Virus record (IMG/VR): IMGVR_UViG_3300031953_000007
Span: 1 to 62,289 of that record
From: a virus
Taxonomy: Duplodnaviria; Caudoviricetes
DNA length: 62,289 bases
Direction: 5' to 3' (one strand)
The notes below the pieces were generated by a model, which was not told the DNA's origin, did no database searches, and saw nothing but the letters and a program-made list of their open reading frames with translations. Shown here piece by piece: positions 1 to 62,289 of this stretch. Position 1 is the stretch's first letter; each line of letters opens with the position of its first letter. The translations under genes were made by a program, and so were the position numbers.

Positions 1-264
1 GCAGAGCCTGTGGGCAACGGCTACGCCCGAGTGGCAACCACCGGCGCTGACTGGTCTCGCGCCGCGGGCGTAATGTCCAACGGCGTTGAGATGGCGTTCC
101 CAGAAGCCACAGGCTCACAGGGCACGTTGACGCACTTTGCTTTGTTCGACGCTGCGACCGCGGGCAACCAAATTACCTATGGCGCTTTGACTGTCGATAA
201 AGCTATTGCGGCTGCGGAGACACTGCGCTTCCCTATTGGAAACCTGACGTTCACTTTGGATTGA
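1..264 (+). CDS. 5'-truncated virion/tail structural protein (paralogue of 42558..42956)
   Basis: Frame open from base 1; GNGYARV...FPEAT...THFALFDAATAGN pattern matches the 132-aa tail-module ORF. Confidence 0.7.
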   Translation, partial: AEPVGNGYARVATTGADWSRAAGVMSNGVEMAFPEATGSQGTLTHFALFDAATAGNQITYGALTVDKAIAAAETLRFPIGNLTFTLD

Positions 265-268
265 TCTG

Positions 269-598
269 ATGAGCTCGCTCTACGTCAACAACGACCACCA
301 CGTTGAGCTGCGTAAGCTCCGGGAAGCTTCCGGGGCTTTTGTCGCTGGCGCGACTGTCGTAGCTACGATGTATGAGTCGGATGGTGTAACGGAAGTGTTG
401 GGGGTCACTTGGCCCTTAGCACTAAGTTACACCGGTGCCAGAGGAACGTACAAAACCGACCTCCCGGCAAGCGCTACGTTCGAAGGAGGTAAGCGCTACG
501 TGCTGAGAGTAACCGCGACTTACGCTGGCAGGCAGTACCAAGAAGAACTGGTGCTACGTGCTAACAAAAGGCGGAGCCTTGCGACTATCGATGTTTAG
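269..598 (+). CDS. Hypothetical protein, probably virion-associated beta-sandwich
   Basis: 109-aa ORF immediately after the tail-type gene, followed by terminators. Confidence 0.55.
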   Translation: MSSLYVNNDHHVELRKLREASGAFVAGATVVATMYESDGVTEVLGVTWPLALSYTGARGTYKTDLPASATFEGGKRYVLRVTATYAGRQYQEELVLRANKRRSLATIDV

Positions 599-674
599 CA
601 ACTGCGCGACTGACAGAGTTGTGCGCTCTTCGGGCGCCAAAAAATTACTTTGTAACCTTGTCGTCCGGTAATGG

Positions 675-711
675 AAAAAACAGGCCGCAGCTTATACAAG
701 CGGCCTGTTTT
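675..711. terminator. Bidirectional intrinsic terminator between the convergent arms
   Basis: AAAAAACAGGCCGC...GCGGCCTGTTTT; a second hairpin CCAGTGTGG...CCACACTGG lies at about 719-750. Confidence 0.75.
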
Positions 712-784
712 GTACTGACCAGTGTGGAGATAGCGGTATCACCACACTGGGGGCAAGTCATTTAGTTAATACCATAGCTAATCC

Positions 785-1411
785 TCAATGCTTGGGGTAC
801 GCCACATTAGGTACACTCAGATCCCAACAGGCACGGCAGCTACCGCATTCGTTGCCTTGGTTCTGAGCAGGACAGGTAACACTTGCTTTGTCCGTAGTCA
901 CTGTCGACGTGTTCACGAACCGCAGCGGAGCTGGGCCATCGACCATGGTGCCAGACACGCGGATAACCAGATTGAGAGGGAAGTTTACTACGTCCTTCAT
1001 ATACCTTGCGACTGTAGTCTTCTCTCTGGTCGGTATCCAGAACTTAGTTCCCGGGCAGCGACGCGCTACTTCTGCGATGTTCTCTAAGTGCCACTCCCCC
1101 TGCAGATCACCGGCGTCGTGCCAGCGGAAAAACGTCTCTTTTTTGCGTTGAATAAGAAACACCATCGCGTCTACCCAGTGCGGAGAACGAAGCGACTCGA
1201 ATCTACGCTCCTGAGCGGCTACAACGTTCGGGAACATGTACCGGCCTTTGAGGGCGTAGCAGTCTGAACAGACACTATTGGGTACTTTAACCAGTTCGGC
1301 GCCTACCTTGCACCGAGTAGCGGGGATGCCGTATGACAACCCCGGCATTTTGGAGGGCTTACCCAGCCCCCCAACGTATTTTTCAGCTTCTTTTACTGTT
1401 CTGAATACCAT
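785..1411 (-). CDS. GP88-like protein (Cys-rich, radical-SAM-like phage family)
   Basis: SKMPG..IPA..C, CSDCYA.KG.Y, FRWHDAGD and CGSCRACW motifs. Confidence 0.7.
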   Translation of the reverse strand: MVFRTVKEAEKYVGGLGKPSKMPGLSYGIPATRCKVGAELVKVPNSVCSDCYALKGRYMFPNVVAAQERRFESLRSPHWVDAMVFLIQRKKETFFRWHDAGDLQGEWHLENIAEVARRCPGTKFWIPTREKTTVARYMKDVVNFPLNLVIRVSGTMVDGPAPLRFVNTSTVTTDKASVTCPAQNQGNECGSCRACWDLSVPNVAYPKH

Positions 1412-1773
1412 TCATAATCCTCTCGCGCATGGAGAAACCGGTGCGTAGGGTGTTTGAACTTTTGTTGAATTAAAAAGGCCACCGCTTTTTTGCACAGGGC
1501 GTCGCCGTGCTCGGCCATAGCTACAAGTCTTTGATAGACGTGGTTGGGGGAATGCGCTTTTGCTAAAGAAAACAGTTGGGGGATTGTCCCGTTCATTGGG
1601 ATTACAATCATGAACTTAAGAGCCTGAGCCTCCATGTTGTCATCGTGTGACCAGCGCTGCGTAGGGTCTAAGGTGCCTAGAGTTCCCCCTCTTTCTAACT
1701 GGTACCATAGCCACTGCTGATACTTTCTAGCTTCGGCTTCTTCCATCGCTTTCTGGAGTTTCGGGAGCGTCAT
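1393..1773 (-). CDS. Hypothetical protein
   Basis: In operon orientation, overlapping neighbours; distant similarity to 15454..15834. Confidence 0.55.
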   Translation of the reverse strand: MTLPKLQKAMEEAEARKYQQWLWYQLERGGTLGTLDPTQRWSHDDNMEAQALKFMIVIPMNGTIPQLFSLAKAHSPNHVYQRLVAMAEHGDALCKKAVAFLIQQKFKHPTHRFLHAREDYEWYSEQ

Positions 1774-1930
1774 TTTTTCTAGCCTCCTGAGCTTTGCGCT
1801 CGGCGCGTTTTCGTTTTTGCGCTTGTAGAAAATCGTCGATAAGCAGGTAAGTTGCTATCCCCGTAGCAATTAGTGTGTAGCTTGAGGTCACTACTTTAGT
1901 GATCTTGAAAACTATTCGGGCAAATGCCAT
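1727..1930 (-). CDS. Small membrane protein
   Basis: ATG at 1930; one hydrophobic segment followed by a basic tail. Confidence 0.5.
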   Translation of the reverse strand: MAFARIVFKITKVVTSSYTLIATGIATYLLIDDFLQAQKRKRAERKAQEARKNDAPETPESDGRSRS

Positions 1931-2337
1931 ACAGAATCGCCTACTTGAGAATGTACCCACGCGGATACCTCAGCAGTCGTGTGCATACGGGCGACAAAAT
2001 CCTGAGCTCTAAGCCCTTCGACCCAAGTTACTTCGTCCGTAAGAATGACACCACCGGTGGGGCACCCGACAATGACAGCAACGTTCCGGCCTTCTCTTTT
2101 CCGACGGGTCAGCCACTGTAGTTGTAGTGCTGAGAGGTCTGGGATTATCTGTGTATTTGCGCGCTTAGGAAGAGCGGGGATGTACTTGTACTCAACCCAC
2201 AAGTCGCCTTCGCAACCTGAGTAGAAGACATCCGGGATCCCGCCCTTATAGGGGTTGTTGGTTTTGTCGCTGTACACAAGTGGGATTTTTTTGTGTACGC
2301 GACCGATGAATCGATTCTCAGGTTTGGTGTTGGCCAC
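1912..2337 (-). CDS. VRR-NUC / PD-(D/E)XK nuclease (resolvase-like)
   Basis: GIPD...WVEYK...LSALQLQWL...G.NVAV. Confidence 0.75.
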   Translation of the reverse strand: MANTKPENRFIGRVHKKIPLVYSDKTNNPYKGGIPDVFYSGCEGDLWVEYKYIPALPKRANTQIIPDLSALQLQWLTRRKREGRNVAVIVGCPTGGVILTDEVTWVEGLRAQDFVARMHTTAEVSAWVHSQVGDSVWHLPE

Positions 2338-2857
2338 TGAACATCGCCTTGAGGTTGTCTTGCAGGTCTTCGCGAGAGCCGGAGTTGTTCAGCACGAAGT
2401 CGGCAGGGTCTATGTCTAATTTGGCTTCGCTGGAATGCTCTTCAACTTCGCGGGCGCGGCCTGTCAGGTGCACGATGCGGCCCCCGGATTCTCGAATCCA
2501 ATTAGCCTCGTGTTCAAACCGTACGTCCGTCACGATCATACCGACCCCACTCCGTAGGAACCGGTCCTGAGCCATGATGACCCATATGTCACCTCGGACT
2601 AAGTTCTGGCCCCACTCAGTGCCGAGAGTCTGCATCAAGCGTCTGGGCGACACGCCAAGCAGCGGAATGACGTCGTCTTTACGAGCGTCCCAGTAGGGGT
2701 CATTCAGATCTACACCAATCTGGGCCAGCATGCGTTTGATGGGCGAAGCAAAGCTGTAGGTATAGCCGCCGAGATATGACAGAACAAAGCTTCCTGCCGT
2801 GTCCTTGCCGCTACCCGCCGGGCCTGCGATGCCTATTATTGGGAGGGGGCGAGACAT
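2318..2857 (-). CDS. Deoxynucleoside monophosphate kinase
   Basis: P-loop GPAGSGKDT, SPRRLMQTLGTEWG, TDVRFEHE. Confidence 0.85.
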   Translation of the reverse strand: MSRPLPIIGIAGPAGSGKDTAGSFVLSYLGGYTYSFASPIKRMLAQIGVDLNDPYWDARKDDVIPLLGVSPRRLMQTLGTEWGQNLVRGDIWVIMAQDRFLRSGVGMIVTDVRFEHEANWIRESGGRIVHLTGRAREVEEHSSEAKLDIDPADFVLNNSGSREDLQDNLKAMFSGQHQT

Positions 2858-3411
2858 CTTTTGTAGATCTCCAGAAGGTGAAGGGTTTGTTGCATCGCAT
2901 CGTCTAGCGCGTAGTGAGGGGTCCCTTTAAAATTAGGAGCCAAGTCCTTAGCACCGGGCAAGTTTTTCAGGGTTCGAAAACATCGGTCGTTGTAAAACTT
3001 CCACGGCGGATTCATATCAGCAGCGGCGTATAGGTTTCGCAGAATCACGTTGTCAAACGCGGCTCCGTTACCCCACATTTTCACGTTGTCAGTGTCTTTA
3101 CCTGACACCCCCCATACGAAATTTGAGATGTCTCTCAGACCATCGTGCAGATAGTTTACTCGGTTACCAAACCCTTCGTGAAACAGCATCCGTGCTTCTG
3201 GCGACTGTTCACTCCACCACTTTTTTGTTGCTGTGGAGATTGTCCGGTCGCAAAATTCTTGCTCGCCCATGCAGTTTTCGCTATTGAGCTCAATATAGAA
3301 CTCAGCGCCTGTTTCCCCAGTATTGGGGTCGAACGCTACGATACCAACAGACAGCACAAGCGCGTCGCTGCCGGTATCTAGAGTTTCTAGGTCTACCATG
3401 AAGTGCTTCAT
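2836..3411 (-). CDS. 3'-5' exoribonuclease (DEDDh, RNase AS-like)
   Basis: MVDLETL, WGNGAAFD, HYALDDA; start moved to ATG 3411. Confidence 0.8.
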   Translation of the reverse strand: MKHFMVDLETLDTGSDALVLSVGIVAFDPNTGETGAEFYIELNSENCMGEQEFCDRTISTATKKWWSEQSPEARMLFHEGFGNRVNYLHDGLRDISNFVWGVSGKDTDNVKMWGNGAAFDNVILRNLYAAADMNPPWKFYNDRCFRTLKNLPGAKDLAPNFKGTPHYALDDAMQQTLHLLEIYKRCLAPSQ

Positions 3412-3749
3412 TAAAGCATGCTCCTGACTACAGCTTGGAACAGATAGTCTTTCACTTTCTGCTCTTGATCTAGCTCGTAATAAGGCACGAAACACGGGTG
3501 CTCTTTCTTAGCCGGGTCTTTTTTCGGCCCGTACTTCCAGCCGTCGGCACGTTTTTCATCGAGCCAGCTTTCATGGGATTTCTCAGGCGTGGCATCTGGA
3601 TTGCTTTGTGTGTATTCAACACCGGTTATAGCGCTTTTCTTTTGCCACTCAGGAGCTTCGTCCCAAGGTATCTGGCTGTCATCGCCGATAGCTGTGCAAT
3701 ATGCGCGATTTACTTCGTGGGCAACGCGGGCAATTTTTTTAATGTCCAT
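3411..3749 (-). CDS. RyR-domain phage protein
   Basis: HESW...K..DGWKYG..KD...K.HPC.VPY.EL...K.KD signature. Confidence 0.75.
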   Translation of the reverse strand: MDIKKIARVAHEVNRAYCTAIGDDSQIPWDEAPEWQKKSAITGVEYTQSNPDATPEKSHESWLDEKRADGWKYGPKKDPAKKEHPCFVPYYELDQEQKVKDYLFQAVVRSML

Positions 3750-3751
3750 AA

Positions 3752-4060
3752 TTACACCTCTTCCGATAATTTGCGGTACGCTTCCAAGCGCCAAATTTCT
3801 GAGAACGAGTTGTCGTGGCTGATCTTTTTCCCGATTTCGTCGCGCCAGTTACTGGGGTCTATGCACGCAGCAGGTTTGCCGACGACAACAAAACCGTTAT
3901 CCATGCAGATACCGCAATACATGAACTTTTGTCCGCATAGTACGACGGTTTCATAGCTTACGTTAACAATCCGTGCTTCGATTGAGTCAGCAGTTACTCT
4001 GTCGCCAGCGCAACCTTGCTCATCCATCATCTCAGCGACTTTTTCGTGATCTTGTGCCAT
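3752..4060 (-). CDS. N4 gp49/Sf6 gp66-family protein
   Basis: VT...I......NGF.V.G..AC.DP.N....IG.......IW.LEAY pattern. Confidence 0.7.
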   Translation of the reverse strand: MAQDHEKVAEMMDEQGCAGDRVTADSIEARIVNVSYETVVLCGQKFMYCGICMDNGFVVVGKPAACIDPSNWRDEIGKKISHDNSFSEIWRLEAYRKLSEEV

Positions 4061-4065
4061 GAGAT

Positions 4066-4299
4066 TTATCCTTTGAGTTTTAGAATCGACGTGTTCAACT
4101 TGTCGACGTGCTTCTGCGTTGCCGCTAGCAGCTTGTCGAGGTTTTTACGGTCACGGGTGTATGTGCGATCAAGCAGCCGACTTTGTTTGTCCTGATCCCT
4201 GAGCGAAGAAAGAGCCTCCCGCATCTCTGCGTTCAGCTCCTTGATTCGTTCGTCGTCAGTATCAGTCGGCATGATCACACTGGATTTGCGTGTGGCCAT
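4066..4299 (-). CDS. Hypothetical coiled-coil protein
   Basis: AGGAG RBS, operon position. Confidence 0.55.
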   Translation of the reverse strand: MATRKSSVIMPTDTDDERIKELNAEMREALSSLRDQDKQSRLLDRTYTRDRKNLDKLLAATQKHVDKLNTSILKLKG

Positions 4300-4311
4300 G
4301 CCTGCTGCTCC

Positions 4312-5022
4312 TTAGCGCTTACGTTTAGGTGGCTCGTACTGAGATACATCGGGCTCAGTGACTAGGCGCTTGGTAGCGTCTTCACGGTGCTCGAAGAACA
4401 AACCCATCTCTGCGTTTTCCAGCGGTCGAACCACTGAGAACTTAGGCGATGCGTAAGTCAGGTTTTCGTCCAGCCAAACTTTGGTGACCACGCCAATAGG
4501 AACGGTCTTGTGCTTGCTAGCCAACGTATTCACATAGCTGTCGTAGTTCTTCAACGACGCCGGCGATACAGTCAGCAACCAGACAGGTGGTGGCTCGTCC
4601 GGGGAATCCAGAGCCGTAACAGGAGATACAGCCAGCAAGCGTGTGTTCTTGCACGCTTTGCCTTTACCAACCAGAGCAGAACCGAACTGGTTTTGAAGGC
4701 AGGACGCACAAGCATCCGATTGGCGGTCAGGGGAATTGTCAGAAGGCACCAGTGATGTTGGCTCAGGGCCAATAGCAAAGCATGCCGGTGGTTGGGGATT
4801 GTCCCGATCATACTGCGAGTCGTAGTACATGTTTGCGGACATGAAGTCCAAGACCACAACCTCGAGCTGCTCACCTTCTCCCCCGTCAGGAGTCAGAATA
4901 GTGTGTCCGTTAAAGCGAATGCGGTCACCAGACGGTGCTGCAATGCGCTTAGATATACCGGCAACTTCTTTGGCCATCAGCTCGGCGTAATTGATCGGAA
5001 GGTTATCTTGGGTCTTTGCCAT
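4312..5022 (-). CDS. Putative ssDNA-binding/recombination protein
   Basis: YYD..YD.DNP.PPAC, CASC.QNQFGS, GKACKN motifs seen in phage replication modules; function inferred from context. Confidence 0.5.
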   Translation of the reverse strand: MAKTQDNLPINYAELMAKEVAGISKRIAAPSGDRIRFNGHTILTPDGGEGEQLEVVVLDFMSANMYYDSQYDRDNPQPPACFAIGPEPTSLVPSDNSPDRQSDACASCLQNQFGSALVGKGKACKNTRLLAVSPVTALDSPDEPPPVWLLTVSPASLKNYDSYVNTLASKHKTVPIGVVTKVWLDENLTYASPKFSVVRPLENAEMGLFFEHREDATKRLVTEPDVSQYEPPKRKR

Positions 5023-5042
5023 CTTTGCGGTCTCTCTATCAG

Positions 5043-5417
5043 TTATTTTGAGGAGTTGTTAAGGGTCAGCTTACGCTTTACAAAAGGCACAACCCCCGGT
5101 ATTTTCCCGTCGTGCTCGAACATCTCTCGACATGCCAGCACTGCGGGGCGACGCTCCAACATATGGAAATACTTGTGCTCATGAATGAATTCATAGAACA
5201 GGTCCCAGTTCTCCACAGCAGGTACTACGCTCTTGGTAATTGATACAGAAGCAGCTCCGCTGGCAGCTTTAAAAGTGCCGGCTTCATCCATCTGATCAAT
5301 CAATTCGCACTCCAACTCAGACATTGATTTGGAGATGTCTTTTACTTCTTTTTCTAGGTCCCGCTTCGCTTCTCGAAGCGCGTAAAGCCGATTAATTTTA
5401 TCACCTATGGTCGACAT
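5043..5417 (-). CDS. Hypothetical replication-module protein
   Basis: N-terminal coiled coil, V.NWD.FY.FI and IPGV motifs; ATG 5417. Confidence 0.6.
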   Translation of the reverse strand: MSTIGDKINRLYALREAKRDLEKEVKDISKSMSELECELIDQMDEAGTFKAASGAASVSITKSVVPAVENWDLFYEFIHEHKYFHMLERRPAVLACREMFEHDGKIPGVVPFVKRKLTLNNSSK

Positions 5418-5418
5418 G

Positions 5419-5676
5419 TTATATACCTTTCCAACACCGTGGGCATTCAACTTGGGTTACAAAAGCGCCGTTTCGTTTGTCTACATAGCCTGCCCCGTTG
5501 CACTCGTTACAGACCTTGCGGGACAGGATACGGTACGCACGTTGGACGCGGTTAAAATCATCGTTGCCGCCTCCGCGGTCCGGATGATGTTTCATAGCGA
5601 GCCGCTTATAAGCGAGTCGAGTTTCTTCAGGAGTAGCCGTAACGGGCACCCCTAAAATGTCGTGGTAGATGCTCAT
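5419..5676 (-). CDS. Mini DnaJ: J-domain plus one zinc finger
   Basis: ILGV...AYKRLAMKHHPDRGG, then CNECNGAG...CPRC. Confidence 0.85.
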   Translation of the reverse strand: MSIYHDILGVPVTATPEETRLAYKRLAMKHHPDRGGGNDDFNRVQRAYRILSRKVCNECNGAGYVDKRNGAFVTQVECPRCWKGI

Positions 5677-7523
5677 TTTGAATATTCTCGCGCGCTGCCG
5701 CCAGCTGCGGCTAACGGCAAATCCGGAGCCCAATCAGGTGGAGTAGACATAATCTCGAGCATAGTAGCCAGAGCCCAAGCTGCTTTGTCGTTAGGTACGA
5801 CAGCGACAATCTCGTCGTGGGTCATCGTGGCTACGCGAATACCCGCGTCGGCTACCTTGAGCATCTGCTCAGCCACTACGTTACGGGCCAAAGCCTGTAC
5901 AAAGTTCTCAGTCAGCAGCCCACCGTACAGCTTAGACCGGCCATTCTTGTTCGCGTAGGTGACTTCGTTGGCGACAATATCGCCGTACATCTCGACAGCT
6001 TCACCTTCCAGCAGCGGATAGTGCAGGAACAAACCGTTGGGCAGGCGGGTATACCACTTGCCATAGTCCAAAGGACCTAAGCTGCCAGTCTTGCCTACGC
6101 ACATGTTGGTCACTACTTTGTCCGCTTCTTTCCAATACTTGACGATCTTGTGGTTCTTGGTCCGGTAAATCCTGACGATTGCCTTGCACTCGTCCAGTGT
6201 CAGATCTACTGGCGGGCCCATGGCGCCTAAGCGCAGAGTCTGCTGTAGTTTGTAAGCCCCCATACCAAACCCAAGACCCAACACACAGACCTTACCGATA
6301 AACCGCTGGTCTTTGGTGATCTGGTCTACAGGTACATGGTAGATAGCCGAAGCCATCAGCACGTACACGTCTTCTTTCCTGCGGAACGCGTCCAGAATGT
6401 CATTCTGCCCAGCTACCCAAGCCAACATGCGGGCTTCAATCTGAGCGGAGTCGGCCACTACAATCTGATGCCCTGCCGGTGCAATAATAGATTTGCGTAG
6501 CTCACCACCACGCACGAAGTTTTGTAGGTTCAGCTTGTTGCCGCCAGACCACCGGTGCGTGTGAGCACCTGAATAGTGTAGTAACACAGGGAGTTTTTGG
6601 CCGTCACTACCGGCTTCGATTAAACGCTGGGCCCGAGACTCGCCAATCGTAGATTTTACACGCAGCCGTGCTTCAGCCAGATCACGAATGTTTTCGCGTT
6701 CATGGGTCTGCAAAGCTTTAAAGCCGTCGTCTGTTTTAGCGAAAGCAAAAGTTTCTAGGCCCGTAGTAGGGCTAATCTTTGTTGGCGGCTCTACGCCGTG
6801 TTTACGTAGCACCATGGCGAACTTGTTGTTGCTCATTAACGAAGCAACTGGGATCTGAGCTTTATTAATTCGGAATTTTTTCTCGGCAATTTCGCGTTCC
6901 AGCTCTGCTTGTGCCCGTGGCTCGTCAACTTCAAGAACAGGGTCGCAGAACATCCGTATGGTCAGGTCGACCAGCCGAAACTCGTCATGTGGAAAATGAG
7001 GCTCCATGACGTCAAAGATATTGCGCGTATCGTCTGTGTCGTCTATGCAGTATTCGCCGAGCTTTTTCTCTTGGATTTTAGGTAACGTGTAAATGTCCTT
7101 GGTGTTAGACAAGGCATCTTTCTTCACCTTACCTTTGAAACCGTGCAGCTTAGCGACGGTATTCAAGTCATGCCGCATGTTTGCCGGGTGCACGCCGCGC
7201 GACATAGACAGGCTATCCAGATAGAACCCCGGGATTATGTCGTAGTGCTCAGACAGTATGAAACCGTCGAACGCCGTGTTGTGGCACAGCAGCGCTGTTT
7301 TTGACCAGTCAATTGCGCGCAACGCCATAATTACGTTGGCTGCGCCAGCAAACCACTTGGTAGGCAGGTCTCCTTTTTTAATCCCAACGCCGTGAACTTT
7401 GAAACGAGGGTCGCGAATGTACTCCGAAACGTTGAGGCTTCCCGAAAGTGTGAAGTCCTTACCGTAGAAAGTTTCAAAATCGAGAGTGACAATTTCATAG
7501 TCCACGCTGTTGATCGTGATCAT
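5673..7523 (-). CDS. polA: DNA polymerase family A with 3'-5' exonuclease domain
   Basis: Exo DFET and HNTAFD; motif A DSAQIEAR; motif B R...K...LG..FG; motif C HDE. Confidence 0.9.
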   Translation of the reverse strand: MITINSVDYEIVTLDFETFYGKDFTLSGSLNVSEYIRDPRFKVHGVGIKKGDLPTKWFAGAANVIMALRAIDWSKTALLCHNTAFDGFILSEHYDIIPGFYLDSLSMSRGVHPANMRHDLNTVAKLHGFKGKVKKDALSNTKDIYTLPKIQEKKLGEYCIDDTDDTRNIFDVMEPHFPHDEFRLVDLTIRMFCDPVLEVDEPRAQAELEREIAEKKFRINKAQIPVASLMSNNKFAMVLRKHGVEPPTKISPTTGLETFAFAKTDDGFKALQTHERENIRDLAEARLRVKSTIGESRAQRLIEAGSDGQKLPVLLHYSGAHTHRWSGGNKLNLQNFVRGGELRKSIIAPAGHQIVVADSAQIEARMLAWVAGQNDILDAFRRKEDVYVLMASAIYHVPVDQITKDQRFIGKVCVLGLGFGMGAYKLQQTLRLGAMGPPVDLTLDECKAIVRIYRTKNHKIVKYWKEADKVVTNMCVGKTGSLGPLDYGKWYTRLPNGLFLHYPLLEGEAVEMYGDIVANEVTYANKNGRSKLYGGLLTENFVQALARNVVAEQMLKVADAGIRVATMTHDEIVAVVPNDKAAWALATMLEIMSTPPDWAPDLPLAAAGGSAREYSK

Positions 7524-7530
7524 GCAGGGC

Positions 7531-7704
7531 TCACTTCTTTTGGATGTGTACGACTTGGCCGCGCTTTCTGGCGACGAGAGTTAACTCCCCTTGAGGGGTC
7601 TCGTATTCTAAAGTGAAATCGGTTCCCTTTTCTGCATGTTTCACAGCATCGTGCGCACATTGCCACTCTTCGATGGTTTTAATGCCGTGGAGAACTATTT
7701 TCAT
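7531..7704 (-). CDS. Small hypothetical protein (57 aa, not in ORF track)
   Basis: MKIVLHGIK...HIQKK read manually; ATGA-coupled to the helicase stop. Confidence 0.55.
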   Translation of the reverse strand: MKIVLHGIKTIEEWQCAHDAVKHAEKGTDFTLEYETPQGELTLVARKRGQVVHIQKK

Positions 7705-9110
7705 GGTCCGAACACCGATTTCATAAGGTCTAGAAAAGTTAGCTGGCGGGCGTCTTTGTCCATCAGCTTCTGGTACACCGTTTCTTCGATAGTGTTTTTA
7801 GCAATAATCACGATTGTTTCAGTGTTGAGTTTTTGAGTAGCCCGGTAAATGCGCCGGTTACCTTGAACAAAGTGCTCAAGGTTGTAGGTAGGGCTCGCCC
7901 AGATAGTCGTGGTGCCTTTGGTCAACGTCAGCCCGTGCGCAGCGCTTTGCGGGTGGGCAAGCAGAACTTGGTAAAACCCCGCTTGATATTCGTCGACTGC
8001 TTTTTTACGGTCGCTGTCTTTAACGGAGCCGTCGATTAAAACGTACTTTATGCCCCGTCTTTCAAACTCAGCGATTAAGTTATTGCGCTGGTGGATCCAG
8101 TTGAAAAATACAATGCTGTGCTTCCGGTCTTCGACAAGCTCACCAACGAGCTCGTAGCGCCCTGTGTCGATGTTTACAAACTGGCCTGTAGGGACGTCAC
8201 CCTCTAAGTCTGGTTCCGTGTTGTACACTGCGCCAGAGGCTATCTGAAGAAGCTTAGTCGCTACAGAGGCTGCGTTGACAGCGGTTACTATCTCGTTGCT
8301 TTGGGTCAGAGCTATGCCTACCCGCTCCATATCCGTATAAGCTCGCCGTTGCTTAGCGCTTAAAGCGTAGTTCACAGAAAACGTGTGGTTCGGCGGAATG
8401 CTCAAGCACTCTTCAAACTTGTGCCTGACAGTGATGTCGCTAAGCAACTGAGAAACTGAGAGCTCCGCGCCTTCTTTGTCTTGCCATTTAAGCATATTGG
8501 CACTTGGCCCGACTTGTACAGGCTCACATACAGCAGCGCGAAACTGATAAAATGAGGTACCCAGTCGCACACCGTCGTCGATAAGAAACGCCGGATGCCA
8601 CACATCTACGATAGAGTTTGCGTTTGGCGTGCCTGTCAGTCCTGCACGATACCGGAAGAATTTTTTAATCTTATTTACAGCCTTGGAGCGCTGGCTAGTC
8701 TTATGTTTGAACGTCGATATTTCGTCGATAATAAGAGTGTGGAAAGACGCAAAAAATGCCGGTTTCTGTTTGGCTAACCAATTGGCAGCATCGGTATTGG
8801 TGATGTAGACATCTGCAGGGACTTGAAAGGCCTTCTCTCGATTTGAGGCCCGGGCCACTGAGCACACTAGCTCGGGTGCAAATTTCTTGATGTCGTCTTC
8901 CCATGCCGATTCCAACAGAGTTTTTGGGGCAATTATTAGCGCTTTGCCCGGATCATGTTTGATTCGTTGACGGTAGGCTTCGATCTGCACACGCGTTTTG
9001 CCAGTGCCCGGGTCCGAAGTGTCTAAAATACGGTCGCACTTGGCTATGCGGTCAACACTTTGCTGCTGATGCGCAAATAACGGAGGTATTTTAGGCATTT
9101 TTTTGGACAA
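7701..9110 (-). CDS. SNF2-family (SF2) helicase
   Basis: DPGTGKT, IIDEIS, LTGTP, HGLTL, Q...RIYR. Confidence 0.9.
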   Translation of the reverse strand: MSKKMPKIPPLFAHQQQSVDRIAKCDRILDTSDPGTGKTRVQIEAYRQRIKHDPGKALIIAPKTLLESAWEDDIKKFAPELVCSVARASNREKAFQVPADVYITNTDAANWLAKQKPAFFASFHTLIIDEISTFKHKTSQRSKAVNKIKKFFRYRAGLTGTPNANSIVDVWHPAFLIDDGVRLGTSFYQFRAAVCEPVQVGPSANMLKWQDKEGAELSVSQLLSDITVRHKFEECLSIPPNHTFSVNYALSAKQRRAYTDMERVGIALTQSNEIVTAVNAASVATKLLQIASGAVYNTEPDLEGDVPTGQFVNIDTGRYELVGELVEDRKHSIVFFNWIHQRNNLIAEFERRGIKYVLIDGSVKDSDRKKAVDEYQAGFYQVLLAHPQSAAHGLTLTKGTTTIWASPTYNLEHFVQGNRRIYRATQKLNTETIVIIAKNTIEETVYQKLMDKDARQLTFLDLMKSVFGP

Positions 9111-9381
9111 CTACGTCGAGCGAAAATACATCATTAGAATTAAGGTGGTAGTTCATATGGGGTCCTGAGATAGTCATAGGGGTATTTATAGCCTCAGACT
9201 CGAACTTAATCTTCATACCTTCAAAAAACATAGTCCCATAAATAAAAGGCACTGGTATCTTATATTCTATGTCGTAGGCTAGAGTAACTCCGTGCATAGT
9301 ATCTATGCGGCAAGTAGCTTCGGTACTAATCAGCCTGACTCTTATTGTTTTGGGCAAAAACGACTCTAGAACTAGCTCCAT
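9091..9381 (-). CDS. Hypothetical protein
   Basis: AT-rich ORF in operon orientation. Confidence 0.45.
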   Translation of the reverse strand: MELVLESFLPKTIRVRLISTEATCRIDTMHGVTLAYDIEYKIPVPFIYGTMFFEGMKIKFESEAINTPMTISGPHMNYHLNSNDVFSLDVVVQKNA

Positions 9382-9508
9382 TGCTTCGCCACCTATCATC
9401 GTGTTTAGGGCACCACTTTTTTACGTATCCGCCTACTTCGTAATCTTTACGGACGGACTCGGTGTTCATTCGTGTAGCAATGACGCATCCACATTTGAGA
9501 GTGCTCAT
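9326..9508 (-). CDS. Small hypothetical protein
   Basis: Start overlaps upstream stop; CGC...CPKH. Confidence 0.45.
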   Translation of the reverse strand: MSTLKCGCVIATRMNTESVRKDYEVGGYVKKWCPKHDDRWRSNGASSRVVFAQNNKSQAD

Positions 9509-9840
9509 TTACCCAGTAGCTCAGCAACTTTTTTATCACACGGACTGTCAAGAGCAGGAAAAACTCCAGTCCTAATACAGGCTTCAAACACTTTGAGCAT
9601 AGTGCGCATTTCGTCGCGCTCGTTTTTAAAGCGCCCCATGTGTCCGCGGTAGCTGGCAGAACGGCGCTTTTCTTGAGCCAGCTCAGCGGCCCTACTGTTT
9701 TCTTGGGTTTTGTTCCGGCCTTCTACAGCGTCAGCAATTCGTAATATGGCGCCAAGCTGTACTTGCAAAAGGGATAATCTCCCCGGTTGGTCAGTACCGT
9801 AGTTTTTACGGGACTCTTCTTTATAGCTAGTATGTGTCAT
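9505..9840 (-). CDS. Hypothetical protein
   Basis: ATGA coupling with upstream gene. Confidence 0.55.
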   Translation of the reverse strand: MTHTSYKEESRKNYGTDQPGRLSLLQVQLGAILRIADAVEGRNKTQENSRAAELAQEKRRSASYRGHMGRFKNERDEMRTMLKVFEACIRTGVFPALDSPCDKKVAELLGK

Positions 9841-10226
9841 TTAGGGAACTCCAAAGTTTCTTCGAAAGTCTTTTTCCTGTCAATTCCTCCGCAGCTTGCG
9901 ATATACAGCATCAGTTCTTTTAAAGGCACGTAACTGTAAACTTCAGGGGCAGGGTCGCCGTACTTACCAAACACGTCGGGTGGTAGTTCTATTTCTGACA
10001 TAACTTCGACGTGTGTGTAGCTGTCAGAAGCTGCAGCAGGGCGAGAATATATCCAAAGCCCTGCTTGAACAGACAGCCATGAACCATCCATAAGGTACAG
10101 TCGCGGCATGCTGAGTATTCTTTCGATTGTCATTACGCCGAAACGGGTTTGCGTAGGTCGCGCACCAAGCATTTTGTCCAAGGACATTGCTTTGAATTCT
10201 TCGGGGATAGTGTAATCGTGAATCAT
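9837..10226 (-). CDS. Hypothetical protein
   Basis: ATGA coupling. Confidence 0.55.
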   Translation of the reverse strand: MIHDYTIPEEFKAMSLDKMLGARPTQTRFGVMTIERILSMPRLYLMDGSWLSVQAGLWIYSRPAAASDSYTHVEVMSEIELPPDVFGKYGDPAPEVYSYVPLKELMLYIASCGGIDRKKTFEETLEFPK

Positions 10227-10930
10227 TGAATACCTACCTTACAGTGGCCGGTGCCTTTTGGGCCGTACGGGCACCATTTGCAATTGAACATGTTGGGTTT
10301 GGCTGGGAACTCAGTGCGGTCGGTAAAAGCATGCCCGCGGCGATCCCATACGGGGAACGTCATCATCCCGCGCTCGCGAGTGTAGGTTGTCTGGGATATG
10401 TCATTGGTGTCTAGGTACCACAGTTCTGTGTGGATAGTTTCCAAGTCTGGGTACCGTAGAAACGCAGCCAGCTGGTACAACTGACACTGTTCTGCGTGCT
10501 TAATCTCGTTGCCGTATTTTTTGCCAGTCTTGTAGTCAATAACAACGGCTTCAGTAGGGTTTAGAAACACCAGTGCGTCGAGCTTAATACGGGCCCATGC
10601 GTCACGAGAACGCCACTCGACAGGTTCCCAGTCTTTGTTAAAGCCCCACTCGCCTTCCAGAGAGACTTTGCCGTCTTTGTACAACGCGCTAAGCACTTGA
10701 AACTCAGGTGCGTAGTTCTCCATTTCAGGCAAAAACAACCCAGTGCCTTGAACATACAGCTCGGCGCCGTTATGGACTCGGTTACCACGCTCATTGGCTT
10801 GTTCAGTTTTCCCGGGCGGTAGGTCTCGTTGAGGTTCTGGAATTCTGTCAGCGAACGCCAGCCGCGCACGGTACGGGCACTGCTCGCCTATGATCAGACG
10901 AGAAAAACTCCAAGCCGATAAACGTGACAT
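10223..10930 (-). CDS. Cas4/RecB-like PD-(D/E)XK exonuclease
   Basis: WSFSRL...CP, KLD...IDYKTG, QLY, CKWCPY...C (probable Fe-S cysteines). Confidence 0.8.
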   Translation of the reverse strand: MSRLSAWSFSRLIIGEQCPYRARLAFADRIPEPQRDLPPGKTEQANERGNRVHNGAELYVQGTGLFLPEMENYAPEFQVLSALYKDGKVSLEGEWGFNKDWEPVEWRSRDAWARIKLDALVFLNPTEAVVIDYKTGKKYGNEIKHAEQCQLYQLAAFLRYPDLETIHTELWYLDTNDISQTTYTRERGMMTFPVWDRRGHAFTDRTEFPAKPNMFNCKWCPYGPKGTGHCKVGIQ

Positions 10931-10961
10931 AAAAATCTCCGCAAAAAGAGAAGTTATGATA

Positions 10962-11966
10962 TCACAAGGAGTTTTCTAAGGCTTCTCTTGCTTGCTCCTG
11001 AGTTATTTTCCTGTAGAAATCAGCTCCGTACGCTTGCCGCATTGCCGGTTTTATACGGATTAGCGCGGCTTCAAAGTCCTGATATTTTCGCATTGGGGGC
11101 GTTTCATTGTATTCCTTGAGTCTTTTGTTTACGCGAGCGGTGGTGTCTTTTATGAAAGTAGTTACGTGGGCTTCCAAATTTGCATGGTCAAGAAAAGCCG
11201 ATTCTTGCTGAGGGCGTAAAAACTCTGTGTGTATTTGATGAAACCCAATAACAGCGGCCAGCGAATCTAAGGACTCAGTTTCTGCGTTAACTAACAGCTT
11301 TAAAGCGTGCGAAGCCACGCTCTGCGAATACCCGCCGTGAAAATAAGACCCTAGATACGACGATCTAGCGACTAGCTCTCGTAGCGAATTTTGGTTACCC
11401 TCGCTAGAACGCCCTGCAACTATGTTTTTAGCCAGAGTTTCTGGCGTCATTGAAAAACTTGCGCCTAGTTTGGCCCGAGTTTTGAGCATGTGGCGTTTTT
11501 CACGGATCAGTTTGTTCAGCGCTTTTCGCTTTTCAGGGTCGTAATCCAGTATTTGAGGAGCTGCAACTGCTGTAAAACCAACGCCCCACTCATAAGTAGC
11601 GGGGAATGGAGTCACTACTTGGTGGTTGTCGCTGGCTTGTACTTTTAGCCCTGAACTAAAAGGGGTCCCTGAAAGTGAACGTACGACAATATTGAACACG
11701 TTTAAAATAACGTCGCCGTGCAGCTGAGTAAAATACTTTGTCATTACAAAACGTTCTGGCGTAATTATAGCCAAAATAAGTGAGTTTTCAGGGACAAAAC
11801 CCGCCTTGTCAAAAACTTGACGCATAGTGTGTGCTGGGCGGTAACAAGTCAGGACGTTTGCGCTCGCATCGTAATGCAGGTACTCAGAGCTCCCAATCTT
11901 TTTGCCTTTTTTCTGAACGCCGGCACGGGACGCGATCTTTTTTAGCTGTTCGAATGAATGAATCAT
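10962..11966 (-). CDS. Hypothetical protein
   Basis: 334-aa ORF with GAGG RBS. Confidence 0.6.
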   Translation of the reverse strand: MIHSFEQLKKIASRAGVQKKGKKIGSSEYLHYDASANVLTCYRPAHTMRQVFDKAGFVPENSLILAIITPERFVMTKYFTQLHGDVILNVFNIVVRSLSGTPFSSGLKVQASDNHQVVTPFPATYEWGVGFTAVAAPQILDYDPEKRKALNKLIREKRHMLKTRAKLGASFSMTPETLAKNIVAGRSSEGNQNSLRELVARSSYLGSYFHGGYSQSVASHALKLLVNAETESLDSLAAVIGFHQIHTEFLRPQQESAFLDHANLEAHVTTFIKDTTARVNKRLKEYNETPPMRKYQDFEAALIRIKPAMRQAYGADFYRKITQEQAREALENSL

Positions 11967-12350
11967 GTAAACCTCGTTTATTCTGGCGTGCTTTGTAAGC
12001 TGTCAGGATGAACTGCAAATGCAGCAACTGCTGCGCTACGAAGATGCCCTCGAATTGCTTCAAGTTTTTCTTCAAGTGTTGTGATGCGAGCGTCACGCCA
12101 ATCAGGCATTTTTTCTGCTTTAAAAGCAGTCTCTACAGACTCGTCACTTACGTAAGACAGTTCCGAAAACCCAGAAAGTGAGTACCCAATTAACTGCGCA
12201 AACTGTTCGCGGTCTTCGTTAGAAAAGTCTTCACGCGCCAAATCATTAAGGTCTTTTCCGCCATTATCCAGCAGCCATCTGACCATATCGTTTTTTACAA
12301 AACGATTGTCTTCCACTTTTTGCATAGGGTGTTTCATGTAAACCTCGTTT
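11963..12350. repeat. 17-bp direct repeat flanking one gene
   Basis: TCATGTAAACCTCGTTT at 11963-11979 and 12334-12350. Confidence 0.85.
11978..12337 (-). CDS. Hypothetical protein
   Basis: RF..N..VR.LLD.G..DLN...EQFAQLIGYSLSGF.ELSYV, a pattern common in phage proteins. Confidence 0.65.
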   Translation of the reverse strand: MKHPMQKVEDNRFVKNDMVRWLLDNGGKDLNDLAREDFSNEDREQFAQLIGYSLSGFSELSYVSDESVETAFKAEKMPDWRDARITTLEEKLEAIRGHLRSAAVAAFAVHPDSLQSTPE

Positions 12351-12817
12351 TAGCAGTCGAACCAATAGATAACTCGGTAATTGTTGATAGTTTCTGGGCT
12401 GAACCCTTCTTGGTGCACAGACAAAGGCAGATTTTGCAATTTACGCTGGGCAGTTAGCCCAGCTGGCTGAGTAGCATGGGCGTGGGCGTTGAAAAAATCT
12501 TCTAAGGAGCAATGCCCTAAGCTGTGAGAATCCCCGTCGCAGGTAGCCTCAACAGCTAATTCAGTAGCTTGGTCAGGCAAACCCGGCGTGCCAAAAGGCC
12601 CGTGTACAGGTGATCTACGCACATCGGCTAGTTCCCCAAAAAAGTTGTAATCCCTGTCAGAAAAGTTGTCCCAAAACTCACAATGAGTATCGGGCACAGC
12701 TTTATCTGGAAACCCCGGAAGATGCTGGCCGTAGCGCCCATCAGAGGCGTAAATTTTCACGTATTTGTTTTGGTATTCGTGCTTACCTTCGATAACAAAA
12801 TGAATGTCGCAGCCCAC
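12350..12817 (-). CDS. Conserved phage hypothetical protein (MGCDIH family)
   Basis: MGCDIH...RDY.FF..LA.VR...GLP...HS...RVIYWFD. Confidence 0.65.
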   Translation of the reverse strand: MGCDIHFVIEGKHEYQNKYVKIYASDGRYGQHLPGFPDKAVPDTHCEFWDNFSDRDYNFFGELADVRRSPVHGPFGTPGLPDQATELAVEATCDGDSHSLGHCSLEDFFNAHAHATQPAGLTAQRKLQNLPLSVHQEGFSPETINNYRVIYWFDC

Positions 12818-12830
12818 GTCGAGTTACTCC

Positions 12831-13994
12831 TTATTTTGCAATGATCAAATGCTCACCGATAGGCGGCACAACGTCGTAGTTGTCGATGCACCACATGGTT
12901 GGAAAGTCAGGCTCGTCAGGAAACGGTCCGTAGCCGTCTGTCAGATAAACGGCGCACTTAGGCACGATGTTATTGTCCTCTAGCCACTTAAACGGTGGCC
13001 GGAAGTCAGTGCCGCCGCCGCCGTGCAGCTTGAACTTAATGTCGTCGTCCGGACCAAACTGGTCAACATGCTGGACTCGTGCATCGCAGTAAATCACGTA
13101 GGTGGTCACGGGACGCAGCTCGCGAATAACACCAAGTGCCTCGGAAGCGAATACGTCGAGCTCTTCCTGACCAACGGAACAGGAAGTGTCGATCATAATG
13201 GCTATGTCACCGGTGCCTTCGGACTCACGGCTTGGCAAATACAAGCCTTGTGAGATAAACCGGCGATTGCCACGGCGCCAAGAGAAGTCGTCGTTGGCCC
13301 GCTCGGTCATAAAGCGACGCAGAATGTCTTTCCACGGCAATATAGGCTCGAAAATATCCTGCATCATGCGCTCGATGTCCGCCGGCAGGTTACCGGCTTG
13401 CTTAGCGACGTGAGCAGCTTGAGCTACTGCAGTCTTCCACTCGGATTCTTCGGCGCGCTGCTGTGATTGCGTACCTCCCGAGTTCTGGCTTTCTGGGCTG
13501 TCGTTTACTCCGCCGTCGTCGCCTTGACCCTGGCCCTGGCCTTGGCCATCGCCTTCGCCTTCGCCTTCGCCTTTACCGTCGCCCTTATCGTCATTGTCTT
13601 CTACAGGGATGAGCGTGTAGATGTGCTCGGCGGTCATGCCCCGGTATTGAGCGTCGTTGTATTTACCGGTGGGCAAGTCGAACCCAGCATCTGTTAACAG
13701 GCCGTTGATTGAATGGTCGCATGCCTCGTTCCAGCGCTTCTTGTCGCGCGCTCCACGGCGTGTATGGTGGAGCATGGCCGGATGCATGACCAGATGCGCG
13801 ACCATGCCAGTAACCTTGCTGAGGGGCGCCTTATTTACCCATTCTGGGTTATAACGAATGATCTGGCCGTCTGTGTCGCCATGCTCAACGTCAGTGGACT
13901 CTTCCAGCTTCATACGAAGTGCCAGAGAGCCAAAGAACGGTTGGGCCATGATCAGGTTAGCCCGGGCTTTTGCCATCTTTGTGTTAATCGCCAT
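12831..13994 (-). CDS. DUF2201-type metallopeptidase-like plus VWA domain protein
   Basis: TDG..I.YNP, HLVMH...H..RR, G-rich linker, MIDAS-like DTSCS, GGGGTDF.P, YLTDGYG. Confidence 0.8.
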   Translation of the reverse strand: MAINTKMAKARANLIMAQPFFGSLALRMKLEESTDVEHGDTDGQIIRYNPEWVNKAPLSKVTGMVAHLVMHPAMLHHTRRGARDKKRWNEACDHSINGLLTDAGFDLPTGKYNDAQYRGMTAEHIYTLIPVEDNDDKGDGKGEGEGEGDGQGQGQGQGDDGGVNDSPESQNSGGTQSQQRAEESEWKTAVAQAAHVAKQAGNLPADIERMMQDIFEPILPWKDILRRFMTERANDDFSWRRGNRRFISQGLYLPSRESEGTGDIAIMIDTSCSVGQEELDVFASEALGVIRELRPVTTYVIYCDARVQHVDQFGPDDDIKFKLHGGGGTDFRPPFKWLEDNNIVPKCAVYLTDGYGPFPDEPDFPTMWCIDNYDVVPPIGEHLIIAK

Positions 13995-14835
13995 GTTTTA
14001 CTCCAGAATTTGCCAGTATTACGTTGAGTTTGTCAGCTATTTCTCTACGAAACGTAGAGCTAAGCCGAATTTTGTCAGCGCTTACGTCCTGCATAGTGCT
14101 GATCACTGCGTTGGCCAAGAATGTGACTTCTGGGTCATCGTTGATGTTCAGGTCGTTGGCCAGATTAGCCATGTCAGGAACAGCTGTGACAGTCGTTTCA
14201 AAAACGCTACGCGATGGTGTTTTCAAAGCTTGATGCAATAGCTGAACACGGTCGCGTATCCGCGTAATCAAAGCTTGTGACGCCTTATCCATCGCAGAGC
14301 CAACTGACGCTCGTGCCTGTTCACGCAGAGCTTCCATATCGTTTTCGGACACGCTGTCGATTCGAAAATCCTCAACTTCTGGGAACGGGGTAATATTGAG
14401 CTCAACACCAAAGTGGTTTTTAAGTCCCTGCTGACTAGGGTACTGAGTCTCGTCAAACAAGCCTTTCTTGGACTGCTTGGCGTGCTCAACCCAACGTGGA
14501 TAATTATCGACAAACAACTGCACTGAGCGGTCGAAATCATCACGGAGAGAGCTGAGCTGAGTCATAAATTTCAGGTATGACTTTGAAGGTAGAACTCGGA
14601 TGCCGTTGTCTTGCCACGGCAACGTGTTTTTGCTGATAAAGTCTCGGATATCCCGGGCGTTTCTGCGGATCGCTTGAAAAGCTGCCGGGGGCAGTAGATT
14701 CTTGACGTAAGAATCGTAGGTGTCTTGAACACCGTATTTTGCGGCTACTTCATTCGCTACGTTGTCGTCGACATAGCGTCCGCGCCACTGACTGATAGTC
14801 ACATGGACGAGGACGGCTCGGTTATTTAGTGCCAT
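13984..14835 (-). CDS. Helical hypothetical protein (DUF3150-like) of the AAA/VWA module
   Basis: TLPW...G.R.LP, F...YP motifs; adjacent to the VWA gene. Confidence 0.55.
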   Translation of the reverse strand: MALNNRAVLVHVTISQWRGRYVDDNVANEVAAKYGVQDTYDSYVKNLLPPAAFQAIRRNARDIRDFISKNTLPWQDNGIRVLPSKSYLKFMTQLSSLRDDFDRSVQLFVDNYPRWVEHAKQSKKGLFDETQYPSQQGLKNHFGVELNITPFPEVEDFRIDSVSENDMEALREQARASVGSAMDKASQALITRIRDRVQLLHQALKTPSRSVFETTVTAVPDMANLANDLNINDDPEVTFLANAVISTMQDVSADKIRLSSTFRREIADKLNVILANSGVKHGD

Positions 14836-15451
14836 AAATCATCCGCTCCTTAGCTAAGCTAGCTTTTATAGAATCGTCGATGTTGATTTCTTGAACGATG
14901 TTTTTTCGTTTTTCTGTAACCTCGCGGTGTTTGCGTACAACGTATTCCGGCATAAAATCTATGGCAGAAGGCCACAGCTCGAGCACTTGGCGCAGTGTGC
15001 TGCACTTATTCATTACGCCAGCACACAAGGTTTCTTGTAGATTGGCGTATTCGTCGTTGATCGATTTTACCCGCGCAAAAATCTTTTCCATGTGCGCGTA
15101 GAGTTCCGGATATTTGTCCTCAGTAACCCTTACGTCTGGCTGAAAATAAGTCGCCGAATATTTTTGGGGGACGTAAACACTTTCATGGAGCACAACCTGA
15201 ATGCTGCCGGAACCTGTGCGGAGCCCAAAATTCTTCCGTGAAAAAACCCAGTCGTAGTGCTCCGGATCGCTTTTGCTTATTTCATTGACCGCAGTTTCTA
15301 CTACGTCAAAAAGCATTTCTTTTTTGACTGCTGCTGTACACAACGCGACGTCTAAGCTGGCTATTTGAGTTGCCACTCGACTGGCCCGCATGTGTTCAAA
15401 TTTCTGTCTTACATGCTGCTTTATATGTTGTGAAATCCTGACAGTTGCCAT
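14822..15451 (-). CDS. Hypothetical protein (possible Nmad5-like C-terminus)
   Basis: TLRQVLELWP motif near the C-terminus. Confidence 0.5.
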   Translation of the reverse strand: MATVRISQHIKQHVRQKFEHMRASRVATQIASLDVALCTAAVKKEMLFDVVETAVNEISKSDPEHYDWVFSRKNFGLRTGSGSIQVVLHESVYVPQKYSATYFQPDVRVTEDKYPELYAHMEKIFARVKSINDEYANLQETLCAGVMNKCSTLRQVLELWPSAIDFMPEYVVRKHREVTEKRKNIVQEINIDDSIKASLAKERMIYGTK

Positions 15452-15453
15452 GA

Positions 15454-15834
15454 TCACCATCCTTTTAATTTACGGGCGGATAAGACTTTCAATGCTTTCT
15501 GAGAAAGTAAGCAGCCTTGATCCGCAGTTGCTTGGATAACTTCAAAAAGCTTGTCTTGGGTTTGGTAAGGCCCATATCTACCGCGAATCCAAGATCCGCC
15601 ATCAAGGGCCCATGCATAGTTTTTTCTTACCGCCAGCTCGTTATAAGCACCCATCCATCGAGGTTCCATAAACGCCCGGTAGTGGAGATCACTATCCGGG
15701 GCTTTCTGTTCGAGATGGATCAGAACACCAAGGATGGTGTAGAAAGGGCCATTAAATCTAAGCGAAAAAGCGCCGTTCGAAAGCTGCCAGCCTTCGCTGT
15801 AGGCTAGCGCTTTATCCTCTTCTGTCCATTTCAT
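15454..15834 (-). CDS. Hypothetical protein with internal duplication
   Basis: Two W.......A....W.L units. Confidence 0.55.
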   Translation of the reverse strand: MKWTEEDKALAYSEGWQLSNGAFSLRFNGPFYTILGVLIHLEQKAPDSDLHYRAFMEPRWMGAYNELAVRKNYAWALDGGSWIRGRYGPYQTQDKLFEVIQATADQGCLLSQKALKVLSARKLKGW

Positions 15835-15841
15835 GGCGGAC

Positions 15842-16867
15842 TCAGTACATGATGTGGGCGTTCTTCAGTGACCAGTCTGTGAAAGCGCGTGTCTCGCTAA
15901 GGGATTCATCACGGGTGACGACGTCTTTCATGAGCAGCACTTGGAACTCAGCAGGCATGCGACCGGTGTACTGGACCACACGCTCCATGTTGTCTTCGGT
16001 TGCTTTGGACGCAAGGCCAGTAGCCATTGCATAAAGCATTGCGGGCTCTTCAGGTACTGGCGCTTTGCCGGGGTTCATCAGGACGGTGTCCAGATTGGGC
16101 AGGTTGCGGTGGTACTTCATGTAGCCAATGAACTCGGCGGCTGCGCCTTCGCCAATAATGCCTGAGTACAGCTCGTGCTCAATAGAGGGGTCAGGGCCAG
16201 CCTGCACAATATTGGACAGGAACTCGTACGAGCGCGGAGTAGCGAATGCCTGAGCATCTTTCAGACGCTGCATGCGATCACGCTCTTCTTTTGAGTCGTT
16301 ACGCGCCTCAAATTCGTTGAGCAACAATGGACGGAAACGGATGAAACCAATGATCTCGGTTGCAACGTTGGACTTAAGCGCCCAAGTGCACCAGTCGTCG
16401 TTGCTAACTTCGAAGTTCAAGTGAACGAACCGGTTTTTCAAAGCAGTCGACATCTGGTTAACGATTGCGCGGTCGGACGTACGGTTACCAGCAGCTACGA
16501 TGGTCCAGCCGTCTGGGAGCTCATAATCACCGAGCTTACGATCAAGCACCAGCTGGTATGCAGCAGCTTGGGTTGCCTGAGCAGCTGAGTTGATCTCGTC
16601 AAGAAACAAAATGCCGCGGCCTGAAGTAGGCAGGAAGTCGGGCACGTTCCAGATGGTCTTGCGGGTCTTGTTGTCGACGCTGGGCACACCACGCAAGTCA
16701 ACTGGGTCAAGCTGGCTCAGCCGTAGATCGATCATTTCCATGTTGTGCTTGTCGGCTACCTGTTTGACGATCTGAGACTTACCAACGCCCGGGGATCCGT
16801 GGATCATGGCTGGTTGGTTGGTACGTACACAAACATCAAGAGCGGCGACTAATTGGGTAGGATGCAT
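15842..16867 (-). CDS. MoxR-like AAA+ ATPase
   Basis: GSPGVGKS, DLRG.P, LFLDEIN, AAGNR..D, ALKNRF, TPRS. Confidence 0.85.
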   Translation of the reverse strand: MHPTQLVAALDVCVRTNQPAMIHGSPGVGKSQIVKQVADKHNMEMIDLRLSQLDPVDLRGVPSVDNKTRKTIWNVPDFLPTSGRGILFLDEINSAAQATQAAAYQLVLDRKLGDYELPDGWTIVAAGNRTSDRAIVNQMSTALKNRFVHLNFEVSNDDWCTWALKSNVATEIIGFIRFRPLLLNEFEARNDSKEERDRMQRLKDAQAFATPRSYEFLSNIVQAGPDPSIEHELYSGIIGEGAAAEFIGYMKYHRNLPNLDTVLMNPGKAPVPEEPAMLYAMATGLASKATEDNMERVVQYTGRMPAEFQVLLMKDVVTRDESLSETRAFTDWSLKNAHIMY

Positions 16868-16903
16868 TTCATATCTCCGTGCATTTTAAGCATTTTGGGG
16901 GGT

Positions 16904-17086
16904 TTAGTGGGTGTAATTAACGTGATCTGGGCCGGGCGACACAATGTAACGAAGAGGCGGCGTTTCTTCGTGGTCATTCAGTTCGCGGCGCTTCATTTTT
17001 GCGATCTGTTTGTCTGCAAAATAGAGCCCGGGAACTGGGCGCTTGGTTTTGGTATCCGTAATTTGAAACAATCGTTTTTGTTCCAT
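16904..17086 (-). CDS. Small hypothetical protein
   Basis: F..K..AK..R.......VS.GPDH phage motif. Confidence 0.55.
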   Translation of the reverse strand: MEQKRLFQITDTKTKRPVPGLYFADKQIAKMKRRELNDHEETPPLRYIVSPGPDHVNYTH

Positions 17087-17097
17087 AATGAAGCCTG

Positions 17098-17451
17098 TTA
17101 GTGAGTGGTGGGTTTTAGTTCTTTGATCATCGTGATCAAATGCGGTGCAAGCTCTGCAATGGTCACGTCTACGTTGAACGATTGCTTTACTAGTTGCTGG
17201 ACCATTGTCGCAACAAGGTGCAGACCTTCGTCGCGGTTTTCTTTTATGAACCCAGATAGGAATTCGCTAAGCAGATTTGTCATTTGCTCTGCATCACCGT
17301 CGGCGATGTTTGACGCGTGAATTCCCATGGGCTTGCCTTCATCGTCGAGGGCAATTTTACCTCCGAGCAATACAAGCAGATCGATTTCGCCTTGCTCTAC
17401 ACGGGCGGCAAAATCTTTAAAGCTGGCTTTGGTATCTTTTTCTAAGCTCAT
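17098..17451 (-). CDS. Hypothetical protein
   Basis: ATG 17451 after GAGG. Confidence 0.55.
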   Translation of the reverse strand: MSLEKDTKASFKDFAARVEQGEIDLLVLLGGKIALDDEGKPMGIHASNIADGDAEQMTNLLSEFLSGFIKENRDEGLHLVATMVQQLVKQSFNVDVTIAELAPHLITMIKELKPTTH

Positions 17452-17461
17452 AACGCGTTCC

Positions 17462-17761
17462 TCAGTGCTTGGTGATTTTATCGAGCATGTTTTTGACTGT
17501 GTCTTTAACACTGTCGCCGCCAACTTTTTCTCCTTTGTTATTTCTAGTTTGGTCGATGGCATGCGCCATAACTAGAAGAAATACTGGGTCTTCTTTGATC
17601 AGGCGAACTAACGCGTTAGCTAGTTCTTCATGCAGATCTTCTTTTTCTCCACCAGCTAAAAACGCAGTGTTTTTCTCTGTAGAGACCAAGATAAAAGCGG
17701 ATTTAATCTCTTCTCCTTCTACTTTGTTAAGCATTTCTGTTATTTCTTTACGTAAGTTCAT
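17462..17761 (-). CDS. Hypothetical protein (probable paralogue of 17098..17451)
   Basis: ATGA coupling; similar layout. Confidence 0.55.
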   Translation of the reverse strand: MNLRKEITEMLNKVEGEEIKSAFILVSTEKNTAFLAGGEKEDLHEELANALVRLIKEDPVFLLVMAHAIDQTRNNKGEKVGGDSVKDTVKNMLDKITKH

Positions 17762-17925
17762 AAGTCACCTGTTGAATTGATTTCGATGTGTCGGCGTCTA
17801 GCTTCTTGCATCATTTGGTTTAAAAAATGCTCTTGCGGGTGAGCGCGCCCTTCGTTCCTAAATTTGTAAGTACTGCAGGTTCTAGACAGGCTATAAATTT
17901 GTGCGACGAGGGTCGGGTTGGACAT
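17758..17925 (-). CDS. Small hypothetical protein
   Basis: ATG 17925, operon position. Confidence 0.45.
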   Translation of the reverse strand: MSNPTLVAQIYSLSRTCSTYKFRNEGRAHPQEHFLNQMMQEARRRHIEINSTGDL

Positions 17926-18481
17926 TTTCGTTACGTCTGGCAAGCTCCTCCTCCATTACTTGAAGTGTTAGAAAAGACAGGCTTGTTTCTCCTGTCTGCA
18001 GTCTCACTCGCATTATTTGTTGTCTAAGATCCCTTACTACCATGTTGAGGTGTGAGTTAGTCAGGTCTTTAACCTTGAACATTGAGACCTTGTTTTGGAC
18101 ATCTACAGATCGCCATGCTAAATCTCTCATATCTAATTCTTCAGGTACTTTTACACCGAGAACAGCTTTGTATTCATCTATTCTGCGCAAAGCTTTTCCG
18201 AGTTCTTTTTGTAAACATACGTTTTTTCTTTGGAGAGCAGCGTTGGCATATTCCAAGTTGTTTAAGTAAAAACTCAGCTCGTCGGCGCTTTGATTAGTAA
18301 AAACACGGTAGATTGGTGTGAAGAATATGTTTGTTTCATTGCCGGTTTTTTCTGCTGTGTAGCTTCTTATGTTATGACGCTTCACACATAAGAAGTGGCG
18401 TTCTTCTCCGTCCCACCGGCCTAATTCACCCCTTCCGTTTCGATAATACGCGCCGTGCTTTAGTTCTCTTACATCAATCAT
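17891..18481 (-). CDS. Hypothetical protein
   Basis: ATG 18481; central coiled coil. Confidence 0.55.
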   Translation of the reverse strand: MIDVRELKHGAYYRNGRGELGRWDGEERHFLCVKRHNIRSYTAEKTGNETNIFFTPIYRVFTNQSADELSFYLNNLEYANAALQRKNVCLQKELGKALRRIDEYKAVLGVKVPEELDMRDLAWRSVDVQNKVSMFKVKDLTNSHLNMVVRDLRQQIMRVRLQTGETSLSFLTLQVMEEELARRNENVQPDPRRTNL

Positions 18482-18863
18482 TTTTAGGGGTCCTGTTCCA
18501 GATAAAACGTTTACCAAAGATCTGGATTCCGACAGTTTCTACGCGGTAAATCTCTATACATTTTTCAGGGTCCGGGTGTTTGTCAGCCCGACGCTGCATT
18601 TCTTTTGCAGAGATTCCGGGATCTTTGAGCATTGTGTAGCGATGTCCTTCTTCTAGATTATGCACGTAGATTCTTAGCACAGTACGCAAAACAGAGCTTT
18701 GTTCTTTGTTTAGCGCCCACCGTGCTGTTGTGTCAGCAAGCAAAGCGCTAATGAAACACAGCACAAAGAAAGCTAGCAATGAGTCTTCGGGAAGAAGCAC
18801 CCAGATCAAGGCGCATACAGATATGTGGAGAGTCCACTCTAAGACTTTGGCGTAGAGCTTCAT
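18474..18863 (-). CDS. Membrane protein (2 TM)
   Basis: ATGA-coupled to the primase stop; two hydrophobic helices. Confidence 0.55.
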   Translation of the reverse strand: MKLYAKVLEWTLHISVCALIWVLLPEDSLLAFFVLCFISALLADTTARWALNKEQSSVLRTVLRIYVHNLEEGHRYTMLKDPGISAKEMQRRADKHPDPEKCIEIYRVETVGIQIFGKRFIWNRTPKND

Positions 18864-21181
18864 ATTTTGTCTACCTCTTTGAGTGCGCCGGCTAGCCAAA
18901 TAGGGTCTGCTTTCCAAGCGACGTCGATACCACGCACGTTGCGGTTGTCTTTCCATACTTGAGTCAGGTGAACTCTGTGGTGTTTGAGCAACGCTGTGAA
19001 CTTATGCGGGCTTTGCGGCATGTTGCCTATGCACCAGTCCAGAAGAACAAACAGGTCGTCTCGAGTCAGCACAGCGGGCTGATCTTCTATGATCTCTTTC
19101 ATCAAGACTTTGAAGCCCTCGACTTTCATGGTCGACAGGGCGTTCATTTCTTTGTTGTTCGTTGGCAAGTGGTCCCACAAGAACTGCATGTCGCCGGCGT
19201 ACAACGCGTCAACGACTGTGTCGATGGCTGTGCGGTTGATGTCGATGAGCATTTTGCGCGCGTCGCTGATTAGCGGCTTGCGTGCTTTATCTGGGTTAGC
19301 TTTAAAATTCATTAGCCAGCGGTAAAATGTAGCGAGCTCCCGCGGAATCTTGTCGTCTACTTCTGTGGCTGTCAGGCTGATCGGGTCGTTCTGATACGGA
19401 GCGACGTTAAAACGTCTGTCGTCCGGAGCTACTTCCACTGGACCCGGTTTGTTCGAAGCAAAGATCATACTGGAGAAGTTTTCAGCCATGTACGGCGGAG
19501 AGTACATTTTGCGTATGGAAATCGTCGGCTCGACGATCAGGTTTTTTAGCTTCGCCGTGATCTTGTTGTGGTACAGACTTTTGCCAGCTTCGATCTCGTC
19601 TATAAACACCAAGAATTTGTTTTCCATGAATCCTGTGAACTCACTGTCTAGCTCGTCCATGCGCTTAGACACGACGTTAGGCTCGTTGAGCAAGGGCGTC
19701 AGTATGTTGTGGAACAGAACCCCCTTGCCTGTACCTTGGGTGCCTTGCCATACCCATGCAGTCCCTGTGCGGGTCTTGAACTGCACAATAACGGCAAGCC
19801 AGTTTAGGAAATGGTCAATGGTTCTCTGATCGTGGCCCATAACATGCTCGATGACGTACTTGATTGTCGACGGTATGTTCTTGGGCTTGGCGGGCGCCAG
19901 TGCTTCAAACTCACTGGGCGCGTACATGTTCAGCTCGTGCTTGTCAGCGTCTACGACTTTGGCAGAGTGTGGGTTCCAGATTAGGTCCCAGTCAGGTACA
20001 CACTCGCCGAGAGGCTGGCCGTGCTGCTTCATAAAGTGCCTGAGCTGGGACTCGGACTTGGCCATGGCCAGAACTAATTTCTCAGTGCCTGTGTCGTAAG
20101 TCCCGTTGTAATAGTTGCTCGAACGAAAATCTCTGAAGGCCAGATAAATCAGGCCTTTTGAATTTGGGGCGTAGTTTGCTGTCTGCTGCTTGAGCTGAGC
20201 CCAGTAGTCGGGTAACAGCTCTTCGGTACGGTAGACAGGTTCGCCTTTGAAGTTGTACACATAGTCGGGGTTATTCTCCGGATGGTAGTAAGCCCATGAA
20301 TCTCCTCCGTTAAGGTTGAAGTACACAAATCCGCGCTCTACCCTGACATCGGTCACGGTCGAGGCATCTGGATTGGCCATGTATTCCACAGTTCCGGCAA
20401 ATTTGTACTTCGTGACTTTGCGCTTGGGCATGCCCGTCGCTACTCGGATCTCGTTTACCCGGGCGTCGATCCGTTGTCGCAAAGCGTCGCGCGTCGGGAT
20501 TGGATAGGGCACTTTGAGCCTGCGGCTCTTCTTTTTTACAAACTGGATCCGCTGGTTTCCGGGGAACGGGTCGGTAATTCCTTTCCCGATTTGAGGCGGT
20601 GCGATATACAACAGCTTGTCGTTTTGACATGTGGTAATGTCCAGCGGGAATTTAAGGGCGTTCCCTGTTTTGGTTAGCTCAAGCTGGTTGCTCATGGCGA
20701 CGATTGAAAGATTGAGGTCCATGAGCCAGTGTTTCAGCAACTGTGGATGCTGGGGCTGGGCTAGAAGCATGAATATGTGGCAGCGAAACCCAGCGTTGGC
20801 TTCTATGCCCATGCTAGAAGACCACTGCAGAATGTAGTCCACTTCTTGGCAGCCGATGGCAGTGAGGAATAAGTCGACGGTCTGGAAGTTGTCTACGCCG
20901 TCGAGATCCAGACAGATCCAGTCGGTTTTTTCGTCTGGGTTTGTGGAGCCGGCGCGGGATTCTTTGACAAGGGGCCTAGCAATATTGCCCTTGAGCATGC
21001 AGTTACCAAGCGCTGCATGCTTTTTCATGGCGACTTCAAGGTGGGCTAAATCGGACACAGTTTCGACGTGGCTAGAAACTTCGTAAACGAACGGGTAGCT
21101 GTGCTTTTCTAGGTCTCCATTGCTGTCTAATTCGTATCTTTTTACTATGGCTTTTTCTGCAGACAGAAATACATAGTCCAT
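18860..21181 (-). CDS. Primase-helicase (AEP/PrimPol-like N-terminus, SF3/D5-like helicase)
   Basis: CLDLDG, SSS, CHIF; Walker A GTQGTGKG, FIDE, FASN, DRRF. Confidence 0.85.
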   Translation of the reverse strand: MDYVFLSAEKAIVKRYELDSNGDLEKHSYPFVYEVSSHVETVSDLAHLEVAMKKHAALGNCMLKGNIARPLVKESRAGSTNPDEKTDWICLDLDGVDNFQTVDLFLTAIGCQEVDYILQWSSSMGIEANAGFRCHIFMLLAQPQHPQLLKHWLMDLNLSIVAMSNQLELTKTGNALKFPLDITTCQNDKLLYIAPPQIGKGITDPFPGNQRIQFVKKKSRRLKVPYPIPTRDALRQRIDARVNEIRVATGMPKRKVTKYKFAGTVEYMANPDASTVTDVRVERGFVYFNLNGGDSWAYYHPENNPDYVYNFKGEPVYRTEELLPDYWAQLKQQTANYAPNSKGLIYLAFRDFRSSNYYNGTYDTGTEKLVLAMAKSESQLRHFMKQHGQPLGECVPDWDLIWNPHSAKVVDADKHELNMYAPSEFEALAPAKPKNIPSTIKYVIEHVMGHDQRTIDHFLNWLAVIVQFKTRTGTAWVWQGTQGTGKGVLFHNILTPLLNEPNVVSKRMDELDSEFTGFMENKFLVFIDEIEAGKSLYHNKITAKLKNLIVEPTISIRKMYSPPYMAENFSSMIFASNKPGPVEVAPDDRRFNVAPYQNDPISLTATEVDDKIPRELATFYRWLMNFKANPDKARKPLISDARKMLIDINRTAIDTVVDALYAGDMQFLWDHLPTNNKEMNALSTMKVEGFKVLMKEIIEDQPAVLTRDDLFVLLDWCIGNMPQSPHKFTALLKHHRVHLTQVWKDNRNVRGIDVAWKADPIWLAGALKEVDKI

Positions 21182-21236
21182 ACAATGAACCCCCTAGAAA
21201 ATTTTTACCGCGGTCGATAAGCTTACGCTTGTGATA

Positions 21237-21434
21237 TCAGCTGTGCCAGATAATTATGCGCTCTGCCTCAGTCGGCATGGCTCTGGCGATTCGGCTGAGA
21301 GTAGACAGCGTAGGGTTGTGCTCTCCACGTTCGATCTTAGATAGGGCCGATACGGGGATTCCCGTTGCGTCGCTAAGATCTTGAAGCGTAAGGCTAAGAG
21401 CTTCTCGAGCGCTTTTTATTCTGAGGTGGTACAT
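21237..21434 (-). CDS. XRE-family HTH regulator
   Basis: IKSARE...LTLQDLS..TGI...LSKIERG..NPTL.TL.RIA. Confidence 0.85.
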   Translation of the reverse strand: MYHLRIKSAREALSLTLQDLSDATGIPVSALSKIERGEHNPTLSTLSRIARAMPTEAERIIIWHS

Positions 21435-21436
21435 TG

Positions 21437-21580
21437 CTAATCTCCGGAGGAAATTTGTTTTTTGCGGATAGCGAGTTCTTCAGGGGTTTTGTGTTTGAAC
21501 AGCATAGTGTTATGGCCTTTCAAATACATGGCCGTGTCACAAGCCCAAACTACAGATACGAAAATCCAAAAACCTAACAT
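21437..21580 (-). CDS. Small hypothetical protein (47 aa, not in track)
   Basis: MLGFWIFVSVVW... after AGGAGG, fills the operon gap. Confidence 0.45.
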   Translation of the reverse strand: MLGFWIFVSVVWACDTAMYLKGHNTMLFKHKTPEELAIRKKQISSGD

Positions 21581-21969
21581 AAGGTCCCTCCTAGTTTTTT
21601 TACTAGTTTACGAACTAGTTTATTGGCTCCCCCTTCTCTTAACGATACTACTTGGCTGTACAGGTTTTGGGGGAGCGCTGGATGAGTAAACTCGCTTCTA
21701 TTTAAAGCGATTGGGTATTCTCTCTCTATTACCCCATAAAAAAGAGCGCAAGGGGTACTAAAACCCGGGCTGGTGCCATGTAGAAGCGCTTCGTTGGTAT
21801 GGTCTTCTGGTGGTTTCTGCTTTTTGAGGCAGTTCTCTGACCATACGTTTCTGTTTTCTCTGCCTTTAGAAGCTATCCCTACCAGTACTCGATACCTGCA
21901 CCCTGCGCAGGTAAAATTCTCGCCTTTGAGGCGGCGAGGTATAAGTTCTTGCGCAGTCTGCATTTCCAT
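21574..21969 (-). CDS. Cys4 putative Zn-binding protein, paralogue 1
   Basis: RRLKGENFTCAGCRYRV...WSENC...PC.LF.G. Confidence 0.65.
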   Translation of the reverse strand: MEMQTAQELIPRRLKGENFTCAGCRYRVLVGIASKGRENRNVWSENCLKKQKPPEDHTNEALLHGTSPGFSTPCALFYGVIEREYPIALNRSEFTHPALPQNLYSQVVSLREGGANKLVRKLVKKLGGTLC

Positions 21970-21974
21970 TTTCG

Positions 21975-22406
21975 CTATTCCTCGTCGTAAGAAACAATTC
22001 CTACTACTGTCGCTTTTTGTGTTGGGACCAGCCTACGCAACATTTTCCGAGTGCCTTTTTCGTCCAGCCCAACCAGCTCTAAGCTCATGGTTTTAGCAGG
22101 GATTGCAGTATGACTAATTTTTATACTGCAGTGTTCTTCTGATTCTGGCGAACCATAAAAAAGTCTGCATGGCGTTTCAAAATCAATGCTAGGTTCTGAT
22201 AACGTACCTATTTTAGAATGATCAGCAGGCAGTTTCCGTCCTTTTAAGCAATTTTCTGTCCACACTGAGTCTTCTTTTGAGTCTTCTTTTGAGTCTTCTT
22301 CCGACGAAATTAAGCCTAAAAGCACCCTGTACCGGCATCCTGAGCAAGTAAAAGTCTCGCCTTTAAGGCGCGCCGCTGTAAGTTGCTGAGCAGTTCGCAT
22401 TTTCAT
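21975..22406 (-). CDS. Cys4 putative Zn-binding protein, paralogue 2
   Basis: ARLKGETFTCSGCRYRV...WTENC...PC.LF.G; repeated EDSK insert. Confidence 0.65.
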   Translation of the reverse strand: MKMRTAQQLTAARLKGETFTCSGCRYRVLLGLISSEEDSKEDSKEDSVWTENCLKGRKLPADHSKIGTLSEPSIDFETPCRLFYGSPESEEHCSIKISHTAIPAKTMSLELVGLDEKGTRKMLRRLVPTQKATVVGIVSYDEE

Positions 22407-22409
22407 GGC

Positions 22410-22769
22410 TTACGTCCCTGAAGTAAAAGGTGACTCGGTTTTTGTTTTCTTTTCTGGCTGGTGCCATGTGTCTGTGGTTTTGGGCTCTAGTGCGAGCTGC
22501 TGTACGCGTTCAAAGACATGGAATACCAAACTATCGTTTTCAATCAGCGCTGTGCCGACGTATTTCAGGTTTTCGGAGTTATTGATACGGTGCCCGGTAC
22601 CGTGCACTTGGAAAAAGCGCTTTTCTTTTGGAGCGTCTGGGTCTACAAGAGCCCAGATATACAGTTGGTTGTACTGGCTCTTAGCACTAAGCACCTTAGC
22701 GCCTTGAGGCATGTCGAAGGCTGCGTTTTGGGACAGTCTGTACTTCCAGATTTCTTTAGTATTCTCCAT
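22410..22769 (-). CDS. Conserved phage hypothetical protein
   Basis: IWKY.L...MP.GA.VL...WA.VD...GTGH...YVGT...VFHVFE. Confidence 0.65.
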   Translation of the reverse strand: MENTKEIWKYRLSQNAAFDMPQGAKVLSAKSQYNQLYIWALVDPDAPKEKRFFQVHGTGHRINNSENLKYVGTALIENDSLVFHVFERVQQLALEPKTTDTWHQPEKKTKTESPFTSGT

Positions 22770-23145
22770 CTTTGATCCCCTTGAGGCCTTTCATGTTTCG
22801 GGAAGCGGCAAACGGTAAAACAGCGTCGGTATAAGCTTCCCGAACATCGAGCGCATAAATTTGCCCTTGCTTGTTACTAGGGCGGTATATTCTGTAATCG
22901 TCTCCTCTGTCTACTGCTACTGAACGCCCTTTGAATAATGGGCAGATGTGCTTAAATACAGGCGACGTTGCACTTAGCGATTCAAAATCGTTGTGGCTTT
23001 GTGGAGGGTGTGTTTCTTTTACGCAATTCTCCGTCCATTCGGCTTCTTGCATTAAAAGCACCCGATACACACACCCTGCACAGGTCACGTTTTTGCCTTG
23101 CAGCTTGTCACTGGCAATCTGCGCGTAGCTTTTTAGCTTTTGCAT
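22756..23145 (-). CDS. Cys4 putative Zn-binding protein, paralogue 3
   Basis: DKLQGKNVTCAGCVYRV...WTENC...IC.LF.G. Confidence 0.65.
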   Translation of the reverse strand: MQKLKSYAQIASDKLQGKNVTCAGCVYRVLLMQEAEWTENCVKETHPPQSHNDFESLSATSPVFKHICPLFKGRSVAVDRGDDYRIYRPSNKQGQIYALDVREAYTDAVLPFAASRNMKGLKGIKDGEY

Positions 23146-23147
23146 GG

Positions 23148-23582
23148 TTATTTAGCAAGCTCCGCGGCGTACTCCAATAAGAACAGCTTAGGGGCAAGCC
23201 AGATCTGGAGAGGGATCATAAAATCCAATATGTATGCGAGGCTGACGATAGTTGCCCCAAATTGAACAACGCTTAGTACGAGGCAAACTTCGTGCAGGTC
23301 GCCTCGAATGTTTCTGATTAGCGTTTCAACAAAACGGGGGTGGTCTTTTGTGCTGTCGGGGGCAGGAGTTTTCTTCCAACCAAAGCGCCACGCTGCCCAG
23401 AAAGTCAGGACTAATAGGAAAAGGCCAAAGAGCCCGCTTACTATTCCTTCTACAACGCTCCACATCAGTAGTTGTTGGATGACGTCTGGAATCTGCTCGC
23501 TGCCGAAAGTCACGGTTTGGTCGATGCCGTTGTTGAGTTTGTCGAGGAACTCTTTTAATGCGTTTTCAGTTGCTGGGTTCAT
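23148..23582 (-). CDS. Membrane protein (2 TM)
   Basis: QIPDVIQQLL.W ... IWLAPK..LLEYA, common phage membrane family. Confidence 0.65.
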   Translation of the reverse strand: MNPATENALKEFLDKLNNGIDQTVTFGSEQIPDVIQQLLMWSVVEGIVSGLFGLFLLVLTFWAAWRFGWKKTPAPDSTKDHPRFVETLIRNIRGDLHEVCLVLSVVQFGATIVSLAYILDFMIPLQIWLAPKLFLLEYAAELAK

Positions 23583-24295
23583 GACGTCGTCTCCAGTAGT
23601 TCATTTGCTAGCGCGTAGAGCATGATCTCTGATGCGCGGTCGCTGTTTAGCCTCGCTACGTAGAATCCAATGCCAGCGGCTTCGATTGTTATTCTGCTTT
23701 CTGATTCGCGCGTAATTTTCCAGCCTTTGGGGATGGCGCTTTTGGCAGCTAGCTTTTGGTCGCACTGGACGCACGGGGCTACGTTATGGTGTCCGCATAA
23801 CATTTTTCTTTCCCCTGATGTGTGGCTAAGCGCGCTGTCTAGAGAGATTGCTTTACGCTCTGCATATCCAGCGGCGACTCGCAAAGTAGCGGCAGTATCT
23901 GATTTATAGCTCCCGCATTCATCGGAAAGCCTGATAATTCCTTTCGCTGTTTCCCTCACCGCATCAGCTTTCTGCCGCAATAACCATGCGGTAGACGAAT
24001 TTTTGCTAAGCGCGTTGCCCATACGGCACAACGAGGCGTAGTTTTCTTCTGTGTTGGCGTCTGCTTGGATGATGTCGACAGCGTCTTTTAAAGCTATTGT
24101 TAGCTCGTGCAGCTTGTAATTAACACCGAGCTGCATGCCGAACTCGTGCGGGTCATGGTCGATCTTCCAATCTGCGCACATCGATGTAAGCCATTCGTTA
24201 TGCTGGCTAACGGCTAAGTGCCACGGTGTCCAGTAGCCGTTGTCTGTCGGAACGGCTATATTTTGGTCGATGTTGTATCTAGGTAACTTGGGCAT
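23579..24295 (-). CDS. Hypothetical mosaic protein
   Basis: 238-aa ORF coupled to neighbours. Confidence 0.5.
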   Translation of the reverse strand: MPKLPRYNIDQNIAVPTDNGYWTPWHLAVSQHNEWLTSMCADWKIDHDPHEFGMQLGVNYKLHELTIALKDAVDIIQADANTEENYASLCRMGNALSKNSSTAWLLRQKADAVRETAKGIIRLSDECGSYKSDTAATLRVAAGYAERKAISLDSALSHTSGERKMLCGHHNVAPCVQCDQKLAAKSAIPKGWKITRESESRITIEAAGIGFYVARLNSDRASEIMLYALANELLETTS

Positions 24296-24495
24296 ATTTC
24301 TATTACTCCTCTCGGGAAATATTGCATGTCTGGCTCCTCGGAATACAGGAAGCAGAACTTAGGGCCGAAGAGCTCGAAGGCGATTTTTCTAGCGTCTTCG
24401 TAGCTTGAAGCCGGGAAGCTGGCTACTGAGTCTTTGTCGAATACCTGCTTACCGACTTCGTGTCTGTGCACTTGGCCGAACGTTACGTAGTACAT
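24256..24495 (-). CDS. Small conserved phage protein
   Basis: YVTFGQ.H...AR..AF..FG.K.CF.Y. Confidence 0.6.
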   Translation of the reverse strand: MYYVTFGQVHRHEVGKQVFDKDSVASFPASSYEDARKIAFELFGPKFCFLYSEEPDMQYFPRGVIEICPSYLDTTSTKI

Positions 24496-24659
24496 AACCG
24501 TTCCATTTTAAGGCTGCTGATTAGAAGATTTTGTTGAATCTGAGTGACTACGACGTAGATAAGTAGCGTTTGGATTACCTGTAGCTCAGTGCCGAAAAAC
24601 ACCATGAAGGCTAAAGATAAAAGAGAGATTGCTTGCAGGATAAGTACAAAGGTTTTCAT
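24483..24659 (-). CDS. Small membrane protein
   Basis: ATG 24659 (TAATG coupling), hydrophobic. Confidence 0.45.
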   Translation of the reverse strand: MKTFVLILQAISLLSLAFMVFFGTELQVIQTLLIYVVVTQIQQNLLISSLKMERLCTT

Positions 24660-24841
24660 TACACATACCCCGAGTATTTTCCTAGGTCCTGTTCGGCATA
24701 ACACCCGAAACAGACGAGTAATAGAAGCACTGCAGTTAGGACTGCATAGCCCCACCCTGCTTGAAAAGCGACAAGGGCTATAACGGATAAGAAGGCCAGT
24801 CGGCCAACCCAAAGAAAAATTTTTAATAGGCGGTTACTCAT
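24659..24841 (-). CDS. Small membrane protein (2 TM)
   Basis: ATG 24841 after AGGAG. Confidence 0.5.
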   Translation of the reverse strand: MSNRLLKIFLWVGRLAFLSVIALVAFQAGWGYAVLTAVLLLLVCFGCYAEQDLGKYSGYV

Positions 24842-24998
24842 CAGGGCATTCTCCTTTGTAAGGTGGCCAGCCGTACTCGCCTGAGGTTTCGTGGTGGATC
24901 TGTACCATTTCGCAGTACAGGTCGTGCTCAGAGGCTGGGTCCGGAGCAAGCGTGAGGCCAAGCACTACGAAACCTAGGACTGCGAGGATAAGTGGCAT
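24834..24998 (-). CDS. Small membrane-anchored protein (54 aa, not in track)
   Basis: MPLILAVLGFVVLG...YCEMV...GWPPYKGEC read manually. Confidence 0.55.
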   Translation of the reverse strand: MPLILAVLGFVVLGLTLAPDPASEHDLYCEMVQIHHETSGEYGWPPYKGECPDE

Positions 24999-25041
24999 AC
25001 TAAGCCCTCTATTTCTGTCGATTTGAGATCCGATGCGTAGA

Positions 25042-25230
25042 TTAGAACGGCTTGCCCAACAGCTCGGTAAACTGCTCTTGGGTGCCGCTGTTCAAAAAGT
25101 GGGCATGAGGACGTGTCTGTTTTTCGCTCGCAAGTTTGCGTACAGAAGTATTTTGGGGAGTTTTTGTTTTTGATGACAGCTGCCCAGTAGTTCCTTTGAG
25201 CTTAGCGACCGCTGCTTTTGTGGTGTTCAT
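25042..25230 (-). CDS. Small hypothetical protein
   Basis: ATG 25230 after GGAG. Confidence 0.4.
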   Translation of the reverse strand: MNTTKAAVAKLKGTTGQLSSKTKTPQNTSVRKLASEKQTRPHAHFLNSGTQEQFTELLGKPF

Positions 25231-25510
25231 ACAAGGCTCCAAGATCTGAGTCACTAAGTTCTGGGGAGTGGAAGAATGCGCGGGACTCTTTTCGCCCGTG
25301 CACCCATTTTTGCCTGCCGTTTATAAGACCCTCAAAATCTGAGCACAAAGTCTTGTCAGTTTTAAGTTCTAAGTGCTTTGCGCAGTAAGCGATCAGGCTT
25401 GGGCGCACTCCTTTCTCATGTTTTGAGATCGTTTGCGCATGATATTTACAGTCGCGGCAGTCGATTTTGGCGCCTTTTAGCTTCGCTACGAGGGCTTTTT
25501 CGAGGTTCAT
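25202..25510 (-). CDS. Cys4 putative Zn-binding protein, distant paralogue 4
   Basis: AKLKGAKIDCRDCKY...YC...CSDFEG; the ORF extension into the AT-rich repeats is considered spurious. Confidence 0.55.
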   Translation of the reverse strand: MNLEKALVAKLKGAKIDCRDCKYHAQTISKHEKGVRPSLIAYCAKHLELKTDKTLCSDFEGLINGRQKWVHGRKESRAFFHSPELSDSDLGALYEHHKSSGR

Positions 25511-25615
25511 AGGGCAAAAACCGTAGTTTGGAGGGCTATTTTGCTCTGTTTTAGGCCCTTTTTTAGGGGTAAAAACAGGATTCACTTTTTGAGCACCGAT
25601 ATCGGCATTTTCGAC

Positions 25616-25887
25616 TTGTCTTATAAGACAAACCCGATTTGGGGTCCAGTTTGCTAGGGTTGCTAGGATTGCTAGGAAATAACCCTTACTTTTCAGTCTT
25701 CTAGCAAACCTAACTACTATTACTATAAAAAAACTATTTTCTTTTTTTTTTTTTTTTGTTTTATAAGACAATAGGTTTAGCTTTATAGGACAACATTTTT
25801 TTTTATAAGTGGTAGAGTTTGCTTAAAATTTTGCTAGGGTTGCTAGAGTGTTGATTTGTAACGATTAATTCCTAGCAATCCTAGCAA
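25616..25887. repeat. Iteron-rich AT-rich element, copy A (putative replication origin)
   Basis: TTGCTAGG at 25651, 25660, 25669, 25831 (variant 25840); CCTAGCAA at 25871, 25880; palindrome TTGTCTTATAAGACAA 25616-25631; T16 tract. Confidence 0.75.
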
Positions 25888-26068
25888 CCTGAGAAAAAGG
25901 TGTTTAGAATCAAGTAGTAAGGTCGCTAGGAATATAGGAAGCTACATAAATTCGTCAGGTTCGGCGATGATCAGCACGTTGAGCATTGTTAGGGACGACA
26001 ACTTGCACATCGTCTGCGTAGTTTTTTGGGTGCGTTCATGTATACTCTCCTTCTGATATCACTTAGAG

Positions 26069-26299
26069 ATGTTTTTTATGCCTAGACCTAAGCCTGATGG
26101 ATGGAAGTTGCGATACGCAGACCCCCGTAGTCAAAAGCGGTTGCTAATCAGCTTGCCTCAGGGAATGTTTGACGATGCCCATGCCGTGTCCAAGGAACTT
26201 GGTATCTCTGCTGCTGAATTATTCAGAGTGGCTGTTACTAAGGAGATGGTTCGCCTTGCAGCTGAAAACTCTTTTCGGTTGGAAGGGACTGGGAGATAG
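26069..26299 (+). CDS. Ribbon-helix-helix (CopG/Arc-like) DNA-binding protein
   Basis: LLISLP...D....VSKELGISAAELFR.AV; TATACT upstream; only convincing plus-strand gene in the early arm. Confidence 0.7.
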   Translation: MFFMPRPKPDGWKLRYADPRSQKRLLISLPQGMFDDAHAVSKELGISAAELFRVAVTKEMVRLAAENSFRLEGTGR

Positions 26300-26328
26300 T
26301 GCCCATGCCCTCCTGGCTCTTGGCTGTT

Positions 26329-26360
26329 AAAACCCACCGTGGTGTGCCGCGGTGGGTTTT
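26329..26360. terminator. Bidirectional intrinsic terminator
   Basis: AAAACCCACCG...CGGTGGGTTTT. Confidence 0.8.
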
Positions 26361-26423
26361 GTTCTATGGCGCGCTCTAGCTTCTGGCTTGGCACGCACTT
26401 GGGTGGATGTCGGGGTGGCTCTG

Positions 26424-26440
26424 TTACATGGTGTTCTCCT
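26424..26440 (-). other. SD plus start-stop minigene (AGGAG-N6-ATG-TAA)
   Basis: Minus strand reads AAAGGAGAACACC ATG TAA. Confidence 0.55.
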
Positions 26441-26457
26441 TTGTTGCCTGATAGAAC

Positions 26458-26490
26458 AAAAATAGCCCCACCGGTATTAACCGGCAGGGC
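26458..26490 (-). terminator. Terminator-like hairpin after the 276-aa gene
   Basis: GCCCUGCCGGU-UAAU-ACCGGUGGGGC-UAUUUUU. Confidence 0.65.
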
Positions 26491-26496
26491 CTGAAG

Positions 26497-27327
26497 TTAC
26501 GCTACGTCTGCAAGGGTGCGAACATTGCGTCCGGCCTCCATTGCTTCTCCTATCTCGGCTCTGTGCTCTTTTTCAAGACGGTCTACGTTAGCAGACATTA
26601 ACTTTATACCCTCTTCGAACAGTGGGATGTTCCCCAACTCTGTTAGCTTGCGGCTTCTCAACGCCCGCTCAAGCGACTTGTTCTTCGCTTTGCCGAGGCC
26701 TTCAACGATCTTGACGGCCAGTTGGTGCTGGGAGATAACGTCTATCTCTTCGTCAGGGGTGTTTATGTACTCCACGTTTTTCTTCCGCTTCTCACCGAAA
26801 CCTTCGAACGTCTGAAGTATTTCGGGCTTTTGTTCTGTTAGCTGCTCACGTTCCTGACGCTCCTGCGCCTCTTGGAATGTTTTGATGGTGGCCAGATCAG
26901 TACCTGCGGCATCCGCTAACGCTTGTAAAAACGCCACGTCGGTCGGTGTCGCTTTCTGGATCATAAACTCTAGCATCTCTACCGGGGACATTGGCTCGTC
27001 CCACTTTGAGCTCGATAATGTTCTGATCTCAACCACTGCGTATTCGTAAAGCTTGTGGAACCGAGAGGCCTGAAGAATGGCTGACTCGCGGTCCTGCTGT
27101 AGGCCGTATGGTGCGGGCTTCTCATTGTCTTTCCACGCGTCCTGCTCGTTTCTCTGTTCCGTACTGATTGCCCCCTCTGGATTACGGACTAGGTATTGCG
27201 AATTGCGGATGTCCTGACGGATGGCTCCTATTGCCTTGGCCATCATTGAGTGGGCGATTGAGCGGTATGCAGCTACTTTCGCTACTGTGTCCATCTGTTC
27301 AATGTTATCTACGATGTTTGCGGTCAT
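26497..27327 (-). CDS. Hypothetical early protein
   Basis: 276-aa helical ORF, GGAG RBS. Confidence 0.65.
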   Translation of the reverse strand: MTANIVDNIEQMDTVAKVAAYRSIAHSMMAKAIGAIRQDIRNSQYLVRNPEGAISTEQRNEQDAWKDNEKPAPYGLQQDRESAILQASRFHKLYEYAVVEIRTLSSSKWDEPMSPVEMLEFMIQKATPTDVAFLQALADAAGTDLATIKTFQEAQERQEREQLTEQKPEILQTFEGFGEKRKKNVEYINTPDEEIDVISQHQLAVKIVEGLGKAKNKSLERALRSRKLTELGNIPLFEEGIKLMSANVDRLEKEHRAEIGEAMEAGRNVRTLADVA

Positions 27328-27494
27328 TAGTTGTATTGCTCCAGTATGTTGATTACTTCGTCTACGGTTAGCTCACCTGTCTCTAACTGTTCTTCGAGGG
27401 TGGTGAGTAAGTCCTCGAAGGATTCCGTCGTGCTGTCTGACTTATCACACAGCGCATCCAGAAAATCGTTATCTCCGATACTCAAATGTTGCAT
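27327..27494 (-). CDS. Small very acidic protein (55 aa, not in track)
   Basis: MQHLSIGDND...ILEQYN; AGGAG upstream; TAATG coupling downstream. Confidence 0.6.
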   Translation of the reverse strand: MQHLSIGDNDFLDALCDKSDSTTESFEDLLTTLEEQLETGELTVDEVINILEQYN

Positions 27495-27792
27495 CGGTCG
27501 CTCGCTCCTGTACTAACGCCAAGACTAATTCTATGATTTGCTCGGTGCCCTGACCGATTTTCTTAACGCGGGCTTCTGTTAGCAGACTCTTGAGCGTCTT
27601 CGACAGGTGGTGCAGCTCGTCCACACCGTCTATTTCATGGGTGTGAATTAACAGCATGGCGTTGCCGAACACGGTGAAGGCGGCAAGTTCCGCCTTCGTA
27701 ATGCCTTCACTGTCTTCGATGTCTACTCGTAGCATCGAAGACAGCTTGTGAGTGAGGTTTGCACGTTCTTCTACATCAGGTATGAGTTTCAT
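27469..27792 (-). CDS. Hypothetical early protein
   Basis: ATGA coupling, AGGAG RBS. Confidence 0.6.
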   Translation of the reverse strand: MKLIPDVEERANLTHKLSSMLRVDIEDSEGITKAELAAFTVFGNAMLLIHTHEIDGVDELHHLSKTLKSLLTEARVKKIGQGTEQIIELVLALVQERATDATFEYRR

Positions 27793-28109
27793 TTCTTTCT
27801 CCTGAACTGAATAGGGATAACCAGCTGTTCAGCCGGCACAGTGACAAATTTGCCGGGATAGTATTTGTCCTTGAGGACATACCCGGCTGAGTAGCGTGCA
27901 GCTGACGTAAAGCCGCTGCACATCAAGCCGGCAACCGCAGCTGCCATCACGCCACTGAATGTACCGTAGTGCATGACGAAGGCTAATAACGAGCAGCCTA
28001 AGTCCAGATAGAACGGTTGGCCTAGAGCTCGCATGGTTGCCCACCTTGGCAGCTTGGCTCCCAACAAGAGCAAGCCGAGGAAGATGATGACACCACTCTC
28101 AATAATCAT
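27789..28109 (-). CDS. Early membrane protein
   Basis: Hydrophobic; H.GTFSG.MAA.VAGL motif. Confidence 0.65.
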   Translation of the reverse strand: MIIESGVIIFLGLLLLGAKLPRWATMRALGQPFYLDLGCSLLAFVMHYGTFSGVMAAAVAGLMCSGFTSAARYSAGYVLKDKYYPGKFVTVPAEQLVIPIQFRRKK

Positions 28110-28177
28110 AATCTTTTCCTTTTGGTTGGAAGTTCAACCAAAAGGGCCACCGCGCGTAAGCGTGGCAGCCCAGTAAT

Positions 28178-28330
28178 TTATGCTTTGTGCTCGAACGTGT
28201 GACCTGAGTATCCGGTCTTTTCACGCTCTCGAGCCTTAGCTGCTCGGCGTGTGCGCAGGGCAGCTGCGCCTGCATTTAATGCTTGGGCTACTGCCCATCC
28301 TATAACTGCACCTACGAGAACTTGAGGCAT
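28178..28330 (-). CDS. Small early membrane-anchored protein
   Basis: ATG 28330 after AAGGAG. Confidence 0.55.
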   Translation of the reverse strand: MPQVLVGAVIGWAVAQALNAGAAALRTRRAAKAREREKTGYSGHTFEHKA

Positions 28331-28397
28331 AGTTTGTATCTCCTTAATGAGAATGATTCCAGCGTACACGTGTACGCTGAAATGTTAAGACTCTTGT

Positions 28398-28787
28398 TTA
28401 TCTGGGCGTCAAGGTGCCCCAGTCCATGGTTGCACCGTACGCAGGATCGAATGGCGAGTCGTCCCGGGTCTTAATGTGCGCGAACGCAATTGCTACGCAC
28501 CCGGCGAACAGCGCCAGTGCATACCAGCCGATAAGCATAACCACGGCAGGCAGCAACACAGCCACAAGGCCTATGTTTAGGCCGAGATTAGCCGCTTTCA
28601 GGTGGCCGAAAGACCAATGCGACGGATTGACTAGGTACATGGACGCTGAGGTCAGGCAGCTGAGCAGCCAGAACCCGATCATCAGGGGGCCGTAGACCTC
28701 CCACAGCACAAACCAAGAGCCAAATACTGCGCACAGGGCCGCGCCGTAGAACAGGACAGAAACTGAAAGCTTAAGAACGTTTTTCAT
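28398..28787 (-). CDS. Early membrane protein (about 4 TM)
   Basis: Highly hydrophobic, GGAG RBS. Confidence 0.6.
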   Translation of the reverse strand: MKNVLKLSVSVLFYGAALCAVFGSWFVLWEVYGPLMIGFWLLSCLTSASMYLVNPSHWSFGHLKAANLGLNIGLVAVLLPAVVMLIGWYALALFAGCVAIAFAHIKTRDDSPFDPAYGATMDWGTLTPR

Positions 28788-28865
28788 AGTAGAAACTCCG
28801 AACGAACAATTGAGTGAAACTTCAATTAAAACGGGCCACCGCGCGTAAGCGCGGCAGCTTAGTGA

Positions 28866-29087
28866 TTAGTGCCTAGACCACGTGATCTCGTAGCCCAGTA
28901 CCTGAGCTACGCGGGTCAGGGTGTTGATTCGAGGGGCGATAGTGATCCCCTCGCGCCAATGATACAGAGTGCTGGGTGAACACCCAGCCTCGTGGGCTAC
29001 AGCTTCGAGGCTACAGCTCCGAAGCGCGAGCTGTACGGAGTAGTACAACTCGAGCAAGACTAGGTGTCTGAGATCTAGGCGCCTCAT
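28866..29087 (-). CDS. HTH DNA-binding protein (XRE-like)
   Basis: LEAVAHEAGCSPSTLYHW..G...PRINTL.RVA.VLG. Confidence 0.7.
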   Translation of the reverse strand: MRRLDLRHLVLLELYYSVQLALRSCSLEAVAHEAGCSPSTLYHWREGITIAPRINTLTRVAQVLGYEITWSRH

Positions 29088-29290
29088 GATGCCAACCTAG
29101 GCAGGCGAAGTACCTTGCGGGCTAGAAGGCGATCTCTCAATAAAAGGATGAGCAGGGCGACGTTGCCGCCGAAGCTTGCGAAAGCTCCGATAGCTGCAAA
29201 TACTGGGAGCAGCAGGCTGATCAAGGCCCAACAGGCCAAAGAGATAGACAGGTTGATCAGGATTCCACGAACAGTGGTGACGTTGAACAT
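29084..29290 (-). CDS. Small early membrane protein
   Basis: ATG 29290 after GGAG. Confidence 0.5.
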   Translation of the reverse strand: MFNVTTVRGILINLSISLACWALISLLLPVFAAIGAFASFGGNVALLILLLRDRLLARKVLRLPRLAS

Positions 29291-29349
29291 AGTAAATACT
29301 CCAGATAAGAAATAGGGCCCCAAGCGCTTAGCGCTTGGGGGAAGGGCAG

Positions 29350-29610
29350 CTAGGCAGCTACCCATTGTCCGTTGGACTTCACCTCTACCCGGTCGTTCCG
29401 GATCTGGGTGACTTGGCCGGTCTTCATGGCCAAGTGCTTGGCATAAGCCATAAGCGCAGCACGTGTAGGCTGAGTACTTGGTGTGCTGGTGCTGGTGCTG
29501 GTGCTGGTGCTAGCACGCAGAGCAGCGAGGTCAGCCCTGTACTGGGACAACATAGCGCGAAGTTCTGCGTTCTGACGGGCCAACTCTGCTTTAAGGATTT
29601 TCTTAGCCAT
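29350..29610 (-). CDS. First gene of the early arm, hypothetical
   Basis: ATG 29610 after GGAG; coiled coil and (ST)n linker from a 6-bp repeat. Confidence 0.6.
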   Translation of the reverse strand: MAKKILKAELARQNAELRAMLSQYRADLAALRASTSTSTSTSTPSTQPTRAALMAYAKHLAMKTGQVTQIRNDRVEVKSNGQWVAA

Positions 29611-29718
29611 GACGGTGATCTCCAAGATCAAGGTGTGCACCGCTCGGTAGTGAGCGACGCTTACACCACACACGGGCTACCGTGCGTTAGCACGGATGCT
29701 ATGCGTACCATGGGGGGT

Positions 29719-29828
29719 GAGAGCTAAGAGCTAAGAGCTTGGTGCTTAGGGCAGGGAGCTGAGTGCTGAGGAGCTAGGCACTGGGCATGGGGGTGCTGAG
29801 TACTGAGAAGCTAAGAGCTGAGAGCTAT
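29719..29828. repeat. Degenerate 7-bp tandem array (GAGCTAA/GAGCTGA/GTGCTGA)
   Basis: More than a dozen imperfect units in the non-coding gap between the divergent arms. Confidence 0.75.
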
Positions 29829-30082
29829 GGGGCCCCCTTATCCCGAACCGAACTCGAAACCGAAGTGGCCCCCGGTTTCTAGGGTTGGGGGAGGGGGACC
29901 CGCGCAGCGACTCAGAACGAAATTTAAAGTTTCTTAGTGCCCCGTTTCTCGGCACCCCCCACCCCTTTCTCAGAACTCGATTCCAAAAAAATTCGCTAAA
30001 AAATAACCCAGTATCTGATATAACATATACCTAAGCGCCAGATTCCACTACAATCGTCAAATCTTTGACAGGACCCCGTTAT

Positions 30083-30550
30083 ATGCCCCCGAAGCTGACA
30101 GAGAGACAGAGAAAATTCGCAAAGATGGTCGGACAGGGCACGAGCCTAACCGGGGCGGCCACCCACTTGAAGTATGGTGCCCCCAGTCAAGCCGCGTGGC
30201 GTATGATGCAGAACCCTAAAATCAAGCTCGCCGTTGCTCAGGAAAAAGAACGGTACGCCAAGGCGTCGGACATGACCCGTGCCAAGGTTATCGACGGCAT
30301 GAAGGAGGCTATTGATATGGCCCGCCTGAAAGCAGACCCGACCGCTATGATTCAGGGTTACCGGGAGATTGGCCGGATGTGCGGGTTTTATGAGCCGACG
30401 AAGCATCAGGTTAACGTGTCGGTGAATGGGCAGGTTATGCTTCAGAGGATGCAGTCCATGTCCGACGAAGAATTGCTGCAGCTCGCCGACGAGAAGGACG
30501 TTCTTGAGGGCGATTTTGAGGAGGTCACCGAGGAACCTAGTGATGATTAA
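30083..30550 (+). CDS. terS: Terminase small subunit
   Basis: LTERQRKF...AA...Y.....A.R....P.I N-terminal HTH; upstream of TerL. Confidence 0.8.
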   Translation: MPPKLTERQRKFAKMVGQGTSLTGAATHLKYGAPSQAAWRMMQNPKIKLAVAQEKERYAKASDMTRAKVIDGMKEAIDMARLKADPTAMIQGYREIGRMCGFYEPTKHQVNVSVNGQVMLQRMQSMSDEELLQLADEKDVLEGDFEEVTEEPSDD

Positions 30551-30749
30551 TACCTTGCTGCTTTCGAGAACCCCCATCCCCGACCAAGACCTTAAGCCCG
30601 GGGTTCTGGTTATTTCCCCCGGCCAGCCGACTATGGGGCGAAGCGCGGACCACATTATAAATAATCTTGGCCCTATGAACGTGTTCGAGCAGGAGTGGTA
30701 CAACACGTGTGTTGTCACTAGACTTAACCCCGGCGGCACGATTACATGA
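30543..30749 (+). CDS. 68-aa protein resembling the TerL ATPase Walker B segment
   Basis: GRSADHIINN...EWYNTCVVTRLNPGG versus TerL GKGAHVLVIDD...DWYQSTAYTRLAPGG; GAGG RBS. Confidence 0.6.
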   Translation: MINTLLLSRTPIPDQDLKPGVLVISPGQPTMGRSADHIINNLGPMNVFEQEWYNTCVVTRLNPGGTIT

Positions 30750-30907
30750 GGTTCTTACCGTTTATTGGTTTCCGCAGGTGCCACGTCGATTTTGCTGGCT
30801 GGCGCGTGGACCACGATTCCGGGTACACAGCTGAGACGCTTGAAGTCGAGTGGCTGTTTGTCAGGATAACTCTGTACACGTTCGGTTATCGCAAAGGACC
30901 GCTATGA
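30746..30907 (+). CDS. Small hypothetical protein (53 aa, not in track)
   Basis: ATGA-coupled on both sides (30746 and 30904). Confidence 0.55.
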   Translation: MRFLPFIGFRRCHVDFAGWRVDHDSGYTAETLEVEWLFVRITLYTFGYRKGPL

Positions 30908-33297
30908 GCGCCCCGACCAAAATTCAGAAGCTCCTTGCTGGGCGCGAACTGGCTCGGCGCCGGTTACTGCACTTCACGAAGGTGACCCACGGGTCCTACG
31001 ACGCCGGCTGGGTGCACGAGGATATCTGCCGCCGGCTTGAGAAGTTCTCTAAGGACGTGGCCGACGGCAAGTCGCCAAGACTCATGCTCCTGATGCCCCC
31101 ACGTCACGGTAAAAGTGAGCTGGCCTCGATACGCTTCCCGGCGTGGCACTTTGGCTCGTACCCCCACCACGAAATTATCAACGTCGGTTACAACACCGAG
31201 CTGCCCATGAAGTTCTCGCGCAAGGTGCGGGAAGTCATGCGCGAAGGTCAGTATCAGGGGATCTTCCCCAATGCAGCACTCGACCCTAATTCTCAGTCCG
31301 TAGAAGCGTGGTACACAACTGCCGGCGGCGGATTTACCGCGGCGGGTGTTGGTGGTGGTATTACCGGTAAGGGCGCGCACGTTCTGGTTATCGACGACCC
31401 TATTAAGAACCAAGAGGAAGCAGACAGCGTGTCTGTCCGCGACAAGCTCTGGGACTGGTACCAGTCGACGGCGTACACCCGCTTGGCGCCCGGCGGCGGG
31501 GTGCTGGTTATCGAGTGTATGACGGGTGATACCCCGGTCAGACTCCCCAACGGCTCAGAACGTCGTCTTGACGAGCTGCGTGCAGGGGACGTTATTGCTA
31601 CGTATGAGAATGGGAAATTATCATCTTCTCGCGTGGCTAATCACCGCAGTAGTGGTAATGATCACATCTTGAGGATTACCACGAGTTCCGGTAAAATAGT
31701 ACGTGCTAACGGACGGCATCCGTTCTTAGCTACGACAACTACCGGAGAGTTAAAGTGGATAAGAGCGCGCAGCCTGTCATTAGCGAACAAAATCGTAACC
31801 GTAAAGGCCAGTGGGGGAAATACGCAGGGGTCGAATGCGCCGCAGCTGATTGCGACAAACCCGCCAAGTGCAGAGGTTTCTGCCCTAGTCACTACAGTAA
31901 GTGGAAGTGGGCTAGTGGGTACCGCGCCCCGTCTGCTAACCCAGTCTCCCAGCGCGCAGCACACCTCAAGTACAGATATGGGATCACAGCGGACGAGTAC
32001 CAAGCCCTCCTTGAAGAACAGAATGGCTTGTGCGCAATCTGCAGAAAAACTGGCAAAGACTCCAGAAACCCAGATCGGTGGAACCACATCCTCGCCGTCG
32101 ACCACTGCCACGACTCCAACAAAGTCCGAGGGTTGCTCTGCAACGACTGTAACGCTGGAATCGGACATCTTGGAACTGAGTCCATCGCACTTGCCGCTGC
32201 ACGATACCTCCGACTTCACGCTTGATGAGATAGTCAGTATCGAGCCTGATGGTGTCGAGGAAGTGTTCGATATCTCTGTCGAACGTACCACGAACTTCAT
32301 CGCTAATGGCGTGGTATCGTCGAATACATGGTGGAACGACGATGACCTCGCCGGCAGGCTCCAAGATTCCATGCGCAGGGATCCTGAGGCGGATCAGTTC
32401 GAGATCGTGAAGTACCCGGCTATTTCGGGCCAGTACGAATATCGCAACGACGAGACGAACGCGATTGTCTGCTTTACCGAAGACCCCAACCTGCTCGAAG
32501 GTGATGACGCTACCAAAGGGCTGACCCTGCTACGTAAGCCCAACGAGTGTCTGCACCACGGTCGCTACCCGCTTAGCGCCTTGAAGCGCATCAAAGCGAA
32601 CTTACAGCCCCGGATCTGGTCGGCTTTGTTCCAGCAGAACCCTGTTCCTGATGAGGGCATGTACTTCCGGAAGGATTATTTTCGAGAGCAGCAGACGTTC
32701 CCCCAGACCTTCGGGCTTAGAATCTTCACGGCGTGGGACTTCGCGATTGGTGAGAAGCAGGTCAACGACTGGACAGTTGGGGCCACCTTGCTCCAAGACG
32801 AGAACGACGTGCTGTATGTCCTCGACATACACAGATTTCGCGGTGACAGTTTCCAGATCGTAGAGGCCATACTCGACACCACTGAGCGCTACAGTTCGTT
32901 GGCCGGAGTGGACTATCAGGTGGGTGCCGAGGACGGCATGATATGGCGGTCCATCGAACCCTTGTTGAAACGCCGCATGGGCGAGCGCCGGCTGTTCCCG
33001 GTTATTGAGCCGTTACGGCCAATAACAGACAAAGCTGCACGGGCCCGCCCGTTGCAGGGTAGAATGCAGCAGGGCCGGGTTGTTTTCCCGGCAGAGGCGC
33101 ACTGGAAGGGGACGGCAGTATCCGAGATGCTAAGATTCCCGGCAGGTGCGCACGACGACGTAGTGGACGCGCTGGCGTGGGCCGTCCGTTTAAGCATGAT
33201 GTCCGAGCCACCACAGCAGCCGCAGGAGCGCCGGATACCTTCATGGCGAGACAAGCTAACAGCCGCCGGCAACGCCGGCAGCCACATGACCGCATAG
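30904..33297 (+). CDS. terL: Terminase large subunit, intein-containing
   Basis: Walker A PPRHGKS, Walker B LVIDDP, nuclease AWDFA and HDDVVDA. Confidence 0.93.
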   Translation: MSAPTKIQKLLAGRELARRRLLHFTKVTHGSYDAGWVHEDICRRLEKFSKDVADGKSPRLMLLMPPRHGKSELASIRFPAWHFGSYPHHEIINVGYNTELPMKFSRKVREVMREGQYQGIFPNAALDPNSQSVEAWYTTAGGGFTAAGVGGGITGKGAHVLVIDDPIKNQEEADSVSVRDKLWDWYQSTAYTRLAPGGGVLVIECMTGDTPVRLPNGSERRLDELRAGDVIATYENGKLSSSRVANHRSSGNDHILRITTSSGKIVRANGRHPFLATTTTGELKWIRARSLSLANKIVTVKASGGNTQGSNAPQLIATNPPSAEVSALVTTVSGSGLVGTAPRLLTQSPSAQHTSSTDMGSQRTSTKPSLKNRMACAQSAEKLAKTPETQIGGTTSSPSTTATTPTKSEGCSATTVTLESDILELSPSHLPLHDTSDFTLDEIVSIEPDGVEEVFDISVERTTNFIANGVVSSNTWWNDDDLAGRLQDSMRRDPEADQFEIVKYPAISGQYEYRNDETNAIVCFTEDPNLLEGDDATKGLTLLRKPNECLHHGRYPLSALKRIKANLQPRIWSALFQQNPVPDEGMYFRKDYFREQQTFPQTFGLRIFTAWDFAIGEKQVNDWTVGATLLQDENDVLYVLDIHRFRGDSFQIVEAILDTTERYSSLAGVDYQVGAEDGMIWRSIEPLLKRRMGERRLFPVIEPLRPITDKAARARPLQGRMQQGRVVFPAEAHWKGTAVSEMLRFPAGAHDDVVDALAWAVRLSMMSEPPQQPQERRIPSWRDKLTAAGNAGSHMTA
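31516..32325 (+). mobile_element. Intein (270 aa) in TerL
   Basis: Block A CMTGDTPVRL, block B ANGRHPF, block F VFDISVE..NFIANG, block G SSN/T; removal restores VLVIE-TWWNDDDLAGRL. Confidence 0.92.
31755..32225 (+). CDS. Endonuclease VII-type HNH endonuclease nested out of frame inside the intein
   Basis: YGIT..EY..LL..Q.G.CAIC...LAVDHCH....VRGLLC..CN.GIG; N-terminal C..C...G.C..HY finger; GGAG 7 nt before GTG. Confidence 0.88.
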   Translation: MDKSAQPVISEQNRNRKGQWGKYAGVECAAADCDKPAKCRGFCPSHYSKWKWASGYRAPSANPVSQRAAHLKYRYGITADEYQALLEEQNGLCAICRKTGKDSRNPDRWNHILAVDHCHDSNKVRGLLCNDCNAGIGHLGTESIALAAARYLRLHA

Positions 33298-33310
33298 AGG
33301 AAGCCAAAAC

Positions 33311-35443
33311 ATGCCAGTGAATACGAGCCTTGCTCAGGAGATATGGGACCGCTACCTGTGGTTGCGGGATAACGGCCACCACAAATACGTCCGCAAGGCC
33401 GAGCAGTGTGAGAACTTCTTCGAAGGCCTGCAGTGGTCAGAGGAAGATTTGGCGTTGATGCGCAGTTATAAGCGCCCTGCTCTGACGATCAACAAAATCA
33501 TCAGCACCATCAGCAACGTGCTGGGCGAGCAGATCTTCAACCGGGCGGACATCGCCTACAAGCCCCGGGGCAAAGGTGCGACAGCAGAGGTCGCTACAGC
33601 CTTGTCGAAAGTCTTTATGCAGATTTCGGACAATAATAATCTCCCTTGGTTACGCAGTGACGTGTTCTGCGACGGGATTATCACCTCCCGCGGGTTCTTC
33701 GACGTCAGGCTTGAGTTCGACGAGAACCAGCAAGGCGAGATACGGATCACCCAGCCCAACCCCAAGAACGTGCTGATTGACGCGGACGCGGACGAATACG
33801 ACCCGGATACGTGGGGCGACGTGGTGACGTCCAAGTGGATGAGCCCCGACGAAATCGAGGCTGTGTATTCGAAGAAAGACGCCGACCTGCTCCGCAACCG
33901 TGTAGATTCGTACATGCCCTATGGGCTTGATGCCGTAGAGCTTGCAGGCCGGGACCGTTTTGGCGATGCGCGCGGCACTCACTACCAGTATGCCGGCGGA
34001 GCCTCCGAGGGCAGCGTGCGCAGTATCCGGGTTATTGAGCGTCAGTACCGCAAGCTCGACAAAACCCTGCACTTCGTGGATTTGCGCTCAGGCGAGACTC
34101 GCCCTGTCCCAGCAGACTGGGATGAGACGGAGATTCAGAATTACCTCGAAAATAACCCTGACGCCTACACGCAGAAACGTTTGATCCGCCGCATCCGCTG
34201 GACAGTGGTCGCTGACAACATCGTGCTGCACGATGACTGGAGCCCGTACCGGCACTACACCATCGTGCCCTACTTCCCGTATTTCCGCCGCGGGCGCACC
34301 GTCGGGCTGGTCGAGAACCTGCTTGGACCGCAAGAGCTGCTGAACAAGGTGTCCAGCCAAGAGCTGCACGTTATTAACACCACAGCGAACTCTGGCTGGA
34401 AGATAAAGCGCAACGGTCTGGTGAACATGACCATTGGCGAGCTTGAGCAGCGCGGCGCGCAGTCCGGACTGGTACTTGAGTTGGACGAGCTCACCAGCGC
34501 GGAAAAAATCCAGCCTAACCAGACACCCAACGGCTTGGACCGCATCAGCTACAAAGCTGAGGAGCACATCAAGACGATCTCCGGTGTGAGCGACTACATG
34601 TCAGGCTTCGCCCGCGAGGACGTGTCTGCCAAGAGCGTGGTAGCAAACCAAGAAGGTGGGCAGGCGAATCTGGCCAAGGTCATGGATAACATGAACCGGT
34701 CTGATCACATGCTGGCCCGCGTAGTGCTGAGTGTCGTGCAGGAGTATTACACGGAAGAACGGCTCGTCCACATCACGACTGACAAACTGGCCGGCAAGAC
34801 TGAAGAAGTCATGGTCAACGAGATCTCGCCCGAGGGTGAAATTGTCAATGATTTGACGCTCGGAGAGTACTCGATCCTTGTGACTCGCCAGCCAGAACGT
34901 GACCAGATGGAAGTGAGCCAGTTCGAGCAGGCCATGAGACTTCGCACAGACGCTGGCATTCCTATATCAGATAAGTTTATCATTGGTGCCAGCCGGATGA
35001 AGGACAAGGCAGATATCCTGTCCGAGCTCGAAGAACAGGGCCAGTCGGAAGAAGCACAGGCTGAACGGGAGCTGCAGCAACGTGACGCAGCAGCCGAGGT
35101 CGCTGTGAAAGAGGCCAACGCCCTGTCGAAGCAGGCAGATGCTCGTTTGCGTGACGCCAAGTCTCAGAAAGAGATGCTGACCATCCAGAAGGACATGCAG
35201 ACAATGCAGAACGGCGGGCAAGTCCCCGGCGAGATGCAGATGAAGATGGCAGAACTTCAGATGGAGATGCAGCTCAAGCGTGAGGAGATGGACCGTGAGT
35301 TCGAGCTGAAACGCGAAGCGATGGTTATGGAGTACGATTTCAAACGTGAGGAAGCGGCTTTGAACGCGAAGGTCGAGCAACAGAAGGCGAAAGATGAGCG
35401 CGTAGACGCCGTCTTTAACAGTTCTAACCAAGGCGAGGAATAA
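33311..35443 (+). CDS. Portal protein (P22-like)
   Basis: F..G.QW, RP.LTINKI, position after TerL, C-terminal coiled coil. Confidence 0.85.
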   Translation: MPVNTSLAQEIWDRYLWLRDNGHHKYVRKAEQCENFFEGLQWSEEDLALMRSYKRPALTINKIISTISNVLGEQIFNRADIAYKPRGKGATAEVATALSKVFMQISDNNNLPWLRSDVFCDGIITSRGFFDVRLEFDENQQGEIRITQPNPKNVLIDADADEYDPDTWGDVVTSKWMSPDEIEAVYSKKDADLLRNRVDSYMPYGLDAVELAGRDRFGDARGTHYQYAGGASEGSVRSIRVIERQYRKLDKTLHFVDLRSGETRPVPADWDETEIQNYLENNPDAYTQKRLIRRIRWTVVADNIVLHDDWSPYRHYTIVPYFPYFRRGRTVGLVENLLGPQELLNKVSSQELHVINTTANSGWKIKRNGLVNMTIGELEQRGAQSGLVLELDELTSAEKIQPNQTPNGLDRISYKAEEHIKTISGVSDYMSGFAREDVSAKSVVANQEGGQANLAKVMDNMNRSDHMLARVVLSVVQEYYTEERLVHITTDKLAGKTEEVMVNEISPEGEIVNDLTLGEYSILVTRQPERDQMEVSQFEQAMRLRTDAGIPISDKFIIGASRMKDKADILSELEEQGQSEEAQAERELQQRDAAAEVAVKEANALSKQADARLRDAKSQKEMLTIQKDMQTMQNGGQVPGEMQMKMAELQMEMQLKREEMDREFELKREAMVMEYDFKREEAALNAKVEQQKAKDERVDAVFNSSNQGEE

Positions 35444-35446
35444 AGG

Positions 35447-36421
35447 ATGTTGACTGCTGAGCAAATTGAACAGGCCGCAATTGCCCGCGGCGACGTAGTA
35501 GCAGAAACAGGCGGGGACGATGAGGCAGAAGCCGCACGCGTAGAAGCCGAGCGCGTAGAAGCCGAGCGCGTAGAAGCCGAAGCTGCCGCAGCCGCAGCGA
35601 AAGACTCACTAAGCGACGAGGAAACCGAAGAAGAAAAAGCCGAGCGCGAAGCTGCTGAGGCCGAGGAAGCAAAGAAAAAGCGCATCCGTATCCCGAAGCA
35701 GCGCTTCGACGAAGCTATGAGCAAAGCGAAAACCCGCGAGCTCCAGCTTCAAAACCAGATAGACGCGCTAGAAAAAGACAGCGCCGGCAAGACGAAGAAG
35801 ACCGAACTGACCACCATGCAGACGGAGATTAACGACCTGCAGGACAAGTACGAGGACTTGATCCTAGAGGGCAAGAAAGACGAAGCCCGGGCGGTTCGCA
35901 AGGAAGTCGAAGGCAAGCGCGAAGAGCTGTTTGACCGGCGCACCACGTCGAAGTCCGAAGCGGCTAAGCGCTCAGCGGTTGAGGAGCTGAAGTACGACTC
36001 GGCACTGGCCCGGCACGAAGGCGTGCACGCGGCAATAAATCCGGACAGCGACAGCTTTGACGAAGACACTGCCAGCGAAGTTTCTGAGTTGCTGGAGGCT
36101 TTTGTCGCTCGCGGGTTCACTCGGTACGCAGCGCTGGACAAGGCGGTGAAATATGTTCTTGGAGACGCTAAATCGGCTTCTGGTAAGAAAGACACTGAGG
36201 AAACAGACACTATCCGCGCGCAGCGCGCAGCAGAGGCGCGGCGTAAAGCGGCGGACGCAGCAACGAAACAGGCGCCGTCGACAGGCGGTATCGGGAAAGA
36301 CTCCGACAAAGGAGGCCAAGGTGCTGACGGGTCTAATATCAACGTGATGAAGCTCTCGCAAGAAAAGTTCGCCGAGCTGAACGAAGAACAGCTCAGCACG
36401 CTGCGCGGGGACACCGTCTGA
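35447..36421 (+). CDS. Capsid scaffolding protein
   Basis: Acidic coiled coil, IPKQRFDE motif, between portal and capsid genes. Confidence 0.75.
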   Translation: MLTAEQIEQAAIARGDVVAETGGDDEAEAARVEAERVEAERVEAEAAAAAAKDSLSDEETEEEKAEREAAEAEEAKKKRIRIPKQRFDEAMSKAKTRELQLQNQIDALEKDSAGKTKKTELTTMQTEINDLQDKYEDLILEGKKDEARAVRKEVEGKREELFDRRTTSKSEAAKRSAVEELKYDSALARHEGVHAAINPDSDSFDEDTASEVSELLEAFVARGFTRYAALDKAVKYVLGDAKSASGKKDTEETDTIRAQRAAEARRKAADAATKQAPSTGGIGKDSDKGGQGADGSNINVMKLSQEKFAELNEEQLSTLRGDTV

Positions 36422-36447
36422 TTTTTGGCTTATAGTATGGGGAGCTT

Positions 36448-36474
36448 GCGGGGGGCGCCACCCCCCGCTTTTTT
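36448..36474 (+). terminator. Intrinsic terminator
   Basis: GCGGGGGG-CGCCA-CCCCCCGC-TTTTTT. Confidence 0.8.
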
Positions 36475-36487
36475 CAGGAGCTACATC

Positions 36488-36658
36488 ATGCAGCCACAAG
36501 AATTTGTTATATGGGTCTGCTCACAACCCGGTCTGAAAGCCCTAGACCCTCCTTCTGAAGAAGAGTGGCGCGAATTTCGCCACCAGCTAAGCGCTACGAT
36601 TGGCGCTATGGTTGCCGAGAAACTCACTAACGCAAAAAGCATGAATAAGCGCCAATAA
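36488..36658 (+). CDS. Small hypothetical protein
   Basis: AGGAG RBS, ATG 36488. Confidence 0.55.
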   Translation: MQPQEFVIWVCSQPGLKALDPPSEEEWREFRHQLSATIGAMVAEKLTNAKSMNKRQ

Positions 36659-36659
36659 C

Positions 36660-36688
36660 TTGACGCTTATTCTTTAAGAGCATAATAT
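36660..36688 (+). promoter_or_regulatory. Sigma70-like promoter for the capsid operon
   Basis: TTGACG-17 nt-TAATAT. Confidence 0.6.
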
Positions 36689-36837
36689 CCTGATATGAAT
36701 CTCGTTTTGTATGTCACGACAGCACATACGGAGTTCGGCCTCCTAAAAAGTCGCTTCCCGCTGGTCTGAGCGATATTTCGGGCAAACAGTAGTGAACCGA
36801 CTGAACTTTAAAAACCCAGCCTTAGGAGGCTAACACA

Positions 36838-37950
36838 ATGGCTTTAACTAACTTTGCCGCGCTAACAGACGAGAATAAAACCGTCTGGTCCATGGACACA
36901 TGGAAGCAGGCACGTAATTATTCTTTCGTAAATAAGTTCCTTGGTAAAGACGCCAACTCGCTTGTCCAGCACATCACTGAGCTGAAGAAGTCCGAGAAGG
37001 GTGCCCGAGCCGTTATCACCTTGCTAGCCGACCTTGAAGGCGATGGCATCGCTGGAGATCGTACGCTGGAAGGCAACGAAGAAGCGATGAAGAGCTACGA
37101 TCAGGTTATCCAGATCGACCAGCTCCGCCACGCTAACCGTCACGAAGGCCGCATGGCCGACCAGAAGTCCGTGGTTGAGTTCCGTAACAACAGCCGCGAC
37201 GTTCTAGCCTACTGGCTTGCCGACCGGATTGACCAGCTGGCCTTCCTGACTTTGTCAGGTGTTAGCTACGCCATGAAGAACAACGGTACTGCCCGTATTG
37301 GCTCCGACTTCCCGTTCCTTGAGTATGCTGCTGACGTGTCCGCGCCTACTGCACAGCGCCGCGCCCGTTGGGACGGTACTAACAAGGTTCTGGTAACTGG
37401 TGGTGCTACTTCCGCTGTGGCCGCTGCAGATACCCCGATGTGGGAACTGTTCGTTCAGCTGAAAGCCTACGCTAAAGACCAGTACATGCGCGGTGTTAAG
37501 TCGCCCGGTGGCGAAGAAGTGTACCACTGCTTCCTGACCCCGCAGGCCATGGCCCAGCTGAAGCTGGACGTCACATACATGACAAACCTGCGCCACGCCC
37601 AGACCCGGTCCAGTGAAAACCCGCTGTTCACCGGTTCAAGTGTGCTGATCGACGGCATCATGTTCCACGAGTTCCGCCACGTTTATAACACCTCCGGTGC
37701 TGCCGCTGGTTCCAAGTGGGGCGCTGGCGGTAACGTCAACGGTTGCCAGATTCTGTTCTGCGGTGCTCAGGCACTAGGCATGGCGGATATCGGGACTCCA
37801 GAGTGGGTAGAAAAAGGCTTTGACTACGAGAACCAACAAGGTATCTCTATCGGTAAGATTGCCGGGTTCCTGAAGCCTAAGTTCAACTCCGTCTACTCAG
37901 GTAACACTGTGCAAGACTTCGGTGTAATCTCTGTGTATGTCGCACAGTAA
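36838..37950 (+). CDS. Major capsid protein (N4-gp56/DUF4043-like)
   Basis: L.G.G..GD.TLEGNEE, I.IDQLRHA, DFGVI; AGGAGG RBS; strongly biased codons. Confidence 0.85.
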   Translation: MALTNFAALTDENKTVWSMDTWKQARNYSFVNKFLGKDANSLVQHITELKKSEKGARAVITLLADLEGDGIAGDRTLEGNEEAMKSYDQVIQIDQLRHANRHEGRMADQKSVVEFRNNSRDVLAYWLADRIDQLAFLTLSGVSYAMKNNGTARIGSDFPFLEYAADVSAPTAQRRARWDGTNKVLVTGGATSAVAAADTPMWELFVQLKAYAKDQYMRGVKSPGGEEVYHCFLTPQAMAQLKLDVTYMTNLRHAQTRSSENPLFTGSSVLIDGIMFHEFRHVYNTSGAAAGSKWGAGGNVNGCQILFCGAQALGMADIGTPEWVEKGFDYENQQGISIGKIAGFLKPKFNSVYSGNTVQDFGVISVYVAQ

Positions 37951-37982
37951 TTCACCACAACGATATCTGAGGGGATAGGACT

Positions 37983-38414
37983 ATGAAAAAATCTACCACT
38001 CGAGGCGCGGAGTACATCCTGAGCGCTTCATTCGAGTTCACGATTACTGACACTATGGCCAACGTCTCCGGTGCTGGTCAGGCTTTCGCAGCCGCCGCCG
38101 GGGTCTTCGAAGCGGTGTTTTTGCCGCCTAGCTCGCAGATCGTCGGCGGTGACATCACCGTTATCGCCGTAAGCGACGAAACAGGCACCGCCACCATCTC
38201 TGTTGGCGACGAGACTCTGGCTACCCGATACGCCAGTGCTGTGAGCCTGAAAACCGCTGCGCGAACTGCGCTTACGCCGACAGGTTTTCAGAATCTGGCC
38301 GGTGAGAATCTGCGCGTTACTCTGGCAAATGCCAACGGTAATGCGACAGCCGGCAAAGTGAAGGTAACTGTCCAGTATATCTCTGGCAAAACCAACGAAG
38401 TTCAGACCCACTAA
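37983..38414 (+). CDS. Putative capsid decoration/minor capsid protein
   Basis: Ala/Thr/Gly-rich beta protein directly after the capsid gene. Confidence 0.6.
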   Translation: MKKSTTRGAEYILSASFEFTITDTMANVSGAGQAFAAAAGVFEAVFLPPSSQIVGGDITVIAVSDETGTATISVGDETLATRYASAVSLKTAARTALTPTGFQNLAGENLRVTLANANGNATAGKVKVTVQYISGKTNEVQTH

Positions 38415-38417
38415 CCG

Positions 38418-38455
38418 GTTAGCAGGAGGGGGCCAATAGGCCCTTTCTTGCTACC
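38418..38455 (+). terminator. Hairpin ending the capsid transcript
   Basis: TAGCAGGAGGGGGCC...GGCCCTTTCTTGCTA. Confidence 0.55.
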
Positions 38456-38485
38456 ACTTGTCTAAAAAGCGTGGAGATTAGAGCT

Positions 38486-38902
38486 ATGGCGTCTTCTAAA
38501 AAAGCCGGTAGCACCAACGAACTTGTGCTTAACCGCGACTACACCCTGATTTCAACTATGGGCCACTCCGTTGCGTTTACAAAAGGTGTGCCTGTTCACG
38601 TTCCGCCTATTATGTACAAAGCTGCTTTGGGCATCGGCGCAGTTCCTGCTGATGGCACCGAGCCGGCTCTGGAAAACGAAAAGACTTCTGACAGCGCCCC
38701 CATCGATCCGGGTGAGCGAGCAGGGGTGATCTACGCGGTAATTATGCAGATGGTCGAAGACAACATTAACGACGAGTTCACTGCCGCGAATGCCCCGAAA
38801 GAGACAGCCGTGTCCAAACGGGTTGGCTTCAAGGTCCAGACCAAAGAGCTCAAGCCGCTGTGGCAGAGATACCACGACGAAAAGGCAGGCGAAAACGCCT
38901 GA
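38486..38902 (+). CDS. Hypothetical head-module protein
   Basis: GGAG RBS, ATG 38486. Confidence 0.6.
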   Translation: MASSKKAGSTNELVLNRDYTLISTMGHSVAFTKGVPVHVPPIMYKAALGIGAVPADGTEPALENEKTSDSAPIDPGERAGVIYAVIMQMVEDNINDEFTAANAPKETAVSKRVGFKVQTKELKPLWQRYHDEKAGENA

Positions 38903-38914
38903 TGGTGACAAGCG

Positions 38915-39604
38915 ATGACTCCGGAAGACGTTATTACCCTGTTTCGAGCTGAGTTCGGAGACACCGTCGCCCCCCATCTGTGGAGCGAGGGCGAAGCTGC
39001 TGTATACCTCACCGAGGCGCACAGGCAGTTCGTTCTTGGTTTAGGTGGGATTCCGGACATCGTCCCGGTTGATTACCTTCCTGATGAGCCATTTTCAAAT
39101 ATAACCCCTTTGCTGCACACCGTCCGGAAGGCTTATCATCCGGACGGTGAGCCTCTGACTACTCGAAACATCGAGGAGCTAGACACTACGTCGCGGCTGT
39201 ATCGTCCTGATAACCGCCGGTACCGCCCACTCGAACTCGTTCTCGGGCTTAAAAGAAACCAAGTACGCTGGATGCCAGTACCCTCGGAAGCGGGGGCTAT
39301 TGAGCTGGCGATTTATCGCGCGTCCTCTTTGGTGGTCACCTCAGACACTATTGAGACTGCAGAATTTGAGATAGAAGACCAGTACCACCGGTCTTTAGTG
39401 TATGGCATGGCCGCACAGGCGCTGCTAAAACACGATGCTGAGACGTTTGACGAGCAGAAAGCCCAAGAGTTGCAGGCGCGTTTTTTTGGTGTTATCACGG
39501 AAGCCAAAGCTGCCCGCGACAAACGGGATTACACTCCGCGGTCCATAGTGTATGGGGGCCCTGAAATAGGCGGTAACAGTTACGGAGGTCGCGGTGTCTG
39601 GTGA
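38915..39604 (+). CDS. Putative head-tail adaptor
   Basis: FR....D...P.LWS..E...YL.EA, W.PVP, EI..QYH..LV motifs; position. Confidence 0.65.
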   Translation: MTPEDVITLFRAEFGDTVAPHLWSEGEAAVYLTEAHRQFVLGLGGIPDIVPVDYLPDEPFSNITPLLHTVRKAYHPDGEPLTTRNIEELDTTSRLYRPDNRRYRPLELVLGLKRNQVRWMPVPSEAGAIELAIYRASSLVVTSDTIETAEFEIEDQYHRSLVYGMAAQALLKHDAETFDEQKAQELQARFFGVITEAKAARDKRDYTPRSIVYGGPEIGGNSYGGRGVW

Positions 39605-39797
39605 TGAACATAACGAGAGGGCGCTTACAGACGAGGAAATTCGTGAAATCCGGGGAATTATAGAAGCGGACAAGCGAGCTAAATGGCTTTGGGCAACTAT
39701 CCGCACCGGTTCAATCTGGTTAGCGGCTGTTTTAGGAGCTCTGATGTTGGCTTGGGACTCGCTAGGGAGAATATTGCGGTCAATCGTTGAGCGGTGA
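39594..39797 (+). CDS. Small membrane protein, possible holin
   Basis: Single TM, upstream of the lysin. Confidence 0.45.
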   Translation: MSGDEHNERALTDEEIREIRGIIEADKRAKWLWATIRTGSIWLAAVLGALMLAWDSLGRILRSIVER

Positions 39798-39871
39798 AAC
39801 CCATGTTGCGAGCTATATTTGGTAGAGCTGAATGTGATGCAAGACACCCCCCTTCGCGCCGTAGGAATACT

Positions 39872-40276
39872 ATGGGACGATACACTTATTGGGCTTTGTG
39901 CTTTGCTCTTTTCGCCGGCAGTTGGCTGACGTTCAAGGAGTTTGAGAGCCGCTTTTTTCCGGTAGTTACAGACTTCCGGATAACTGAGGTGGTAGAACAG
40001 GTAGACAGCACCGTCGACATTTATGGCTCCTTCTCAAAAGTACGCGACTGTGAATTTGTAGGGGTGGTAGCTTACTCCGGCCCAACGCTGGTCCGCGTCA
40101 GTTTCGTGGACGGAGAAGGTAGACTCTACCCAGACGTGACGCGGTTAGCCCGAAAGCAGTTTTTTGGTCCTTGGCGGCTGGAGCCAAAGACCGCGCAGTT
40201 AGAGCTTTATGTGACCCACAACTGTTCTACAGGGATAGTTGTCACCGAGTTGTTTGAAGGAGCGCTGGTTTTATGA
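39872..40276 (+). CDS. Membrane-anchored hypothetical protein
   Basis: ATG 39872 after AGGA; N-terminal TM and two conserved-looking Cys. Confidence 0.5.
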   Translation: MGRYTYWALCFALFAGSWLTFKEFESRFFPVVTDFRITEVVEQVDSTVDIYGSFSKVRDCEFVGVVAYSGPTLVRVSFVDGEGRLYPDVTRLARKQFFGPWRLEPKTAQLELYVTHNCSTGIVVTELFEGALVL

Positions 40277-40680
40277 AGCTGAATGAAATGCCTTTTCGCA
40301 AGTGCGACGACCATGGGTGCGGCCATTGGCATGCTGGCCGGGGTAGCCGGTTGCATAATGGCGTCGATCTGGAATGCGTGCCCGGGACTACTGTAGATTC
40401 GCCAATCAGCGGGGTAATCACCAAGCTGGGCATCGTGTACGCTGATGACCTTCACTGGCGGTACGTTCAGATCAGCGCGGGCAAATACAATTTTCGCCTA
40501 TTCTACGTGGACCCAACGGTCTCTAAAGGGGACGTCGTAGTTTCGGGCCAGCCAGTAGGCACCCACCAAGCGCTGGGTGGCCGGTACCCCGGCATTACCG
40601 AACACGTCCACTTTGAAATAAAGGACGCTAAAGGGGAGTATATCGACCCAACGCCGACGTTATTGGTGATGGGGGGATGA
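40273..40680 (+). CDS. M23 metallopeptidase (endolysin), LECT2-like
   Basis: HxxxD (HNGVD) and HxH (HVH) zinc motifs, C-terminal IDP. Confidence 0.85.
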   Translation: MKLNEMPFRKCDDHGCGHWHAGRGSRLHNGVDLECVPGTTVDSPISGVITKLGIVYADDLHWRYVQISAGKYNFRLFYVDPTVSKGDVVVSGQPVGTHQALGGRYPGITEHVHFEIKDAKGEYIDPTPTLLVMGG

Positions 40681-40770
40681 GCTGAACCACTCGCCGTGGG
40701 AGAACAAGAGCGCTCCAGCCGGCGGTGAGCGCCTTGCCCGGGTACACGCTCCGGGTATAACACCGGTCTG

Positions 40771-40802
40771 CGGGCCCCTCTGAAAAGGGGGGCCCGTTTT
40801 TT
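40771..40802 (+). terminator. Intrinsic terminator
   Basis: CGGGCCCCTCT-GAAA-AGGGGGGCCCG-TTTTTT. Confidence 0.85.
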
Positions 40803-40846
40803 AAGTAACACAGGTATACTGTAGGGAATTACAGGTCGGGGGCGTA

Positions 40847-42046
40847 ATGTCAAAGAAGGTAAGCCTAAGCAATTGGGAGAACGGGGCGAACAACATCGCC
40901 CCCGAAGACCGCCTACCTGATGGTTTTGTCCGCGACCTGCTGAACCTAGACCCGGTCGGTGGAACCCTCGAGATGCGCACCGGTTACGAGCTGGTTGCCG
41001 CGGGTACCGACGTGCGGGCGGTGATGGCGCTAGGCTCCAAAGTTTTGTATGTAGACGGGGCCACTCTGATCGAGTTTGACATGTTAACCAACGCTTCACG
41101 CACTCTGCGCAGCGTTGCTGGGGCCGGCTCAGTCTCTTCTTGTGTCCATAACCACGAACTGTTTTTCTCTACCGTGAACGAGACTTTGCGCTACGACGGC
41201 AAAAACGTACGGGAGTGGGGCGTCCCTGACGTCACCGGCCAGCCGCTGGTGAGTATCAGCGACCAAATAACCGGGCGCCGGTTGTACGCCATGACCTACA
41301 CGAACCAATATGGCGAGGAAGGCGGCACGGTTTCCGCGGCCAACGTCCCCGAGGGCGTGTATGAATTCACTATTCCCCCTCTCGCAGCCGGCCTAAAAGC
41401 AAACCTGTATGTGTCTTCTCTCAACGGTCGGACTTTATACCTACAGGGAACTTACGAAACGGCAGGCCCCGTAACGGTTAACCGCCCAGTAGACGACACG
41501 CAGACGCTGGCCACTATGCACATGCGCAAGCCTTCTCCAGCCACACATTTAGCGTCCAAAAACGCCGTTATTCTAAGCGCTGTGGGGTCGGCCCTACAAG
41601 TTACCAGCCCTATGGCGCCGCACCTAGTCTCGCCGGCGAGCGCGTTTTTTCAATACCCGACGGGCATAGGTATGGTTCTACCAGGCTCCCGGGGGGTGTA
41701 CGTTAGTGCAGACAAGGTCTACCAGCTTCGGGGGGCAGATACCGACAAGCCCGACCAGAATGATATATCCGACTATCCCGCCGTGGCAGGCACTGGGGTT
41801 TCGCTCGCAGACGGGCGAGCTGCTTGGTTAACGAGGTATGGAATGAGTATAGAAAGCGCAGATGCCCGTGAAGGGGTTATACAGCCGAACCGGCAGTCGT
41901 TCGTTCCCCAAGAGGCGACGCAGGGTGCCAGCGGTGTTGTGGACAATAACGGCAACGAGATGGTTGTCACCACCCTGAAAAACGGCGGTCAGCCGAATAC
42001 GCTGGTCGCCAGCGACTACTTTGAAGCGGAGGTTATACGGCCATGA
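40847..42046 (+). CDS. Virion/tail structural protein
   Basis: G.NN...E..LP....R...N.D N-terminus typical of tail nozzle-type proteins. Confidence 0.55.
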   Translation: MSKKVSLSNWENGANNIAPEDRLPDGFVRDLLNLDPVGGTLEMRTGYELVAAGTDVRAVMALGSKVLYVDGATLIEFDMLTNASRTLRSVAGAGSVSSCVHNHELFFSTVNETLRYDGKNVREWGVPDVTGQPLVSISDQITGRRLYAMTYTNQYGEEGGTVSAANVPEGVYEFTIPPLAAGLKANLYVSSLNGRTLYLQGTYETAGPVTVNRPVDDTQTLATMHMRKPSPATHLASKNAVILSAVGSALQVTSPMAPHLVSPASAFFQYPTGIGMVLPGSRGVYVSADKVYQLRGADTDKPDQNDISDYPAVAGTGVSLADGRAAWLTRYGMSIESADAREGVIQPNRQSFVPQEATQGASGVVDNNGNEMVVTTLKNGGQPNTLVASDYFEAEVIRP

Positions 42047-42549
42047 CGATCCTTGGGACCGGGCTAACATATAAAATCGAACTCATTAATCACGGCGTGG
42101 TTACTGAGTCCAGTATTGAACATAATATCTTACCTCAGCAGTCGGTGGACCACATCGCCAGCTTGATTCGAGGTGGGGGCTCGACGCCGATTTCTAGTTG
42201 GTATCTTGGGCTGTTCGAGAACAACTACGTGGCAGACAGCTCAGTCACTGCGGCTGATTTGCAGGCCACGGTAGGAGAGTCCACAGCGTACACCCAAACT
42301 GCTCGCCTGCCGTGGACAAATGTTTACGACGGCGTTGGCTTTATTGGCAACGCGTCCAGCATGGCGGAGTTCGCGATGAACGCCAACAAGACGATTTATG
42401 GCGCTTTCATCGTGTCTAACGCCACCAAGGGCGGAACCGCGGGCATCTTGTTGTCGATAGCACGGTTCAGTACGGCTAAAATAACCGAGCCCGGAACCGT
42501 CCTGCGCATCACGGCCGGCCTATCGCTCACCCCTACTAACCCGCTGTGA
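42043..42549 (+). CDS. Virion structural protein
   Basis: WYLGL, E...Y....R, TIYGAF motifs; tail module. Confidence 0.6.
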   Translation: MTILGTGLTYKIELINHGVVTESSIEHNILPQQSVDHIASLIRGGGSTPISSWYLGLFENNYVADSSVTAADLQATVGESTAYTQTARLPWTNVYDGVGFIGNASSMAEFAMNANKTIYGAFIVSNATKGGTAGILLSIARFSTAKITEPGTVLRITAGLSLTPTNPL

Positions 42550-42557
42550 GGTAAGAC

Positions 42558-42956
42558 ATGAACGTATCAGAGTTTTCGTCCGAGCAGCTGGTTAAGCTGC
42601 TGTTCACAAGCGTCGCCCTCGGCACGCGCCCAACCGCTTGGTATGTGGCGCTGCACACCGGTGACCCTACGCTGGACGGCTCGGGCAACGAAGTGGGTGA
42701 CGCCAACTACGCGCGCCAGTCCGCGACGTTTGCAGCTGACCAGCCGGTAGCCGACGGCCCGTGGCGAGTGCGTAACGCAGCAGACGTTGTGTTCCCCGCC
42801 GCAGCCGCGGCGTTCACCGTGACCCACGTGTCCGTGTTCAGCGCCCTGACTGCGGGTAACGCCCTTGCTATCTTCCAGCTTCCGTTGTCGCGGGCGGTGG
42901 GCACCAGCGGTGTGTTCTCCATCCCCATCAACGAGCTGGTAATCACAGGAGAGTAA
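42558..42956 (+). CDS. Tail structural protein
   Basis: YVALHTGDP...NEV...NYARQ...FP. Confidence 0.65.
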   Translation: MNVSEFSSEQLVKLLFTSVALGTRPTAWYVALHTGDPTLDGSGNEVGDANYARQSATFAADQPVADGPWRVRNAADVVFPAAAAAFTVTHVSVFSALTAGNALAIFQLPLSRAVGTSGVFSIPINELVITGE

Positions 42957-42957
42957 T

Positions 42958-43398
42958 ATGTCCACAATAAGCACAGCGTTGCGTAACCACCTAATGACCG
43001 TCGGCTCGTTCAAGGCCGGAGTGGACGGCAGCGTCCTGAGAATTTACTCCGGCACCCCACCGGCTACCCCCGACGCCGCCGTGCCCGGCGCAGCTGTGCT
43101 GTTGTGCTTAGTGTCTGTAAACAGCACAGGCACAGGCGTCACGTTTGAAGCCTCCGCGAACGCGGGGCTGCTACTGAAGTCCGCCGGGGAAGTCTGGTCA
43201 GGGGTTAACGCGGCCACAGGTACGGCAGCGTGGTATCGGATCGGGACGTCTGCGGACGACGGCGCTGCCTCGACCGCGGCGATCCGCCTGCAGGGTACCG
43301 CGGGGCTTGCTGGAGCCGATCTGAACATGACCAATATCAACTTGGTCTCTGGCGCTACGCAGACAGCGGACTACTTCTCGGTGCTGATGCCAGCGTAA
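42958..43398 (+). CDS. Virion structural protein
   Basis: IYSG..P.T.DAA, GTA.WYR, RLQG motifs. Confidence 0.6.
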   Translation: MSTISTALRNHLMTVGSFKAGVDGSVLRIYSGTPPATPDAAVPGAAVLLCLVSVNSTGTGVTFEASANAGLLLKSAGEVWSGVNAATGTAAWYRIGTSADDGAASTAAIRLQGTAGLAGADLNMTNINLVSGATQTADYFSVLMPA

Positions 43399-43408
43399 AG
43401 GGGCCGAC

Positions 43409-45466
43409 GTGACCAACAAGCTGATAAGGCCGGTTACCAAACAGTACATCCCGGGCGTCACGGCTATACCGCCGAGGCCCGCGCGGTGCTACACCCAGAC
43501 GATAACCCGCACTACGTCGGGGAGCGTGGGTACGACCAGCACGTTTGTGTCCTACGAAGCCGGCGTGAACCAGTCCTTCGGGGGGTTCGCAACGCCGGTG
43601 TTCCGGCAGGTGCCGTCCTACATCGGTGACTTCGGGCAGCTTGTAACCCAAGAGCTTGTCGGCTGGAACATACTTCGGTTCGCTCCGGCTAACCCGATCT
43701 ATACCACCACCGAGCAGACGATATGCACGCCGGCGGTGGCAGGGCGCGAAGGCGTAGCAGCGCAGACCATCGAGCAGAACGCTGGCCCTGACTGGCGGGC
43801 TTCGTCGCGGAGCGTTGAGCGCAAGACCGGCGACGTGACTGCTGCGTTCGACGTAAGCAACAGCCCTCGAATACTCATAGGGTTCTCCACCCGCGACACC
43901 GGTGCCAATCAGAGCGACGTCCGTATGGGCGTGGCGTTCGTGACCGCAGGGCAGACTACTCAGATCATCCCGATAAACTCCGGGGTGCAGCAGGCGGCTG
44001 TCGGCACGTTCACCAACGGCGACCGTGTTGCGCTGTCCCGCGTGGGCGACAAGTTCTTCATCCAGTCTGGCAACGATCTGGTGTACTCCGCCACGGCGTC
44101 CACGCTGGAGCCGGTATACCTAGACGCCTTGCTGTACACCTCGAACGACTCCGTGGATAACCCAGAGTTCAGTACGCCCCTTGCCGTCTCGGTGTCAGGG
44201 CGCTTTGGTTTCACCGCTGGGCTGACCGCACGCACCGGCGTATCGGCGTCGATAGGTTTCGCCGGCGCTGTTGGCACACTGGTTGATGGCACCGTGCTGG
44301 TGTCCGTATCAGGCCAGATAGGCTTCACCGGCGTTGTGCTCACGGCCAATGGGCAGGAAGTATCGGCAGCTGGCCAAGTCGGCTTTACCGGCGCGCTGCG
44401 TACAGGCGTGGTGTTCCTCGATGGTTCCACTGGTGGCGACGAGACGTTTAACTCTGGGCTTACGACGTCGGCCATTACAATTGGCCCGCTGACCACCTTC
44501 GCTGCCGACAAGCCGTACACTGCTGGCGCTATCGTCCTCTCCTCCATTGCCGTGGAAGGTAGGACGGGCGAGGTTAGCCAGACCGTCGACGGGGCGGACA
44601 TTGTGCTCGCCCCACTGGTGAGCTACGCAACGATGCAGACGGGCGGACTTATTACTGCCCAGCTGGTTCTGCAGGGCCTGCGCTCGTTGGCCGCTGACCG
44701 CCCATACGCCGGCGCTACCATGACCCTGCCGGCGCTCCTTGTGTATGGCGACGACGGGTTCGGTGACCCTGACTACTACGGCCACAACGAGGGGCTGGAA
44801 CTGTCCGCCCCTATGTACACAGACCCTAGCCTGTTCGCCAGTATCTACGAGACGCTGGAACTTGAGACTGAGATGTCTCTGACCGTGCTATTGTCGGGTA
44901 CGATCTTTGAGGGCTTGATCCTAGACCCGTCGCTGAGCGCTAAGGGCTTCCTGTACGCGATGATCGAGTCCGGTATCAACCTGTCCAGCGCTACACAGCT
45001 GCCGGATACGTCGGTGGCGCAGTACGCGTTTAACTCGATTTCCGGAGCAGCAACGCGGTACTCGGACTTCGGGTTCACACAGTTTGCCCGGGCTGGGCAG
45101 GAGACTTTCGCTATCAAGCCCGACGGCCTGTACCGGTTACGCGGGGGCGACGACAACGGCGAGCTGCGTTCTGCGCTCGTAGACTTTGGCGCAATGGCGA
45201 TGGGCGTGCAGCAGAGCAAGCACCTAGAAACCCTGTTCTTGGGGCTGGGCACCGACGGCACCGTGTACGCCAAGCTCACCGGTGACGGCGGGGAAGAGCT
45301 CATCTACCGCGCAGTTGAGCGGGAGTCTACAATGAGAGTCTCGCCCGGGCGCGGGGCATCTGCCCGAGAGTGGCGCTTGAAGCTTGAAATCTTCGATGCT
45401 GAGAAAGCCAGTCTGGACAGCATAGACTTTTACGTAGCGGTGTCCTCGCGACGGCGCACGCGGTAA
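43409..45466 (+). CDS. Virion/tail structural protein
   Basis: 685 aa, beta-rich, repeated G.FGF.G units. Confidence 0.55.
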   Translation: MTNKLIRPVTKQYIPGVTAIPPRPARCYTQTITRTTSGSVGTTSTFVSYEAGVNQSFGGFATPVFRQVPSYIGDFGQLVTQELVGWNILRFAPANPIYTTTEQTICTPAVAGREGVAAQTIEQNAGPDWRASSRSVERKTGDVTAAFDVSNSPRILIGFSTRDTGANQSDVRMGVAFVTAGQTTQIIPINSGVQQAAVGTFTNGDRVALSRVGDKFFIQSGNDLVYSATASTLEPVYLDALLYTSNDSVDNPEFSTPLAVSVSGRFGFTAGLTARTGVSASIGFAGAVGTLVDGTVLVSVSGQIGFTGVVLTANGQEVSAAGQVGFTGALRTGVVFLDGSTGGDETFNSGLTTSAITIGPLTTFAADKPYTAGAIVLSSIAVEGRTGEVSQTVDGADIVLAPLVSYATMQTGGLITAQLVLQGLRSLAADRPYAGATMTLPALLVYGDDGFGDPDYYGHNEGLELSAPMYTDPSLFASIYETLELETEMSLTVLLSGTIFEGLILDPSLSAKGFLYAMIESGINLSSATQLPDTSVAQYAFNSISGAATRYSDFGFTQFARAGQETFAIKPDGLYRLRGGDDNGELRSALVDFGAMAMGVQQSKHLETLFLGLGTDGTVYAKLTGDGGEELIYRAVERESTMRVSPGRGASAREWRLKLEIFDAEKASLDSIDFYVAVSSRRRTR

Positions 45467-45482
45467 TTATCAGAGGTGACCT

Positions 45483-46439
45483 ATGGCTACTGAGTTAAAC
45501 AACAGGCTCGACAATACTACTGACTTCCTGCAGGAGCATGCACGCGATGCTATGATCCTTGCAAGGCAGTCTGAGGGGCGAATTCAAGCTAACGGAGTCG
45601 TCGACCTTAAAAACCCGCGGTTAAATATAGACCTAAACAAGCCGAACATCGAGGCTCCGCCAAAGTTCTCGGACTTGTTCCCTGACGCTGACGGCACTTC
45701 GGAAGAGGTGGCGCGGCTGAACGGTGAAGTGGACAAGTGGCTGGCGGATTATTTCCCGTCCATCAACGACTGTTTCAAGAACGTGCCTGACGAGTGGTTG
45801 TGCAATATTATTTCAGGCACCGAGGCCTTCGGTCTGCACGAATCTGTGTTCGAGGCTATCTGGCACAACTCCCGTGACCGTGAAGAGCGGCAGTACCGCA
45901 GTGAAGAAGCCTCACTGCGTGCAGACTTCTCTGCGCGAGGGTTCTCTCTCCCGCCGGGGGCGATGGCAGTGGCTATGGACAAAGCCCGCCAGAGAGCGTC
46001 TGAGGCCGTGCAGGAGGTCAACCGCACAGAGTCTATCCGTAACGAGGAAGTGAAACTCCAGCTCCTACAGTTCGCTGTTCAAGAAGCTGGGCGGTACAAG
46101 CTGGCCATTATGTCCTCGCTTGCCGAGTTTTATCGTATCTGGACGACTATCCCAGACAAGGATATCGAGCGGGCCCGCGTGCGTGCGCAAGCGTACAGCT
46201 CTCTGTACTCAGCACTGAGCGCGTACTATAACGTCGAGATCTCGTTCGAGGAGCTGCGGCTGCGGGCTGCGTCCGGTGACGTAGACGCCCAGTTGGCATC
46301 GGACAGCAACAAGATCGCACTGAACAACAACACCGGCGTGGCCACGGCAATAGGCAACGCTGTGCGAGGCTTCTCTGACATATCCGCCAGCTCTGCGAAC
46401 GCAGCCGGTTCGCTGATAGCTCAGATCGAGTCTGTATGA
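45483..46439 (+). CDS. Virion structural protein (helical)
   Basis: ARGFSLPPGA motif; GAGG RBS. Confidence 0.6.
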   Translation: MATELNNRLDNTTDFLQEHARDAMILARQSEGRIQANGVVDLKNPRLNIDLNKPNIEAPPKFSDLFPDADGTSEEVARLNGEVDKWLADYFPSINDCFKNVPDEWLCNIISGTEAFGLHESVFEAIWHNSRDREERQYRSEEASLRADFSARGFSLPPGAMAVAMDKARQRASEAVQEVNRTESIRNEEVKLQLLQFAVQEAGRYKLAIMSSLAEFYRIWTTIPDKDIERARVRAQAYSSLYSALSAYYNVEISFEELRLRAASGDVDAQLASDSNKIALNNNTGVATAIGNAVRGFSDISASSANAAGSLIAQIESV

Positions 46440-48229
46440 GTGGGATAGTCCGCCGGCGGACCAACACGGCTACCGGAGCGCACTGGCTACGGCGGACTAT
46501 GAACACCGCTGCTCGACTGGGAAAAAACAACAGTCGGGCTGAGATCCAAGATGGTTATATTCTTCGGGCTAATCACGCAGGTACGCAGCGCTCAGCTACT
46601 TTATTGGACATGCCGCCCCACGTTCGCGTGGTAGGTAGCCTCAACATAGCCGGGCGGGCTCTCGGGTCTCCGCGCTTGAAAGTAGGTGGCAACCGGGACG
46701 CGTTCCACCCGGGTACCGGCGCTGACCCGATCCCGCTCACGGTGGAAGACCTCGACGAAGCGAAGTTCCCCACCAGCTGGAGCACCATAAACTTGGCCGT
46801 CGCCCCCACTGCGTTTGGGGTTTGGGAGGGAGCTGCGCTGCCCGAGGTCAAGGGTGTGACCAAGCTGTGGTCCGGCGGGGCCGCGGACTCTCTAGACAGG
46901 GACGTGGAGGTATACCCACTAAGCGCTTCCCGGGCGCTTTACACACGGGTGGAATTTCTGAAGCGGGGCGACACTGGTACTGCCATCAACACGACTGAAG
47001 CGTTCGTCACGCCTATCACCGGCGGTTACCTCATGTCCCCACGCGACATAGTGGACAGCGCGTTCCAGCTGGCATACCCGACGGTAACCCCCCACGCTGC
47101 CACAGACTACGATCCGGTAGCCGGTACTATAGTGATCGCCACGCCGGTTACGAAGCCGCTAGCAAAAATTGCAGATGACACCGGGCAAGACTACGGCAAG
47201 GTCGCTATGTTCTTTACGCGCTCTGTCGACGTCAGCACCGCGGAATCCTTCACCTCCTTGTACCTGTTCCAGTTCCCCAGCCTAGCCGCGTTTCAGCAGA
47301 CGCTGTGGCGGAGCGCGGAAGAGCGGGGGTACACCCCGACGGTGGTGCATAGTCAGGCTATCCTACACCCCGATGGCTCGACTACGATCTACGGGAGGTT
47401 CTACGGTTTTGTGTACGGCACCGCTGCGACCACGCAGTCAGGGTTTGAGCAAATGCTGACGCGCTTCCGACTAAGCATAACCCCCGAGGGGCTAGACTCA
47501 TGGTCGGTGCTAAGTTGCGACGTAACAGGCACCGATGCGTCTTTGGCTTCGCGTAGAGTGGGCTCTGTTGCAGGGCAGTTCCGGTGGGTGGAGCCGCCAA
47601 CAGTGTTCTACGGCGCTGGTAGCCCTTGGGCTTTTTGGGCGCAGTACGACATCTCGTCATCGGGTTTATCGTACACCCCGTTCGGAGAAGGCGACGGCGG
47701 CGCGACTGTAGGTGGCTTTGTCATCTCCATAAACAAGGGCGCCACAGAAGTAGCCCGCGGCGTGCCGCCTAACATAACCATGTTCCGTTTTACTGGCGCC
47801 CCAACGAGGCTGCTGGATGGAGCGGCTACTACACCTCGGCGCTTTCCATACGTCGCCTGCCACGTCGACACCCCTGAAGTGTTCGGGCTTAGCTTCTTTG
47901 GGTGGGATAGAACCACAGAGGAATTGAAGCTGTGCAAGTGGGACACCGTCGACGGCTTCGGCATCTGGGAGATAGACCTGACCCAGATGAACCTCCGACG
48001 CTCAGACCGGCTACCCAGTATAAGTGTCTACCAACGCTGCTCCGTAGTTGACGGGCTAGTGGTGGGCCTGCCCAGCTTTGTGGCAAACTCAGAGTACGAC
48101 GGGGGGTTCGTGGAGGGCCATATTATAGCCAAGGGCGTAGCCAAGTCTATGGGCGTGGTTGGCGGTTTGAGCGTATCAGCACTGGGGAATCCACTGCAAA
48201 GCAGTTTGCTTAACAACTTATATAGGTAG
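46436..48229 (+). CDS. Putative tail protein
   Basis: 597 aa, ATGA coupling, tail module. Confidence 0.5.
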   Translation: MSGIVRRRTNTATGAHWLRRTMNTAARLGKNNSRAEIQDGYILRANHAGTQRSATLLDMPPHVRVVGSLNIAGRALGSPRLKVGGNRDAFHPGTGADPIPLTVEDLDEAKFPTSWSTINLAVAPTAFGVWEGAALPEVKGVTKLWSGGAADSLDRDVEVYPLSASRALYTRVEFLKRGDTGTAINTTEAFVTPITGGYLMSPRDIVDSAFQLAYPTVTPHAATDYDPVAGTIVIATPVTKPLAKIADDTGQDYGKVAMFFTRSVDVSTAESFTSLYLFQFPSLAAFQQTLWRSAEERGYTPTVVHSQAILHPDGSTTIYGRFYGFVYGTAATTQSGFEQMLTRFRLSITPEGLDSWSVLSCDVTGTDASLASRRVGSVAGQFRWVEPPTVFYGAGSPWAFWAQYDISSSGLSYTPFGEGDGGATVGGFVISINKGATEVARGVPPNITMFRFTGAPTRLLDGAATTPRRFPYVACHVDTPEVFGLSFFGWDRTTEELKLCKWDTVDGFGIWEIDLTQMNLRRSDRLPSISVYQRCSVVDGLVVGLPSFVANSEYDGGFVEGHIIAKGVAKSMGVVGGLSVSALGNPLQSSLLNNLYR

Positions 48230-48238
48230 GAGAGCTAC

Positions 48239-49852
48239 ATGCTTATTCTAGGAGAAGAAGCCTCGGCACCAGATGTGTGGCGGCTAGTATATTACGACCC
48301 TGTGACGGAGACGGTGCCAGAAAACGGAGTGGTCGACCTGACTGCTTTGGTAGCCACCGTTGGGGTGGACATCTATAGATTTTCTTACCCAGTTGCGACA
48401 AGCGAGTACGTGTTCGTTTACGGCGCCGAGAACTTTGGTGGGGATTCGGGAGTAGTTTTGTCTGCAGATGGATTCTCCGTAGTCCACAACGCGGATTATG
48501 TTCTAGCTGCCTTTACAACCGCCCCTCCGGGCAACCACAGAACAATAGTTGTGGCTGACGGTAAACTGGTTTTTATTAGCGCGGGCACCATAACAGTGTT
48601 TTCTCTGCCAGACCTTAATCTGGTGCAGACGTTTGACATGTCTTCTATAGACGGCGCCCTCCCCGATGGTGTATCTGGAGTAAACGCAGCGGGGGGCAAA
48701 GTCTTATACAGCATACCGGGCTCGAAGCGGACTGTTCTGTACGACGTGCCTACAAACACAGTGTCGACTTTTGCCTACACGGCTATTCAAAGTAGGACTG
48801 TGGCGTCATTTATTAACGTGGCGGGTATAGAACGCGTTGGTGTGTTCGCGACACAGCTCAGTGAGCCTATAGCGGTGCGCTCGGCTAGCGATCTAACGAG
48901 CGTCGGAGCCACCGGCACGCCTAACGCCAATGCCCAAAGTATGATGTTCCAGAGAACCGCGGGTTTTCTTGGCAGCCCAGACGGCAGTAACGAAGTCATT
49001 GTGGGTGCGTATGGCGGAAGAGGGGCGGGTGGCTCTACAACTGGAAACTACGACCTAGACTATTACCCAGATGTGTTTACTACAAGCACAAACTACCGTG
49101 TAAATGACACTGCCGGGACCGACTTGTTCCCCTACAGTGTGCACCTTCACCGAGCTACCGGGAAACTCATATCGGTAGAAAACGCTGAGTCCGAGCTGAA
49201 CATATCTGCTACCGATCTGGTCGGCCAAACCATGCAGGTACGCCCCCCGGCGGTCGCAGTTACAGGACTTACTAACCGCGTCTCGGACTTCTTTATGAGT
49301 TCGTATGATGCGTTTGTTCTGACGTCTACTCAACAAACGTACTGGCTCGACGTAACAGACCCGGAGAACTGGGACACCGTGGCTTCCTCCCCCTACTTTC
49401 AATGGGATGGTAGCGTGTGGGTGTTCGGGGATGAGGGAGGAACCCCCGAGGGCGCAGAACTTCGAACTGCTGCCCCGCTGGTAGGGCTCGTACCGCTCAG
49501 ACTACGGTTGACGCTGGGCCCAAAGATAAGCCAGTTCGGGACCAGCGACTACGTTAAGCTCTATGCTGAGGGGGGGGTATCCAGCAACCGTGCTACGTTC
49601 TTTGGGCGGGGGTGGCTGCCGTACGACGAGGCCGCGCTGGAACACGTTTTCACCTCGGACGAGTTCGTCTATCCCGCCTACGTCGAGAGCCTTGAAGCTG
49701 GGACTGGGCTGTTTATGTCCAACAACTCGTACGAGCTTGTTGAGCTCCGAAAGATTGAGGTACTGGTCACGGGGGCACCCATACCAGACGAGTTCTGGAC
49801 AGCGTTCAACCAGACCCAAGAAATTTTAGTCCCCCTGTCTGATGTCGAGTAA
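48239..49852 (+). CDS. Putative tail/receptor-binding protein
   Basis: 537 aa, beta-propeller-like composition, AGGAG RBS. Confidence 0.5.
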   Translation: MLILGEEASAPDVWRLVYYDPVTETVPENGVVDLTALVATVGVDIYRFSYPVATSEYVFVYGAENFGGDSGVVLSADGFSVVHNADYVLAAFTTAPPGNHRTIVVADGKLVFISAGTITVFSLPDLNLVQTFDMSSIDGALPDGVSGVNAAGGKVLYSIPGSKRTVLYDVPTNTVSTFAYTAIQSRTVASFINVAGIERVGVFATQLSEPIAVRSASDLTSVGATGTPNANAQSMMFQRTAGFLGSPDGSNEVIVGAYGGRGAGGSTTGNYDLDYYPDVFTTSTNYRVNDTAGTDLFPYSVHLHRATGKLISVENAESELNISATDLVGQTMQVRPPAVAVTGLTNRVSDFFMSSYDAFVLTSTQQTYWLDVTDPENWDTVASSPYFQWDGSVWVFGDEGGTPEGAELRTAAPLVGLVPLRLRLTLGPKISQFGTSDYVKLYAEGGVSSNRATFFGRGWLPYDEAALEHVFTSDEFVYPAYVESLEAGTGLFMSNNSYELVELRKIEVLVTGAPIPDEFWTAFNQTQEILVPLSDVE

Positions 49853-50462
49853 GGTCGACGTCCACATAGGGCTAAGCGGGGCGGAGCCACAAGCGTGGCT
49901 CGACCGCTGCTTGCGGTCGCTTGAAGGTCAGCCAGTGAACATACGCTTCGTAGATGCGGTACCGGGTGACGTGGGTTCTATGCGTGCTAATGGTTACGCG
50001 CTAGGCACGTCAGGGCTTGTGAGCTATGTGGACCCTGACGACTGGGTAGAGCCATGGACATACGCGTGGGCGGTGGAACAGATGCGAGCCCCCGAAGTGT
50101 CTGCGTGCTATGTGAACCACGGGCTGTACGAAGAGTGCGGGGCCGTTAGAACACGGCTATGGTTTGACCAGCTCGCTCCAGACGTGGGGTTTGCCAAGTG
50201 TAAGCAGATGCACCACGGCGTCGTGCACCGGCGCGAAGTTATTGGAGGGGTATTGCCTCTGCTTAGGGGAGTAACCCTGCGCGAGTGGCAGTACGCTAAC
50301 CTGCAAGCACTAAAGGCCGGCAAGGTAGTTGGTACATTGCGCGAGGGGTACGGCTGGAGGGTAACGCCGGGCGGAGCACATAAGGTAAGACCTATCCTGC
50401 CTCCGCCCACTGCCAGCGAACGGTGGAAGGCGGAAATGCAGAGGATACTGTTAGCAAGCTAA
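49842..50462 (+). CDS. Glycosyltransferase family 2-like (GT-A)
   Basis: WL.RCL.SL..Q, R..G, VSYVDPDD (DxD). Confidence 0.7.
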   Translation: MSSKVDVHIGLSGAEPQAWLDRCLRSLEGQPVNIRFVDAVPGDVGSMRANGYALGTSGLVSYVDPDDWVEPWTYAWAVEQMRAPEVSACYVNHGLYEECGAVRTRLWFDQLAPDVGFAKCKQMHHGVVHRREVIGGVLPLLRGVTLREWQYANLQALKAGKVVGTLREGYGWRVTPGGAHKVRPILPPPTASERWKAEMQRILLAS

Positions 50463-50465
50463 GTT

Positions 50466-50640
50466 CCTAGCAACCCTAGCAAAGTTTTAGGGAAACTCTT
50501 TATAAAAGAGAAAACTCATTGTCTTATAAAACAAATTAAAAAATAAAAATAAAAAGTTTTTTATAGTATATAAGTACTAGGGTTACTAGAGAGCTGTTTG
50601 TTAAGGGTTTTTTCCTAGCAATCCTAGCAACCCTAGCAAA
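50466..50640. repeat. Iteron-rich AT-rich element, copy B (inverted homologue of copy A)
   Basis: CCTAGCAA at 50466, 50475, 50614, 50623, 50632; TTGTCTTATAAAACAA 50519-50534; A-tract. Confidence 0.75.
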
Positions 50641-50720
50641 CCGCATAGTGAATTTTTCCGACGTATCAACCGTTTGCATATCAGGGTAAAATGTTTTAGC
50701 GAATTTATTGGAGGTGGCTT

Positions 50721-52523
50721 GTGAGCAAAATTACCGACAACTTGAGAAATAAAGCGCAGATGGCTAGGGATCGACTCCGTAATATGCGGTCGGGCACTGC
50801 GGCCAGCGGCGGAAATACTCCGGTGCGCCTTAACGGCCCGTCCACTACTACGGGCGTAGCGACTCAGCCCCGTGGGGCCTCCCCACTTGCGCAAGCAGGT
50901 TCCGGTGGTGCTGGCGGTGGCGGCTTACGCCCCCCGACAACAACTGCTTCTCCTACTCCACCGCCAAAAGGCGGCTTACCGACGTTTGTTAACGACACCA
51001 CTACTGCTAAGAGTAAGTTAGGTCAGGTGGGTAAGGCGCTCGGTAAAGGCGGAATACTGCGTGGGTTGGGTCAGCTCGGCACCGTAGCCGCCGTTACCAG
51101 CATGGGTGTAGAAGCTGCTGAGAATGCTCGGCAAGAAGCTGGCACTGCGGACATGGCAGATCTGTTTGCTCGCGGTCGTGCTGGAAAGCTCGAGAATACA
51201 GGCCCCGGATACAGCGGCGGTGCGCCATTAGATCCTACCTTCGAAGATCTTGGTGACAAAGACGGTCTTGTCGCCCCCGGCCAAGCGCCTGAGTGGGCCC
51301 GTAACTTTCAGGCTGACCCGTTTACGTCTGGCTCAGTACCTCAGGCCGACCCCAATGCCTCAGACACCCCCCGTGCTAGGCAGCTTCGTCAGATGGGTGT
51401 GCCCCAAGAAGCTATCGACTCAGCACCTATTGAAGAGAATGACCGGCGCGCTGTGCTGGCCCCTGACGGTAGGGGCGTCGCTGGGCAGACTTACAACTTA
51501 GGCAAGTTCGGCTCCCAAGACCCCAACGGTGATATCTTCGGCACTGCTGATGAGAACGGTCGGGTGAACAACTTCGCCGGCGTGGGCACCCCCCGCACAA
51601 ACGAGCAGCGCATGGCAGAAGGCCTACGGTCTGCGGGCCGTAACGAGCGGGCGCTTGAGATTGCTCAAGGGAACAACCGCCTACGTAGCGAGCAGATTAA
51701 CGGCGTAGGGTACTCCGAAGAAGACCGGGCTAATCAGCGGGCTAATCAGCGAGAGCGGAACCTGCGCGCTGATCTTGATACCAGCACTCCTTCAGGACAA
51801 CGGGCCCTGACCGCGGCTCTTGAAGGCGTAGAGACGCAGCGCTTGTCTGAGATCAACGGGCTACGCAGCAACGCCGCTGCTACTGAGCAGCAGACTATTG
51901 CCGGTAATGCGCAGCGTGATGTAGCTGGGATAAACGCCGCCGGCGATCTGCGTACCGAGCGGTTGAAACAGACCCAAGAAGGTATCCGCAGTCAGGCAAA
52001 AGCTACTGCAGACGCGGCCAAAGTTAAGCGGGAGCTTGGCGAAAAAGGCTGGGAGCGGTACAACAACACTGTCGACCGTATGTTCTCAGAGCCTGATGGT
52101 AATGGCGGGTATCAGACTAACAAGATAGAACAGGAGAAGTTCCGCACGTTTGTGGAATCCAGCGACCTTATACTGGGCAGCGAGGAGTTTACGAGTAAGC
52201 CTCCCCAAGCACAGGCCAACATCCTGCAAGACCTACGCCGTCTGCAAGAGATGGGTGTCAGGCTGAACGAAGCCAAGGGTCAAGATTTGGAGGGCGTGGA
52301 CCCGGTTACCATGATCCGTGAGGCTACGTGGGAGGATGCCACCGGTGTTTTCTCAGACGATGGTATATCGTACTTCGACTACCTATACTCCAACCTGCTG
52401 GCTACTGATAACCAGTTGGTAGAGACCCAGAGCGGTAAGAAGATCCTGCGCTCAGATCTGAACCCAGACAGTAACGCGGAAGTTACCCGGCTTATGAATC
52501 CCGGCACGTTACGCAACCAGTAA
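50721..52523 (+). CDS. Putative internal virion/DNA ejection protein
   Basis: GGAGG RBS; G/A/Q-rich low complexity; precedes the giant protein. Confidence 0.55.
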   Translation: MSKITDNLRNKAQMARDRLRNMRSGTAASGGNTPVRLNGPSTTTGVATQPRGASPLAQAGSGGAGGGGLRPPTTTASPTPPPKGGLPTFVNDTTTAKSKLGQVGKALGKGGILRGLGQLGTVAAVTSMGVEAAENARQEAGTADMADLFARGRAGKLENTGPGYSGGAPLDPTFEDLGDKDGLVAPGQAPEWARNFQADPFTSGSVPQADPNASDTPRARQLRQMGVPQEAIDSAPIEENDRRAVLAPDGRGVAGQTYNLGKFGSQDPNGDIFGTADENGRVNNFAGVGTPRTNEQRMAEGLRSAGRNERALEIAQGNNRLRSEQINGVGYSEEDRANQRANQRERNLRADLDTSTPSGQRALTAALEGVETQRLSEINGLRSNAAATEQQTIAGNAQRDVAGINAAGDLRTERLKQTQEGIRSQAKATADAAKVKRELGEKGWERYNNTVDRMFSEPDGNGGYQTNKIEQEKFRTFVESSDLILGSEEFTSKPPQAQANILQDLRRLQEMGVRLNEAKGQDLEGVDPVTMIREATWEDATGVFSDDGISYFDYLYSNLLATDNQLVETQSGKKILRSDLNPDSNAEVTRLMNPGTLRNQ

Positions 52524-52533
52524 GGTATACACA

Positions 52534-55500
52534 ATGGCTCAAAGACGTGAGAGCAGGCTTTCAGGACTACGCACTGGTGGGAACCGTCTAGCAGGGCTTT
52601 CAGCCACTGAGGTGCTCACGCCTGAAGAGCGGTATGACGTACAGAACCCGAACGACAACCAGTTCTTTAAAGGCCTGCGCACTGCTTCGGCCAACATCTC
52701 TACTGGAGCGTTGCGTAACGAGCAGCTTGATGCTGAGTTGTCTGGTGACACAGAAGCAGAGGATATAGCTCGCCGAGGCGCTGAGCGTATCGAACGTGAC
52801 CGCGGCATGTACGCGCCTAGAGTAAATTCCCTGCGGGATATCAACAACGCTGGGGATGCTGGCGACTACGTAGCTAGTTCGTTTGGCCAAGGTCTAGGTT
52901 CCATGGCGCCATCTGTTGCCGCAGCTCTGGCCACCCGCGGTCTGGTAAAATCCCCGCTGGCTACGTTCACGTCCGCCGGCGCTGCTTCTTATCCTCAGGT
53001 TAGGGGCGAGGTGGTTTCCGAGCAGTACAACGACCCTATTCTCGCAGCGGCCAGCGCAGAAGACCGCGACACTATAGCCACCCGCGTGGGTCTGGCAGGC
53101 TCAGCACTTGAAGCCGTCGTACCCACCGCGCTGTCCAGAACTCTGCTTCGTGGCCCCGCCGGCGAAGGTATCCGCGGCACTGCTCGTACGGCAGGACGGA
53201 ACCTTGTTACTGAGGGCTCTACAGAAACGGCTCAGACTGAGGCACAGTTCTTGGGTGCCCGGGCGCTCGACTCTACCCGCGAACGCGACCCGATGGCTTA
53301 TGCTGACGCCTTCGCTGCTGGTGCCATTACTGGCGGCGGTACCTCTGTCGGTGCCAGCGCTGTACGCCCAACACTCGGAGCTGCTCGTGACGTAGCCGGC
53401 GCCGTGGCCCGCCCAATCGCTGACGGCCTAGGTGCATTGTCTTCGCGCAAAGGGCCTACGCGCCCGAACGACACCGGACCGGTTGACGTCAGCGGCGACC
53501 CTACACAAGAGGCACCGACGGCTGAAGACAGCGTGTTCTACGAAGCTAAGCCCGAAGATCTGGCCGACGAGATCATGGCCGGTGATTCTGACCCCAGTCT
53601 GGTAGGCGCTACGCGGGAAGAGACTGCTGCGAACATGGACGCGTCAGAAGAGCGCCGAGTGCTCGGTGCCCAGCGCCTGAAAAATGAGATCTTAGCGCGT
53701 ACTGACATTCCCGAAAACGTGAAAGCACAGATCCGTGAGTCTGGCAGCGTCACAGACCCCGCAGTGCAGAAGCGCATCGCTGAGACTTACAGGAAAGCCA
53801 ACGCGCTCCGTGATCTGGGTGACGCGCTACCAGACGAAGACGCTACGGTTGCTGACTTTACAGAAATGAAAGACGGCGGCGTTAAGAGGAAGAACCTGCA
53901 GAACATGCAGACAACTAAAATGCCTCAGCTGGTTAATACTCTGGCGCGAGCACTCGGCCCTCAAGCTGATCAAGCACCAAAGATAGCCCGACAGCTTACG
54001 GCTCTTGCCGCGCGCTTAGACCAGAGTTCTCTGGACGCAGACACCGTCGAGGCTCTGACGCGTACTCGCGACGCGCTCGGCGGGCTGGACACTACTGGCG
54101 CTATCCAAGAAGTTTTGTCAGCGTCACTGCCCGCTCTGGCTAAAGGCATGGAGGCTATTCAGGCTATCCCGTCCGCCTTGTCCGACGTGCGTGGCAGCGA
54201 GGGTCAAAGCTTCTTGGAGTCCATGATGCCTCGGCGCTTGCCGCGCAGCGTAACCAACACGGTCGCTCGGTTCATTGACGACAACGCTGCTGGCTATCCA
54301 AACATGGAAGGCGGGCGTCGCGACCGCGTGCTCAATACGATGACTCAGGCCTTCGGGTCACCTGAGCGCGCTGAGATCGTGATGGATTATTACGGAGAGC
54401 TGCGTCGCCAGTCTGCTAAGGACGAAGCTGACCGCGCCATGAATGACGGCGAAGAAGCCATCGCGACTCAGGACGACCAGACTATTCGCGGCGAGCCTGT
54501 AACAGAAGGCACGCTCCAAGAAGGTATGGATAGCGACTACGAAGGGTTGGACCCGGGCTATGATGAGGGCGACGCCGAGCCAGACGCTGTGGAATCTCGG
54601 GACGTAGAAGCTGAGAACCAAGGTATTCAGCAGACCACCGAGGATATCCTTAACCGTCCAGAATACGTGTTCCAGAAAGGAGACGAGCCGTTCCGTGCTT
54701 TCGAAGGCAGCGAGCTGAGCAACAAGCGCGTGCAGTCCATTGCTTCTGCCGAGGCTTCCAAGCGCCGTGGTACTGAGGTGGCTGATACTCAAACGATCAC
54801 CATGAACCAGTACGTTGAGGAGACTGGTGGTTCACCAGAAACCGAGTATCAGAAAATCTCCAAGCGACTGGACGACAGAATCAGCAGCTTGGCGGGTAGA
54901 TCTAACCTATCCAAGATCGACCGTGACCGGCTAAACGAACGGCGTGGTGAGCGCGCGCTTATCGATAAGCTGTACGAAGAAGGCGGTGCCGCCGCAGTGC
55001 TCGAACAGTTCCAAGTGATTAAAGTTCAGAACGCTTCGCCAGACGATTCTCGCGCTTCGGACGCAGAGCTTGGTTCTATGCGCACGATGCTGAACCGCGA
55101 ACCTAACATCAAGGAGCTTACTCGCCGGCTGAACACAGCTCTCAGAGAGAACAGAATATCTCAGCAGGAGGTGGACAAGCAGCTTGGTGAAGCAGTGGAA
55201 CGCAGAGACAAGATCCGGCAGACCCGTATCACGTTCGAGATGGCCGACGGCACGACTACGCCTCTATCGGCAGAGTCTATGTGGAAGACTATCGCAGCGA
55301 AGACCGAATCACGTCAGAACGAGCGCGAAGACGTACGCCTGCGCCGACTGTTCCACGAAGCTGTAGCGCTGGTGCTTAACCGCCCAGACGTTGTCGGCAT
55401 TAAAAAGACAACTGAGAAACAGGTCCGTAGAAGCGAGAACCCTAACACTCCGCCGAACACCGCGCCTGAACAGATAATCCGCGAGCTGCCACGCGTACGC

Positions 55501-58500
55501 TTGCAGGTAGACGGTAAGTTATTTAACCGTCCGGAGCCTAACCCAAGCTATCGTGCGCAGGTTCGAGAGACTCTGGAAAATGGCCGTTTCAGCCTTAGCC
55601 AGCTAAAAGCTACGATGGACGATCTGGTTGACCAGTACTGGGCGGCAGACGATAAAGTCCGCGAAGCTCCTACGTCGAACGTAGATGTTCCGCCTATAGA
55701 CCCAGAGAATCCTACAGTCGAGGGCCCAACGCGCAAGACTGTCCTGCTGCCGAGTGGTAAAAACTTCGACAAGTACGACAGCCGCAAGGAAGAAATTAAG
55801 GGTGAGCTCGATGAGCGGATCGACAAGACCCAGCGTCTGCTCGATAACGCTATGGTTGAGAGTAAGCGCCGTAGTGCCGGGTTCGAAGAAAATATGTCCC
55901 CAGCAGAAAAGTCGGCTGAGGCTAAGCGCAAAGCAAAAGCGCAAGCGGACAACCCGCTCATTGATAACATCCCGTCGCAGGCTTACAACCGTGAGCGTCT
56001 GCGTTTGATGCGCGATGCGCGCAACGCTATGAAAGAAGCCGACGACGTCGAAACTGTGCTGAACTTGCTGGATGATCGCCTAGAAGTCGGCGACCCTGAT
56101 TCCAAAGTTCCAGACACAAAGCCGGTGAACAACGGCACCCCGCAGGACCTGAACAAGCAGGGGCGCGACCGGTACGAGACTGGCAACCATCTGTTCGAGC
56201 AGGACCCAAAAAAGAACCAACGCACCCGTAAAGGAGTGCAGGACGAAATCAACAAGGTCGAGAAGTCGCTGGAGCGCACCGAAGATCCAGCGAAGCGCCA
56301 GTCTATGCTGGACACACATACTGACCTGTTGAACGAGCTGTACTCTATACCTAAGCAGGCAGAACCGGTCGGCCAACCAGCCAGCAAGCTCAATCGTGAG
56401 CGCGTAAAACCCGGCGCCATGGGCGTAGAGTCTGGGCTCGACGTGCTGCGTGCTGTTCGCGGCAACCGGCCAGTTAAAACTCAGGAGCCATACCTGCAGC
56501 GCATCGTAGCCAATAAAGGCTACCGGGAAATTGCACCGGGCCTTTGGGCACCGCCCGAAGATTCTGGCACTGATATCAAGCCCGCTATGCGCATGCTTAG
56601 CGATAAGTCCTTAGAGGCTTTGTACAACGTCGCGGTCGAGGGCAACCTCGCACGTCTGGACAGCGCGAACAAGAAAGCTGCGTTTGACGCTATGTCTGAC
56701 GTTGCTAAAGAAATGCTCGGCGCTATCCCCGAAGCTGGCCGCACTGAGAAACAAGCAGAGCTGCTGTCAGCGTTGAACAAAACTGCGCGCCAAGTCAGCA
56801 ACGGTGGGAAACGCATCGTCCGTAATACGTTCATCGGCGAAGTGGCTGATCCCGAAGGAGCCAAGAAAGCAATCGAAGCCCTTAACGCCGGTATCGAAGC
56901 GGGCATGGTCTGGAACCAACACGGATGGTTCAACGGCCCTGACGGCAAGATGCGTAGGGAGTTCGATGACGCCTCCATTGCCGACGCACTAAAAGCTGTG
57001 TTGAAGCGGACAAATGGCCCGGATGCCCGAGCCTTAGAGGAATCGCTTTATAGTAACGGCGAACAAACCGACCCGACTGTAGACCAGCTCGTAGCTACTG
57101 GGACCATCCCATTAACAGTGATCCTTGACGGGATAGGTAGTCAGGAGCTAGCCAACGTGTTTGGGTACACGCTCGGCTCATTATCAGATACAGGCGCAAG
57201 CAACAGCATAGATGATTTCGGTGCCATAATGATTTCACCTTTCCGCGAAGAAGCGGATGCTGAAAAAATGCAGCATGCAGGGTCATTTAACAACTCGACA
57301 AAAATACTGGAGGTAAACCCTGCTGCTTCTGCGATGTCTGAACTTCCAGATAATGTAGTGAATGAAATTATAAATAACGCCACTGGTGCTAACCCTAGCG
57401 CCAACGCGAAAAAGTTCACTCTTTTTTTGAAAGGTGAGAGCTCACTTACCCAGATTGAGGCGGTAGAGCTATTAGCAAAAATGGCTACCGAAGCAGGGTA
57501 CAAGACCTCGACATACAACCTGTTTGTCGACGGTGTCACCTCTACGTTCCTGCATGAGTTTCAGCACGCCATTCAAGCTGCTGAGGGCTTCGATGGTGGC
57601 GGCAACCCTCTCTCCGGCCTAATTCTTAGATACACTGACTACACTCTGGACGACATGCTGGCCGACGATGCAAATATGTCGAGCATGCAGGCCGAAGCGT
57701 TTTCTAACGCGCGTAGGGCGGGTGGCCCTGATGCGGACATAGAGAAGCTGGCTTTTGAGGCCTACCAAGATCTTGTAGGCGAGATTGAAGCTCGCGACGT
57801 CGAAGAACGCAAAAACATGACTAGCGGAGAGCGAAAAGCCGCTTTGCCCGAGCTTATGACCCGCGAGGATTTTGTTCGCTCGCCCATAAGCATTAACAAC
57901 CAAGCCCGTATCAGCGAGTTCGTTCGCTCGTTTAAGAAGAGCAACATGAACCCTCGCCGCGGTCGCCCAAGAAACTGGAGCCAAGCTGAGAAGCAAGAGC
58001 TCATCGATGAGATTCGCCGGATACGTGGCGAAGACGTGCGCGTGTCTTTCGAGACGTTTGCAGAAATCGGTGCTTCCGGCGAGTTCTCTATGGACGAGGA
58101 CCACCAGAACCGTTTGATTCGTCTTGCGGTTAACGCCGGTGATATGAAGTCCGTCGCGTGGCACGAGTCGCTGCACGACTTCTTCCACAACATGGGCACA
58201 TCTCCAGAAGCTCGTAAGCTCAAGGCTTCTTTGTTGGCGTCGTCTAACCGCCCGGTGATTAAAGCCGAACTGCGCAAGCTACTCGCGAAGCACCCCAACG
58301 CACTGAAACAGATCGAGGGCCGTTCGCCCGAGGCTTCCGAAGAGCGTCTGGCATACATGTTCCAGTTTTGGGCCGAGGGCAAGCTGGACATAGACACCGT
58401 TGGCGAGAACATCTTCCAGCGGCTGGCCCAGCTTATCCGCGAACTGATGGGCACTGTCAGCGCTGACCAAAAAGTCGCGATGGTCATGGCAGCTCTGCAC

Positions 58501-60489
58501 GAAGGTGCACTGACCAACCCGAACATCGTAGCCGAGGTCATGGCGGAACGTGGCCAGACCATGGAAGAGAAGATGGAGCAGCACCTCCCGTTCTTGAGAA
58601 AGAGCCGGGACGTAGTGCTGGGCGGCGCGACCGACAGGCTGCGTGATACCGGGCTACCTGCTCTGATCGAGATCGCAGACGCCCTGCACCAAGAAGCTGA
58701 GTTCGAAGACAGCCAGTTGCCGTTCCTGCAGCGCCGGTTCATGCGCGAAGGCCAGTGGTCCAACCGCATGGAGAATATCTTCGACGGCTCCACGACTGCT
58801 CAGCGCAAGACGGCTATTAAGAACTTTCAGTCGATGACACCGGTGACTGAAGCTTCAAGCCAGATCGAAAAGGATCTGGAGCAGTTCTTTATAGAGATTC
58901 GCAAGTACATGATCGACTCAGGCGTGATGAACAAGAACAAGGACGGTGCATGGGTGCCTATGGGTGAAGTGAAGAACTACTTCCCTCGGGTGTTCGACCG
59001 CTCAGCGATTCTTAACGACCGCGAAGGTTTCCGCCAGTTGCTGATCCGTGACAACGTCTGGCCCCGCGAGGCAGATGCAATCATCCGTGCGTTGACTCAA
59101 GGCGATGGGCGCTTGGAGCTGGCTGAAAACGAGCACCATCTAGGCTTCACACCCTTTGCTGCTTCGGTGCAGAACCGCCAGTTGACGTTCATCAAAGAAG
59201 ACAACGCCGCTGACTACGCCAAGTACCAGTCTCAGGACATGGCCGATATTATGATGGGCTATGTTAAGCAGGCAGTCCATCGTGCTGAGTACGCCAAGGA
59301 CTTCGGCAATGACGGTAAGTGGATTTCTGACAAGCTGGCCGAAGCTGGGCGCCAAGGGGCTACCGCCGAGGAACTGAAAGCAGCCAACAAACAGGTTCAG
59401 GCTCTTGAGGGTACGCTTGGCCACGACATGAACCCGCGCATGAAAGAATACATGTCCATGGCGATGACCTACCAGAACGTGATCCTGTTGCCGCTGGCGA
59501 TATTCTCACAGATGGTAGACAGCCTCGGACTTGGCGTGCGCACCGGCAGCTTGAAAGAAGCAGGCTCAGGATACACGCGTGCGCTGAAAGACTTGAAGCG
59601 GGCCATTACCCGGGACAAGACCTACGACTACGACCGCGAGCTGGCTGAGATGTTGGGTGTTATCAGCAAGGACAACATGCTGGAAGCCATGGGTCAGACC
59701 TACGGCAGCATGTATATGTCCCGTAGTGCGCGGAACATCAACCGGGCGTTCTTCAAATACAACGGCATGCAGGGCTGGAACAATTCCATGCGCATAGCGG
59801 CTACGGTCGCCGGCGAGCGCTACATGCTGCAGCACACAGCGGACAGCCGCCGGATGGAAGAGCTCGGCGTGAAGCCCGTGGACATTAAGCCCGGACCTGA
59901 TGGCCGGCTGGCTATTACAGCCGACCAGTTTGTGGAACGCGGCATGACCCGGGCCAAAGCCGAGCAGTCCTCCGAGCGGGTGCAGCAGGCGCTGTTCAAG
60001 TTCGTAGACGGCGCGGTCATCCGTCCTAACGCTGCGCACCGGGCAGTATGGATGAGTGACCCGCGCTTCATGCTGATCGCCCACTTGAAGCAGTTCGCCT
60101 TCTCGTTCCAGAGTGTGATTCTGCGTCGCGCCACACACGAATCCGAGAACGAGAACATCAAGCCCATGCTCATGCTGGGCATGTACGTGCCGGTGATGTT
60201 TGCAGCGGACATGGCTAAGTGGACTCTGACCGGCTCGGTACCACCAGACTGGACTTTTTACGATCACTTCATGCACTCGGTGACACGCTCTGGGCTCTTG
60301 GGTAAGAGCGAGTTCTACAACGAAGCGTTTGGTGACGCAGCACGCGGTAACATTCCGGGGCAGTCGTTTGTTCTAGGCCCCACCGGCGAACATGCCGCGG
60401 AACTGATGAACTTTGCTGCCGGCGACCCTCGCATAGATACCGAGGACGTGTTCGACCGGTCAGTCCCCGGCGCGAGGTACTTCGAATAA
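52534..60489 (+). CDS. Giant (2651 aa) polyvalent internal virion protein with LPD23-like region and two HExxH motifs
   Basis: GWF.GPDGKMR.E.DD, HEFQH.IQ..EGF..GG, Y....GE.EAR.V..R, WHESLH, NYFPR. Confidence 0.75.
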   Translation: MAQRRESRLSGLRTGGNRLAGLSATEVLTPEERYDVQNPNDNQFFKGLRTASANISTGALRNEQLDAELSGDTEAEDIARRGAERIERDRGMYAPRVNSLRDINNAGDAGDYVASSFGQGLGSMAPSVAAALATRGLVKSPLATFTSAGAASYPQVRGEVVSEQYNDPILAAASAEDRDTIATRVGLAGSALEAVVPTALSRTLLRGPAGEGIRGTARTAGRNLVTEGSTETAQTEAQFLGARALDSTRERDPMAYADAFAAGAITGGGTSVGASAVRPTLGAARDVAGAVARPIADGLGALSSRKGPTRPNDTGPVDVSGDPTQEAPTAEDSVFYEAKPEDLADEIMAGDSDPSLVGATREETAANMDASEERRVLGAQRLKNEILARTDIPENVKAQIRESGSVTDPAVQKRIAETYRKANALRDLGDALPDEDATVADFTEMKDGGVKRKNLQNMQTTKMPQLVNTLARALGPQADQAPKIARQLTALAARLDQSSLDADTVEALTRTRDALGGLDTTGAIQEVLSASLPALAKGMEAIQAIPSALSDVRGSEGQSFLESMMPRRLPRSVTNTVARFIDDNAAGYPNMEGGRRDRVLNTMTQAFGSPERAEIVMDYYGELRRQSAKDEADRAMNDGEEAIATQDDQTIRGEPVTEGTLQEGMDSDYEGLDPGYDEGDAEPDAVESRDVEAENQGIQQTTEDILNRPEYVFQKGDEPFRAFEGSELSNKRVQSIASAEASKRRGTEVADTQTITMNQYVEETGGSPETEYQKISKRLDDRISSLAGRSNLSKIDRDRLNERRGERALIDKLYEEGGAAAVLEQFQVIKVQNASPDDSRASDAELGSMRTMLNREPNIKELTRRLNTALRENRISQQEVDKQLGEAVERRDKIRQTRITFEMADGTTTPLSAESMWKTIAAKTESRQNEREDVRLRRLFHEAVALVLNRPDVVGIKKTTEKQVRRSENPNTPPNTAPEQIIRELPRVRLQVDGKLFNRPEPNPSYRAQVRETLENGRFSLSQLKATMDDLVDQYWAADDKVREAPTSNVDVPPIDPENPTVEGPTRKTVLLPSGKNFDKYDSRKEEIKGELDERIDKTQRLLDNAMVESKRRSAGFEENMSPAEKSAEAKRKAKAQADNPLIDNIPSQAYNRERLRLMRDARNAMKEADDVETVLNLLDDRLEVGDPDSKVPDTKPVNNGTPQDLNKQGRDRYETGNHLFEQDPKKNQRTRKGVQDEINKVEKSLERTEDPAKRQSMLDTHTDLLNELYSIPKQAEPVGQPASKLNRERVKPGAMGVESGLDVLRAVRGNRPVKTQEPYLQRIVANKGYREIAPGLWAPPEDSGTDIKPAMRMLSDKSLEALYNVAVEGNLARLDSANKKAAFDAMSDVAKEMLGAIPEAGRTEKQAELLSALNKTARQVSNGGKRIVRNTFIGEVADPEGAKKAIEALNAGIEAGMVWNQHGWFNGPDGKMRREFDDASIADALKAVLKRTNGPDARALEESLYSNGEQTDPTVDQLVATGTIPLTVILDGIGSQELANVFGYTLGSLSDTGASNSIDDFGAIMISPFREEADAEKMQHAGSFNNSTKILEVNPAASAMSELPDNVVNEIINNATGANPSANAKKFTLFLKGESSLTQIEAVELLAKMATEAGYKTSTYNLFVDGVTSTFLHEFQHAIQAAEGFDGGGNPLSGLILRYTDYTLDDMLADDANMSSMQAEAFSNARRAGGPDADIEKLAFEAYQDLVGEIEARDVEERKNMTSGERKAALPELMTREDFVRSPISINNQARISEFVRSFKKSNMNPRRGRPRNWSQAEKQELIDEIRRIRGEDVRVSFETFAEIGASGEFSMDEDHQNRLIRLAVNAGDMKSVAWHESLHDFFHNMGTSPEARKLKASLLASSNRPVIKAELRKLLAKHPNALKQIEGRSPEASEERLAYMFQFWAEGKLDIDTVGENIFQRLAQLIRELMGTVSADQKVAMVMAALHEGALTNPNIVAEVMAERGQTMEEKMEQHLPFLRKSRDVVLGGATDRLRDTGLPALIEIADALHQEAEFEDSQLPFLQRRFMREGQWSNRMENIFDGSTTAQRKTAIKNFQSMTPVTEASSQIEKDLEQFFIEIRKYMIDSGVMNKNKDGAWVPMGEVKNYFPRVFDRSAILNDREGFRQLLIRDNVWPREADAIIRALTQGDGRLELAENEHHLGFTPFAASVQNRQLTFIKEDNAADYAKYQSQDMADIMMGYVKQAVHRAEYAKDFGNDGKWISDKLAEAGRQGATAEELKAANKQVQALEGTLGHDMNPRMKEYMSMAMTYQNVILLPLAIFSQMVDSLGLGVRTGSLKEAGSGYTRALKDLKRAITRDKTYDYDRELAEMLGVISKDNMLEAMGQTYGSMYMSRSARNINRAFFKYNGMQGWNNSMRIAATVAGERYMLQHTADSRRMEELGVKPVDIKPGPDGRLAITADQFVERGMTRAKAEQSSERVQQALFKFVDGAVIRPNAAHRAVWMSDPRFMLIAHLKQFAFSFQSVILRRATHESENENIKPMLMLGMYVPVMFAADMAKWTLTGSVPPDWTFYDHFMHSVTRSGLLGKSEFYNEAFGDAARGNIPGQSFVLGPTGEHAAELMNFAAGDPRIDTEDVFDRSVPGARYFE

Positions 60490-60495
60490 AACAAA

Positions 60496-60504
60496 TGGTA
60501 TAGT
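60496..60504 (+). promoter_or_regulatory. Extended -10 promoter candidate
   Basis: TG-G-TATAGT about 35 nt before the lipoprotein gene. Confidence 0.4.
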
Positions 60505-60538
60505 ACGCAGGCAAAACCCACTGTACGGAGAGCACAAG

Positions 60539-60874
60539 ATGAGAGCACTTTCGGTATTTAGCATATTCATGTTGGCGCTGACAATCGCCGCCTGCGCCGC
60601 TGCTCCACAGACACCCAAGCAAACCATGGCGGCAACCTACGTGGCGATTGAAACACTGGCGGACACCGCCCTGCTGGCGTTTGAGTCCGGCGACATTGAC
60701 CGAGACACCACGACACGTATCTACAAGAAGCTGCAGGAGGCGAAAACCTACGTCGACCTGAGCGCTGTGCTGGAAGGTAGCACCCTGACAGACGGGGACC
60801 GATCCCGCTTGGAGCTGGTGCGCGACCTGCTTGTAGAAGTGGAAGCCATGATTAGGGAGAACGCTAATGAGTAG
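60539..60874 (+). CDS. Lipoprotein (possible lysis accessory)
   Basis: Signal peptide with lipobox IAAC. Confidence 0.65.
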   Translation: MRALSVFSIFMLALTIAACAAAPQTPKQTMAATYVAIETLADTALLAFESGDIDRDTTTRIYKKLQEAKTYVDLSAVLEGSTLTDGDRSRLELVRDLLVEVEAMIRENANE

Positions 60875-61067
60875 CACCGTAACGACTTTAATGGTCCTCT
60901 CGCAGGCGGTCACCCTGCTGAACGCTGCGGTATTATTGGCAGGCAACAGCGAAAAGTACCGCGCACTGGTGGCCAATGCCGTGGCCGAGGGTCGGGACAT
61001 CACCGAGGGGGAGCTGGAGCGGCTCAGCGTCGACGCCCAGTCCGCTATCGACAAGCTGGCCCCGTGA
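60867..61067 (+). CDS. Small hypothetical protein
   Basis: Overlaps the lipoprotein stop; EGRDIT..EL motif. Confidence 0.55.
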   Translation: MSSTVTTLMVLSQAVTLLNAAVLLAGNSEKYRALVANAVAEGRDITEGELERLSVDAQSAIDKLAP

Positions 61068-61426
61068 GTAAGTTCAACGCCCTGCATATACAATACTTGG
61101 GTGCGGGCCGGTGGCTAGTCTTGGCGAGATTTGAGTACACACCGGGTGGAGGCCTGCCGGCAGTGCAGGTGCCGAAGGGTTTTGTCACTGACATAGACAG
61201 CGTACCCCGCATTCCGGGGGTCTACGCCCTGTACAAAGGGCACGCGACGTATTCTGCCGTGGTGCACGACTGGCTATATGAGCAGGGTAGGGGCAAAATA
61301 GCAGCTGACCGCACGTTCTTGGCGGCCATGAAGCACGAGGGGCTCCCAATCTGGCGCCGCTGGCCCATATTTCTGGGCGTCGCCATCTTCGGATGGCTCA
61401 TCTACAAGGAGAAATCAGGATGCTGA
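61064..61426 (+). CDS. DUF1353-family protein
   Basis: VPKGFVTD..SVPR...AVVHDWLY...AD..FL.AM...V..FG. Confidence 0.8.
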   Translation: MSKFNALHIQYLGAGRWLVLARFEYTPGGGLPAVQVPKGFVTDIDSVPRIPGVYALYKGHATYSAVVHDWLYEQGRGKIAADRTFLAAMKHEGLPIWRRWPIFLGVAIFGWLIYKEKSGC

Positions 61427-61860
61427 AGCAACTACTGGCTATGAGCCTACTACTGGCGCTGTCTACCGCGGCTTTTGGAGGCGAGGCGCCTGCCAATCTG
61501 AGTTGGGTAGCCCCAGATACCCGAGAAGACGGCACTCCGCTGACGCTGGAAGAAATAAAAGAGTATCTGATTTATTACACTATCGACGGGCAGACGCCGG
61601 GTGACGGCTCCCCCATTGTCGTGAATGGCACGTTAGGTAGCCAAACGGTAACACTGGATCTGTTGCCTCGGGCCGCTCCGTATGTTGTAGGGTTTGCTAT
61701 ATCCACCGTGGATATGGATGGGCTCAAGTCGGTGCGATCTAATGTAGTTAGCAAGACCTTCAACATCGACAGCACAGCGAAACCTTCTGCACCGACTGAC
61801 ATTCAGTTTACGATTATCTGTGGTGCAGGCTGCACGATCACTGAAAAAGTAGGGCAGTGA
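61420..61860 (+). CDS. Secreted fibronectin type III-like protein
   Basis: Signal peptide; LSW.AP..REDGTPL...I..Y.IYY...F.I..VD..GL.S..S. Confidence 0.65.
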   Translation: MLKQLLAMSLLLALSTAAFGGEAPANLSWVAPDTREDGTPLTLEEIKEYLIYYTIDGQTPGDGSPIVVNGTLGSQTVTLDLLPRAAPYVVGFAISTVDMDGLKSVRSNVVSKTFNIDSTAKPSAPTDIQFTIICGAGCTITEKVGQ

Positions 61861-62159
61861 CATTGGTCAAATACTATCTTGTGCCAGTCATTGAAGACCC
61901 AGAGCTGGGCGGCAAGATTCCAGACACCGCTGCGACATCGTGGACGGCTCGCTACCTGTCCGACACGGTTTGCCTGATTCGTGATCCAGACGGCTCACAG
62001 AATTACCCGCCGTTGCTGGACAGCACACCGGTAGGGACTTTACCCCTAGAAGTGCAGCCAACCATGACACCCGACGAGATAGATATTGTGTACGCAAAGT
62101 GGGGCATAGAGCCTATGTCGTTATGGAGCATGTTGGATGACCGAGTGGGGGGCGTCTAA
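61857..62159 (+). CDS. Hypothetical protein
   Basis: GTGA coupling. Confidence 0.5.
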   Translation: MTLVKYYLVPVIEDPELGGKIPDTAATSWTARYLSDTVCLIRDPDGSQNYPPLLDSTPVGTLPLEVQPTMTPDEIDIVYAKWGIEPMSLWSMLDDRVGGV

Positions 62160-62289
62160 TGGCTCAGTTCTTTGAAGACTTCCGAGGTAAGACCCTCGAC
62201 TCCACTCCACCGGAGTTTTCCGTTGCTTGGGAAGGGCCGCTCAGTCTGCTCGTAAAGGCAGGGAACCCGCTTGCCGGAAGCGCCAATCA
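62159..62289 (+). CDS. 3'-truncated CDS
   Basis: TAATG coupling; frame open to the window end (MAQFFEDFRG...). Confidence 0.5.
   Translation, partial: MAQFFEDFRGKTLDSTPPEFSVAWEGPLSLLVKAGNPLAGSAN

Follow-up and report, generated by a model that had tools for sequence, protein, structure and literature searches.

A TerL intein, probably mobile, with an out-of-frame endonuclease VII-type gene in an uncultivated KPP25-like phage

Introduction

The first description of TerL inteins in which an endonuclease VII-type gene lies out of frame with the host gene dates from 2025 and concerned actinobacteriophages (Gosselin et al., bioRxiv 10.1101/2025.01.02.630785). The text of that preprint calls the endonuclease VII-type inteins of actinophages "more ambiguous" in their distribution than the other types, and reports an antisense LAGLIDADG homing endonuclease in a dnaX intein of Synechocystis. 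Mycobacteriophage ShiLan is reported to possess a "hidden HNH" insertion in its DNA methylase (Arsenault et al., Genes 2025, PMC11855218), and in the so-called fractured genes (Dassa et al. 2009, PMC2677866), a free-standing homing endonuclease gene is described as separating the two parts of a split intein.

Here, we describe a locus from an uncultivated, KPP25-like phage of 62 kb recovered from brine metagenomes. By "the window" we mean the whole stretch of DNA that was analysed, that is, 62,289 nucleotides of IMG/VR record IMGVR_UViG_3300031953_000007. It most probably contains a mobile intein in TerL, of the kind with an out-of-frame endonuclease VII-type gene. The first-pass annotation of this DNA, which preceded any database search, implied that the arrangement was new; as the preprint cited above makes clear, the architecture is already in print for actinobacteriophages.

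The terL locus

The large terminase subunit (TerL) is encoded by an ORF of 815 aa (30850-33297, plus strand, like all features below unless stated) with matches to Terminase_6N, Terminase_6C, and Intein_splicing. It is preceded by a gene for the small terminase subunit (30065-30550; PHROG phrog_51, E 8.3e-9) and followed by a portal protein gene (33311-35443), the product of which is 50% identical to the KPP25 portal by tblastn; no tRNA genes were found in the window. The N-extein, the ATPase part of the protein (30850-31515; Terminase_6N), ends in GGGVLVIE and shares 75-85% identity with its counterparts in intein-less relatives. The C-extein, which carries the nuclease domain (32326-33297; Terminase_6C), begins with TWWNDDD and shares 44% identity with TerL from Pseudomonas phage KPP25. 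The nearest relatives of TerL and portal are found in Pseudomonas phages KPP25 and phiR18, Acidovorax phage AP1, and Aeromonas phage phiA008, with amino acid identities of 32-50%.

The intein

The exteins are separated by a class-1 intein of 270 aa (31516-32325), which runs from Cys1 to Ser-Asn270 and is followed by Thr+1; its boundaries fall between VLVIE and CMTGDT, and between VVSSN and TWW. The excised 270 aa match the Pfam profile Intein_splicing with 59.6 bits (cut-off 35.8). The class-1 set of splicing residues is complete (Cys1, block-B His68 within N-x-R-H, the C-terminal Asn270, and Thr+1, which is present in every locus listed), and C1, N65, R67, H68, D252, T258, N260, and N270 are invariant in 25 homologues. 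Two positions are unusual. The penultimate His of block G, which occurs in 23/25 aligned inteins, is missing in the window and replaced by Ser269 (L028 likewise has Ser), and block F has Thr where 23/25 have the usual Glu. Because of these two residues, the window intein could splice more slowly.

AlphaFold2 predicts beta strands for the N-terminal Hint half (residues 1-99; 31516-31812; pLDDT 83-97), and models the C-terminal half, with blocks F and G and the conserved NFIANGxVS(H/S)N, at pLDDT 90-98 (residues 230-270; 32203-32325). Taken together, the two all-beta segments (pLDDT 83-98) point to a Hint fold. Residues 100-229 (31813-32202) form a predicted disordered filler loop in the TerL frame (pLDDT ~30), which is rich in Ser, Thr, Pro, and Ala; Ser, Thr, and Pro account for 42% of it. 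The first-pass annotation described a stop-free, Ser/Thr/Pro-rich linker of about 150 aa at this place, and it was right about the composition and the open frame, but the linker is 130 aa long. That the protein splices seems probable, since TerL is essential and the phage is present at high depth in several metagenomes.

The nested nuclease gene

A second gene of 156 aa (31755-32225) is embedded in the intein. Its GTG start lies 905 nt from the start of TerL (31755-30850), and because 905 is 2 mod 3 the gene is in frame +2 (equivalent to -1) of TerL. Both frames are open over 471 nt, in keeping with the dual coding of about 470 bp noticed in the first-pass annotation, and the third plus-strand frame across this region possesses 12 stops. 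The start codon overlaps a conserved Trp codon of the intein and the TGA stop falls where the C-terminal Hint half begins; the ORF overlaps ~20 codons of the folded N-terminal Hint half and ~8 codons of the C-terminal half. The nuclease frame is interrupted upstream by a TAA (31707-31709), 45 nt ahead of the GTG. The GGAG previously proposed as a dedicated ribosome binding site is indeed a Shine–Dalgarno (SD) sequence at 31744-31747, 7 nt before the GTG, and it is written in the Gly-Glu codons (GGA GAG) of the intein.

The product matches Endonuclease_7 (PF02945) with 72.2 bits (cut-off 23.6, E 3.3e-20) over profile positions 3-81 of 82, and PHROGs labels the small ORF as endonuclease VII, which bears out the earlier assignment of a complete Endonuclease VII-type gene to this frame. 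Residues 70-153 (31962-32213) are predicted to form a beta-beta-alpha-metal core of the endonuclease VII type from the PF02945 match, a profile match to T4 endonuclease VII (1e7d, E 6.3e-9), and Foldseek. In the AlphaFold2 model (mean pLDDT 82.7), strands at 114-117 and 124-128 and a helix at 130-139 reach ~90, and the best Foldseek matches are the T4 endonuclease VII entries 1e7l, 2qnf, and 1en7, together with Hpy99I, although E for these top matches is only 3e-3 and TM 0.33. C93, C96, D116, H117, H119, C129, C132, and N133 are invariant in 26 nuclease sequences; C93, C96, C129, C132, H117, and N133 align to T4 residues C23, C26, C58, C61, H43, and N62 (counted from chain residue 10), and T4 H43 and N62 are the residues mutated in entries 2qnf (H43N) and 1e7l (N62D). 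What was first read as an N-terminal Zn finger is a Cys-rich, zinc-finger-like module (C28, C33, C43, and H46; 31836-31892) that is modelled as short strands and a helix and probably binds zinc; C28, C33, and C43 are invariant in the 26 sequences.

An antisense open frame of 236 aa (31662-32372, minus strand) also appears in the ORF list. We rejected it as a gene, since the corresponding frame is stop-free in only 4/32 unique homologues, and regard it as a chance by-product.

Selection on the two frames

Nucleotide diversity at codon positions 1, 2, and 3 of the nuclease is 0.33, 0.30, and 0.58, respectively. Over the same bases, amino acid identity is 0.57 in the nuclease frame versus 0.33 in the TerL frame, the former being higher in 496/496 pairs. 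Per-frame dN/dS, which the first-pass annotation had put forward as a check, was estimated by an OLGenie-like count for two sets, one of 49 pairs and one of 4 pairs, and gave ~0.2 for the nuclease (0.23 and 0.18, respectively) and 0.88-1.05 for the TerL-frame linker (0.88 and 1.05). From these alignments, the nuclease frame is under purifying selection, and the TerL-frame linker is neutral apart from the avoidance of stop codons. With one frame carrying all the selection and the other only staying open, the locus would be a useful benchmark for overlap-aware selection tests.

Could the second frame be open by chance? When codons were shuffled synonymously within the ORF's own pool, 76% of the shuffles for the window taken by itself had no stop, which is not significant, and across 32 loci the median was 26%. 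The own pool has already been purged of risky codons; therefore, the nuclease was recoded with genome-wide codon usage instead, which left the TerL frame stop-free in 1.1% of 5000 recodings, with a mean of 3.5 stops. All of the at-risk Leu, Ile, and Val codons (13/13) avoid NTA and NTG.

Conservation of the layout

The first-pass annotation counted a lack of conservation of the nested ORF among the grounds for refutation, but the ORF is conserved. In all 37 loci that have a near-full-length relative (4 from actinophages, 33 from IMG/VR contigs), the TerL/intein frame is open and the nuclease lies in frame +2 of it; the same is true of 6 more IMG/VR loci and of 18/19 bacterial-genome loci from several phyla, so the nesting is not due to chance. 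One bacterial-genome copy, L154, is frameshifted. These loci are related, so the counts should not be taken as independent events. A single insertion site is common to all intein-bearing loci, and where the nuclease is nested in terL it is always within the intein, at this one fixed site. Another 21 more distant relatives are free-standing, with neither TerL nor intein around them, and the corresponding frame is open in only 2 of these.

The nuclease frame has no stops in all 32 unique sequences, which are only 45-68% identical. In one relative, L024, 7 residues of the catalytic core have been lost. The collinear start is ATG or GTG in 25/26 loci (L005-L030), and an SD-like 4-mer is found 4-10 nt upstream of it in 24/32 unique loci, with GGAG at exactly 7-nt spacing in 19/32. 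GGA makes up only 10% of the Gly codons in the exteins, but part of the SD conservation could stem from the intein, since the SD coincides with a conserved intein Gly-Glu. The sequence evidence thus supports the composite element proposed at first pass, namely a splicing-only intein plus a separately encoded nuclease with a conserved SD and start of its own.

Distribution and mobility

Among the 80 closest C-extein relatives, 72 have no intein, and their exteins abut (gap 0, with one of -11), and 6 have both intein and nuclease; in phiR18, 3 nt separate the match to the N-extein from that to the C-extein. An extein tree of 93 rows contains at least seven gains or losses of the intein. The window falls within a supported extein clade of 39 rows, 37 of them without the intein, and one large clade of 12 rows is entirely intein-bearing. 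The nuclease closest to that of the window is from L135 (68.6% identity), yet the C-extein of L135 is only 46% identical, and L066, which is near in its extein, has a nuclease with only 53.8% identity to the window's. L135 and L066 thus trade places depending on whether nuclease or extein is compared, and the histories of intein and extein appear to be incongruent. The DNA flanking the insertion site is highly conserved in 62 unique intein-less alleles. A patchy distribution of this kind is typical of a mobile element.

Expression

Separate translation was thought, at first pass, to uncouple the timing of the nuclease from that of TerL. This part of the proposal is not upheld, as the nuclease is inside the TerL transcript and the sigma-70-like matches correspond to chance expectation: two 9-of-12 matches (31595-31624 and 31669-31697), compared with 1.7 +/- 1.3 in shuffles, were considered as an internal promoter and rejected.

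No RNA dataset is listed among those that contain this DNA. One further run, X20, which is RNA only by guess, yielded two exact contigs of 151 nt covering 31923-32213 at a depth of 3. Its other pieces are short partial matches (35-62 nt) with 3-4 differences, and we do not count the run as support for expression.

A proposed homing cycle

We propose that TerL is translated through the in-frame insert of 270 aa, and that the Hint halves (residues 1-99 and 230-270) would then fold together and excise the insert by the class-1 route, using Cys1, the block-B His, the C-terminal Asn, and Thr+1. Everything between these two parts, 130 residues in all, would be meaningless filler, the sole requirement being that it contain no stop codon. 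Frame +2 would be read as an independent gene from the GGAG ribosome binding site and the GTG in the intein Trp codon, giving a 156-aa product with a Cys-rich zinc-finger-like module and an HNH core of the T4 endonuclease VII type. In a mixed infection, this nuclease may cut intein-less terL near the conserved sequence encoding GGGVLVI(E/Q) followed by TWWNDDD, and repair from the intein-bearing copy would transfer intein and nuclease gene together (homing). It should be kept in mind that T4 endonuclease VII is a structure-specific, free-standing junction resolvase and not a site-specific nuclease; sequence-specific cutting is therefore assumed here from the presence of the extra zinc-finger-like module.

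Alternative explanations

The nested ORF could be what remains of a nuclease gene that entered a mini-intein in the past and is now in decay, untranslated or inactive in an intein that is passed on only vertically. The loss of core residues in L024 and the frameshift in L154 look like decay, and the 12-row extein clade that is wholly intein-bearing fits vertical descent there. Against this stand a nuclease dN/dS of ~0.2 next to a neutral frame, catalytic and zinc-ligand residues that are all invariant in 26 sequences, the conserved start and SD, the complete lack of nuclease-frame stops in sequences that have diverged to 45-68% identity, and a patchy distribution in which intein and extein similarities disagree; decay is, we believe, improbable. 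T4 endonuclease VII clears branched DNA ahead of packaging, and a nuclease gene that sits within terL might likewise serve the phage, by cutting or debranching DNA for packaging (compare the HNH partners of terminases and T4 gp49) or by excluding competitors. HNH genes are also reported to adjoin terminase genes commonly (PMC3592412), but the whole insert is missing in 72/80 of the closest TerL relatives and is thus dispensable for packaging, and the confinement of the nested gene to an intein at one site in terL argues in the same direction. Since cutting intein-less competitors is the same act as homing, exclusion would be no separate mechanism, and there is little reason to expect that the nuclease is kept as a servant of the phage.

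Programmed -1 ribosomal frameshifting would fuse the N-extein and the N-terminal intein half to the nuclease. The offset is in the usual direction of such frameshifts, and the window RNA around the nuclease start folds stably (-30.1 kcal/mol, z -2.86); however, a conserved RNA structure at this place was rejected (20 homologues, consensus -0.34 kcal/mol, one covarying pair), and no X_XXY_YYZ slippery heptamer is present within 31690-31760 of the window. Moreover, the nuclease-frame stop that lies 45 nt upstream of the start in the window lies 0-60 nt upstream in L005-L030, directly before the ATG in L025-L027, leaving little room for a frameshift fusion, and the SD and start codon are conserved, which makes this route very improbable. 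The first-pass annotation also allowed for frameshift errors in the reads, in which case the nuclease would truly be an in-frame domain of a canonical intein. One contig of run X12 does lack one G in the G5 run at 31813, which reflects either misassembly or a defective variant; the deletion would break both frames, shifting TerL into the third frame with its 12 stops, and would not join the nuclease to TerL. Contigs of two independent brine-metagenome runs (X11 and X13, with word depths of ~7500 and ~4300) match the whole stretch with no gaps. The same relative frame in 37 + 6 + 18 loci assembled independently of one another, among them phage genomes of the Sanger and Illumina eras, and the two frames open across 471 nt also speak against an artefact, which is refuted for practical purposes. 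A mobile intein with an out-of-frame endonuclease VII-type gene thus remains our preferred reading.

Implications for annotation

As the first-pass annotation expected, standard annotation misses the nuclease: in 4/4 phage records inspected it is unannotated and terL is a single CDS. Such inteins would thus be taken for mini-inteins or for decaying ones. The window element opens no new mechanism, and we infer its functions; what it offers is support for the idea that inteins gain nucleases by the capture of free-standing genes, and a wider range for a layout that had been known from actinobacteriophages alone, which now takes in environmental relatives of Pseudomonas phages and prophage-like loci from several phyla.

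On balance, we lean towards a broader reading, the parts of which should be taken jointly. The shifted-frame layout would be an old, stable, and selected design, and not the short-lived accident of a nuclease landing in a mini-intein; one homologous TerL element, with fixed frame and site, would circulate in phages and prophages of at least the Pseudomonadota, Bacillota, Actinomycetota, and Chloroflexota; its translation signals would be written into conserved codons of the intein, with the SD in Gly-Glu and the start in Trp; and order and disorder would interleave, with the floppy N-terminus of the nuclease over folded intein strands and the folded nuclease over the floppy loop. If this is true, many database "mini-inteins" and "decaying inteins" would be misread active elements.

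Comparison with known systems

The closest relatives are the elements of Gosselin et al., which are homologous to that of the window and are described there as TerL inteins whose splicing domain shares the extein frame, with an endonuclease VII-like gene occupying "reading frame 3" between the splicing blocks. Gordonia phages named in that preprint (Affeca, Keitabear, Sedona, and "Angelicase") are among the best tblastn matches of the window nuclease, and the match to Angelicage (E 2e-25) lies inside its terL. Compared with Angelicage, Affeca, AlanGrant, and Pipefish, the window element shows 44-50% identity in the nuclease and 33-43% in the intein (residues 1-270), and strand, frame offset, and the open extein frame are the same. 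The TerL insertion site is identical, and the in-frame filler is reported to have no recognisable structure there either. Unlike these actinobacteriophage elements, that of the window sits in a backbone nearest to Pseudomonas, Acidovorax, and Aeromonas phages and comes from brine metagenomes; the survey, as set out in the preprint, covered PhagesDB only. In the passages compared here, the preprint mentions neither a conserved SD nor a start that overlaps the Trp codon, and gives no selection estimates per frame and no prophage copies from different phyla. The layout is not described in Kelley et al. 2016 (PMC5050341), since endonuclease VII, Pipefish, and Vincenzo are absent from the text.

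The nuclease resembles T4 endonuclease VII (gp49; 1e7d, 1en7, and 2qnf) in its predicted beta-beta-alpha-metal core and four-Cys zinc site, with a Foldseek probability of 1.0, but only ~65-95 residues align (TM 0.29-0.33) and the window protein has the extra N-terminal Cys-rich module. A 2026 preprint on a cyanobacterial dnaX intein reports a similar overlapping-frame homing endonuclease with a sporadic distribution and proposes the secondary invasion of a mini-intein, though the host gene there is dnaX and the hosts are cellular cyanobacteria.

Like the window element, the ShiLan insertion is reported to hold an out-of-frame HNH gene with a GTG start, to be stop-free in the host-gene frame, and to be missed by standard annotation (PMC11855218). 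It is described as having no detectable ribosome binding site, with leaderless initiation proposed, whereas the window has a GGAG SD. ShiLan is also reported to have no splicing domain, so its filler stays in the protein, whereas the Hint domain of the window would remove it. In the fractured genes (PMC2677866), as in the window, the nuclease is a separate gene in the intein locus and not a domain of the intein polypeptide. The host gene there is described as physically split and trans-spliced, whereas that of the window is still a single ORF, since TerL translation passes through the nuclease DNA in a different frame.

The terL locus

The terminase large subunit (TerL) is encoded on the plus strand by an ORF of 815 aa (30850-33297) that matches Terminase_6N, Terminase_6C, and Intein_splicing in Pfam, and the intein within it runs from the Cys at 31516 to the Asn at 32325, with boundaries VLVIE/CMTGDT and VVSSN/TWW. 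Nested in the intein on the same strand is a second ORF (31755-32225; GTG start, 156 aa) that matches Endonuclease_7 at 72.2 bits against a Pfam cut-off of 23.6. PHROGs agrees with Pfam on both, calling the large ORF a terminase large subunit and the small one an endonuclease VII. The two starts are 905 nt apart, that is, 2 mod 3, and the nuclease therefore lies in frame +2 (equivalently, -1) of TerL. The ORFs, the Pfam matches, and the conserved nesting described below confirm what the first-pass annotation had observed, namely a nuclease gene overlapping the TerL intein in the +2 frame.

Around terL are the genes of an ordinary phage module for packaging and the head, encoding the small terminase, the portal, and the major head protein, and the replication module is encoded on the opposite strand. 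The window spans an entire IMG/VR virus record with a completeness estimate of 94%. It also holds, at 52534-60489, a 2651-aa ORF whose C-terminal third matches a PHROG "virion structural protein" (E 4e-125), with no assignment for its first 1800 residues.

Chance and assembly error

The nested layout is neither a chance open frame nor an artefact. When the nuclease protein was rewritten with the window's genome-wide codon usage (5000 recodings), the TerL frame acquired a mean of 3.5 stops and was free of them in only 1.1% of cases; in the sequence itself, all 13 Leu, Ile, and Val codons of the nuclease that precede a codon starting with A or G are NTC or NTT, and the third plus-strand frame across the stretch has 12 stops. 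A shuffle limited to the ORF's own codon pool, which is already biased, was not significant for the window alone. As for sequencing error, two brine-metagenome runs that are independent of each other (X11 and X13) yielded contigs matching 31300-32500 without gaps, which leaves no sign of the in-frame fusing frameshifts that the first-pass annotation had named as grounds for refutation. A single contig from a third run (X12; depth 58) is missing one G of the G5 run at 31813, a deletion that would shift the frame and break both TerL and the nuclease, not fuse them.

The same segment, 31300-32500, is found nearly word for word in brine, marine, and aquatic metagenome runs from 15 studies (2011-2024), with word depths running to thousands in two of the compared runs, and the window phage appears to recur in brine communities and to be abundant there.

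Conservation of the nested layout

Among GenBank phages, the best tblastn matches of the nuclease lie inside the terL of Gordonia and Mycobacterium phages. The offset from the annotated terL start is again 2 mod 3 in all four actinophage records examined, and none of the four annotates the nested gene. Scanning IMG/VR with the nuclease returned 54 loci; wherever the relative is near full length (37 loci: the 4 actinophages and 33 from IMG/VR), it sits in frame +2 of a fully open TerL/intein frame. None of the 21 more distant relatives has a TerL or an intein around it; they stand alone as genes, and the corresponding TerL-type frame is open in only two of them.

Bacterial and archaeal genomes gave the same nesting in 18 of 19 loci with near-full-length relatives. 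Among these 18 are contigs with titles naming Bradyrhizobium tropiciagri, Oribacterium, Dysosmobacter, and Mycolicibacterium vanbaalenii, together with metagenome-assembled genomes (MAGs) of Sulfuritalea, Anaerolineae, Opitutaceae, Saccharimonadales, and others; the isolate genomes weigh most, because the binning of MAG contigs can be wrong. One insertion site is common to all intein-bearing loci.

Some individual loci are unusual. On a 911-kb Alphaproteobacteria MAG contig (L154:2203-4254), the reading frame of TerL and its intein changes twice, and the frame of the nuclease holds the N-extein together with the first 120 residues of the intein. Either this prophage gene has decayed or the long reads contain indel errors. 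At L024:3001-3453, the nuclease is without seven residues of its catalytic core (the KVRGLLC stretch) while both frames are still open; decay of this copy may have only just begun. Several related terL genes carry a second insert of approximately 0.8-1.0 kb elsewhere in the N-extein, either near window TerL residues 88-97 (L038:1231-2192 and L148:1388-2178) or near residues 176-179 (L013:1627-2621 and L067:1929-3001). The N-terminal half of the intein has a weak match in the L148 insert (32% across residues 8-102), and all four inserts appear to be further inteins in terL.

Selection by frame

Aligned by codon, 32 unique nuclease ORFs have a diversity of 0.33, 0.30, and 0.58 at the first, second, and third nuclease codon positions. 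Translated from the same bases, the nuclease frame gives an amino-acid identity of 0.57 and the TerL frame one of 0.33, with the former exceeding the latter in 496 of 496 pairs. Over the part that overlaps the loop, an OLGenie-like count, which uses uncorrected distances and has a synonymous class near saturation, puts dN/dS in the nuclease frame at 0.23 for 49 pairs that share 70-97% of their nucleotides and at 0.18 for 4 pairs that share 80-97%, compared with 0.88 and 1.05 in the TerL frame. Frame-wise diversity, identity, and dN/dS, the last being the per-frame check proposed at first pass, together identify the nuclease as the gene under selection. The TerL-frame "linker" is neutral filler constrained only to be stop-free.

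Translation of the nuclease

The first-pass annotation gave the nuclease its own GGAG ribosome binding site, and the sequences support this: the motif lies 7 nt upstream of the GTG in the window and at exactly that distance in 19 of the 32 unique loci, and a Shine-Dalgarno-like (SD-like) 4-mer is present 4-10 nt upstream in 24 of the 32. The Gly codon supplying the SD is GGA, a choice made for only 10% of the Gly residues in those loci's exteins. ATG or GTG occupies the collinear start position in 25 of the 26 loci L005-L030, where the start overlaps a conserved Trp codon of the intein.

A frameshift from TerL would be another route to the product. The open nuclease-frame stretch upstream of the start is short (0-60 nt, and zero in L025-L027; in the window, a TAA closes the frame 45 nt upstream) and no slippery heptamer precedes the start, both of which argue against such a fusion. 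Upstream promoter signals do not rise above chance, and a search for conserved RNA structure around the start found none. Independent initiation on the terL mRNA is therefore the best reading, and the nuclease is probably translated in this way. In one locus (L028:2981-3000), the region upstream of the start is an A-rich stretch with no SD-like motif, unlike most members; its host may not use SD-led initiation.

Predicted structures

AlphaFold2 models were built for the intein with 25 homologues and for the nuclease with 26. The intein is modeled as two all-beta halves of high confidence (residues 1-99 and 230-270; pLDDT 83-98) separated by residues 100-229 at a pLDDT of ~30. In the nuclease model (mean pLDDT 82.7), a disordered N-terminus (residues 1-18) is followed by a small module rich in Cys and a beta-beta-alpha core. 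Among PDB structures, the model comes nearest to T4 endonuclease VII and Hpy99I, at a Foldseek probability of 1.0 but an E of 3e-3 and a TM of 0.33; by profile, the match to T4 endonuclease VII has an E-value of 6.3e-9. No variation is seen at the four Cys or at the His and Asn that align to T4 H43 and T4 N62, respectively. In these models, the products interleave, with the floppy N-terminus of the nuclease lying over folded strands of the intein and the folded nuclease over the intein loop.

The nucleases of L002, L031-L033, and L035-L038 repeat the N-terminal Cys-rich module (CxTxGC...GLCxxCY; an additional 35-50 aa) and therefore have two zinc-finger-like units, not one. Despite the extra repeat, the start is still over the intein Trp codon in L033-L038.

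Distribution and mobility

Among the 80 closest C-extein relatives in IMG/VR, the exteins abut in 72, and the intein with its nuclease is present in six (L066, L072, L123, L124, L126, and L135); the other two are an unrelated 942-nt gap (L067) and an uninformative locus (L092). On a FastTree extein tree of 93 rows, 26 of them with the intein and those from the IMG/VR nuclease scan picked for having it, at least seven changes in intein presence are needed. The window falls within a supported clade of 39 rows, 37 of which are without the intein. The nuclease most like that of the window (68.6%) is in L135, yet its C-extein is only 46% identical; for L066, which is near the window by extein, nuclease identity is just 53.8%. 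Across 62 unique empty alleles, the DNA on both sides of the insertion point shows strong conservation, as expected of a putative homing target.

Comparison with known systems

The layout is absent from Kelley et al. 2016. Related arrangements are a cyanobacterial dnaX intein carrying a homing endonuclease (HEN) that is encoded out of frame, the split-intein "fractured genes," and the hidden HNH of ShiLan (PMC11855218), which has no splicing domain and no ribosome binding site. The closest precedent is the preprint of Gosselin, Arsenault, and Gogarten (bioRxiv 10.1101/2025.01.02.630785), which describes 63 non-canonical HEN inteins in PhagesDB, among them TerL inteins with an endonuclease VII-like gene in reading frame 3 between the splicing blocks, an arrangement that its authors state had not been reported earlier, proposes that an intein captured a free-standing HEN, and warns that inteins of this sort are taken for mini-inteins. 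The preprint names Affeca, Keitabear, Sedona, and "Angelicase," all of them among the best matches of the window nuclease. The core of the first-pass interpretation holds, but the layout is not new. Supplements of that preprint aside, we did not find the layout reported in the literature outside actinobacteriophages. The window carries a member of this recently described kind of intein in another lineage of phages, one that lies closest to Pseudomonas phages KPP25 and phiR18 (44-50% amino-acid identity), and the present analysis adds the spread of the family over phages and bacterial phyla, selection figures for each frame, conserved initiation signals embedded in intein codons, and the predicted interleaving of order and disorder in the nuclease and intein products.
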